Source: Orbicella franksi (Eukaryota). From it: a stretch of 64,000 bases of DNA. Shown here one piece after another: positions 1 through 64,000 of this stretch (position 1 is its first letter; every line of letters begins with the position of its first letter). Position numbers and translations under genes: made by a program. Under the pieces are notes generated by a model. The model was not told the DNA's origin. It saw nothing but the letters and a program-made list of their open reading frames with translations, and ran no database searches. Location: assembly GCA_964199315.1 (NCBI GenBank), contig OZ116700.1:16864001-16928000 (forward strand), in the 5' to 3' direction.

Positions 1-658
1 ATACTCCAGGTTTACGTCACGTTTTTCTTGCGCCTTTCCGGAATATGCTAGGATTCTAGTGCCCAGATTCAACTTGAATAATTCACGTTCACATGCTTGA
101 ATACTCTTGAATACTCTAAGAGTTTTCTGCGTGACGATTGCGTGTTCGAGAGTAGAATACTATAAGACGGTTTCACCTTGGCGCAGTAGGAAACAGTTTT
201 TCTAACCAATCTTTCTCTGCGGGGCATTTCAACACGATGTTTGGTTAGCACCGGGTATGTTGACAAATATTATAATTTTTCACAGTTGCTGAGTGCCCCG
301 CCGAAAGGCAGGGCGACGAAAAATTAGTCTATAGACTCATTCAGTTGTTCTCCTCCACGGAAATCTTTAGTAAAAGGCGAAAGATTTATACGTGTTGAAG
401 GAAAACCAGAGTTACTATACCAACGACGAAGTTCGGCGGTATGTTGAAAGCGATGTGACAAGACATATGGGACAATGTGATAAGTTTACATGATTAGTCC
501 TTAGATTACGCATGCGCATCAGACAAAACTGGAGGATTCGAAATCAATCTTCAATTGCGATTTAATCTAGAGACTTCGATACGAGTTTACAATCTCTCTG
601 CTTCTTTTTCGGTCGAAGAAAATTCAAAGCATGCGTGCCGATGAAGAAATTGCCTCAC

Positions 659-3600
659 CTGGTCAGAAGTGTAGTCAAAGCAACTCGAACTCTCCTCCTC
701 AGTCTCCCGCTCGGTACTCACGGATCCGAACGTAAATCTCTCAGGCTCCGACAAGAAACGTTCACGTGAAGGGGTCTGGGGAGAACCATGGCTAAGTACA
801 TACGGCACGTCAGAAGAGCCAGTGGTCTGCAAAGCTGGGTTCACTGGAAACAACAAAGATGAATCGCTCATACTTAATACACAACTAACATTGCAAAGAT
901 TTGATTTTTGCTATTGTATGGCTAGCTCCGTGAGCAAAACATTTCAAAATTTTTGCTATCACATGGCTAACTCCGTCAGCGGACAAGATGAACCAAATAA
1001 TGTGCGGGATTACCCGCTATGTCCCGCGAAAAAACAGTGTTCTTTTTCCGTGGGAGATCTGGACTCGATATTATGAGTTACCTTCATCTCCTCCGACACC
1101 ACTACACGGGCTAGAGGTAAAGAAACCATATTCTCTCCTTCCACCCAGTGTAAAATCATACCGCTATGAATTCTCTTCTTTCCTCCTCCCTGAGATATAA
1201 TATTATTATGTTAGGGACTTTCTTCTCCCCATAGCTGTGTCCATACCCAGAAATTTTCAAAGGCGAACAGAACAGCTTTTCGAGAATTTCCGGGGAAAAA
1301 GGACAACCGCACGAGGTATACCCAAATTTTCGAAAATTCCTAACCGGGAATTTCCGTTTCAATTGATTTTCCTCCTGGAGTTTCCTCAATTTTCGGTTGA
1401 ATGATTCGCGTTCCGGAAGATCAATAATTTTCGGATTTTCGGAAAGTTTGTCAGGAAATTTCCGTACTATTTGCCCGGCCCCTTTTCGAAAGTTCCTCAA
1501 TTTCTAGTTGAATTGAAAGCGCACATGAAGTCTTTAGGGAGCTGCATACCTTCTCCATTAGCTCCAGGTTTTCTTGAAACATGTACAGGGCTCGGCCATG
1601 GCGACGCACTCGTACTGCTGCCATCAGTCATGGACAGATTAATCCCGCTATCTGCTCCAGAAGATGAGATCAGAACATCTATCGCAGCACTTACTCTTTC
1701 CTTTTCATTTTTCTCGCTCTCAACTCCACACACCGCCATGATACACTTGGGGCATGGGATAATCCTGGTAACCAGGCGATATCCATGCACCGTGATGGCG
1801 TCAAGGCCTGGGAACCAGTCAGTGATGAGTGTGTCCATGTGTTCCACAGTTATAGCGATCAGCCGAGCGGCAGTCTGGACACTACACTCGGAGACGGACT
1901 TCACTTTAAAACCGATCAACTTAGAACCCTCGCGTCGGTCTGCGAAGACAATTCACAAAATCAAGATGTTATTCTGGAAAATTTCTTGCCAGGAAAGAAA
2001 ACAATGTTTCCTGAGTTTCCTGATCATCATGTACAATATGCTGTCAAAGTTTCTTTTAATATTTGGATCGGCTGTCAAGAAAATTGTTACAGTGTGTTTG
2101 TTATCCCTTTTTAAACGTCTTCGCAAGATTGAAGCGAAAAAGCGGTGCACGGTGGCTTCTTACACAAACCAATTTTTACTTATATCTCAAAGAATATTGA
2201 CGAGGGACGTTGCACCCAAGGGACTCCCCTTACTAAATTTCTTGTCGCTGTGAGCACTGACCTTCTTCTGACCTTCCTCGGTTCGTTCTTTTTGAAGACA
2301 GTTTCTTCCGCTGTTCAAACTTCTCCATACTGATACGGACGCATGGTGTGATAACCTCAATGGTGGAATACCGAGTGGTGTCGTGTACCTCACGTCTGTA
2401 GTGTAATGGATTAGCGATGTCATCTGAAACAGAAGTATGTTTTTCATACATTTACTACTACCCTCTCATAATCTCTGCAAGGTTTCACGCAATCTAACAA
2501 CGCGCATGAGCAAAGGAAGGTTCTAAATGATTTTTAAGTTACCATAGCTATAATTTTTTTTATTATACAGTTTTTGGAACATTTTTTTTAATAGGATGAA
2601 CGTTGTAACACCGAGGACGACGCCCAGTTAAAAATAAATTTATATTTTATCTTCGAACATCGCAATTATCTAGACCTGTTCCGTGTTCATATCGGTCTCA
2701 AAACTTTGTCAAAATAAACATGTAATGACAGGTTTCAGTTCCAAAACGAAATACAAAAAATTAGCAGCAATCTTTTGCTTTCTCCAAAATACCCAGAAGT
2801 TTGTCATTTTAACGTTGTTGTTTTGCAGAAAACCGCAAAGTTACAACGCACGTGTACAGTCACTGTTCTGCCACTGTTTGTTGACGTTCTCTTACCGTTC
2901 TGACAGTCTATCGAAAAGAACATAGTATCTGACTACAAGCGCATTATGAAATACCAACAAAATTATACGAGAGGAGCAAGTCTCACGACCAAGTGTATGC
3001 AGATATACCTGGTGCGCCATAAAAAGGTCTTCCTTCTAGCTCACATATCCTGAGCAACTTTACACCAAAACACGACAGTTCAACCCCAGTCTTCCAGCAT
3101 GACCACTCTGGCTGGGCCACAGAAGCCAGTTTGTCTCTGTCACCTTCCTGCACCGGCCCATCGGGAGACAACTGACAACATGACTTCACTGTATCGCGGA
3201 TTCGTTCGTCTGGAATCACCCTGAAAACAAAACAAGCTTTAGTATCTTAAAACTTGTGAATTTAAACCATCCTTACAGAAACTTGAACCAGTCAGCAGGG
3301 CAGCAATATGGTTTGTATTCTTTTCCAGAGCGGAAATTCGAAGACTTTTCAAAGAAATGTCACGGAGAAATCTCTGTTATGTAAACCGGTAACTGAAAAG
3401 ATAACTTATATGCCAGAGCAGTATAATTTTTCTAAACCATTACATGAGCGTTCAAATTAGAAATCATTAACATTAACGCTAAAACTTGAAATTTAAAGGT
3501 AAAGTTGCATAGAGACCATGCATTTTAAAACAATCAGTACTCGAAGCGCGGGAAAACATGTGAACGATACCAAACGTCGGGAAGCATGCAAACAGTGCAA

Positions 3601-6600
3601 AGCGCGGGAAAACATGCAAGCAGTTCCAGGCGCGGAATGCAAAGTGGCGAGAAAACTCACGTCAGCCAAATTACGATCGGTCTGAATTTGGAGTTGATTG
3701 GCTGTGAGAACAACACTTGCGTTGTGATTGGCCAGAATGTTGAACGAGTTTTCAAACCAATTACCAAATTCGACAAACGTGGAATCAGAGAAAAACTAGG
3801 AAAATGGTAAAATTATCTTACTTACAAATGAAAACTACACTAGTTTATTTAGCTTATTACTGTTTCTCTTCTATCGCTTACCTAGTGATCAGTCTCGGCC
3901 AGAACCCGCTGGGTACGTATGACATGACGTACTGTCTTCGCAGGACCTTGCCTTTGGTGTAAGCAGTCGTGTTCATGGCCTGAGCCACTGCAGAACTGAC
4001 CCCAGCTGCCACGGGCTGGTTGGTCTCTTGCTGACTGTCTGGGAGTAGGGAGGGGACAAGTAAGAACTCCGCACTCCATGGCAACGCCACTTCAAATTTG
4101 CTCAACAGGTTGATGTATTGGCTCATGAGATTCGCTGGGAAGCGCTCACTTCGGAAGATTTGAGATAAGTCGGACCGCTTCATAACACCTGAAAAACAGT
4201 AAAAAGATGAGAATTAAACTCTGTGCTCAAAAAAATTAGACCTACATTTGATCCCCGCCCCCGACAAATCCTTCCCCCGAAGTGCCCGGAAAAATGGGTT
4301 ATGCTATGTAAAGCAAATGTCCCTGCTTGAAACCGTGTGCTCAGACAATTGCCTCTTACCATTATTGATGTGAGGGTTCACTTCCCTGACGGTGACAACG
4401 TGCGCCAACATGTCACACAACCACTGTGGGTCCAAGAAGTACAAGTCACGCAACAATGGGTCGTCATAATGCAACAGCACACCTGCGATACAAGGCGAAA
4501 AACATTTGAACGATAACGGAGAAGATAGGTAGATAAAGTTAGAAGTTCCATTGGCTTCATGGCAACTAAATCAACTATTGTAGATAAGTTTATAGGTGCT
4601 AATGTAATGACAAAAAACTCTAGACCTTACATTGTGAGTCAGACCTCTCCATCTGGATATCCTGCGAGCTAAGCATTAGGCCACCACGCCAACTAAACCT
4701 CTAAAAAATCTCTATATACCGTCTCTGTGATTCAGGTTCATATAACTTTCGAGCCCTCGTCATCTGACTTATATGTTTTCGTCGGGTCATGCAAACCTGT
4801 GTGCTTACTGTTCATTGTAATATTTTCCGTACCATTGTCATGTAGGAATCTTGTTGCCTGTTGTAGCTCCTCTGGTCCTCTCAAATGGACCTTCTGTCTC
4901 GCAAGCTCAGCTTCAACCGCAGCACTATCAAAGAAACACAACGACACAACAAAGGAATGAGCTTTTCGACATGGACCTGTCAACTTGAGTAACTGATAAG
5001 CTCTAAGTTAGCCTCCTGCGCAAACGTTCTTATGGTTTGTCACGCACTCCTCCCCAAGGAATATTGTGTGACGAACCCAAAGGACGTCTGAGCAGTGGGC
5101 TAGGAGAAATTTCAAAACGCAGCTTTATTTCTGCGATTAGGCCTACCGTCCACACTGAAAGCAGAGCTTTTCGAAAATGTTCTTCAAATTGGAGGGAGAA
5201 ATTCGAAGACGCAGGCTTTTCTTTTTCGTGTGGACGGAAAACATTTTGAAAACGGGGCTTTTCAAAACCGATAGCGTCACGGCGATAATCACGTGATTTC
5301 CCTGCCCGAGTTTTCCTCAAACACAATTTCAAAATGACCGGTGATTGCTGCGTTTTTAAATTCCTCCGGCGTAGCGTGAACGGGGGCTAAGTGAGAGTCA
5401 TTGCGATGTGCGGAGTTGAAAATCATTGCATCCCTTTATAGCTGTGAAAGCAAAGGGTGTAAGTCTGCACGTAAAAACAACCTCAACGACAGCTATACCT
5501 GAATTGTTCGGACTTGAGGACAGGAGTCTGGTCGTCACGGTAACATCTCTCACGAATCACGCTTACAGCCTCCTCAACTGCGATGTAACTGGCGGGAATT
5601 GGAGTTTTCAGCAGAGGCACGCGACTTCCTGTTGAGTGAGAGACGTGAAATCGAGTCAGTGGACAGCTGTAAGAGGTTGCATGGTCGAGACCTATCTCAA
5701 GGTAGAAAAATTACGTTCGCAAAGTCAGAAAATACGCGTAAATGGAAGTCGTTTTAATTTAGTTGAGTGTTCATGAGCAGAAATCTGCTAGTATAACCGG
5801 CCAACTATACTAATGCAAATTCAGCAATCTGATTGGCTGAGCTATAATCCATTAGTGTAGCTCAAAATTTAATTATGAGTTATTCAAGTTGACCCTGTCC
5901 TAACGAGGTAATTCAAGACTAAAGGGAAAAACTCTTCTCTGTTAAGTCATCCTCAGAGAAGACTTCTTCTCGTACATCGAGCGACGCGCCTCTTTTTTGT
6001 GTTGCTCCGTTCTCTATTTTTGTTTCGGCTGCCACAGCCAAAAGTTTTTTTTTTCAAAGGACGCATACTAGTTATACACAAGTGAATCCTTTACTACCTT
6101 TCTCTTTGATCTCAAATGACGTGTTGTAGATCAGTTGTCGTAATTCCCGGATGTGGTACCCAGTCTTACAGCTGACCTCGATCATGGCCATCACCTTGGG
6201 CAAGCCTCGTTCCCGTGTGTTTTGGACTCTTCCGCCGAACTCAGTGGCGATGTAATTATCTGATATCATGGTCCTCAAGTTTGTAAGGTAATCTGATCGT
6301 TTGTCAGCTTCTAGCATGTCGTAGTGTGTTCCTACAATAATGACTGGAGAATCTGGGGCACGCGCCTGTAGAAATAAACATAGACAATTTCTGAATGGGC
6401 ATGTCATCAAAAACTAATGCTCTTCAGTTGGCAAACACTTCGACATCAAACAGCTCGGAATATCCCAATTTAAAGCTAGGATTCAAGGATAGGGCTTGCT
6501 GTTAGATTTGATAGGCATAGCGTTTTAAGAGGGCTTCCGCATGTCTTAGTATATTTCGGTGTTTAATGTTTTAGAACTTCATTTGCTGGCTTAAAGTCTG

Positions 6601-9600
6601 TAGTAATTTTACGTAGCGTAATAATTAGTATAATAATATGTGTATTGATCAACAAAGTGTGTGTATTACTACAAAAAAATTACAGAACGTCCTGTAATCC
6701 AGCTCAACCATTCCCAGCCTTGCTGACATGTAATCCTCTTTGTCCATTACAACTGGAACTGCTCTCACACAATTAACACCAAAACGCAGACCAGACGTTA
6801 GGTAAGAACTGAAAGCCAGGGTAAGTCACAGGACATTCATGACGAATCAAGACAACAAACCTGGATATTGAGCAGCCATGGTTCAATTTCATTCACGCCT
6901 TGTTCACCGTCTGTGACTTTCCACATAGCGATGTACAGAGAGCGATGAGACAGGAAACATTGATGTGTGGCGTAATACTCTCGCTGGAAGACAAAATGTG
7001 ATTATTGTGTTCGAAATTAGCTGTTGAAACGCACGCTACATACTAGTTATCCAACCCTTATGGAATATCCCCCGAGTCACCCGTATTTCTTGGTGTACAC
7101 ACCAGCCTTTAGGCGAGTGTGTATACCAAGAAAATACAAGTGACTCGTAGGACTCCATCGTGATGGTATACCACAAGAAAGCGTCGCTTAACTATTTTAG
7201 TAAAGTTACCACTTCGTCAAAGCAAAACTGACAATCAGATGTCAGTTTGCTTGCTTTGCTAAGTTCAATGGCACTCACCCCTCCCCTTCCCTACCCTCCC
7301 TTCCCTAACCTCCCTTCCCTACCCTCTCTTTCCCTTCCAAGCCTCACCTGTCCACCAAAGTCCCAGGTGCTGAATTTGATGCTTGTTCTGTTGTCTGCCC
7401 GCCCAAAGGCAAAATCAGTTTTCTTTGGATAGATCCAGTCACATACATCAACACCAACAGTGGAGATGTTCACCTCAGCTTTCTTAGAACGACCTAAAAA
7501 GGTGGGATATTGTTAAAATTAGTTGGGAGGAAATAAGTCAGGATATGTAAATTAAAGTACATACTAATAAAGTAAATAAAGGAGTAAAGAGTATGTAAAT
7601 AAGGAGTAAATAAGTACGTACATACATTTAGAAGTAAATAATAGAGATAAATACTGGTAAATGTGAAGCCCCGTAAAATGATGATAAGCCACGAGCAAAC
7701 AAAGCAAACGGGCAGCACTGAAAGCAAGAGTTGCTAACTCCTCCATACAGCCACTGAGCGGCCTCAATGCACAATCACAGTTCCGCGCCTAGATCGGATT
7801 AATCAGTAACCTTCGTACACATTCAACCAACCGGTGAATTCACGGTCACCAAGGACATCGATGAACAAACATCATGCCATGAGCGCGAACCAGTGGGAAA
7901 ACAATCCAGAGTCCCCGATCGGGTTCGAAACTTTTCGAGGAATCTGAATTTTTTTTTGTTTTCGGACTGTCGTAGGCTCGCGGCATAGCGGATAACTATT
8001 CTACCATCAGAAGTAATTAAGTAAGGATACGCATTTCAACCTAAGAACTACTAACATGATCACTCCCAAAACGAACACAGCTTGTTTGCCGCATAAGGCC
8101 ATGTTTTTTGTTCAGATAGAACGACAAAGCGTTATTATGACAGGGCACATGAATTGGCACAAAACTTGAGTCGCTTATTCGATCAGCAGCTGAATGTCTG
8201 AGCCCACGGTTTCTATTCACACACAATGTACAAAACTTTAAGCTGACGTGGTAACTTTGCCGGAAGTGCTTTTGCTCGCGCAAGCTAAAGGAACAAGGAT
8301 GGTACGTTCTTCGAGAAAAGGCCAGTTTTGCAGCGAATACTACAGTTGTTCACGTACCGGTGATTGATCCAGCCCGCCTTTTCTTGACCTTTCTCTCTGT
8401 CCATCCCACAGGAGGAGAGTTCTGGTAGCTGCCTGTTCCCTCCTGTCTCAGCTGGTTCAACAATGTCGTCTTGCCGATGTTTGCAACTCCGACAAACATG
8501 AGTTTCATGCTTGGGTGAGGCTCAGACCTGACGAATTAAAGAAAGTACTAAACGGTTCCCTTCGTGAGATTTTTTTAACTCACTTATTGAAGGACAGCGA
8601 TAGGTTTGAAACATGAACTGCCAAATATACCTATATGAAAGTAAAACCCGCATCCTCCATAAAGAGAGGATGACTAACGATGGCGAAGAGGGGAACGGAT
8701 TACAATGCTAGATTCTGTAAATTGAGAGTACATCTTTCGTATTTATGACAGTTTCGAACAATAACTTGTGCATAAAACCTTCCTAACAGAACGCAGATAA
8801 TTAGAGACTTAAAATAGTGGTTCGGTGTTGTAGAACAGTACTACTGTACTTGATAAATGAAAGGAACACATTAGGAAGTGAGAATGACAAAAGATAGATA
8901 GAATGGAAACGGACAATGATAAGCAAGATTCTCTTCCTGAAGTGTTGCGTTAATCTCGAGTCCAGATCTCCCACGGCCATGTGGAAGGGAGATCCAACTT
9001 TTCAGCGTCAAACAGAGTGAGATCTGTGTACGAGATTAGCGTTGCGTGACACCAGTCACGAAACAGATAGGTTGTGATGGTGACTGACTAAGTAGAAGCT
9101 GGTTGCATAAACCAGCTAAGATACGTTAAGAGTCAGTGGACACCTCACCTTTCTAGAACTGATCTTAGATATCCAACAATATCTTTGGTCTTCTTTCTTT
9201 CCAGTACACTAGGTTCGATATCCTGTAGCTGTAGTCCCTGGTACTGCAAGTCCCACAGTTCAGACAGAAGCCCAACTTCTGCGGGTAGGCGTGTGATTTT
9301 AGTGTTGCTCACGTGCAGTGAACCAAGCTTAGAGAGGACCCCTACATCCTTGGGTAAACTCCACAGCTCATTGCTGCTCAGATTTAAAGACTGTAAGCTG
9401 GGAAACAGAATGCCTGGGCTCCGTGCGTTCGCTGGAGATGTGTCTGCGGCAGACGCAACCGATGCAGGCCGATTCCGAGGAAGCACAAAGTGAACTTCTC
9501 CAAGCTTGTTGTTGTTCAAGTCCAGCCGCTTAAGATGCGCAAGAATCCTGTGCTTTGAATGCCGGCAAAGTCGTGCTTTGCCAACCTGCAGTCCATTCTC

Positions 9601-12600
9601 TGCACTAACTCGCCGCCTCATGCTCGGCCGCTGACCTTCAGTGACACTGTAACACTGACTCTCTGTCCCATTTCCATACGGGATATTTTCAGCTATGGGA
9701 TGGAATGCGGTCAGGTTATTGTGCGACAAATCTAACGTCCCAAGTGAAGTGGGAAACAGAGCCAGTGAGGGAACTTCAGAAATGCTATTGTTTGATAAAT
9801 TCAACGTTCCAAGATTGGTGGCCAAGCAAGACAAGCCCAAAGGAATCTTTGTTATTTGGTTGGCTGACAAATCAAGTTTTTGTAGAGAAGATCCTTTTGT
9901 GGGATCAATGTCTTCCTCTTCTGAATCAGAGTCTTCTATTTCGTCGCCATGTCGTGTTCCCCACAGTTGACTGTGATGATACATTTTCAGGGGATGACTT
10001 ATTTTGCCGTTTGCTTCAACAGTTGGCATCTTGACTGGTTTTCTTTCCAAGGTTCCATTCACGTGGCTGTCAAAACGAAATAAATAAACAAGTAAATAAA
10101 CAAACATACATACAAACAGACAAGCGAATGAACAAATAACAGCTTAGATATTTGTATATGCAATAGGAAAACATGTTGTTCAATTTGCAAATAACTGAAT
10201 GAAAAAAATATATATATGGACTAAGACGAAGTCGTATTATCTGTTAATTATATTGCGTACAGAAGTGTCCAAATTACTTGTTACTTTGGTTACACATAAT
10301 TTTGCGCGCGCAAGTATGTGATTTTTAGGGTGGCAATATTACGTGTGGGTTATTGACCAAGCGTGAGTGCAAGATGGATGGTTTTTGTTTTGTTTTGTTT
10401 TTTTTGCGCGCTTATGGACCGTTTATGGCCATCTTGTTCGCTCGGGTAGCTAATAACAGCAAAGGATTCATCTTGCCCGCTCACGGAGCTAGCTATATAA
10501 TAACACACAACATTGTTGGATGAGGTTGAACATGATGATAGAGAGATTCAGAATTATCAGGGCCGAGATTTGTACTATCAGCTGAAGCTAGATGGCCGAG
10601 GTGGACATCACAAATCAGGGCGTTCATAAGGTCGCTAGTATGTGAAAGACTTCATCATTTTGGGTTTGACTTTGCATTCATTACGCTAGTCTCTACTACA
10701 GCTACATAACGTGCTAAAAACACAGGCACGCAATGCGTACAGAGAACCGTAGATACACGACTATAATATTATTATAGTTATTCTGACCTCAAGTCTACTA
10801 GCAAGCTGTCTTTGCTCAAAGACAGCACTTTAGCACGAGGAAGACTTGACGTTTTTCCATTTCCTCCACGTCCTCCTTGTCTTGCTTTCATAATTGGCAA
10901 CTTCCTCACAAAATTTCCCTTCAGATCAAGTGATTTCAACACAGGGGCAGTCCACATCTCGAAGGGAAGATTCTGTATATCGTTGTAGGAAACGTTCAGA
11001 TATTTCAGCATCGGCAATTCAAACAGACAAGTAGGCAGGGACGTTAGGTCATTGTGGTGTAACTCAATGTCTTCTAAGTGAGGGCAGTTCCAGCCTGATT
11101 CAGCATAAGTGAAATCCTGCTCGCCTTCTTCAAAAGCAAGATTTTCCTGAATGTTCTCGCACGAACTGTACGGTTTCTTTCCAGCTTTTAAAGTATTCTT
11201 TTGCGCCAAATCTTTTTTGCCTCCAAGCCAAAGACTGGGAAGACCAGAAATGGAGTTTTCCGACGCATTTAGAGTTTTCAACGAAGGCATCTGAAATAAC
11301 ACAATTGGCAGCTTCACAAGCTTGTTGGATGAAACATCCACTCGCGTTACAGTTTTAAGTGACGGGTGTAGCCCAGTAACCATCCCATCATATGGATTAA
11401 TTGTACTGGCAGCCAGAAAAATCCACTGATACTCCAACTTTGGAAGTGTCATGTTATTCCAGAGTAAAGAGATGGGTATCGCTTCCAATCTCCAGATCTC
11501 TTCAGCACTGTTGCTTGTTCTTGATGGGTGAAGATTATGTTCCTGGTCAACTTGAGCACCTATCAATCAAGAAAACGAATGCATAACAAAGATTCACCTT
11601 TTCACGAGTGTCTCGGTGGGTTTCACTGATAGCTGACAAATGGAGCATCTTAAACTGAAAAATCCGAGAACTGCAAAATTTACTAATACCCGAGATATGG
11701 ACTGAAATTTCAACTGACAGTTGAGAAATCACCAAAAAACTATAGGGAAGTGATGTACACATGGATGGGTGCTGAATTGAAAAAAATATGGTGCCCCTTT
11801 GGTCTTTCCCTCTTTCAAATTCATGGCAGTTTAACATGTCTTTAGAGTCATAAGCTCCAAAGAGTCTCCCACATTTATTTAAATATGACCCTGTGGAAAT
11901 CCTGATTTATGATTTGAATTTAGCCCCCTATTCTCTGATAAGCCCCCACCCTCCACCCTACTAAAAGATCTTGAAAAGAAATACATCCCCCTAGGACTTA
12001 ATACAGCATCAATGGTATTGACAGTGGGTAAGCAAGCATACTCAATACAAGATTTTACAAATCAATCTTTTGGACTGCGTATCTAGGCTCGATCACCAGC
12101 CGCTGTTCGGGAAAGGAGTGACCACACACGAGAGAGCGGCGGAAATCAAGCCTACTGGGTATCCAGCAACAAGCAAGATATCCACTTTTCAGCTTTCAAA
12201 ACTTTCGTCTGGACTTCAACTGGGCTTGACAAAGAAATGTGTGGAAAATGTGACATGAAACTGCCTCCTTAAGTTCTATGTACTTTCACAATACATTACC
12301 TCGTTGAAGCAGGATCATTATCATTTCAGTATTATCAGCTAAGATGGCAGAATTCAGGCACTTGTGATCAATGTCTTCAGCTCCGTTACTTAACAATAAC
12401 TTCAACATTTCCAAGTCACCCTGACGACAGGCAATCTCCAGAGGGGAAGATGTGCTAGCACCAAGATTCTCCTGTGATTCAGTTGTATTATTCTCTCCGT
12501 GATGACTTTCCGTGCCAGCAGAAAGGTTGACATCTGCACCATGTTTTATGAGTAAGCTAACAACATCTCTATAACCAACTGTGACGGCATTGTGTAAGGC

Positions 12601-15600
12601 TGTCTGCCCCATGATGTTTCTCGTATTTGCAGAAATTGTCAAGTTTGCCTGGCATGGCCCAGCACTGTAAAAAGTGGAAAGGTAAACAACCCATTAACAG
12701 CCACCATTCCTACTCCTTTAAGTATCTGGAATTGAATCCCAGCAAGCTCAAAGAATTTTCTTTACTTCACATGGTCCCCCATATTCTTTCTAGGGCTAAT
12801 GCTCAGAGCGAAAAACTTGGGCTCCAAATTACTTTAATTTCTTAGTCAGAGTGAATTCTCTACGTTCTAGTTTCTAACACTAGTGCTGTGTGACCCCAGG
12901 GGGAGGGCGGTAGCTCCTTATTTGGGTTATACAGGGACATGCCACTGGACAGGGTATGGTTTTTTGGCCTCACTGTCCTGAACAGGGTATATAATTTTAC
13001 TCTCCTCTGTCCTAAACACGGTCAGAACATGTCCCAAACAGGGTATGGCATTACAAGCCCAGAGATGTTAACCGACCATTACAAGGTCATCAATCAACAT
13101 TGGATCATTTTCAAGTCAAGAACCCTATTGTTATCTGTACCCTTTAATTCGAATCATTTTCCCACTTATCAGTATTATAACAAGCTCGCGTGTACGGACA
13201 GAATAGATCATACTGGTGTTGTCCTACACATGGTAGGGTTTATAGAGTATTCTTGTTTTAAACAGGGTCAGGATTTCAAAACTGCAGTAGCACCCCTATA
13301 CCCAAACATGGGTCAAGTACCCCCCTCAGGTGTGTGGCACATCATTGCGCTTTCAATGTTGTCCCCTTTGATTATGCACAGGCCTCTCCAAAGTAAATAC
13401 CACCCACAAGCAGAACAAGACACTTGCATTAAAGGCAGTTCCTCTATGTAGACACCAGTGCTACCAGACATCAATCTCACATTTAATGACACCTCCCGTA
13501 CACTAATAAACAGACAACCCCCTTAACCACGCAGAACCTTCCTAATGTCAGACAACTCCAATAAGCCAACACTTCTAAGCTAAAGGACAGCAACCTCCTG
13601 TCCCCTAAGTCAACAATATCCCAAGCAATTATGTCTCCTCGTGTACTAATATTATATTTATCCATCTTCTACATTCTTATATGAGAAGTAAGCATTCTTT
13701 CCTACATGGATGTAACCCTAAATTTATTATCACATATTATATCATTATCTATCACAACTTTCTTGAATTCTAACCAAACCCTGTGAAAATTATACACCCA
13801 ACAGACACATCCCTTGTGCAGACCACTACAGCAGAAAAAAGAGATTTAAGCCACTCACCACCTGTGATGACAGTCTAAAAGTTGCTCAACAACCTTTACA
13901 AAGCCTCCCTGTGCAGCGAGGTGGAGAGCAGTCATGCCACTTGATGTACGAAGGGTCATGTCAATCTTGCTGCAAGGAGCCAACTCCTCACCCTCTCTGG
14001 GGATCAAACAAGAAACATGAACCAGTAAATTAGAATACCTACATTAAGGATATCAGGGCTGACATGGTTGAAAGTGATTTATGAGAAAACAATTTTTTAT
14101 CACTTTTCATAAGTTTTTGCCTTGTATATATATCCGAAGTTAGCAAACAGCCCAGGTACACTTTGCACTTCCAATAATAACAAACCACAAAACTCACAAA
14201 ACCACTGACTTGGTATGCTGGAAGAACACAAGAAGAGGATGTTACTCAGTCATCTTTTCCTTCAATGAAAAATTATACTAAAAGACCTTAAAACCAAAGA
14301 TGACTACAACCAAAGCACTTTTGTTTTCAAAGCATTTCTATTCCAAGATAATTCTTCTTGAGATTCATTTCTTAGCAAGCAAATCTTCAATTCTCATTCA
14401 CTTATTACTGCCAGCTTAGCACAGTTAAGTTTTGAAGACATGATTGATCATCACAGTTATATACACAACCTAAGCAGTTAAGTTTTCTTTTAGAGATATT
14501 CTTGCCTAAAAGGAAAATAAAGGGGTGTAATCAATATATAAGCTTAAATAATTTCCTAAAAATGAAAATCATACTCACCAAACGGGCGAGTAATCAATGA
14601 TTTGTACTCACCCAGCACTTTTCACACTCGCATTGGTGAGCAGGAAAGGGTTAATTTCCGACACTGTAATAAATCTCTTATTATCCAAGCTTACTCAGGA
14701 CAGTACTGGGAAAAGACAAAATGATGTAATGTGCCTTTTGTCTTTTCTGAATGGACCTCACTGCACCCAATCTGCACTCTGCCTTGACCTAGGGTCAATA
14801 ACATTCTCCCAGGGTGGCCCATGCCATTTGCTTGGTTAATAAGACACTTATTGACTCACCAATAAACCGAGTATTTAGCGGCTAGAAGAACAATTAAAAA
14901 GCTCTGTGCCCTTCCAACATCCTACACAACTGGTATGCTAAAACTATATGCAACATCACCACTTACCTAGGAACTTGCAGGATGCTCTTAATAATCTCCT
15001 CATTCTCTTCACCTGCTGCCACATGAAGAGCTGTGGAATTGTCCATCTTACTAGGAATATTGACTGTGTGCGGCATAGTCTGAACCATGAGTCTCACCAG
15101 CTCAACGTTCCCACTAAGGCAAGCAGCATAGAGAGGAGCAATTCCTGTGATAGTGTTTGGGGAGCCATCTGCACCTCTATCCAAAAGGACCTTTACAACT
15201 TCAAGATGGCCACCCTGACAAGCCCTAGGGAAAACATGATGAAAGTTCTCAATTGAATGGTTGAGGATAGACAACTAGTATTAATGGTGATTTGAGATAG
15301 TTATCAGGATTCTCCTTTCATTTTGGGAGTGGCTTGAATTAGGAAGGTCATGTTCTATGAAGAACTGACTGCCACACTGCAGTGCAAGGAAAAACTGCAG
15401 AGAGAACCTGACTGAAAAGAAATAAAAAAATATGATAATAATAATAATAATAATAATAATAATAGTAATAATAATAAAAAGGTTCTTATTGCGCATTTAG
15501 AATTCTCAATGTGCTTACAATTGCATATGATTAAAAAGAATAAAAACCTAACTAAAAGATGCAATTAAAATATACCCTGCAAAGCTAAATAATTAAGGTA

Positions 15601-17794
15601 TCATGGTAGGTGGATTGACAGTGTTTGGAAATCGCGCTCTTACGCTGGCGCTTTGAAAGAAAACCCCATCAACCTATACATTTTCTGGAAGCTTAATAGT
15701 TATAGAACACAATCATATCTTTGAAATTTTCTAAAAAGTTATTGTCGCAGTGATATTAAAAGAAATACTCAGAAACACTGCTTCGCTTAAACTGGTTCGC
15801 TTCCGTGCGTGAATTATTGGAACGGCGTGATTTACATCGGAAATGTTTCCTCACACATCACCCTCAAAAATCGTGTCTGAGATTTTCCAGATGTGGTTTG
15901 GTTTTTTTCTACACCCTCCTAAACTTTGATATTTTTAATGCAGACATTTCCATCTACAAAAGAGGCCATAACTTTGAAATGGAAGCAAAATTAAACAAAG
16001 CCTGACACGGTTTTCGAAGGAGGTATCCTAGAACATACCTGCAGTTTTTCAGCCAATTCCATCGGAAGACGCGCGTAAACGAACTAAAAATGTTTATACT
16101 TACATGCAATTTTATTTTATCGAGAAAAACACAAAAAACCTTTTATGAGATTTGTATGAATAGGTGTTAAAAATCCCCTCCGCAATGACAGATGTCGGCA
16201 TGGGTCAGTTTACCACAACAATGGGTTATGACAACTTGAAATAAACAGACGACTAATATTCTGGCACGGAAACCCGCGTCGCAGTGAAGTCGTCCGAGAA
16301 GGGACAAACTACAAGTTAAACTGCCGTGATCTTTTACTTAAAAGATTTCATCGGCGGCATTGGTGTTATGTTGCTTAAGTTTAGGCTCCTTCGTTCTCCA
16401 GACATTTTTTGAAACCATGCCTCGTGAAGCCAAAAAGCATGAAAAAGAGGAAATCTCAAGGTCTACATTGTCAACATCTATATCTGCGCTTGACTCTCTC
16501 GTTGTGGAAGTTTTGGAATTGCGTCCGCTCTACAACAATTTCGTGCGACTAGCACTTGTTGTATTTTGTCCTTTAGCTTCATTGACGGGACTAGTGTCCT
16601 CGAGTTTCTTTCAACCATTCTTCTTGGTTACAGTGCGACCCACAGTTGCTCAGAGCCAAAGATCTTGTTCAACGCTGAACCTGTGGGTTTCACCAGATTT
16701 TCGCCTCTTCGGCCTCTTTGAAGATGAAAATGGGCAAGAATTTTTCGCCCTGACATAAAGAAAATTTGACAAGAACGAAAGCCAACTTGCAATGAAACAA
16801 CCAGATCAAGAACAGTTCGCGTGCACATATGAAATATCACACCACAATTCACGTTACTTGTGACAACTGGTGGTGAATTTTAATTAGAGGTGTCAACGTG
16901 CTGTAAGGGGTTGATAATATTCAAAAATAGTTTTTTTGCTTTAACTTAAAAAGTAAAAAAGCCCTTTCTCCCATTCTTTTTGCAAAATATTTATCTCAGT
17001 CTTCTCAATTTGAACAGCCAAAAAAAGATTTTTCGCATTTTTCGTAAAAATCCACCTACCATGATACCTTAATAGTATATCATTTTGACTTAATCATGGT
17101 ATTCTCCTCCACTCCCCGTGGAGCATAGGATGAGGTCCATTGAAGCCACCAGAAATATATAATTTTAACAAGTCAAAACGTTTAGAACATAACTTGACAC
17201 ACATCGCTTACTTACAAAAAAAGAATTATTTTTTTACATACTTGTAAAGAAGTGTACTCCCTCCTTGGTACAACTTGTTGATAGTAACTGCACTAGCTTC
17301 TTCAAGCAGCTCTTTCACTCTTGGTAAATCACCAACCGTACAAAAGCGATAAAGTTCTGGGAAAATGCAAAACAAAAAACAAACAAAAAAACAAAAAAAA
17401 CAAGACAATAAAATACACTTTTGGTCAAGAACGGATGTCCATTTGGCAACACCTGAGTCAGAAAGAAGCCACTTTTATGAAAAACAGATTGAAACAGCTT
17501 GTTAAGTCTGTTTGGGGGTAATATGGGTCTTATGTTCTTTTTTGCAAGTTTAAGGATCTTGCCTTTGTCTTTGAATGTAAACTTGGAAAAAAGGGAAGTC
17601 ACATCCCCCAGTATGGTGCCGAATAGCTGTACACACCTTGAGATACTTCTTCTTCCCTCGTAGCTCTTCTGATACCTACAAAATATCAGGGAACCTGTTA
17701 GCTGTTAGGTATTACACACACAATATCAATGCTTTGTATTCAGAAGCCTAACAGTGCTAATAATGGTGCTAAATACATTTGACACTTAAATAAA

Positions 17795-17839
<45 letters not shown>

Positions 17840-20004
17840 CTGCTTATCATAAACACTTCAAGCATTGACTAGACGATTGGAAAACTGTTAAATGGAATGC
17901 ATAAACTGCTCATCACAGACTTGAAAAGAAACACCTACAAAGGTATTACCAATAATTTACAAGTATATTGCAATTCATACACTCTCATAATCACATATTA
18001 GCATATTACAGTACATTCCACCAGGTTTTAAGTGTTTTGAGGGTGTGATTCAAAATTTATTTTTCCTTCTGAAGGGTACTAGCCCAATTTTGCCTTGCTC
18101 ACCTGTTTACTTAAACTGACCACTGGTGTCAGGAAGCCGAAGGGCTATGTGGCAAGTGCACTTCCCAGACAAATAAATAAATATCACTGAAGACTTTGTG
18201 GGGCCCAACCAGCCTTTAGCCTCAAATAGGCTAAAAGGAATATCAGTAGTACAAATAAAATGTAAACTAACAATGAACATTTGAGTTTGAACATCCTACA
18301 ACTAAGTAGCATGGTACCAAATGGTGTGTGCATAAAATCTGTTTAATTCACAACAAAGGAATTTGACCTTACTGGCAGACTTTTGACTCATGTTTAAATT
18401 GACAAGACTTTGAACTATCTTTCAAAGAATGATCAAAAAGGAGAGAGAACATCTCGGATTCAAAACATGGAGGGAGGCAGAGGTTGCAGCAAACTTTGAG
18501 GAGATGGATTGAGAGCCTCAACCTCCATGAGAAGAGAAGGGAAAGATGATGATAATGAACTATCTTTCACTGATGATCTGCAAAACATTAAGAGATCATA
18601 AATAGCAACATACCTTCGACAGTCTTTAGGTAATCCCCACATTCATATTCATGCGCTTCATATGCTACCTCCATGGCTGTCTTGCCTTCCTTGTTCTTGA
18701 TATCTATACTTGCACCCGCATCAACGAGGACTTTGAGACAACGGCGGTGACCATTACGAGCAGCATGATGAAGGGCAGTCTGTCAATCAAACAAAAACTA
18801 AACCTTTTAATAAGTGTTATCTAAGAGTAGCCATATGATATTTATAAACTTCAGAATGTACCTATAGCTATATGTATGGCACAGTTTTCAACTGAGTGTC
18901 ATAAAACCAAAACCAAAGTAATCACTCTAGCCAGTCAGAGGACACAGACAATACAGTGAATCAATCAAAACTTGAGGTAATTACATGTAGCCGATGCAAA
19001 GTGCCGGAAAATGAGTGCCAGTGAGTCAAGATTGGTTTAGATTTTTTTCTGACTGGATGAAAAAGGGGCACAAGGTTTTTAACCCAGTCATGTGGCTTAG
19101 CTGATGCAAAACCAATTCCTTTTTGATGCTCAAATGGAAACTGTCAATCACATTGAGACAAAGTGAGATAATTAGGTAAAAAACAAAACAAAACAAGGTT
19201 TGTCCCTAAACCTACAGAGCAGTTGTCCTCTTGAGAAGATTGCAAGTCTGCATCGCCTGTTGAAAATGAACAAAGTTCATGAAATGTCAGAAATTTTTCC
19301 ATTATCAATTACAAAATTATAACTACAGAATAATACCCTATTAAATTATATTTTAGCATTTTTAGGTGATATGTTATAATTAGCAGACAGTCATTTTTAA
19401 TTATTTAATTTTATTAATTAATTTATTTTCAATTTATTGGGTGTGTGTATAAAAGTCTACTGTAACCAAATTCACAATCACCCAATCAAAAGCCTTGTCT
19501 ACCATCCTGATATCCTGCAGTATCAACTCACTGTCCTTATATTATTGGCTAATTTATCATGGTCAAAGTGCTGAATTTGAGAAGGGTAAAATACCTAATT
19601 ATACCTTTCTTGGCAGCATATCAGGCTCATTTGGTCTTGCTATAGGTGCCATATTGTCTAATATGCTGCTGTTAAGCATACTAAAAACGTATTCATGATT
19701 AAGTGTAAATAATATTCAGCAGGAAGGATGATCACAAACATTTTCACATAAGACTTGCAAAGTTGAGAAATAGTTAAGAATCATGCCAATAATACTATTG
19801 TAAACATGTAAAATGGTAACACCAGAGTACCTTTCCAATCCAACAACTCTTTCAAACAATCCACACTGTCATGAAGTGCAGCAGTGTGTAGGGGTGTTAA
19901 CCCACGAGGATCTGGACTATTAGCCTCTCCGTGGACCCCTGCTTGAAGGAGAGACTTCAGGAGGTCACGTTGATCATAGATTGCTGCCTGATGTAACAGC
20001 TCCC
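659..20004 (-). CDS. LRRK1: Leucine-rich repeat Ser/Thr kinase (Roco family; ANK-LRR-ROC-COR portion; LRRK1-like / invertebrate Lrrk type); 3' part (kinase, WD40) lies outside the window, start codon not located
   Basis: 22 phase-compatible GT-AG exons (5'->3'): 19831-20004, 19216-19256, 18614-18779, 17637-17675, 17242-17356, 14967-15224, 13859-13996, 12300-12664, 10788-11559, 9149-10066, 8358-8527, 7348-7493, 6861-6983, 6098-6365, 5499-5628, 4833-4924, 4360-4482, 3882-4188, 3009-3220, 2262-2423, 1550-1939, 659-843. Ankyrin repeats (GLTPLHTAA, TALHHAARNG, GQTALHNAV), LRRs (LDLSANQITKIP), ROC P-loop GVANIGKTT, STVGVD, TWDFGGQREYYATHQCFLS, PVIIVGTHYD, COR motifs YFLDPQWLCDML and VEHMDTLITDWFPGL. 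Confidence 0.95.
1225..1524. repeat. GGAAATTTCC-rich interspersed repeat in LRRK intron
   Basis: Dense degenerate GAAATTTC/TTTCGGAAA motifs; the overlapping ORF 1156-1500 has no protein-like content. Boundaries approximate. Confidence 0.5.
5102..5390. mobile_element. Harbinger-like MITE, partial copy (same family as 40071-40451)
   Basis: Colinear similarity with 40071-40451 (CGATTAGGC..CCGTCCACAC, GTGGACGGAAAACATTTTGAAAACG, AATGACCGGTGATTG). Confidence 0.7.
7074..7146. repeat. Hairpin (inverted repeat) element
   Basis: GAGTCACCCGTATTTCTTGGTGTACACAC ... GTGTGTATACCAAGAAAATACAAGTGACTC: ~30-bp arms with a ~14-nt loop. Confidence 0.75.
15434..15476. repeat. (ATA)n microsatellite
   Basis: Direct reading of a tandem ATA run with one interruption. 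Confidence 0.9.
15597..17068. mobile_element. Non-autonomous TTAA-specific DNA transposon (Kolobok-like)
   Basis: Perfect 20-bp TIRs GGTATCATGGTAGGTGGATT / AATCCACCTACCATGATACC, flanked by TTAA at 15593-15596 and 17069-17072. 5'-GG termini fit Kolobok rather than piggyBac. Confidence 0.85.
17797..17838. repeat. (TTA)n microsatellite
   Basis: Direct reading of a tandem TTA run. Confidence 0.9.
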
Positions 20005-20822
20005 CTTGAAAAACAAATACTAGAGCAGCCATTTAAAGGAAGTGCAACACTTGATCTCTACAAAGAATGGATGAAGTTAGTGTTAGTAATTACCCCCTCT
20101 ACGCCCTGCCACTGGAGATCCAAAGACAATAAGTCCCACAGAGCTCATGTTTGGGACTCAAGCAGGGACAGAGGGTCACAAGAGGGAAAGAAACATTCAG
20201 GGCAAGAGTTGGGGAAGGAGGGATGAGCAGAAAGCAAAGCAGCTGAAAAAAGTGTGATGACAAACAAAGGTGAGCGATGAGGTGAGAAGCATAAATGGAA
20301 GGAAAGTGAAAAGGTTAATTGCTGAGTTCCAGAGAGGATTTCTGCCAATTTTAACTTGTCGCAGACTATAACATTTGTCCATTATGTTCCTGATCAAGGT
20401 GGTATTTGTTGGTCTATGTGAAGGGAGGCTGAACAAATGAAATTTAAAACCAAGACACAATAAAATCAATGACCGCCTGCTGAAAGAAAAAGTTAAAGGT
20501 CGCCAGTTTGCAGAAAGGCAAAATACTGCTAATTACATGTCAATGTTAAGTTCTTTCAGTCTAACTATCCTATTGTCTCAGGAAGCTGCAAAAAACACTG
20601 CTTTACTGGCCATATTGTTACTGATCCATTAACATAAATTTACCATCAGATGGTCTTTAAAGCTAATTTTATATGATCACTTAGAAATACAACACACAAT
20701 CATGGATGTGGCATGTCAAAAGCAAACAGTGAATAATTTATCCCCCCGATGAAAGTGAAGAATGATCATCGCAGTAATTTTTTTTTTTAAGCAAATGGAA
20801 AGAAGAAGCCTGAAAAAAATCA

Positions 20823-20823
<1 letters not shown>

Positions 20824-20854
<31 letters not shown>

Positions 20855-20895
20855 ACGATACCGGTGCGATGCTCTACCAACTGAGCTATGAAGCC
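20824..20895 (-). pseudogene. tRNA-like sequence (anticodon position GGT, Thr-like) inside the repeat
   Basis: GGCTTCA..TGAAGCC 7-bp acceptor stem, A-box TAGCTCAGTTGGTAGAGC, B-box GGTTCGAATCC, T-stem ACGGG/CCCGT. The anticodon stem is imperfect. Confidence 0.7.
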
Positions 20896-21054
20896 GCACA
20901 TTGGGAGCGAGGTCAATTAATTGAGTTCATATCTTCCCGTGAGGAGTGAAATGATGTGAAGTATATATGAAATCATTCATATTTGAATTATCACATCATT
21001 TCACTCCTCACGGGAAGATATGAACTCAATTAATTGACCTCACTCCCAATGTGC

Positions 21055-21131
21055 GGCTTCAGAGCTCAGTTGGTAGAGCATCGCACCGCACCACTATCGC
21101 GGAGGTCACGGGTTCAAATCCCGTTGAAGCC
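21055..21131 (+). pseudogene. tRNA-like sequence, degenerate mirror copy
   Basis: Same module with a 5-nt insertion in the anticodon arm and B-box GGTTCAAATCC. Confidence 0.65.
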
Positions 21132-23247
21132 CTGATTTTTTTCAGGCTTCTTCTTTCCATTTGCTTAAATTGGAAAATTTACTGCGATGATCAATCTTCA
21201 CTTTCATCTACAACCGCAGTTCAAATATGAATTATTTCATATATACTTCACAATTTATCCCCCCATTAACCTTCTTTAAAATGCCATATTCATGGCATCA
21301 TACTTCTTTTATAGCCTGACATAGCCAAAACATATGTAAATTATGCAAGAGATGCATAGTCGACAACTATTGTCACTCATGAGTACACAGAAAACACCCT
21401 TCTCCACTCATGAGCAAAGTTTATCCATATTGATCACTATATTTGATTAAAAATTTATCAGATTCCATTATGTATTAATTAAGATTGTATGCAATTAATT
21501 GAGGTTTTTCTAGAACTGATTACCATGACATACTTTACATACAATAAAACCATTCTTGCTTAAGAATAGAAATTCAGGGTTAAAAGTGTAAGTGAACTAA
21601 GTCAAGGGATTTTCTTTTTTGCTTCTCCAGTACCTGAGAAACATCAGTACCACAGATTATTTATTTTGCAATTTTATTTTTCGTCAATAAAATATTTATA
21701 AAAACCGGCCTGATGAAAATACCGTGGTCATATGCAAAACAAGCTTATGATAAAAACAAGGACAAAACGAAATTCAGTTCACTATTTGAGCATCCTTTCC
21801 AATTTGAACAAATATATTTTCATAATGGCATACTTTTGGCATTTTTTATGACCGTTTACATAGAGATATAGACATGAAAAATGAATTAAGCCTTATTCTA
21901 TATTATCCAGCATCGATTACTAGAACTTATAACTTTTGGAAATATAAGCAGTATTGGAAATATAAGCTCATGTAACTGTTCGACATCGCTCAATTCCTCT
22001 ACAAATCAGGTGTTGAGAAATTGTCATCCCAGGGAATAACCTGGGGATAACAAATGAAACAAAGCCCTCTGATTAAGAGATCAAAAATCTTTCGATATGA
22101 ATTTAAGGCTTAAAGAGAGTCGAAAAACGAAATAATCCCATTATTTGCATCGTGCAGCAGTCCGACTTTTTATTTTAGAATCGCAGTCGTGTTCGTCATT
22201 CAAATTACTTTGATAGTGCTACACACTGTCTTCAACAGTTCGCCAGTACAATTGGTTGAAAATAAAATTTCCATTATACGGTCGTTCGAGCCTCATCTTG
22301 ATTAGAAATTTCTCCTTGTTGAATGGGTTGAAATATTATGCATTAAAACGATCGAGTGTTATGTTTGTTTACGTATACACCTCGTGCGGACTGAAGATCG
22401 AGATGCCTATATCGGTATTTTGGCGACGGCTATAGTAAGGCATATAATTTTAGAATGCTAATGCATTGTCAAGAACACTGCTTTCCCAGATTATCGTGGA
22501 AGAAGCAAAATAAGTCTACTCACCTCTTATTTCAATAGGTGGGGAAATTAGACGTTAACAATCCACCGGGAAGTGAAATTTGCCTCGTTGACGGCATTTT
22601 TACGTCTTCGGTTATCTTTTTGGCGTCGGAGAATTATTCCACTATACAACAATATTACCAATGTCACTCGTGCGTGTTTCTGGGAGGCATTCTAGAGTCA
22701 AAATCAGCCCACTCGAACTGACAGAGAGCTTTCTTCGAAAAGACGGACATCAGCTAAATGTGAGCGAAGGTTGGGGATAGGAGAGCAAATTTCAACTTGG
22801 TAGGGGAGGCTGGTGTAGCGAGGCTCGCAATGCGAAAGCTCACAAGAAACTGAAATACTGTAACCTTTTTTCTAATACATGTATTCAAAACTTGGAAAAA
22901 AATATCCTACACTGACGCGAAAGAAACTAACATAAATGAAAATGACCGATTTATTGTCAAATCTCACATCTTCCGGCTAGCCCACCGGAAGGACTTCAAC
23001 AAAAAGGAGCTAAAAATAGTCGGAAGCACAAAGACTACATATACGGCGAAGTTGAATCAACCGCTATTCTAATTTGGACAGGATTTTTTTTCCACCGTGA
23101 TGTATCGACAATCATAAAACGTTTTTATGAAAAATATTCCGGTTCGATCACTGAAACATTCTGACTAGTTTCTGCCATTTGAGTCTGACTTCCGGTCTGT
23201 AAGAGGCCTCGCTTGCGCTGTGAGTCTTGTTCAAATATTCGGAAATT

Positions 23248-23463
23248 ATGGAAGACGAACTCTCTCGCTGGATTCAGGAAACTGTATTTGCTTCTTACAT
23301 GGAAGAATGCCAAATTTTTAACAGATTGGATAGCTCTTATGGCTATGATTACGATTTTTCCCAGGAATTTTCTGGCAACGATTTGTCGGCGAGGAAAAGG
23401 AAGCTCGCGTCGTGTGAAGATGTCGACACGGTTTCGGCGGGAAAACAAGCGAGGAACAGTTAA
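23248..23463 (+). CDS. Hypothetical 71-aa ORF or first exon of an unknown gene divergent from LRRK
   Basis: MEDELSRWIQETVFASYMEECQIF...SARKRKLASCEDVDTVSAGKQARNS; acidic with an NLS-like RKRK; lies in the CpG-richer region upstream of LRRK. No family recognised. Confidence 0.3.
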   Translation: MEDELSRWIQETVFASYMEECQIFNRLDSSYGYDYDFSQEFSGNDLSARKRKLASCEDVDTVSAGKQARNS

Positions 23464-24173
23464 ATCATGAAAGTCCTTTGCTAAGGCATTGTGGTTTCTT
23501 CAAACGATGAAGATTAGGAAATGCGTTCTAAAAGGAGTTTGCAGTTTGGAAACGACGGAAAAGTAAAGCTTGGGAACCCAGGTCAGAGTTGTGGATACCT
23601 CTTTTCAGAAATTTGACCTGACAATTCAACTGGGACCATTCCTTCTTCGTGAACGCGATTCTTTCTGAGATATTTTCTCCTGTGTAGACTGCAATGTGGC
23701 GCTTGAAATTTGTGCTCCAATTGTTTAATTTTGGTGGGAAATTACAAGAAGCAGCGGACCAAAAAAACTTAATGCCCCCGGCAGGCCGGAGGAATGGCAG
23801 CCATATTGCCAAGGCAACGCTCAAGCGACGTGCAAAGGTTCACGAAGAGTAAAACAATGTCAATAAGGTAGACGAGATATTCGTTTGTTTTTCGATCAAC
23901 TCCAACGTTATCCTGCGCCTTGGAGAAAAGCACTTTGTTGTCTTTTAAATCGGTTTCGTGTTCGTATTTCAGCCCAGTCTTCTACTTACTCAATATTCTG
24001 GTTTAGAGGAAAAATGGAGTTTTAAGCTTATATTATTGTTAGTAAATTTTTAAATTGATTAAGTTGCAATGACTTGAAGGAAACAAGGTGAATGGGTGGA
24101 TTTTCAACACTCATAAACAAGTCTTTTTAGATATTAAACTCAGGAGATAAAATATGGGAGGATCAATGATCAG

Positions 24174-24668
24174 CACCGTTAGCTGCTGCTTATAAGGTCC
24201 CCCCTGCTTATCAGCCCCCCCCCCCCCAGGGTTATAGGCCCATCTACCTGTAGATCAAAAAATACATCCGGTTACCCCCCAAATATAAGCCCAGCTCTAG
24301 CTTTCCTTGTTCTGAATTTGTTTTATTACGATGTTTTAAAGCTTATTACCGGCAAATGAAAAACACAGGGACTGGTAAAATATGTTCACTATAACGAAGT
24401 TTTGTTATTTCGGGGTACTTTTCCATATATTTAACTATTACTGGAGCAAAGTATACCATTTGTTATACTGAGGACTTCGTTAAATAGAGGTTCATTAAAC
24501 TGAGGTTCCACTGTATTCAGATCAATATGTGCAGCTGTAACTCGTTTTGAAACAGTTTTTTATTCTGGTTATAAGCCCCCTTAGAAATAAGCCCCTCCAT
24601 TTATAAGCCCATCTAAAACCCTTACAAAGTTGTATAACCTCAGGGCTTGTAAGCAGCAGTTTATGGTA
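24174..24668. mobile_element. Pogo/Tigger-like MITE with an internal second fragment
   Basis: Ends CACCGTTAGCTGCTGCTTATAAG ... CTTGTAAGCAGCAGTTTATGGTA are inverted repeats resembling TACCGTA-type termini. Confidence 0.65.
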
Positions 24669-26100
24669 TAATTTCTTTTTTCAGTCAGAAATTTGAAAGC
24701 CAGATAATTCAAGCCATCTCTCTTCAGAGTAATCTCTCACTCTGCAAGTAACTAAAGCAATACGAGACAGCTGAAATATATAATTGTCTTCATAAACTCT
24801 TCTTAATAATTCCAAAATGAACTTGCGAGCATGTGCTTGGAAAGCCTGCATAGCAGCAAGAGAGGAAGAAGGCTAAGACAGGTTAGTCCCTCATACAGGC
24901 CTTATTCCTAAGGTAATTCCTCTTGAGCTGTCTTTAGATCACTCCTGGCTTCAGACATCCCTAGAGGGTCTAGGACTACACAATGCTGTGATGCGAAATT
25001 TATTTATGTGGAGAGCCCAAGCAGCTTTTCATGCAATGTTCTCCACGAAAACAATGTCAGTGATCTGCGCAGTGCAGGTGCTAACATCCTTGGGGAGGAC
25101 TGAATACCACATGTGAAAATAACTTGGGAGGGATTACCTTAAGAATACAGAAGTGTAGCAGCTCTCGTAAGATTGTAATTCTTTTGCTTGTTAGCAGCTG
25201 TTGTTTTGGGGCTAGGGATAATATTTTTGTTGTTTGTTCCATTGTCCTCTCAAAAGGGTATCAAGCCATTAATGCAGGACCTTACGAGAGCTGCTAAGAG
25301 AAACCTATAAGGAGTATGAACTCTCTCACCCTTCATCCTCTTGTGGTAGCAGCCATTCAGATTTAACAGATGAAGAGACAGGAAGTTGAATTGGAGTGCA
25401 AAGCTTGGGGGCAGGGTGCAAAGAGCAATCATGAAGGGGACAGGAACACCTGCAGGGATGCTATTGCTTTCTTTATCATTTACATGCTCTACATGTATGT
25501 AAAAATCCTGAGTTGTCAGAAATATTTAAAAACTAATTTAAAATTTACCGTCCTGATTGGTCAGTTTTATGGCATACAAGTCAGGGGTTTCACAAATGTT
25601 TAACACAGGAGGCAAATAATCTTCACAGGTGGACAAAACTTTTTGAACTGAACTTCTTGATAAGAAAAACTTTCGTCCAGATGATAAACCAGGCAGGCAA
25701 AATCATCGTTACAGCCGGTCAATTTGCCTGGTGATTGGCCCTTAATGAAAGCCCTAACAAGTAGTTGTGCAATGTAATAATTATGTAATGCACTTTATGC
25801 TCTACCCTCGCCCTTCTTGCTTGAATAATTGGTCTTCCCCCATCTCTCTCTCTTTTGAAAAACTGCCACACATGTTAGAGCTTGGAGTGGCCCTGCACAC
25901 AAAGAGTGGGGCTGTTAGTTCTATTCGTATCCAAGGACTGCTTGTTTTGAACATGAGGAAATGGAAGTAGGAATGAGTCAGTTTGTACAAACGTCAAGTC
26001 TCCACACTAGGCTGATTAATTTGTGTTACACCCTACTGGGGATACTTCCTACTCCCTACCATTTTAGTATACATTATCACATGCTTACTGGAGAGAACAT

Positions 26101-26134
26101 AATGATGACGATGATGATGATGATGATGATGATG
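26101..26134. repeat. (GAT)n microsatellite
   Basis: Direct reading. Confidence 0.85.
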
Positions 26135-26792
26135 GTAAAACTTTATTGATGTGTAGATAATGTGTAGCCAGGCTTTTAGCCAGAATTTGAAAAGTGGGCA
26201 TCCAAAATGTGCTTAGGGCCTGCTTAAAGGAACAATTTATAAGGCAGCATATGAAAAATAAAATCATTTTCTTTAATAAGTGGCCGTCCACAGGATGCCG
26301 ATCTAGCTAACAGTTTGTGTGTAGCTGAGGGGAATAGTCCTACTAATTTTTGTGGACATCTAAAAGCTGGCCAGAAAGACAAGTCTTCCATTCAAGTTTT
26401 AACACTAAGATGTTTGAATAAATTTGACAGCCTCCAAATTTAACTGTTTCTCTACACATGACCCAAATATTGACCCAAATATTCAAATGTGGCAAAGCAT
26501 AACAAAACAACTGCCTTGGTCAGAGAAGCATTATTTTAATCAGGAACACTCACTAATGTACAAATGCAACTTATCAACCATATAACTTTCCTAGCCATTG
26601 CAATTTTCAGATGGTGATTTTATTTTTGCATTTGTCCTAGTGGTGATTTTTATTTACAGTACGTAACACACTTAAATGGCAAACACCACACATTTATATT
26701 GCCTGGATTCTAATCAAATCACCTTGACAATGGTGGCAGTTTTCCACGTTCTTCTGAGTTTGAAACAGTAAATTTATAATATTTGTATAAGT

Positions 26793-29700
26793 TTAAATTG
26801 CAGTGCCTCTTTCCAAGTTTTGCTTGATTTCAGAAGTGAATGGGTCATAAAACCTTGCTAGTTTCTTGTTGAACTTCATATTGCGTTCATTAATGTAATC
26901 AATGTCTGCTTCATCTTGGTGAGCTCGGCGACGGCTGTACTTCTCACGCTTTTCAATTCTGGAATGTAAAAATTCCAAATAAGTAACATGGAACTACCAG
27001 TGAGCTGGTTCTTTTGCCACACAGCACAGTCTGCCTGATGAGGACAGACTGGGAATGAGATAAATGCGCAAAAGAGGGTTTGGTTGTTTGAAAGATCGAT
27101 TATTTTTGCCAGTCATTGATATTTCACACAATGAGTAGGCACTGCTGAGAACATGAAAACAAATTACACGGCAGTGGTGACAATAGTCTCTAAGACAAAG
27201 ATTGAAGATGTCTAGTGTCATCTAATGGTTAGCTTAGTTTGTAGAATGCAAGACTGCCGAGGGTTTGAGCCCAAGACTGGACCAACACTCGGGGGTCTTA
27301 AAATAACTGAGGAGAATGTCCAACCTTTGTACATAATTAAATCTGCATATGGTTAGACACTCGAGTCTTCACGGACAAGGACTATAAACCATAGGCCCTA
27401 TCCAAGGCATCTTCAGTGTTATCTCAAAGTGTTGTGGTCTGGCCTTGTCTCACAGGTTGGTGTTTCACATAGGGTTAACCTCATTGCACCTTTCATCCAT
27501 GGACAGAAAAATTTCTCCAAGAAAAATTGCTATGTCTATGTCTAGGTCTACATCTATAATTGCTGGCACTAAGCTGTAGTAAGTTTCATCCCCACACAGA
27601 ACCCAGATCAAGCCTGAAACTGGCCCTCTTGGTCTCAAACAGACGGTGCATCTTCCACTTTCAAGATGATTGTCTCTAATGTGTCAAGATCTGTTAAACT
27701 GTACTTACTGCTTTTCTAGGTCAGCAACCATCCTGTCTACTGCAGCCTCTGGTACTTTTCCCTCTCCTCCATAATTAACATCATCAACACTGGGGTACAT
27801 TCCCTCCCCTCTGCAACAAATTGCACAGTGTTCATTAAAATATTTTTTCAGATGTCAGAGCAACAAATTGTAAATGTAACAGCATGACCACTAGAATAAT
27901 ATTATTATGAAACAGCAGTGAGAAATTGTAACTCCACAAACCATCAAAATGAAAGTATTTTTAATTAACTATTGTCGTTTACATGAATATAAAAAAAAAC
28001 CTTGTTGTATCAAATACTGAGTACTGTATGATCAAATAAAGCATTTGAGGCTACTTGAGTCTAGTTCCCAACATTGGCAGAAACATTTCTACAACCTTGA
28101 CACTTACTTTTGTTCCTTTTCTCTCTTGTAATCTTCATTATTTGGTTTCATCTGTTTGGTAAGGCGTTGGTATTGTCTATATTGAGCAGCAGCAAAGCCT
28201 ATAACATTTTACAAGAAGAACTAACAATATTAGAACACATAGAATTTTCAGTAGTTACCTCTCTGTGAATACCAGCTACACTGAAATTTTTGAATGGAAG
28301 CTTATGGGGCTGGAAACAGAAATGAAGGAAGGCATCATGCACCCAGATCTAGACTCTGTACTAAGATTACCTTATAATTAACAACTGCATCTGAGACTCC
28401 ATATTATTTATTGAAAATTACAACTAATTGATTACATTGTACCTTCAATAAATTAATAATAGTATGAATGGCACAATATCCTACACATAAATAGCTATAC
28501 TGTACCAGAGAAGCCTTGATCAGGATTTTTCTTCTTTCTCTTCCTATCCAGTCTATCAGCATCATCAGCAGACATCTCTAACAACTTAACTCTGTCATAA
28601 TCCTCTCCACGAGATTCAGCTTCCTAACACGAATCAGAAGGAGGAAGACAAGCACAGTCAAGTCAATGTGAAGTCTGTTTTGGGTATACTGCCACGGTTT
28701 ATCCCAGTTTCTGTAGCATTAAGAGACTAGAAAAATTTCTACTCCCCCCTGGATTGGATCCTAATCCATTACAGCAGTAAATTCAACAGTGGGAGACACA
28801 GTGGCCTCATGGTTTGTGTGCTCAACTCCAGATCAAGAAGTCCAGGCTCGAGTACTGGCCAGGGTCATCTTGTTGTTTTCTTGGGCAAGACACTTTACTT
28901 TCACAGTGCCTCTCTCCACCCAGGTATACAAATGGGTACCAGCAAATTTAATGCTGGGAGTGATTTTGCAACCCCGTGCCCCCCAGGTACTTCCAGAAAA
29001 GATGGGTGGGGCTGTGTGGCCCACTTCCCAAAACCCTTACCCTATTTATGACCAAAATCTGCATTTTTTGCTACCCTATTTATGACCATTGCAACTGACA
29101 CAGTCGCCCTAAACATAAGTTATGAAGAGCTTTTGTTAACTGCCTTATTGATAACAATGAAAAAGTAGCTTCTTCTAAGAAACATACCCAATTCAAGACT
29201 AGAGTGCTAAAACCATACTCAATTCATAACCAAAATGGCCAAAATCAATACAACCCTATTTATGACCAAAACGGCTGAAATATGCTACCTTTTGGGTCCG
29301 CACATACTTATATAGCCCATATACAGGAGTAGCCCCCCCCCCCTCCCCAGGCTCTGCAATGGAATAGCATCCCATCAAGGAGGGAGTAGAAATAGTCCTA
29401 GTTGCTTCATGCTACAGAAACTGGGATAAGCTCCCACCTAATGGGCCACTTGGTTCATATGTAGACTTTACCTTATTAAATTCAACAGTACCCATTTACA
29501 CAGCTGGGCTTAGAGAGGCAGTGCAAGAGTAAAGTGTCTTACCCAAGATCATAACATACTGACCCCTGCCAGGGCTCAAAACTGCACTGCTTAGGGACAT
29601 ATACAATGTAAATCAAGGATTCTGGTTTCACTTAGTTTTAAGCTACCAAAGTATCTTTTAGGGTGCACTCGAAGAAATAATAATAATAAACACTCTTATT

Positions 29701-31182
29701 TTGGTTTTTAGGCTCAATTTACGCCAGTCTTTCAAGTCCGGACGTCTGGCGCAGGCTCCTTTCCTGAACTGCAGCTGGTAATTGAACCTCTTCCATTTTA
29801 AGTGGTATCTTTCAGAGGTCAAATTAAACTTGTGCCATGCCCAGATTGGTCTCCTCTAGGGGTTGAATTCAAATTTTCATGCAGTTAAATGCAATTTAAT
29901 GGAGTTAACAACAACGAGCGCCTGTGTTCCTGTAGTTGTCAGTGGTGTTTTAATATCTGCATGCACCATGATTCCATGTGCTCCTGAACTAAAACATGTT
30001 GGCAGCCTTCACAGCGATAGCGTTTACAGTGAGCGTTGTTTTGCATGGGAGCACATCTTCAAACATTCCCACCCTCCCTTCCCTCCTTGGCTTGGTTTCC
30101 AGGATTTGCCTGCCATGGGACCGGGCTCCATCTAAGAGCTGGCTGCCAATAGTGGAAGCTCCTGGATTTCTCAGGCACCCAACCTCCATTTAGCAATGCA
30201 GCTGTTAACAACGAGTAACGCCGACCTTTTCATATGAGAGTTACCCCCAGACACAATCCTGCAGGATGGACCAAGTGTACATGAAGGTATTGGGCTGATG
30301 CCTTTCAAATCATATTTTGTTTAAACCGTATTAAAAATTAATTACATTGCAAAGCAATGATATTACACATCTAACAAAACCTATTAGTGACTAGTTTCAA
30401 AAATCACAAGTCTGACCCTTAAAATGTAAACAAAATCAGTACAACTACGTCTTCAGATTCCAGTGGAACCCTACCTCACAGCTAACCAGTTACATGTAAT
30501 ATCGTCCCTTCATTATTACGTTAACTTTTTTCTGCCCTCACAAAAGCCCAGTGATTCATTTTCTTATTTAAATAACCCTGTCAATATGGCCAACCCATAA
30601 ATGATCCATAAATACAGCTAGATGTTTGTGGTATGTCATCAATGATTTCCAGCACAGTTCCTCTACCTTCCTAGCCTCTTCTTCCTTGTTTTCCCATTCT
30701 ACTCGACGTTGCATAGCCTCCCAATTTGCAGGCAGCTTCTTTCTTCTATCCTCCTCTGCAACTTCTTGATGATTCAATTTACGTGCCTCATTCTGGAATA
30801 CCAAAATTAAATTTCACAGGATTGTAAATGAGAAAAGATATTGCAATATTTGCAGTTACGACATAAAAATGACCATCATACCCTTCTAAGATGAAGATCT
30901 CGCAATCTTTTCATTCTTTCTGCTCGTTTATCAGCGACCGAAGATGATGAAGAAGATGATGATGGGCCGGCTTCTGTATCATCGTCTTCTACGACAGAAG
31001 TACTGGCCTGGCCGTTCATCGCAGCTGATTCCGAGCTCTTACGCTAAAAAAGGAGAAAACAAACTGTGTGTTATTCAATCTACGTTCTTGGAAGAAAAGG
31101 TCAGCGGCCAAAAGATACAGTTGAATGAAACGGAAAATGGAAAATTTGTATACCAACTTACATGATCAACTTGTGACGCCAT
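26793..31182 (-). CDS. SYF2: Pre-mRNA splicing factor SYF2 (261 aa)
   Basis: Exons 31162-31182, 30882-31043, 30667-30792, 28506-28623, 28108-28198, 27709-27810, 26793-26958 (786 nt, in phase). Motifs [51 protein letters not shown]...[11 protein letters not shown]. Confidence 0.96.
27213..27420 (+). mobile_element. tRNA-headed SINE, degenerate
   Basis: Decayed A/B-box-like head (TCTAATGGTTAG..GGGTTTGAGCCC) followed by a GGTCTTAAAATAACTGAGGAGAATG..GGACAAGGACTATAAACC body. Confidence 0.55.
28791..29474 (+). mobile_element. tRNA-derived SINE with CORE-like centre, split by a nested MITE (~28972-29349)
   Basis: 5' half GTGGCCTCATGG..CTTGGGCAAGACACTTTAC..AAATGGGTACC; 3' half ..GCTTCATGCTACAGAAAC..AGACTTTACCTT. 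Reverse copies of the same SINE occur near 47320-47470, 53177-53672 and 55700-55850. Confidence 0.75.
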
Positions 31183-31320
31183 GTTTCTTGTTCACTGAAG
31201 GAAACTTGAGCCCACAAGTAAATCAAAACAGTGGAATTCTCATCTTTCAATACTTTGTCATGTACGAGGTCACGTAAAGCTCCAACCTCGTTCCCAGGAG
31301 TTAATCTTTGTACTTTTACA
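31183..31320. promoter_or_regulatory. Bidirectional promoter and 5'UTR interval of SYF2 and ACAT2
   Basis: Only 138 bp separate the SYF2 ATG (31182, -) from the ACAT2 ATG (31321, +). Confidence 0.75.
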
Positions 31321-37423
<6,103 letters not shown>

Positions 37424-39269
37424 CAATAGGAAAGACTTAAGTGAGGAGCATTCACACCAAACATTTTTTAATACTAGGGATGGTGAGGACACTGGAGAAA
37501 CACTACTTTTAAGTTGTATTTTCCAATGATTTCTTAGATTCTCTGTCTAGTGGGTTACAAATAAAATATTTTTTCTGCTTGTAAGCATCCAGGGCCAGTT
37601 TTGGCTAAGTACGATGGACAGAGCCTTGATGTTACAGGTGATCTTGCCTGTTCTTGTTATAGTTCAGGTCAAGTAGGTTTCAAAGATGACTAATGTGGCA
37701 ATATTCAAACTAAGTCCAAATGATAAAAGTATTATGAGTGAGGGATTTGTTTTTTAAAAAATGTGCATTTTGAGGCAAACATGCTCTGCTCTCATGATGT
37801 CAATTAATTAATCTTAAAAGTTTGAAGAATTACTTGGGTATCCTGCCTGGGAATTTGGCAGTCAAGGCGAATGTAGCAAGTTAGTCATCTCTCAGCAAAT
37901 TGGACCTACTTTGATATGTGTTAAACAGGGAGTCAAAACCATAAGATTCTAATAGCGGGTTTTAATTTATTACATCCATATGTATAAAATATTTATACTA
38001 ATTAGTGGCATTTACAATGGCACCAGCTTGGGTTACAGAATTTGTACATGTGGTCTTACAACAGGTTTGAATGACTAAGTTTTCAAAGAATGCATGAAAA
38101 GAGAATAATATATTATTGTACTTAATTGAAGAGATGATATGTAATAAAGTTCACATGAATAACAATAATTTTTCTTTCAGTCTAGTTCAATTCACTCTAG
38201 AAAATGGAATGATAAGTAATCACACCATGAAGAGGCTCTCGAGCTGCATATGATAACTGAAATGAACTTAGAGCAGTCTTAAGATCACTCTGTGGACTTT
38301 ACTTATCAATTTTTCTGCCCAATACCCCACTAGAGAGCTTGTTTACAGATGAAGCAGAAATAAGAGCTTCAAGCCAAAGGACATTTCACAACATTACATG
38401 CTTTTTTTAAGCTTGAATGAATCATGAATTTATATTATAATGATATTTTTAGAAATGCATGTGCATCTTGGTTTTACAAAATTGTATATTTTCTTTAAGA
38501 CCAGTAAATATCAAAAATTGCATTTTTGTTGCTAACCCTTCTCAACTCTCAATCTTATCAGGACAATAGAGTATAATATTCTTTACTAATTAGTTAAGAT
38601 TAGTCACTGACTGCAGTTCTTACAAAATATTTCACAAAATTCATAAAAAAGATTTGAAAACAGAATGGAAAATGGCAAAAGTAACCTATTGTACCTGACA
38701 CAGACAGCTGTATCAAGAAAAGCCATCAGCATAGTAGCATCAATAGCAGTTTATGATAAATGTTATGGACAAGATATATTTTATTTTTTAACAAAAATTA
38801 ACCGTGTATCCAGACATAAAGTAAAAAGAAACTGAATTAACATCTTTTAACTTATTAATAGAAATACTACATGTATTAGAATCATGCTGAATCAATAAAC
38901 TGCATAACTGACTTCTCATTGTCCAAGATTGAAGAATGTAATGGGCCATTTCCAAGTTCCATTTTGCCTCTGTGTCAAAATGAGTCATGGGAAACCATTC
39001 TTTGAGAACGTGCCCCCCGACAGGTTCATTTTCATGCAAATTGAACTCATTTTCGTGTGAAAGGTTTTGCACTAGGACTCGTTTTGAAACCGAGGCACAA
39101 AGTAACCCGAAAATTAAATGGCCGATTTTCGAACTCTGTTCAAAACGTATATCATATAAATCGTAAAAGCGCGTTTTTAAACTTTCTTTCACTTCGGTGT
39201 GTATATTATATATGAATGTTCGTTCCCGAGGTATTTACATTTACGGTGTTTCGTTTTTGATAATAAATA

Positions 39270-42200
39270 CTATTGTTTACATTTCTTTGTACTTTCTTGT
39301 TCGCCACATTCATCATCATTCTCTTCATCGTCGTCATCGTCGCTCGTATCACTATCGTACTCATCTACGACTTGAATTGTCGCCTGAACAGGAAAGTTCC
39401 GCAATAGGGTTTCACCCGAGGCATACATGTAATCATACGCAGCTTTCGTCCAAAGTAACCTAGAAGGGAAATGATACTGTCAGGTACGCGTTAAAAAAGT
39501 TCAGTCACGGTATTTTGAGATAATTTGACGGTACAAAATTAAATTGAAGGAAACCTCAATATAACAGTTTCCTAAGGTAAAAAACACCAAAGAGATGATG
39601 TTAAACCATAAAGGAACAAGGATGGTTAAGAATGGAGAAGATTGATACGGATTGAAAACGACGAACTTGAAAAATTCAGGCTAAGCTTTTCAAGATTCGC
39701 AAACCTTGATGTAGCTTATTAAGTAAACGTAGCAAACAAGCTGCAATGATGGAAAAAAGTCCTTGGGACACTGATGTAACGCCATGAATTATCTGTGTTT
39801 TACAACCAAAACTTGAAAAAGCACTCCTTAACATGCATTGCTGTCCCCCCACCCCATCCCACTGAAAAAAATGGGGTGAAAACTTTAAGAAAAGAGTACA
39901 GCTCAAAAATAGTTTCGCTGACTTGCTTTTCTAAAAGACTGTACAAAAGGAAGCTGTTTTCTCTGTTAAGGAAAAATATTGGTGAAACATTTACGTTGGG
40001 TGAAAACATTATTAAACTAGTTTGTGCGTTGTACCCATCCGACGAATTGACAGTGAAACATTGACTACTGAGGCAGCGTCCATATACGCCGGAGAAATGT
40101 GAAAACGCAGCTTCATTTCTACGATTAGGCGTACTGTCCACACTTATCCGTCACGAAAACAAAGCTTTCGGAAAAGGCTCCTCACACCGGAGGAATTTGA
40201 AAACACTGCTCATTGGCTTTTCGTTTTCTTGTGGACGGAAAACGTTTTGAAAACGAAGCTTTTCGAAAACGATGGCGTCACGATGATCATGTGATTTCTC
40301 TGACCAAGTTTTCTTAAAACACAAATCCAACATGACCGGTGATTGTCGCGTTTTTGAATTTCTCCGGCGTAGTGTGGGTGGAAAACACTTGATTCGTCTT
40401 CAGAGTGAAACCTCCGTTTTCACATTCTTCCGACAGAGTGTGGACGGGGCCAGAAACGCTATGTTGGAGGCCACCCTTCCACGCCAGTAGTTTGCCGAGT
40501 CGGGCAAGCTTCTTTCCGGCTGGCCAACAATAATCTTACACAGTTTTGACCATCTGTACATTGCATTAGCTACACTACAGTTCCATTGAAAGCTCTACAA
40601 AGAGTTTTATTCCATTTTCAAACAGGTTTATATTCGTGCAAAAAAATCGAAGGAGGTTTTCAGTCTTTTCACATCAGCGGATGAAAACTGTCGCCAATAA
40701 ACGCTCCATGCAGTGAGGGGCTGTCTCAAACATTCCGAGCTCCCCCAATATGTCCGATCCTTCAATCCGATATATTTTTTTTCTTACATCATACTAATGT
40801 CAGTCTTATTAAGTTCTAGGTTCCCTCGAAAAGCTTTTCAATTTTCGATTGCCGGCAACCTCTTTAATTTCCCGCCAAAATTTGCTGTTTTCCTACAAGT
40901 GTTATTGGAGTCGTCGCCCGTTTCAATAACGACAGATAACGTCTCCAAGTTTTACTGATTCTTGTGTACTAAAATTACCTGACTGGATGTTTAAATTGTG
41001 GTTGTTGCTGTATATTTCCTGTTGTACTCGGCTGTCCATAGGGCTGTTCAAAATAAAAGAAAAAATATATATATTGAACAAGCGACAGTACAACAGAAGG
41101 CTATTTACTAGTAAATAATTTCCCAGTGTGAAATCAATTCCCGTCCGTGTCTTCATAAATTTTCAGTTCAGCAAAATTGTTTTTTGAGTTATTTTAAAAC
41201 GCGTTATAGTTCTAAGCACGGTGATGAGCTCAAACAGATGTATAGTTGTACCGCACTGCAGAATCAAACGCCTCTCCAGCGATTACGCGAGTTATGTTTG
41301 TTTTTAGCGAACTCGACCGCCACTATATAACTGCCGATATCCTGTACCCAAACGAGTTCAAGGAAAACTACTGAGTAACTGCCGTAGTTACTGTTAATGT
41401 CATCTCTTTTCTGAACAAAACATTGAAATGTTCCGATCCGTAATAATTAGTTGTGGTTAACGCCCAAAATTCTCTGGGTTGACCTTTTTACTATCGTTGG
41501 TATTTTTAGGTACAGCCGGATGTTTTTATTTCTCTACATTTTCTCCCGATATATTTAGTCTCGGTTGCACGCGAAGTTATGAAAGTAGACGCAGTATCAA
41601 ATAAATTATTGATTATCAAGAACGAGTGCATGTATTCGAAGAGTGGTCCGTTCCTACAGTAATCAAGTTTGAGTAGTGTTTCGGCTTTAAGTGAAACACA
41701 GTTTTGTCTATCGCTCTCGTTATTCAGATTACTCTGGCTGTGAAACCCAACAGATTTCAAACCATTTCCGAGGTTGATTTACTAGGTTCGATTCTCGAAG
41801 GGTGACAAAAAATGGGTTGAAAAGCGGGCAGTTCGAAAAATTGGGGGTAAAATTAGTGTTCGATTGAGGGATAGGAAACGACTTTTGCTTCGATTTATCA
41901 GGAGGTGTGAAAAATCGAGGATATGAGAAATTGGTATTCCACTATTCAACTGTATAAACAAAGTTTACTCGCCGCTTTCCGCAATAGCTTCGTTATCTCC
42001 AAGTTCAGTGGCCGCTTACATTGTTTTCATGAATAAAAAAAATCGAGCGGGTCTTTGTTTTAATTTGTTATCAGAATATTTCCAGAGCTGAATAATATAA
42101 AATTCAATTTTTAAGCACACCATCCAACTCCGTTTAGAACACTTTTTATCAGTTCGAAGCGCTCCTAAATTGGCCAACATCTATATTTTCTCGCAGGCTG

Positions 42201-43695
42201 TGTTTTTCGGCCGCTTTTTGGCCAGAAAATTACGACACCTTTAATATAACGTGAAAAAAGGAAACTTTTCTTGGAAAGTAATAAAATAAACTTTTGGCAA
42301 TCCAACTAAGTTCAATAAAGGCAAAAACCAGAGACTGAATCAGGGGAAGCTCTTAAATCCATTTTCTTCAAACTACCGAGTTAATAGCAGCAGGGAAAGC
42401 GGTTGTGGAACTCTTACTCGATGGACATCAAACAGACACCATCAATGTCGTAAATACTCTTTTTCTTTGGCCATCGTAGCTTGATAAGATAACATGCGTT
42501 TTATTGCCATGTTTATCACCGCAGTTTGCGTGTTATTTCTTATCAAGACACCATCAAGTTATGCCGGTACTTACCATATTTTTTAACAGACCCTTACCAG
42601 CCTAACCTGCTAAGAAACTCAAAGAAAAGATAGATGCTAACTGCTTCCAAACTTTGATAACGACTAGAGAAAACAAAATGATAAAAAATATATCGATAAA
42701 TAAAATGCATCGCTGACAACATGTCCGTAGTTCGATGGAAAACGACTCAGTATTATTTCGAACCCGTTTATCGAAGCGCGACTCTTTTTTTGTCTCTTTT
42801 TTTGCCAAGCAAGTGTCAGAAATGATAAGAAATGTCTATTCAGTGGACCAGTTTCACGTTTAAGAACTGGAAAAGTGAGTATTTCGTTTCAATTTATGAT
42901 CATCATTTTGTCCGGCCTGAGATTTTCTGATTCACGGCCGCCCCTGACAAGCACAATTCATTGAAAGACTTCATTTTCATTTTTTATTTTCCATTTTTTT
43001 TTTTTTCGTTGACCAAGAAGCGAAATTTTTCTGATGGAATAAGTGCGTCCTTCATTTGCCTGAGCTTTAAAGTCAGAGCAATACAGAAACATTAAGCCAA
43101 ATTAAGAGAGAATAACAATGTTTTTTTCAAAGGAAACTTTAATTTCGTTACCGTGGAAAACCATGAATAGTTATTGAAGGGCTGCTTTCCCTTACCGCCT
43201 CTTGTGAAATACGCAAGCTTGCCCAGAAAAAACAGTCATTGAAAAAAATCGAAGTAATTGACGAAAAAGCGGTCAGAACTAACAGGGAACAAAGAGATGA
43301 CGCGCGTGACATATTTTGGCGAAAAGTGCAACCTTCACTGGATATATTTAATTGACAATTTTTTTTTTCTTTTATTGTGTAAAATTTACATGCTACGGCC
43401 ACAACGAATTGTGTTGCGAAATACATCTCCAAGAATATAATTTTAAAGTTGTCGAAATGGAATAACTTACCGTGTATCGTGGTCGGCGTTTTCTCTGGCA
43501 GTCCTGGGGACTCTCTACCCAAGGGCGCCAAATTTTGCTGAAATGATCAAACACAGATGAGACAAGAAAATATGTCGTTTTTCACGAATTTAAGAGCCAC
43601 AGATACGTTCAAATGCCCAGATTCATGGATTTGGCGGGTGTACGTGTACGAGTAATTGGTTTTTGTGTTTCGTCCATAATTCACCGGTAAAACAT
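39270..43695 (-). CDS. RIPPLY: Ripply-family transcriptional repressor adaptor (WRPW + Ripply homology domain; 110 aa, or 118 aa if exon 1 is 45152-45186)
   Basis: Exons 43685-43695 (tentative), 43471-43537, 40979-41043, 39270-39459 splice in phase: MFYR-KIWRPWVESPQDCQRKRRPRYT-PYGQPSTTGNIQQQPQFKHPVR-LLWTKAAYDYMYASGETLLRNFPVQATIQVVDEYDSDTSDDDDDEE...*. This matches the vertebrate Ripply pattern WRPW...F.HPVRL.WPKSK.YDYLY...E.LL.NFP[VI]QATI plus an acidic tail. Confidence 0.92.
40071..40451. mobile_element. Harbinger-like MITE in Ripply intron
   Basis: Ends AGGCAGCGTCCATA.. / ..GTGTGGACGGGGCC are imperfect TIRs; a second copy lies at 5102-5390. Confidence 0.7.
41903..41912 (+). promoter_or_regulatory. 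Perfect T-box half-site AGGTGTGAAA (Ripply intron)
   Basis: Exact match to the Brachyury/Tbx consensus half-site; function untested. Confidence 0.4.
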
Positions 43696-44517
43696 GGCCA
43701 GTACATAAGAAACCCTTTGTAAGCCCAATTGATTCCGACCTAGAACATTTGCACACGAAAATCTCTTCATATAGCCCCTTCGTGCTTTCTTTTCAGTAAA
43801 ACGTTTAACACGACATTGACTGTTGACAGAGGGCTTTGTGAAATTCCTTCTTTGCATTGCTCATCGTCAATTCAGCGCTCACGAAATATTCCTTAGCCGA
43901 TTTGTTTTGAACACGGTGGCTTCCATAATACACAATTTACAAATCAGTTGCAACAAAGTACTTACTTCATCTTGTGGTTTCAGTATAAAAGATCCTTTTA
44001 GCTACAACAGGTCCTTCTTTTTAGCTTGCTCAGTTTTCCTGTCAATTCGAAGAGGAAAGGAGCGATGTTATTACAATTTCAAGAATTAATGAGCTAACCT
44101 TGAGTCACGAAATCATTCTATAACGACAAATATGTAGTCATGGGTTGTAAAACTACCTTACAATATGTTCGGTACACGATTAGGATTTCTGCCAAGCTCC
44201 TTTCAAATCGGCACACAGACGTTCTAGGCAATTTCAAAACTTTGTCAAAATTGCACTGACTACTGAACAAGGCAAGAGCTGAGGTGTTAATGGCCAACGA
44301 AGTGCGTTTTTTCGAGTTATCTTATCATGTTGTACAAGAGTTTGCCCACGTAAACTTCCTACCATGAGTCACGTAAAGATCTTCTTGCCGCGTAAATCGT
44401 ATTTGAGCTTTATCAAGAGGGAAGAGTTCAGGAACGTGTGAAATCTTTGGCAAAATGTCGTAGAAGCGCCAAAATATAGTCTGGACGTGCCTAGTGTGTC
44501 GTCCAGAGCCAGGAAAT

Positions 44518-44527
44518 TTTCACACCT
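44518..44527 (-). promoter_or_regulatory. Perfect T-box half-site (TTTCACACCT) upstream of or within the first intron of Ripply
   Basis: Exact match to AGGTGTGAAA on the minus strand; function untested. Confidence 0.45.
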
Positions 44528-45231
44528 TAGGGCTGCACTCGGCCAATCACTCGAGCTCTCAAAGACAACTTATTGTTTTGACCGTCAAAGGGCTTCCACA
44601 ACACCGTGTGCTTCGCACTGCTCGTGCCGTAAACTTGTAAACACAGAGTATGAATTCACACATTTAAAAAGCGAATTGGTACTTTTCAGGCGGCAAAACT
44701 AATGCAAATTTCGTTGCTGTGACATGTGTGCTGTCGGAGACGCAAAAAGAATGTAAATAAAAAGCGGAACACACGTTTTGCGAAGACACATGGTTTATTG
44801 GTCACGCAAAACAATTAAAATCTTGTTTCTTTGTTTCGCCCGACTCTATTTTAAAATGTAAATTCATCTGTATTCTGTATTTTGCAAAGCCTATTATCGG
44901 ATCTTTTGCGGCCGGTTTTTGCCGTTAATCAGAACCCTTTTTAACGCTTGGCGGATATTTTTCGGGGGGCAAGGAGTAAAGCAAGATCTTTAGTAAACCT
45001 GACAAATTTTTTAATACCCTGTTAATTTGTCGTTTTATTCGTAGAAGTGTAAAATACTTCGCAAAATACTATCACCAAATTTCACGGGACGTATGAAAGA
45101 TTTATTAGCCATGTTTCCACGCTACCCCCCGTCAGTGCAGCCCGGGCTGACCCTCTCGGGATAACAGACTTGAAACCCTCCGCCATGTTTTTGCGTCTTG
45201 GAGGAATCGAAGGTCTTCTGCTTGTTCAGTT

Positions 45232-48200
45232 ATGGTAAGAAGTGAGATGTGTATTGTTTTCAGATTAGCCAAAGGTGTTAGAACTCCAAGGTATTAAAAA
45301 CAGTACTTTTCCCTTCGTTTAGCAAATGTTTTTGCGGATTTACATAAGATCGAAGAGAGCTTTCGCTAAGATCCGCGTCAAAACTACACTTTTGTTCGAT
45401 GAAACCTCAACAAATTCAATCTACTGCCCATGAAAAGAGAAATTCAATGCGTTTACAGGCCGCTAATGCTACAAGTTAATGGACTATTTGAACAATAGAG
45501 CGAAACAGGTGATTCTAGCGGGATCTTTTTCTGATAATGGTTTTAAACAATTCTTCCTGGCGGGACCTTTGTGATGAGATGGAACCGAGGTTATCAAAGT
45601 ACTTGTTTTCCTGTACAAAAGCTCTTGCCACTGAAATGACTTGGAAAGGACTTGGAAATTGTCATTGGTTTTAATTAAAAATATTGAATAGGTTAGTTCA
45701 GCTGGAAATGGTGGTCTATTCTTAAAATGTGGTGGGCAGGACAGTCTGTCAACATGACAATTTTACAGCTAGTGTTTCAATCAATCAATCAGTGTTTCTT
45801 TATAATATAAGAACTAATGAAAATGCATGGTTTACGAATCAAAAGGTTGTTCGGTGTGGAAAATAATGATGAAAGTTGTAGTCCATTTGTGGATTTTTGC
45901 AATGGCCTCCCCAGGACAGAATCAACTGGTCATTACAGGGAAGTGGCTACACTGCCAAAGCAATAAATTAACTAAAAGTGTATGGATTCATGTGTGATCA
46001 TGTAAAAAATTCCTAGCTTTTGTATGTGTTTTTTTCTTTAGATCTCCCTATGTCAACATTACTTTTCACCCTAAGGCAATCCGGGCAGTTTCCAGCAATA
46101 TTTCTTTAGATAGTGAGTTTTCATGACAACTAATGGATCTATTAAGTATACCATTTTTCAATATATTAACCTATTTTAAAGGCCCATTTCTTCAATGGAC
46201 CTTAATGTATAGTCTATTTTCTGGTTCCAAGACATTGTGCTATAAATGTGTAAAACTTTGGTGAATCAACATGTCTCTTCAGGATATATAGCTTAAAATC
46301 TTCCATAGTAAATAGTTATTCATTAAACAGGAAGCAAGAAATCTCATCTTGCGGTTTACTGCCTGTCATTTTTGGCCTCATAACACTTGATTTCACTATC
46401 AACCAAGAAACAACTTTTCTTTTGTACATGTAAATTATCTCCAAATCTAATGCATTATAATTATGTGGTATTTTAAAAGGGTACATTAGCTTTGTAGTTT
46501 TCTATTGGAAGTTTCTAACAAGGGGCTTTACCATCTTAATTCCTAAAAGCTGACTTCCATTTATGTAACATCTCATTAAATGTGTTATTTCTAATGAGGT
46601 TCTGAATGTTTGGTATTTTTTTCTTACGGCTGACATTTTAAATCTGTTTTTTGTGTCTTATTCTGATGTACCATTATTTAATTCAGGTCAACTGTCTTCC
46701 AAATCAGCTAAATTTAATTTTTTAGAATTCTAGAATACATGCTATTTTTACAACATTTTGCAGCAAATAAAACTATCTACCGGTAACTTTTTTTTCCCGT
46801 GAACTTTTTCAATGTTATAATTTTCACTGGTTTGTGATCTATAAGTGAAGATTGAAATATTTTTTTCTTTCAGTTGCATTCTGCTTCATTTAAAATTATG
46901 CCAGAATTTTTCAAATAATTTATACTTGTTTTGAACTGGCATGGACTCTATGATCCTCAAGACTGAACAAAGTGTAACAATACAAAACATGCATTAACTT
47001 CATCCTGAAGAAGCATACCCCAGGACCATTATCAGAATGATATCTCATAATGACTTATTTCCACATTGTTACTTCTGGACATTAGTGATCTCTTAAGTAC
47101 AACCTAGAATGTGAGGTCAGTTGAAAAGTGAATAATCGTGCCTTTGAAACAGTCACTCAATTTAAGAGATAATAAATTCTCAACCCTTAAACTATCCCAG
47201 GTGTAAAATGATTTCTTTTGTTGTGAAATCAGCAATTTTCATATGCTTTTGTGCACAGCAGTGGGGTGTCATAAGATTTTTCCCTTTTGTATGGGGAAAC
47301 ACCTAAGTAACATATTTGTATGAAGTATGGTACCCATTTGTAAAAGTTGGTGGAGAGAGGCACTGTGAGAGGAGAGTATCTTTCCCAAGGACACATCACA
47401 ATGTCCCAGCCAGGTCTTAAACCTGGACTACTTAATCTGGAGTTGAGCGCACTAACCATGAGGTCACTGCAAAAAGAAAAACCTGTGTTTCAGTGTCGGC
47501 AACTAATTTGATAATGTTGACATATAAGAACATACATCATATAGGATTGTTATATTGAGAAATTATGATCACATTTCTGTTGTCTTTATTTTAGGGGGCA
47601 GGAGCTTCAGTTGCGAATGAGGATGAAATAAGAGAGTCGGAATCAAATTCAAACTGTATGTACTTGTGACTAATTCTAGGCTTTAAACAGTGTACTAGCC
47701 AATATGCAGCCAGCTAATATGCAGAATAAATTAATACCTTTTTCTGATTGACTTACTAAAGGATTGTGTAAATGTTAAAAATAATAATGAAAATGAATTT
47801 AAGACTTAATGTTCAAGAAACTGCACTCACTATGATTGATTACCGAGAGATCATTACATCTCCATAAAGCACAAAGCCTATATACCTGTACATCTTGTAC
47901 AAACTACATGGAAGAGCAATGTATTCCACCCAAGTTTGTGTATATAAGATTTCTTGATTATGTTACACACTAAGTTGTCTAATTATATGCTTCTTGTACA
48001 TTATTGATTTATATAAATAGAGCACTTGGCAACTTTTAAGAACACTCAAGAAGCGTAAAATTTTAAGTACTTGGCTATTCCTCAAGTAATTTGAGCTTGA
48101 GCATGGGAAAGGTGCTTAAGGGATGGTGGAGCCAGGTGAGATACGAGTGTTGAGCAGAGCATGCAGATATCCATGGCAAACCTGAATGTGGCAACAAGCT

Positions 48201-51200
48201 GCTTAGAGGGGCAAAGGGCCCACAAACAGGGGAGGGGAGCAGTAGATCGCCAGCAACTCCCAACATTCCCAAGCGTCTTCCAGCTCAACCAAAGGAGCCT
48301 GCACATCACAGATGACAGACAAACACATTTAAAAAGGAAAGCCTGTTACTTAACCAACTGTCTTATAAGCCCAGTGGTACTTAACACCCGTTTCTATGGA
48401 AAGACATACTGGTCCAGTACAATTTTCACCATTCCGTCAGGTTTCCCTGACAATTCGCTGGGAATTGTATATTTCCTTGAATGGAAAGTGGCCTTGTCAG
48501 AGTACAGTGCCTTACCCAGCCTAAGAACATAATGCAGTGACCCCTTCAGAACTCAAATTCAGATTGGGGTCAGCACACTCTAATCATTAGGCCACTCACC
48601 TCACCCAAACTTACTTTCTGACAGAAGGGGGACATTGGGGGGGGTTTGAATGCTGCAATACCACAAAAAAAATCGGCAAATACTGCAATATCGCAAAAAA
48701 AAAAAGAATTGCTAAATACTACAGTACTTCAATATCGAGTGGAAACTCAATGTCACACCGAAACCAATACTCTGTATGTTAAGTTAAGAGCTGATAACAG
48801 GGAAATAACAACTAAGAATTTGTTAATGAAAGTTAAGACGATTTCTGCAGAACATTCAAGCAATAATGGCAAAAATTACATGTAAGTTACCAAAAAGACC
48901 TCATGGCATGGTAGTATTTTGAATACAGCTAAGAAGAACATATCGAAACTTAAGCTCTCAAGCTGACTCCACGAGAGAAAATTGAACTTGTAGTTAGCCA
49001 TATTTCAATGAAAACAGACGTTTTGCATTAGTTAAAAACACAATAACACACGCTTTAACCATTCTTAAGAGGTTTGACATTAACTTTTTTGAGAATGCTT
49101 GAGAATTTAATTGCGGGGTCACTTAGAGAAATGAACTAAAGTGAGTTGTTTTAAATAGTATGCCAAATGTTACCGTGCAGTGAGTGGATTTTTAGTGAAT
49201 AGTTTTTGTACTTATTGCTTGAACTTTGAGCGGAATCTGTCTTAATTTTCAATTTAGACAAAATAAACAAAATAAGTGACATCCACCGGTGTGTTGGCTA
49301 ATAAATAACAAAAAATAACTTACCCTTTTCAGATTGCCACACAAGGAATTGCAGTTTACCATTACCATGAGAGTTAGGTTTCATTGGGAATGTCCAATCG
49401 GAAATTGGAAAAGTCTCGGAAAATGTTGTAGGACTTGGAGGATAATTTTAATTACCATCTAAAATGCTAAAAAACTGCATCCTGCAGGTTCAGAGAATAC
49501 CACAATACCACACACAAATACCACAAAAGAAATTGTCCAGTACCATAATACTGCAAACCCCAGTGTATGTCCCCTTCTGACAGTAAATCTCTGCCTGAAA
49601 TCTCTTTTGTTGTAGTCACTGCAAAAGAAATACCCAAGCTGTTGAAGAGGTTTGCATACTATGATCCAGGGGGCAGAAATGGTGGCATAACACTTAAACA
49701 GTTCCTGGACATACCAGAGATATCTACAAATCCAATTATGCCTAAAGTGGCCTCTGCTTATCTTGAAAGAAGGACAAACAGGTTAACGTCTGAGTCATTC
49801 ATCAGCATCCTTTCTAGATTGAGTCCACGCAACTCACTGGATGACAAGAAACAATGTGAGTATTGCAAGGAGTATGTTGTAGGTCAATTTGTTCTTAAGG
49901 TCAGAATGATTTCAACCTAGATTGATTTTTTTCCTCCTAGGTTAAATTCAAACCGGTTTAACTTTTTGGGGGGTCTTAAAAAGAATAACATGCCCACCAT
50001 CCACCCCCTCAGTTTTATAACCCTACCCTATCCTGCCAGGATCCCATATCAACCCCCCCTAACCCTAACCTCCCAGATCACTTTTTTATAATTATTCTCA
50101 CCTAGATTTGAAAACCTGATCTCTGACTAATGCAGTCCACTTACATCTCCACTAAGCCATGCAAGCAATCATTGCAAATTTGCCCAAAAAAGGTATTGGT
50201 CCTGGACTCCCCCTTCTCCTTTGACACAAATTAACCTATGTTGAAATCATTCTGACCTAAAGAACAAATCGACCTTGACTGAAAAAAGGCATGTCAATTC
50301 CCTTCCCGGAAGGGTTTTGGAGTTCGCTTCCCAGTACTTCATAATCTGACTTTCCCAAAAATTTGCTGACAGTCCCCTCCATTTAGGTCATCTTGAAAGT
50401 AAAATGCCTTGCCTTATGAGAATATGAGGGCTACTCAAGGAATCACCATGATTACCAGACGTCCTGAATTTTGTTATTTAATATGATGTTCTTGACTGAA
50501 AGAAGGTATTGCTGAAACATGGGAAAATTTATTGATGAAGTGTTTCAGACAATAAAGATAGCTAAAGAAAGGCACAATAGTATTTAATTATCACAAGAGA
50601 AAATCTCTTACTTGAAAAGAAAATGTGTTATAAACTGCCAGTGAATATCCTCCAAGGATCTTATATCAGGTTAGATCTTTTTGAGAATCTTAAACAAGAT
50701 CCTCAAATTTCCTGGTCAAGAATCTTAAGGATCTTAAAGGATCTCTAAAATTCTTGCCAGGATCGATATCTTCGAAGATCTTTACCAAGATCTTTAATGA
50801 TCTTGAAGGATCTTCAAAGATTTGTCAGAAGGTCTTGCCAAGACCTTTGAAGATATTGGAGGAAACTTGCAAAGATCTCTAGAAGATCAAATAAAATTTA
50901 TTTCTTAATGGCTTAATTTCCATATCCTAATATTTTACTATTTTCATTCCTTTATCTTATAAATTGAATTGAATTGAATTATCTTTGCAAGATCTTTCAA
51001 AATCTTTTTTTTTTTTGTTAAAGAACTTTGAAAATCCTTATCTTCTTGAAGGATCTTTTAGTAGATCCTGTTAGCCTTTTCACCAGCCAGCTGAGTGTCC
51101 ATGTACACCTCATGTCTACTTTAATCCATCTTACAGTTGTACTGTTTTCTTTTTTCATAGTTGCATTTCAGTTGCTAGACACTGATAATGATGGGTACTT

Positions 51201-52762
51201 GTCACACAGCGAATTGTTCAGCTTGTTCAGAATGGTAACTGGCCCTACATTAACAGATGACCACGTTTTGGGAATTATAACAAGCATTTTGAGTAGGAGT
51301 GACCTGCAGCAACCTACAAGGTTGACATTTGAAGAATTCACAAATGTAAGTCATGGATCAGTATTTTTAACTGTTGAATAGTNNNNNNNNNNNNNNNNNN
51401 NNNNNNNNNNNNNNNNNNNNNNNNNNNNNNNNNNNNNNNNNNNNNNNNNNNNNNNNNNNNNNNNNNNNNNNNNNNNNNNNNNNNNNNNNNNNNNNNNNNN
51501 NNNNNNNNNNNNNNNNNNNNNNNNNNNNNATAGCTGCATCAATAAGGACCTTAAGGACGTTCGTGTGAAAATTTTCCAGTCAAAAGTTTTTTCTTAATTT
51601 TTTACAGCGGTCAGATAATGAGTTACTTGTGTCAGAAATGCAAAAAGAAATGGGGGGTCACCATCTTTGTTTCTGAGATAAAGCATGTGGAAAACTACCC
51701 TGATTTTGGAAAATTGGCGCACGTAATACGGCATTGTCTACAGAGGTTTATAGTTAAAAATATCAAAGGTGAGTCAGCAGAGGCAAATGATCTTAGTCAT
51801 ACCGGTATTTTGTAGAAGTGGGTCTGTTGCGTAAATAATTCCAAATTTTACCAGTGTTTTCACAAAACTTAATCCTCCAAGAGGCATTTGAAACCATCGC
51901 ACAGATAAACAAAGAGGTAGAAAAAATGGAATTTGATGGCCAGTGGATTTTGCAAGAACTTCAAACTTCTGGTTGGTAAATTTTATTCATTTTTTCACGA
52001 AATGTAGAAAATCAGTAGAGAAAATGATCCATCAAAAGAAAAATAGGGGTCTCTGAATGTCCAAGATTGTTAAATTCAGGCAAAGCTATAGCAATAGCCA
52101 TCTGCCCTATCATTGTTTATTTTATTACCTAGCACGTGCTCTCGTGCATGATGTGGCGAATGAATTTGTGTGTGCAGTAAGAATGCGCAGAAACAATTAG
52201 CATGCACATGCTTAAGATCCAACAACGGCAACGCCAAGGACAATGTCAATTAAAAATGAATTTATATTTTACCTACGAATCTCACGATACTCTAAAGTCA
52301 TTTACTTTGTTAATCACTATCAAAACTATCATGAAACTGAATCTGGGACACAGTGATAAATTTGAAATAGAAATTTGAAACATTAGCAATCGTGCTTTGC
52401 ATGCCCCACACAATGCAGAATTTGGTCATTTCACATTGTTTTCCAGATGATGGCAAAGAAATGTACCAAGGATAATGATGCATGTGCTGACACAGCCATT
52501 GTTTTGCTCATTAAACCTCTTGATTAGTGACATTCCTGTTTCCATTGCCATCATTACAGAGGAAAGCTTGTGTCTAGCTAAAGGACATCTGTGTGGGTAG
52601 TTTATTAATAGTCAGCTTCTGGTTGTGTTTTAAGTGAAAGAATTATTTAACTATCAGTAAATGTTATGGCTGTAATATACTGGCTTCATTTCAATTTTGT
52701 GCTAGATTGTCTCTGATGAGGAGATAGAAGAACTGTTTACTGTGGAATTGCAACTTCCATAA
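45232..52762 (+). CDS. Calcineurin B / CHP-like myristoylated EF-hand protein (181 aa)
   Basis: Exons 45232-45234 (ATG only), 47595-47655, 49616-49855, 51161-51345, 52706-52762 (546 nt, in phase). MGAGAS myristoylation motif; F..KEI.KL.KRF, F..IPEI..NPI, FAFQLLDTDNDGYLSHSEL, LTFEEF. The last exon is inferred across an assembly gap. Confidence 0.85.
48620..49581. mobile_element. ~960-bp MITE-like element with imperfect TIRs
   Basis: CAGAAGGGGGACATTGGGGGGGTTTG ... CAAACCCCAGTGTATGTCCCCTTCTG, with AATACCACA subterminal repeats. Confidence 0.55.
50650..51065. repeat. Degenerate AAGATCTT-rich minisatellite-like tract
   Basis: Many GATCT/AAGATC motifs at irregular ~8-12 bp spacing. Confidence 0.7.
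51383..51529. other. Assembly gap (147 N)
   Basis: Run of n. Confidence 1.
51555..52211. mobile_element. Degenerate TTAA-flanked non-autonomous element (Kolobok-like)
   Basis: TTAA|GGACGTTCGTG ... CATGCACATGC|TTAA, imperfect TIRs. Confidence 0.45.
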
Positions 52763-53176
52763 TCAAATGGTTGATGTGGTGCAACTGGTTACACCCCAGA
52801 GAACACCTTTGTAACTGCCATGACATTGTGGGCTTCATAGGACGAAAGACTTGTGATGACAAACAGCTGAAAAAGAGAGAAACCAGGTATGGCCCAAGAC
52901 ATGAACAACAGGAACGACAGTGTTCGTGAAGCCTTGTGTATACTCCGACATGATGCAGACAGGCATATGTAAGAACAGGTTGGAAGATGTTGTCATTCTC
53001 ACTGCTTGCGGATCCCAGCGTCACAATAGCACAAAGACTGAACACTTTGATAGACATATAACATTACATTAATTTTGAGAAATGGCAAAGTAACATTAAG
53101 TAGCTTGTTTGTTTTCTATGGTTGGTAGTGAAGGCAGTATTGGTGTCCCAACTATTTTCTAATTTGTCAAATTGAT

Positions 53177-53672
53177 GTAAGGGTAAAGTCTGCATTCGAA
53201 CCAAGTGGCCCATCAGGCTGGCCCTTATCTCCAGTTTCAATAGCATGAGGCAACTAAGAGTATTTCTACTCCCCACTGGATTGATGCTAGTCCATCGCAG
53301 GGTTACCAGCATTAAATTTGCCAGTGCCCATTTATACACCTGGGCCAGGTTGTTCAAAAGCTGGTTAACGCCAACCCAGGATTAAAAGTTAACCGAGATA
53401 TTAATTTTTGTTGTATGAAAATGTTTCTCAGTGCTTATGTTTTGCATAGTTTGATATTATTCAAAGTCAAAACTGAAGGGCAAACAATGTGAACAGAAAA
53501 CCTTACAGGGTTAGCCTAATCGGGCTTTGAACAACCCGGCCCTGGGTGGAAAGAGACTATGTGAGAGTAAAGTATCTTGCCCAAGAACACAACACAATTT
53601 CCACAGCCAGGGCTCGACCCAGACTGTTTGATCCGGAGGAGAGTGCACTAACTATGAGACCACCCTGCCTCC
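53177..53672 (-). mobile_element. tRNA-derived SINE (reverse) interrupted by a MITE
   Basis: Same family as 28791-29474; the two halves rejoin at CCCATTTATACAC-CTG-GGTGG. Confidence 0.75.
53343..53541. mobile_element. 199-bp Harbinger-type MITE with 3-bp TSD
   Basis: TIRs GGCCAGGTTGTTCAAAAG / CTTTGAACAACCCGGCC; CTG duplicated at 53340-53342 and 53542-53544. Confidence 0.8.
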
Positions 53673-54625
53673 ACTAGCAAAATTGAAAAGCCTCCAAAAT
53701 AGTGGGAAATTAAGTGGCAAATAAAGAGGGTGTTAAAAGGATGGGGTCAAAGGGAAGATTACCGCATCCTTGCCGTAGAATGAATTTTGGGGGAAGGGGG
53801 CTAAGGAAACGTGGACCAATTCCCAGGGAGAGTACAGAGTTAATAGCCATCTGGAGAGGAGTGGACTGCCCTTGGCAGAATGGCCCCTTGCTCCCTGACT
53901 ATTATGCTTGGAGAAAGAAATCCAATTTAACAAAGGTGTTGCCAAGATAATATTTGATGTAATTTCAGCATCAGAGATGCCTGTGTTCAGGTTACAATAA
54001 AGTGAGTCTTCTATTCCTGTTAACTACAACTCTGTTTTACTCAGTAATAACGATAATAACAATTCCTACAAAACAGGACTCTCAAGCTGGCTAAATCCAC
54101 AATTGTTCAGGAATTATTCCTGAACAATAGCATTATTCTCACATTGTGCTAACATAATCTATATTAGCTCACACAAGAGTGCAACAGACTAGATGGTACT
54201 GGTCTTTGTGAAAAGTGACCAAGATACAATGTGTTATTGTAACACTGCAATAGTCAGCTTCATGTTTGAAACATGCAACCATCTCTTCTATAATTTGTAT
54301 ATCTTATAGACCCAAAAAGATTGCATTGGTAGCGACAGGGTGCTAAAGGAAAAAAGGAACTCTAGATTAATGTTTCATGTAAAACAAAAGAACCAGTTTG
54401 TGTTTGTAAGCTGTTTGTTTTATTCAGATTGTTCACAGCCCCTCAAGCTGAAACCGCAGGTGCCAGTTGCCAAACTTGGACTGACAAAATGTCTGAGGCA
54501 CTGAGAACAATGGGAAGAGCAGTGCAAGGACTATGTACCACCACAAAGGACTTTGATGAAGTCTACACTTCTAGTTGCTTCATGCAACAGAAAGAGAAAG
54601 AGAACAGAATTTAATTTATTTTAAC

Positions 54626-57301
54626 TTAAAGAGAACACTCTTCACCATGCTTCACTTTGTCAATCAAATTTCCCAGTGTCCTTGTTATAAACTGAAGACT
54701 ACCCACATCAGAGAGTCTATGACCTCCATCTTTGATGAGTGTCACACAAACATCATTACTTTCGAGCTGGTTTACCAGATCAAGTGAAACCTGGTATGGT
54801 ACATCACTGTCTTTCATGCCATGGATGAGACACACAGGGCAATGGATGGGGTATAATTCATTCTCTTTTAAAATGTGCTGCCGTGCCTCTTTGATAACCT
54901 TTAAATCTAACACATATGGTTCTTCACTGTGCTCTGTAGGTATGATCCATTTTCCTGTGGACTCTACCTCTGTCTTTATAGCATCAGGGAGATTGTTGTA
55001 ACGACGTGACAAAAAGTCCACAGCACTAGCTATCCCAACCAGACCCTTTATCTGGTCAGGTTTTGTCATGGCAACCAGAAGCATGATCCACCCTCCGAGA
55101 CTTGAGCCAACCAGGATTTGTGGACCTAGAAATGTAACACAGTAAAGGCATCTGTCAAGAATTCAGTCTAACATTTGTCAAGAGTTCAGTAAAAATAATC
55201 ATGCTTTAAACAAGAAGCTTGCAGTTTATGGATAAAATTGTGTTGTTTAAGATGGACTCCTTTTGTTAAAGGAAATAAAGTTTTAATTGTTATTATGTTA
55301 AAAAAGATTGCATATTTCACAGTGTGACAATCATAACCAAACTGGCATTAAGTTTTTAACCCACTGTTAATGTCACTTCTGAAAGGTCAATTGCTGTCAT
55401 ATACTGTGTATGATAACTTTTTAATACTAGTACATAACGTTTAGTGATCTAGCTGCTTTAAAAATAGGAAAGTACCCAAAACTGATGTACAGTTAGATTG
55501 ATGACTGTGGCTCCCTGCAAAATAAAATTTCAAAATTATAGGCATGATCAAATCCAGCATGTCTTCAGGAATCAGAAGTAATTATTGTTGCAAGATTTAC
55601 ATGAGTGATGTAATGATTTTGCTGGTCTAGACGTTTGTTTTTTGCAATGTGAACTTTCAGAACTTGAAGTATTTCTATTCCTACTCGTTTTATGGAATGC
55701 TGGTACACTACTGGGTTACCCAGCATTTTATTCAATGCTGCCCATTTATACACCTGGGTGGAGAGAAAAACTATTTTTGCCCAGGAACACAATGCAACGC
55801 CTAGACTGGGACCCTGATCCAAAGACAGTTTACTAACCACTACTCCACTGTCATGGCCTTCCACCAGGGAGAGGGGGTCAAGAGGTCATCCTCGATTAAA
55901 CACCTTAATATGAATCTTAGCACCCTTCACACATCTGTTCACTAGGTGCAATCTAGCAGTCAGTAGTTTTTTTTTATAGATCTACGAATGGGTGAAATAT
56001 CTGTCGCAAGGAGGGTGCACACCTTGTGCATCAACGTGTCCATGCCACACCAGCTTGTATCCATAGCTGGATGGAGGCTTGTCATCAGGCTGACATGCCA
56101 AAGTAGACATTGCGTCTAAACTGTTTGTGAGTTGGGTGTGCAGATGAGCTAGAAAATTATGCAACCAAGGGAATTAAGCCTATAGGTATAGATCAAAACT
56201 ATTTTATTACCCTTTTCCAGTGCTACATGCCTTACTGTTGCCACCTAGGAAAGTTTTTGTCAGTTTTCGACAACTTCTGATGGCCAATCAAACTGTGACA
56301 ACTTGCCAGTGTTTTCAAACATTTGCAGGTTGAGACTTTTGAAATTCACAAAAGAGTGACTAAAGAATTTGACAATTCAACATCTACACCCTCAACAGTT
56401 TGGCAACTTCCCATCCTTAGATTGGCTGCTTCAAATAGAAGCCAGGAAAAAGTTGTCAAAAAGGTGACAAAATTATTAAATCAAAAACTTTCTGAAGTAA
56501 AATTTCCAAAGGTGATCATTAGGTGTTGATAAAAATAAAGTGTGATGCTGTGAACAGAAAGCTTGTAAAATAGTGATAGCTTCACCATAACTGGAATGAG
56601 AGATGGTTAGATATACCCACTAATCTGAAATTTGGGGAAAGGGAATAGAGGGGGTGGTGGTAGCCTGCATAGCAGGCGTTCATATTTCTAAAAGCACGCA
56701 AAGGGAACGAATTTTAAAAACTGTAGTCAAGTGCAAAAAGAAAAGGAGCAGTAGGGGAGGTGGGGGGTAACAAAAATGAATCCTTTCCTCCCCTTACCCT
56801 TTTTCCTTTATATTTTTGCTCACCCCTCCCCACTTCTTCCCAGTTTTTGCTCACCCCAGGCGCACGTTCGTTTGCTTACTCGCTTGTATCTCCACAACAG
56901 ACCCTTGAAAGTCCGAGAGATCGAGGGAGGGCGGGGAGAATTCGGAAGCCATGCAGCTTACCTTTTGCTACTTTGTCAAGAATTGCGAGTACATCAGCTT
57001 TCCTCATTCCAACTGTACATTCTTGGCTTCTTCCACTAGACATGCCATGACCCCTGTAGTCGAATCTCACGTATGATTGTCCAGTGCTTCTACAGTAACG
57101 TTCTAGTGCCAGCGCTTTCGTACCCTCCATGCTGGACATCAGCCCCGGCAAAAAAATAACCCCTGGAGATTTTCCCGGTAAGTGTCGATATGCTACAAAT
57201 TCCCCAGGAGCTGGGGATATATACTGAACTACTGACTCAACTGAAGAACTCATTCTTTTAAAACAAATGGCTGATACGCGAGCTAAAAGAAAGTTCCTCA
57301 T
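54626..57301 (-). CDS. ABHD10: ABHD10 alpha/beta hydrolase (palmitoyl-protein thioesterase / acyl-glucuronide esterase, mitochondrial; 279 aa)
   Basis: Exons 56962-57301 and 54626-55125 (840 nt). Arg/Ser-rich leader MRNFLLARVSAICFKRMSSS; GKSPGVIFLPG..S.M.GTKALALE, RFDYRGHG, GPQILVGSSLGGW (nucleophile), HGMKDSDVP, GGHRLS. Confidence 0.94.
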
Positions 57302-58050
57302 CTCGCCATTCCAGCAGGTCAATCACCCCTTACATTTAATTTCTGCAAAAACGAATATTGTCTTCCACCACTGGTTCCCAGGGTCTCTCATCTCGCCTCT
57401 CCTCTCTCGCTCCAGGGCCTAGCGGAGACTACATTGGCGGAAAGATGAGGGACCCTGGGAATGAGGTTGATTCCAACACGGGCCGTCGGATTCCACCGTC
57501 GGAGAAGCGCCGCCGCCACAGGGGCCGCTAACTCTTCGGATATACCAGGATTTACAAATTTTATAGTTAGGGACGTACCAATTTTTTTTTTTTGAAAGCG
57601 GTGGCGGGGTGGGGGGCCGGGGGGAGCAATTTTCTGGGGTATGAGTCTCCTTCGCAGCCGTTTTCTCCCGTTGGGTGGCACAAGAGAAAATGAACATCCC
57701 GAAAAACGGCCGCAAAGCTGAAGGAGTTTGTTTGTGCATGAATTTTTTTGTGGGCAATAGCGTGTACAATAATATTTTTAACATCAATAACAGAACCTGA
57801 ATAGTAGAAATCACTACTTTTTGCTGGGCAGGAATTGGGTTTTTTTTTGTTTTTTTTTTGGAAATTGCCCAACCACGCGCCCTCAAAAAGATAATGGTCC
57901 GTCTCTTATCTGTTCTTTGGTGAAACAGATCCTGCTGATGACAAGCACTTCTTTCAATAAACCCTCGTCAAGCCAATCATAAATACCAGGCGCCTTGGGT
58001 ATACTGTGTCAGCGGCATTACTCATTATGGCGGCGTAAAGTTCTTCAAAG

Positions 58051-58723
58051 ATGGCGATCTTGCCAACTCACCATAACAGGAATTTTCACCCAATTCCCGT
58101 CCACAGATCGGGACTTAGGCTTAGAGAAAAATATGTTTTATTGTTAATATTTATAGCTTTTCTTCTTTTATGTTTTGGGGCATTCTTTTTCGTGCCTGAC
58201 TTGAGAGACAGGACATATTTAGAGGACGCGTACAAGAGGTTTGTTGGTGCCAGAGGCGACATTTTGCCAATCAAGGCTCCCAAAACACCGATTGTTAAAC
58301 AAGTAGCAGGTAAATACCTGACTTTTGTTACGTTGTAGGCTACATGGTATCAATGAAGAATTGAATTGTCAATGTGGCATTTACTAATTTTCCTCATTCT
58401 TTTACTTGCAAGCAAATCCACAAGTCGCTGACGCTACAGAAAGTCCTAAGCTTAAATCTGAAATCCATGGTGAAGGAGCGTTTGACACGCCGGTGAAAAA
58501 AATACCAAATGTGGCTTTGAACCACAAAGAATTGATAGAAATGATAAAGAAGGAAAAAGAGAAATTTATTCAAGAGAAAAAATCCCAGGAACATGCTGAA
58601 AAGCAAGCTAAAATTGAGAAATTAGTAAATAGTTCCAAAGTCGACGAAACTGGAGCGAAGGGAATAACTGGGGGAGAACCTCTGGACGAAATTACAAAAG
58701 AAAGAAGAAACTTTGTTAAAAGG
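58051..58723 (+). CDS. MAN1A1: Mannosyl-oligosaccharide 1,2-alpha-mannosidase (GH47, Golgi MAN1A-type), first two coding exons; rest beyond the window
   Basis: Exons 58051-58309 and 58413-58723 in phase. Type II membrane N-terminus (LRLREKYVLLLIFIAFLLLCFGAFFFVPD) and stem ending GGEPLDEITKERRNFVKR, as just before the catalytic domain of MAN1A. Paralog identity (A1/A2/C1) cannot be resolved. Confidence 0.85.
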
Positions 58724-59402
58724 GTGAGTAAGATATATTTCTCTTGACGTGTTAACTCTTGATAAGTGATATTGTGCACACTCACTTCTAGACACTATTA
58801 AAAACCTGCATATTAATTTTGTCGACTAACGATTAGACGAGTGCCAAACAGTTGGGGCTCTAAGAGGTTAAAAAATTTATACGTTCAAAGTCTTTATTTT
58901 CCCAGTACTTAAAAATTCACAGAAGCATGTAAAAATATGCGATAAACAGTTCGAAATAAATTTATGTTGCAACTGACTTGATAAGAGTTTCCACATTTAA
59001 TTTACTATTTGCTAATCTTGTTTGTTCGTGTTCGCAAAGCGCCCTATTAATATTCTAAATGAATCGTCGTTACTTTGTAAACTTTTCCGCCTTTTCTCTT
59101 CGAAATTGACAACGATCAAATTTGAATTGAAATAGCTTCTTATTTTTTTTCCATCCACTCTCAAGACCCTATTTAAAACAGTGAAAATTATCATTTAAAG
59201 CTGAAATGTATGTAATGTTTACTTAGCTGTAGCTGCCTTGTAAGGAAGGAGTGTGATCAGCTGTTGTCTCTCAGATGTAGAAGATAAAGAAAATTTATGA
59301 AATTTGTGTTTATCCGAGTTTTACATATTTCCAATTTTGAGGATTTGATAAGTGTCAACTCCACCAAGAGCTATTTGCAAATTACTGTGTTGTGTACTGA
59401 CA

Positions 59403-59942
59403 ATAGATGGTTTTCACATGACGTCATTAAATTCCAAAATCCAAAGCTAAAGAGGCACAAAAGTTTTTATCCTCATCAGGCATAAGGGGGTCTGAATTTA
59501 TATCTGTTTACAAGTGCAGTTTAACATTCAGAGTTATGGCAGTGCATGACATACCACTCTGATTGCATTTGTGGAAAAATATACACTTATGTAGTGATGT
59601 TAGCCTCTTAAGGAGTTAAAGTGTTAGGAAAAGTGCTTGTGTAAATGTTTGTTTGTTCAGTTCATATAATAAGTTGCCTAGATGGCCAAAGTAAGTTCCA
59701 GATATTTACACTACTTTTCAGCCGCATGTTGGTGAAGCACAGAGCTCCACCAACACGGCGACTCCAAACTGGGCTCTAAATTTGCAAAACATTTCGACGA
59801 ATGTCTGAAGTTTGGGAAAACGCAGAGACCTCAAACTTGGAGAAGGTCTTCTTTGCCTATCTCCTATAACATTACTTGACTTTATCCACTGAATAGTTTT
59901 TTTAGTTAATTTTTTTGTTGCATGACAGTGAAAACCATCTAT
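59403..59942. mobile_element. 540-bp MITE
   Basis: TIRs ATAGATGGTTTTCAC ... GTGAAAACCATCTAT. Confidence 0.75.
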
Positions 59943-61410
59943 ATTCAAAAGTGTCTTGTAAATTCCTAAAAATGCACTGTCAAAGGTGTCTTGGAGTAGC
60001 TGAATTTCAACGGGTCAACTTGAGAATCGTTCAGGCTAACCAGAGTACTATTCAAACCAACCATTGTGATATCCAGGTTAACTGTTAACTGACTGCAATT
60101 TGACCTGTGAGTCACTGATTTAAAAGACGTGGATTCATGATGCATATACTTGTGTGACTGATAAAAACGGGGACCCCTCCTAGAACAGGACTTCTTCAAG
60201 TTATTATTACTTTTTTTAATGTTTGTAGTCCTTGTGAAGTAAAGCTGCTAAAGACCACTAAAAGAGCCAAATGAATATTATTAACAATATGCTTTAGATA
60301 TTGACTTAATGATATATAAAGGATAATCCATGGGTGTGTGTAGATATGGAATATCTCTTACAGTGTTCAACTCAGTATCTCAGGAGTGAGATATAAAGTT
60401 GAACACAAGAAGAGATTTTCTATATCTACAAGCAACCATATATTATTATGTTTATTATATAAACATACTGATGATGATGTTTTTGGTGATTTTCCAAAGA
60501 TTTCTGACCACTTTCCAAAGATTTTGGAAGTTACTTCAAAAATTGTCTGCAGGCCACATAAACAATTTGGAATATTTTCCGAAAAATTTGGAAGATAACT
60601 GAAGATTTCCGAAGACTTTGAGGAACATCTGAATATATTTCGATTATACACCAACAAATTTAAGTACAGCTTTAGGGCCAAACATGATATCAGTGAAGTC
60701 ATCAACAGACCTGCCAACTCTCCCTGTTTTCCCGGGAGTCTCCAAGTTTTTCATCAAATCTTCCGGTCTCCCTGTTAGAGCACCAAATCTCCCGGGAACT
60801 ACCTACCATGGCTCTTTTCAATTTTTTTCATTAATTTCGTTATTTTCAAGATTTCAAAGAGGAAAATAAAACACAAAGGACATTACTTTGTTGCTCTCAT
60901 TTGAACTGCTCTCGATCGGAAAATGTAAAACAGAGCAATCAAATTGATATATATTTAATGAGTATCCTAATTGGTCAAAAATCAACCAATCAAATTGCAC
61001 AATACATGGTACAAAATTGGCACAGTTTTCGCATGCTGTTTACATCAGTCGAAGCAAAGAATGCTGTTCTAACTGAGAGACGTCGCAAATGTTCAGAAGG
61101 CCTTTGGGTGATTTTCGGAGAGTATTCAGACATTGTCGAAAATTATATTCTTAAAGGAGAAGGTCACTCCAAAAACTGTGTATTTTTTTCCATCACCAAT
61201 AAAAAGTTCGCATTGAGTTGAGTTACTCACCATTGTTTTAGCTTCTGTAGTGGATGCGATCCCAGTGAAAAAGAAGTGGAAAATTTGACACTGGGAGCCG
61301 CCATTTTGAAGGGATCTTGAAGGCCGGGCTGCATATCTGTGACGTCGTTCCATCCAAGAGTGTGTTTGTTCTTTTGAGCTTTAGTATGGCTGCTCTTGAA
61401 GCCAGAACAT

Positions 61411-61780
61411 GCTAGTCATTCTGGGGGAGGTAATAATCAAGATGAATTGAATGATCGGTTGGAAAATGCTCTGTGGTGTACTTGTGAGAGATGTACAACC
61501 ATACCGAAGCAAAGAGAATGTGTTTGTTGCTGAGAACAGCTGGAGTAGGTCACCAAGATGGAAGGTACATTTTTGCTGACATTTTGCAGGCAATTGCAAT
61601 GGATGCAGTTAGTGGAAGAGGAAGTTTATTTTTAATTGTAAATTGCTCGCAGAATTGAACTGTTGGCTTAAATAAATCCCCAGTTTAATGCTTTTGATCT
61701 GATTTGTCTTCATCTTTATGTTACTGGCATCACAGAAACTGACAAGTTTTCAATGGTGTGTTTAAATTGGGCAGATGTTT
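61411..61780 (+). pseudogene. KolX remnant (Cys-rich, P2X7 cytoplasmic ballast-like domain)
   Basis: RLENALWCTCERCTTIPKQRECVCC*EQLE* followed after an intron by ITETDKFSMVCLN; contains in-frame stops. Confidence 0.75.
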
Positions 61781-63235
61781 TCCACCTCACAAGTCTGTGT
61801 TTTTACTTATAAGATGTGGATACTTTTTGCTCGTACTCATACGTCTTTGCCTAGGTTTCTTTACACTTGTGGACTACGTGGACTCTTACGAAATACGCAG
61901 TGACTTTACATGTAAGATGCAAAGTGAAATCGATGTCTTTGACGTGAAATGTGAAATTGACATACCTTATCAGTACTGAAGATTTTTTGTGAGAATTGTA
62001 ATTTGTATTGTTGGAAAGCTAAGCATATGTAATAAATTTTGGATAGAAGAAAAAAGTATATACAACTTTTACATGCGTAAACCAGCGGAAGGAAAATTGA
62101 CTCTGCAAGTGTGTTTTTCATATCACATGTGTCGTGTTTACTGGCATCGATACTTGGCAAAGCATGGAGCAAGATTACAGCTTCCTTTTTTACCGTAGCA
62201 CTGCTTTCATTAGCAACTGTAATTCCCAAAAATAATGTGAATGAAAAAAAACCGTCCTTAATTAATGATGAATTGTGTCGATAAAATTGAAACCAAATTG
62301 CAACACATTGCAGACAAAATATTATTTACAGGTGGATATGGGATTTCGCTATTGCAGGACTTGTTATCGGTAATTGTCGATATATAGATAGGACTGATGT
62401 ACAATTAACTACTTCTCCCAATGTATTTCAAATCAAATTAGACAGCATTTAAAATTTGTAAGTATTTTAACTCATCCCTGGCTGTCAAGGCCGATTATTA
62501 AACACGCTCTGAGTTTTCAGTTCACACAGAAGATTTATAAATCGCAAAAATGCTTTTTCGATAAAAGAAAACCAAAGCAGGTTAGTCTGACATGTAATTT
62601 AAAGAAATCTGCAGGACATTTGAAGTTCCCACGGTACCCTAAGAAATTTGATAAATTCACCCAAAAAAATGCATGTAGTCGCTATGCATCAATGAACACA
62701 AAAACACGAAAAACCTTGTGCCAGTCTACAAAAAATAATGAATCAAAGTTTGCAACATGGAAGCTTTTTTATAAATACTGGTAAGACTGGTAAATGAAGA
62801 ATAGAATTTCATTCAGCCATTTTCCCTGTTATTATAGAAAAAAAGCGCAAACTGATATGTACATGCAAAACCCGTGATTCACACCGTTTTAGCATCTTTT
62901 CAGGAAAATATATTAAGCCTGAAGGGTTGAAAATTTCTGGCGACTAAAATACTTGTGCTGGTGACCAAACCTGAAAACTTAGGGGCCAGCTGGCCCCAAG
63001 GTTTTTTCTTGAAATCCGAGTCCCTGTCCAGCAAGGAGCTTCAATTTCTTGCGCGGAAATAATATTTACCAAATCAAGTCAATGACAGTTCTGCCGGGCA
63101 AAAATATTAAGAAAAAATGAAAAGTATAACTGATAGCTACCTCTTTTCGTTCCTTGTGATGCGCTGTTAGCTTACAATGCATGCCTTTACAAGGGCCTTC
63201 TGTTGAAAAATTGTCGGAAAGCATTTTTCAATGAC

Positions 63236-63480
63236 CTACTTCTTTGTGTTTGCACCCACAAGCTCAAATTGGCATTCAATTTTGAAACAGTCGTCTGTGA
63301 AATGCTCGTTGTACACATACACATTTTGGGGTTTTTTTGGCATGAATCTCTCATCCCGACGTAGCTGTTCGAACCACTTCTTTGGCAATTTTTTGTTCTT
63401 TGCAGGCAAATTAAGGAAAGTCACTCTGCTTTCCCTATCCTTTTTGGTTCAGGTTTTTCAGCTCAGGGCCCAACATTTTA
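63236..63480 (-). pseudogene. THAP zinc-finger remnant (N-terminus of the Kolobok transposase)
   Basis: KCWALS*KT*TKKDRESRVTFLNLPAKNKKLPKKWFEQLRRD...VYVYNEHFTDDCF: THAP signature (F..P, W, HF) with stops and lost Cys. Confidence 0.8.
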
Positions 63481-64000
63481 GCTCACAACTGAATAAACGA
63501 ATTTAGAACAGAAAAGGAGAGCTTTAGCCTTTGAGCTTCACGCCAATTCGGACTGAATGATGTCACAGATATGCAGCCTGGCCTTCAAGATCCTTTCAAA
63601 ATGGCGCTCCCAGTGTCGAACTTTTCTCGTCTTTTTCATTGGGATCGCATCCACTTCAGAAGCTAAAACAAGGGTGAGTAACTCAACTCAATCTGAACTT
63701 TTTATTGGTGATGGAAAAAAATACACGGTTTTTGGAGTGACCTTCTCCTTTAACAATGCAAAGATTTCTTGCCCTCTCCAGGTTTTTATACTCTGGGGGT
63801 TGGCAGGTATGCATCAATGTCTTCACTAGTGAGAATATGGAAAATACGCCACCCGAGTTGCAGATGTAGTTTCATGTCAATTTTATGAGTAGTGTATCTT
63901 CCAGTATGTTTAGTCTAAAAGAATGGATCATCATCCGCACTGTAAAGAGCTTTCAAGAGCTGATTTTCTTTTGTTGCAGTCCTCTGCAGTGTGTGACTTT

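Follow-up and report, generated by a model that had tools for sequence, protein, structure and literature searches.

The window, a 64-kb stretch of the Orbicella franksi genome, carries on its minus strand a Ripply gene of five exons, four of them coding, as established by rebuilding the coding sequence by script and by aligning the public transcript contig L001, whose identity to the five exons is 96-100% (Table 1). The product is a protein of 108 amino acids. An earlier note on this DNA had joined three short minus-strand exons in phase through GT..AG introns; the rebuilt coding sequence matches these exons, its translation agrees with the protein string proposed there, and both junctions (43470/41044, with intron ends GTAAGT..AACAG, and 40978/39460, with GTAATT..TCTAG) are present in transcripts assembled from four coral RNA runs, each belonging to a different study. 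The translation extends for 17 residues beyond ...DDDDDEE, up to ...KKCKQ and a stop. The beginning of the gene had to be revised. The span first assigned to it, 39270-43695, was too narrow, since the transcript covers at least 39061-44723 and includes two upstream exons that had been overlooked. The exon encoding WRPW has no start codon and lies just downstream of an in-frame stop. As the transcript shows, the true start is the ATGAA at 43970-43966, the 3' end of the separate exon 2 and its only coding contribution, which is joined to 43537 to give M-N-K-I-W-R-P-W; this coding start of 5 nt is identical in layout in Stylophora, Desmophyllum and Oculina. An ATG at 43677, which opens a 22-codon reading frame (MDETQK...), was rejected as a start, since no donor in phase fits the acceptor at 43538/43537. 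The exon 3 product includes KIWRPW...RYT, that of exon 4 runs PYGQPS...HPV, and exon 5 completes the split arginine codon with its G before continuing LLWTK...FPVQATI...

Table 1. Features of the Ripply locus, in window coordinates, ordered from upstream to downstream on the minus strand.
Feature	Position	Strand	Basis and remarks
CCAAT-box-containing block GACCAATAAA, upstream of transcript start	44794..44803	-	script; block conserved in Orbicella, Oculina, Desmophyllum
TATA-like TTTATTTACA	44752..44761	-	29-38 bp upstream of L001 5' end
Exon 1, non-coding 5'UTR	44363..44723	-	L001:1-361, 100% identical; donor CATG/GTAGGA
Predicted T-box half-site AGGTGTGAAAAT, perfect match, sense orientation, inside exon 1	44516..44527	-	script, 4-coral alignment
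Exon 2, 5'UTR and start codon	43966..44038	-	L001:362-434; acceptor GACAG/GAAAAC, donor ATGAA/GTAAGT
Exon 3, (N)KIWRPWVESPQDCQRKRRPRYT, WRPW Groucho-type motif and basic patch	43471..43537	-	CDS rebuild, L001, RNA joints
Exon 4, PYGQPSTTGNIQQQPQFKHPV and first two bases (AG) of the R46 codon	40979..41043	-	CDS rebuild, L001, RNA joints
Exon 5, coding part: Ripply homology domain core (LLWTKAAYDYMYASGETLLRNFPVQATIQVV), acidic tail, stop	39270..39459	-	CDS rebuild, Pfam
3'UTR	39061..39269, at least this far	-	L001 ends at 39061

The contigs from these RNA runs carry the joints 39459/40979, 41043/43471 and 43537/43966, the last being present in four runs. Further joints are 44037/44156 and 44037/44362, at the upstream side of exon 2; besides the form ending at 44363, exon 1 has a longer variant that extends to 44157. 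The runs include 'coral metagenome' sets and appear to be colony metatranscriptomes, not only embryos. Downstream, RNA contigs run on into the 3' end of a convergent thiolase gene, and the nearest minus-strand AATAAA found by script lies at 38780-38785. Judging only from the end of L001, transcription probably starts near 44723; one low-depth contig, X13, reaches further upstream. Upstream conservation was taken from an alignment of four corals, in which the TATA-like element is kept as tatttaca, aatttaca or tatctaca, and the CCAAT-box block is presumably a promoter element.

Membership of the Ripply family, as first proposed from the letters alone, was borne out by a Pfam search, in which the full protein scored 92.6 bits against PF14998 (E 2.3e-26; curated gathering threshold 27 bits) and covered model positions 1-84 of 86. 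Exon 3 matches model positions 1-19, and exon 5 by itself reaches 49 bits (E 9.6e-13). All ten of the best language-model neighbours carrying a Pfam family are Ripply clusters. The two functional modules had been described as intact and are so, with WRPW at residues 5-8 and FPVQ at residues 68-71. The acidic, Ser/Asp/Glu-rich C-terminal tail (DEYDSDTSDDDDDEENDDE...) is common to all aligned Ripply members, and the length of the protein falls within the roughly 100-150 amino acids usual for the family. An NLS-like RKRRPR had also been pointed out; this basic patch is kept only among robust-clade corals and is not found in the Acropora-type proteins (P0037), Nematostella or Actinia. No solved structure matched the protein at E values up to 1, and a low-confidence AlphaFold2 model built from a 16-sequence alignment (pLDDT 56.7, pTM 0.26) tentatively places a strand-helix-strand at residues 45-77. 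Taken as a whole, this is a genuine, spliced and expressed Ripply-family gene.

The gene is not hidden. RefSeq entries XP_020622033-36 are the 'protein ripply1-like' of Orbicella faveolata, which is the same gene, in the same or a sister species, with a product of 108 amino acids; forms X2 and X1 are identical to the window product at 107 and 106 of the 108 positions, differing by D86E and, in X1, additionally by S30N. This near identity, together with the presence of the transcript in 'coral metagenome' RNA runs, confirms the coral-like origin suspected from the sequence and places it in a stony coral, Orbicella or a very close relative. Position 41027 in exon 4 is polymorphic (G/A), giving Ser or Asn at residue 30, and since L001 carries this difference as well, the RefSeq 'isoforms' X1 and X2 seem to be allelic variants rather than products of alternative splicing. 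A duplicate gene, or an alternative version of exon 4, was considered as their source and set aside, as tblastn gives a single Ripply copy within the 64-kb window. Ripply-like proteins are named in at least seven other cnidarians, including Stylophora, Desmophyllum, Acropora, Montipora, Actinia and the jellyfish Rhopilema, and a 'predicted protein' of Nematostella bears the Pfam Ripply domain. In searches covered down to the best 120-150 of 251-506 matches, every named one among the 120 best, and every named one among 10 clusters looked up, is cnidarian or chordate. In the literature searched, we found no paper treating Ripply in any cnidarian and no binding, localisation or expression-pattern data for any cnidarian Ripply.

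Conservation of the gene can be followed at several levels. In 10 anthozoan proteins, both I-W-R-P-W and HPVRL.WTK..DY.Y..GE.LLRNFPVQATIQ are without variation; the exon 5 product has 22 invariant columns in 15 anthozoan sequences; and from corals to lamprey, teleost and sturgeon, W-R-P, HPV, PVQAT and other columns of the alignment are invariant. The linker and the basic patch differ strongly between cnidarian lineages. Purifying selection is shown, at the level of coding substitutions, by dN/dS values of 0.08-0.17 (dS 0.74-1.6) in comparisons between four stony corals. The three coding introns occupy homologous positions, with the same phases (2/0/2), in the Ripply genes of four corals, Nematostella and amphioxus and in a teleost ripply2. 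The first, of phase 2, precedes WRPW; the second, of phase 0, precedes the conserved PY; and the third, again of phase 2, splits the R/K codon of HPV[R/K]L. These matching sites and phases support common descent, and they back the suggestion that Ripply arose before the cnidarian-bilaterian split. Gene neighbourhood is conserved too: in Stylophora, Desmophyllum and Oculina, Ripply sits between an EF-hand gene and a thiolase. The EF-hand neighbour recurs in Actinia, and the window likewise contains a thiolase.

The 5' exon holds a candidate regulatory site. This predicted T-box half-site was compared in four stony corals, Actinia and Nematostella. All 12 of its bases are identical in Orbicella (the window), Oculina, Desmophyllum and Stylophora, where it lies between 557 and 576 nt upstream of the ATG, and the bases just 5' of it are variable among the four. 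Actinia has a similar site, AGGTGTGAAG, at -516, and no T-box motif was found within -3000 to +1500 of the ATG at the Nematostella locus, even with relaxed patterns. Across the whole window, neither AGGTGTGA (2 observed, 1.95 expected) nor GGTGTGA (10 observed, 6.8 expected) is enriched, and an intronic T-box site at 41903-41910 was discarded because it is not conserved in other corals. Identity of the half-site in four stony corals hints that Ripply may be under the control of T-box factors, as in vertebrates. Care must be taken with this reading, as the site sits in transcribed 5'UTR, in a generally conserved region with several other fully conserved blocks, and its conservation could therefore serve another purpose.

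In vertebrates, Ripply proteins serve as small adaptors between T-box transcription factors and the Groucho co-repressor, and they are best known from somite and pharyngeal patterning. By analogy, the coral protein would be a largely disordered adaptor, probably nuclear, whose C-terminal Ripply homology domain, which includes FPVQ, would bind the T-box domain of at least one coral T-box factor and whose N-terminal WRPW would recruit Groucho/TLE. A T-box factor bound in this way may be turned from activator to repressor, or be destabilised. If T-box factors in turn switch Ripply on through the half-site in the 5' exon, a negative feedback loop like that of Tbx6 and Ripply in vertebrate somitogenesis would result. 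The reading as a whole, namely a single-copy stony-coral Ripply orthologue acting as a T-box/Groucho adaptor with putative T-box feedback, is in our view likely.

Two other accounts of the locus can be weighed against it. Very short exons, none with a long ATG-initiated reading frame, in a family studied mostly in chordates, could reflect a locus with no function, whether a chance set of reading frames, a decaying pseudogene, or chordate contamination or transfer. This account is ruled out by the results: transcripts spliced in four independent studies, the low dN/dS, a Pfam score more than three times the cut-off, the same neighbours around the gene in several coral genomes, and homologues in sea anemones and a jellyfish all run counter to it. 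The other account accepts a true Ripply but supposes that it mainly lowers T-box protein levels instead of repressing through Groucho, or acts on non-T-box partners, the vertebrate 'switch' being a later specialisation. Zebrafish and mouse Ripply need FPVQ/FPIQ to associate with Tbx6, and through this contact vertebrate Ripply also lowers Tbx6 and Brachyury protein (PMC4178057), which favours such a role, as do the strongly variable cnidarian linker and basic patch and the occurrence of Ripply transcripts in colony metatranscriptomes and not only embryos. Against it, every good anthozoan model has WRPW unchanged and a scyphozoan RefSeq protein has it as well, which points to selection on Groucho recruitment, and the homology domain differs little from the segment that binds T-box factors in vertebrates. 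We consider it rather improbable as the main function, and prefer the T-box/Groucho adaptor.

As a gene call the locus offers nothing new, since RefSeq names the gene in Orbicella faveolata and other cnidarians and the Pfam model recognises them. It is of moderate interest as an ancient module: throughout Anthozoa, and in a scyphozoan, Ripply is single-copy and under strong constraint, a history implied by the databases that we did not find discussed in the literature searched. If the adaptor works alike in cnidarians, T-box activator-to-repressor switching, perhaps including feedback, would have been part of the toolkit of ancestral eumetazoans, and Nematostella would offer a simple system in which to study it. 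It can further be speculated that the full T-box/Ripply/Groucho circuit, including T-box activation via AGGTGTGAAAAT, was present in the cnidarian-bilaterian ancestor and was later lost, or diverged beyond recognition, in protostomes and ambulacrarians. The family would then be confined to Cnidaria and Chordata, and the feedback at vertebrate somite boundaries would be a re-use of a much older module; we hold this larger scenario to be possible but doubtful.

The coral protein can be compared with several known systems. By BLASTP, it shares 43% identity with zebrafish Ripply1 (P0249) over 79 amino acids, from WRPW to FPVQATI (E 2e-21). Vertebrate Ripply1, Ripply2 and Ripply3 have the same layout, with WRPW near the N-terminus, a linker, the homology domain (F.HPVRL.W...DY.Y..GE.LLRNFPVQATI in common) and an acidic Ser/Asp/Glu tail, and teleost ripply2 likewise has four coding exons with phases 2/0/2. 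There are also differences. Only 3 residues precede WRPW in the coral, compared to 26-40 in the vertebrate Ripply proteins compared; the coral homology domain reads WTKA-AYDYMY, one residue shorter than the vertebrate WPKSKSYDYLY; and the coral has one Ripply gene where vertebrates have three paralogues. Unlike vertebrates, corals have no somites or pharyngeal pouches for Ripply to pattern. Amphioxus Ripply (Branchiostoma lanceolatum, P0203/P0205), which is expressed in somites (PMC4660845, PMC11136973), resembles the coral gene in being single-copy, in its intron positions and phases, and in its homology domain, which has the same shortened form, W[ST]K.-.YDYMY. In amphioxus Ripply, WRPW is preceded by 36 residues and the linker is longer than in the coral protein, and its score against the Pfam Ripply model (68 bits) is below that of the coral. 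Repressors of the Hairy/Hes type recruit Groucho/TLE through a WRPW tetrapeptide as well. These proteins end in WRPW at their C-terminus and have a bHLH-Orange domain with which they bind DNA themselves, whereas coral Ripply, in which Pfam detects the Ripply family alone, has no DNA-binding domain.

The three short minus-strand exons from which the earlier note had assembled a Ripply gene were recovered by reading 39200-43800 on the minus strand and by a scripted rebuild of the coding sequence, with introns of the form GTAAGT...AACAG and GTAATT...TCTAG between them. Inspection of the ORFs found no ATG within any of the three, and a stop closes the WRPW-bearing ORF just upstream of the WRPW piece. 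Searching with the last-exon protein led to P0002, a 108-aa protein from an assembled public RNA run, whose contig (L001, 965 nt) aligns as five blocks, each 96-100% identical to the window. Exon 2 ends ATGAA/GTAAGT and therefore contributes the ATG and the first two bases of codon 2. The coding sequence (5 + 67 + 65 + 190 nt) amounts to 108 codons plus a stop, and the gene is single copy within the window, with no second copy found.

Coordinates of the Ripply gene and of other features in the window
Feature	Position	Strand	Remarks
Exon 1, non-coding	44723-44363	minus	donor GTAGGA; splice-site inspection refining the L001 alignment
Exon 2	44038-43966	minus	splice-site inspection
Exon 3, K-I-W-R-P-W ... 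R-Y-T	43537-43471	minus	scripted CDS rebuild
Exon 4, P-Y-G-Q-P ... H-P-V-R	41043-40979	minus	scripted CDS rebuild
Last coding exon, L-L-W-T-K ... F-P-V-Q-A-T-I, acidic tail, stop	39459-39270	minus	scripted CDS rebuild
L001 alignment blocks	44723-44362; 44039-43966; 43537-43471; 41044-40971; 39461-39061	minus	alignment to window
Candidate T-box site AGGTGTGAAAAT	44516-44527	minus (gene sense strand)	exon 1, 557 bp upstream of ATG
Reverse CCAAT (GTGATTGGCC) and Sox-like AAAACAATAAG	44541-44579	minus	exon 1; conserved in four corals
Reverse T-box-like TTTCAC[A/G]CGTTCC	44431-44443	minus	~85 bp downstream of T-box site; conserved in four corals
High-depth stretches, last Ripply intron	39582-39775; 39970-40551		
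Thiolase (ACAT-type) gene	35666-39090	plus	convergent to Ripply; GT..AG introns 35945/36776 and 36882/37249
Two long ORFs with leucine-rich repeats (LRR_4/LRR_8)	9148-11566	minus	
ORF matching prolyl-oligopeptidase (S9)	54629-55084	minus	
Run of N, 147 bases	51383-51529		

The spliced joints predicted between these exons (43470/41044 and 40978/39460) are present in RNA contigs. Contigs from four RNA runs, drawn from four different studies and labelled coral metatranscriptomes, were placed on 39000-44800; joints 43537/43966 and 39459/40979 occur in all four runs and 41043/43471 in three, and the 5'UTR has two alternative joints (44037/44156 and 44037/44362). Beyond the Ripply 3'UTR, RNA contigs extend into the final exon (37249 to ~39090) of the convergent thiolase gene, which thus abuts or overlaps that 3'UTR, and one unstranded contig covers both genes. 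Within the last Ripply intron, the summed contig depth of the two high-depth stretches (up to ~15000) exceeds that of the Ripply exons by a factor of hundreds to thousands, with many loose ends; the probable source is high-copy transcribed repeats or pieces of transposons that do not belong to the gene.

Assignment to the Ripply family holds on the Pfam profile PF14998, which recognises both the last exon by itself (E 9.6e-13, 49 bits; cut-off 27) and the full protein over model positions 1-84 of 86 (E 2.3e-26, 92.6 bits). Neighbours in the ESM Atlas are the Ripply1, Ripply2 and Ripply3 clusters. An alignment of ten anthozoan proteins with good gene models shows no variation in I-W-R-P-W or at 26 positions of the homology domain. 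In a wider alignment of corals, sea anemones, a jellyfish, amphioxus, Ciona, lamprey, a teleost and a sturgeon, W-R-P, H-P-V, P-V-Q-A-T and several further columns do not vary either. The AlphaFold2 model is of low confidence (pLDDT 56.7), with only a tentative strand-helix-strand at residues 45-77; it is consistent with a mostly disordered adaptor but is no proof of one, and no solved structure of any relative was found.

The gene is, however, already known, and was not hidden as the earlier note had supposed. Its product matches a metatranscriptome protein (P0056) in full and differs by one residue (D86E) from the RefSeq entry XP_020622036.1, 'protein ripply1-like isoform X2 [Orbicella faveolata]', which places the window in Orbicella or a closely allied coral. 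Residue 30, at which the window, with one copy of the exon, encodes Ser and L001 Asn (G/A at 41027, exon 4), is the very one that separates isoforms X1 and X2 of O. faveolata; the two appear to be alleles entered under isoform names. Databases also name Ripply-like proteins from Stylophora pistillata, Desmophyllum pertusum, Acropora muricata, Acropora cervicornis, Montipora capricornis, Actinia tenebrosa and Rhopilema esculentum, the last carrying both LWRPW and FPVQAT, and PF14998 is present in an old Nematostella 'predicted protein'. A profile built from the ten anthozoan proteins returned 251 clusters (E up to 0.001) from 1.84 billion representative proteins. The ten checked by name were amphioxus, lamprey (two), Ciona (named 'uncharacterized'), sturgeon, shark, teleost, jellyfish and two nameless. 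A wider profile was used for a further, word-indexed search; all named proteins among its best 120 of 506 matches were vertebrate, Ciona or cnidarian. No protostome or ambulacrarian Ripply was seen among these ten clusters and best 120 matches, and the apparent distribution, among the matches listed, is Cnidaria plus Chordata. One Ciona intestinalis protein, XP_018667778 ('uncharacterized protein LOC108949545'), scores 85.7 bits on the Pfam family and contains both LWRPW and FPVQATI, with a far longer linker between them; it is therefore an unnamed tunicate Ripply-family protein.

Resemblance between coral and chordate proteins could reflect convergence on two short motifs or descent of the whole gene. 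Exon structures were solved for Nematostella, amphioxus, a teleost ripply2 and three corals, accepting only introns with GT..AG ends and models whose translation matched the protein residue for residue. Each of these genes is encoded in four coding exons, its introns in phases 2, 0, 2: one a few codons N-terminal of WRPW, one directly before the conserved P-Y, and one splitting the Arg/Lys codon in H-P-V-[R/K]/L. Agreement in intron position and phase over such distance is strong evidence that the gene as a whole descends from a common ancestor. As for the locus itself, pairwise dN/dS of the window coding sequence against Stylophora, Desmophyllum and Oculina is 0.08-0.14 (dS 0.74-1.6), and 0.08-0.17 over all pairs of these four corals. 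In the same three species, Ripply lies between an upstream EF-hand gene on the opposite strand and, downstream, a thiolase convergent to it; the EF-hand neighbour recurs in Actinia and the thiolase in the window. Given the low dN/dS and the shared neighbours, there is no case for a pseudogene, for an ORF arisen by chance or for contamination.

Vertebrate Ripply genes are under T-box control. The window holds two exact AGGTGTGA motifs, about the number expected by chance, both within the Ripply gene. The candidate 12-mer in exon 1 recurs, identical and in the same orientation, at -576 in Oculina, -563 in Desmophyllum and -562 in Stylophora, and in an alignment of the four species stands out as an island without any substitution, the bases directly 5' of it being variable. 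In Actinia, AGGTGTGAAG occurs at -516 from the Ripply ATG; no T-box motif was found at the Nematostella locus. Care must be taken in reading this conservation: the four corals are all members of the robust clade, the motif was picked after the hypothesis was formed, the site lies in transcribed sequence, and the surrounding region is conserved overall, with other perfect blocks (CCAAT boxes, Sox-like AACAAT). The same region also holds a conserved TATA-like element, ~30 bp upstream of the 5' end of L001. T-box control of coral Ripply through this candidate site is a lead, not a finding. Further upstream in Actinia, T-box-like AGGTGTGA and TGGTGTGAAAAA lie at -2377 and -2354, in the same orientation and 23 bp apart.

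A full-text literature search found, among the papers covered, none treating Ripply in a cnidarian, word co-occurrences being incidental. Since it is unstudied there, with an apparent Cnidaria-plus-Chordata spread, common introns and a conserved candidate T-box site, cnidarian Ripply is a reasonable, modestly interesting evo-devo target. Association with Tbx6 requires FPVQ in zebrafish Ripply1 and FPIQ in mouse Ripply2, and the amounts of Tbx6 and Brachyury protein are reduced by Ripply (PMC4178057); in amphioxus, Ripply is a somite marker (PMC4660845, PMC11136973). Judging by motif conservation, the vertebrate mechanism most likely applies to the coral protein, in which the homology domain would dock on a T-box factor and WRPW would engage Groucho. 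Zebrafish Ripply1 aligns with the coral product at 43% identity along a 79-residue stretch that begins at WRPW and ends at FPVQATI (BLASTP), and coral Ripply outscores that of amphioxus on PF14998 (92.6 versus 68 bits).
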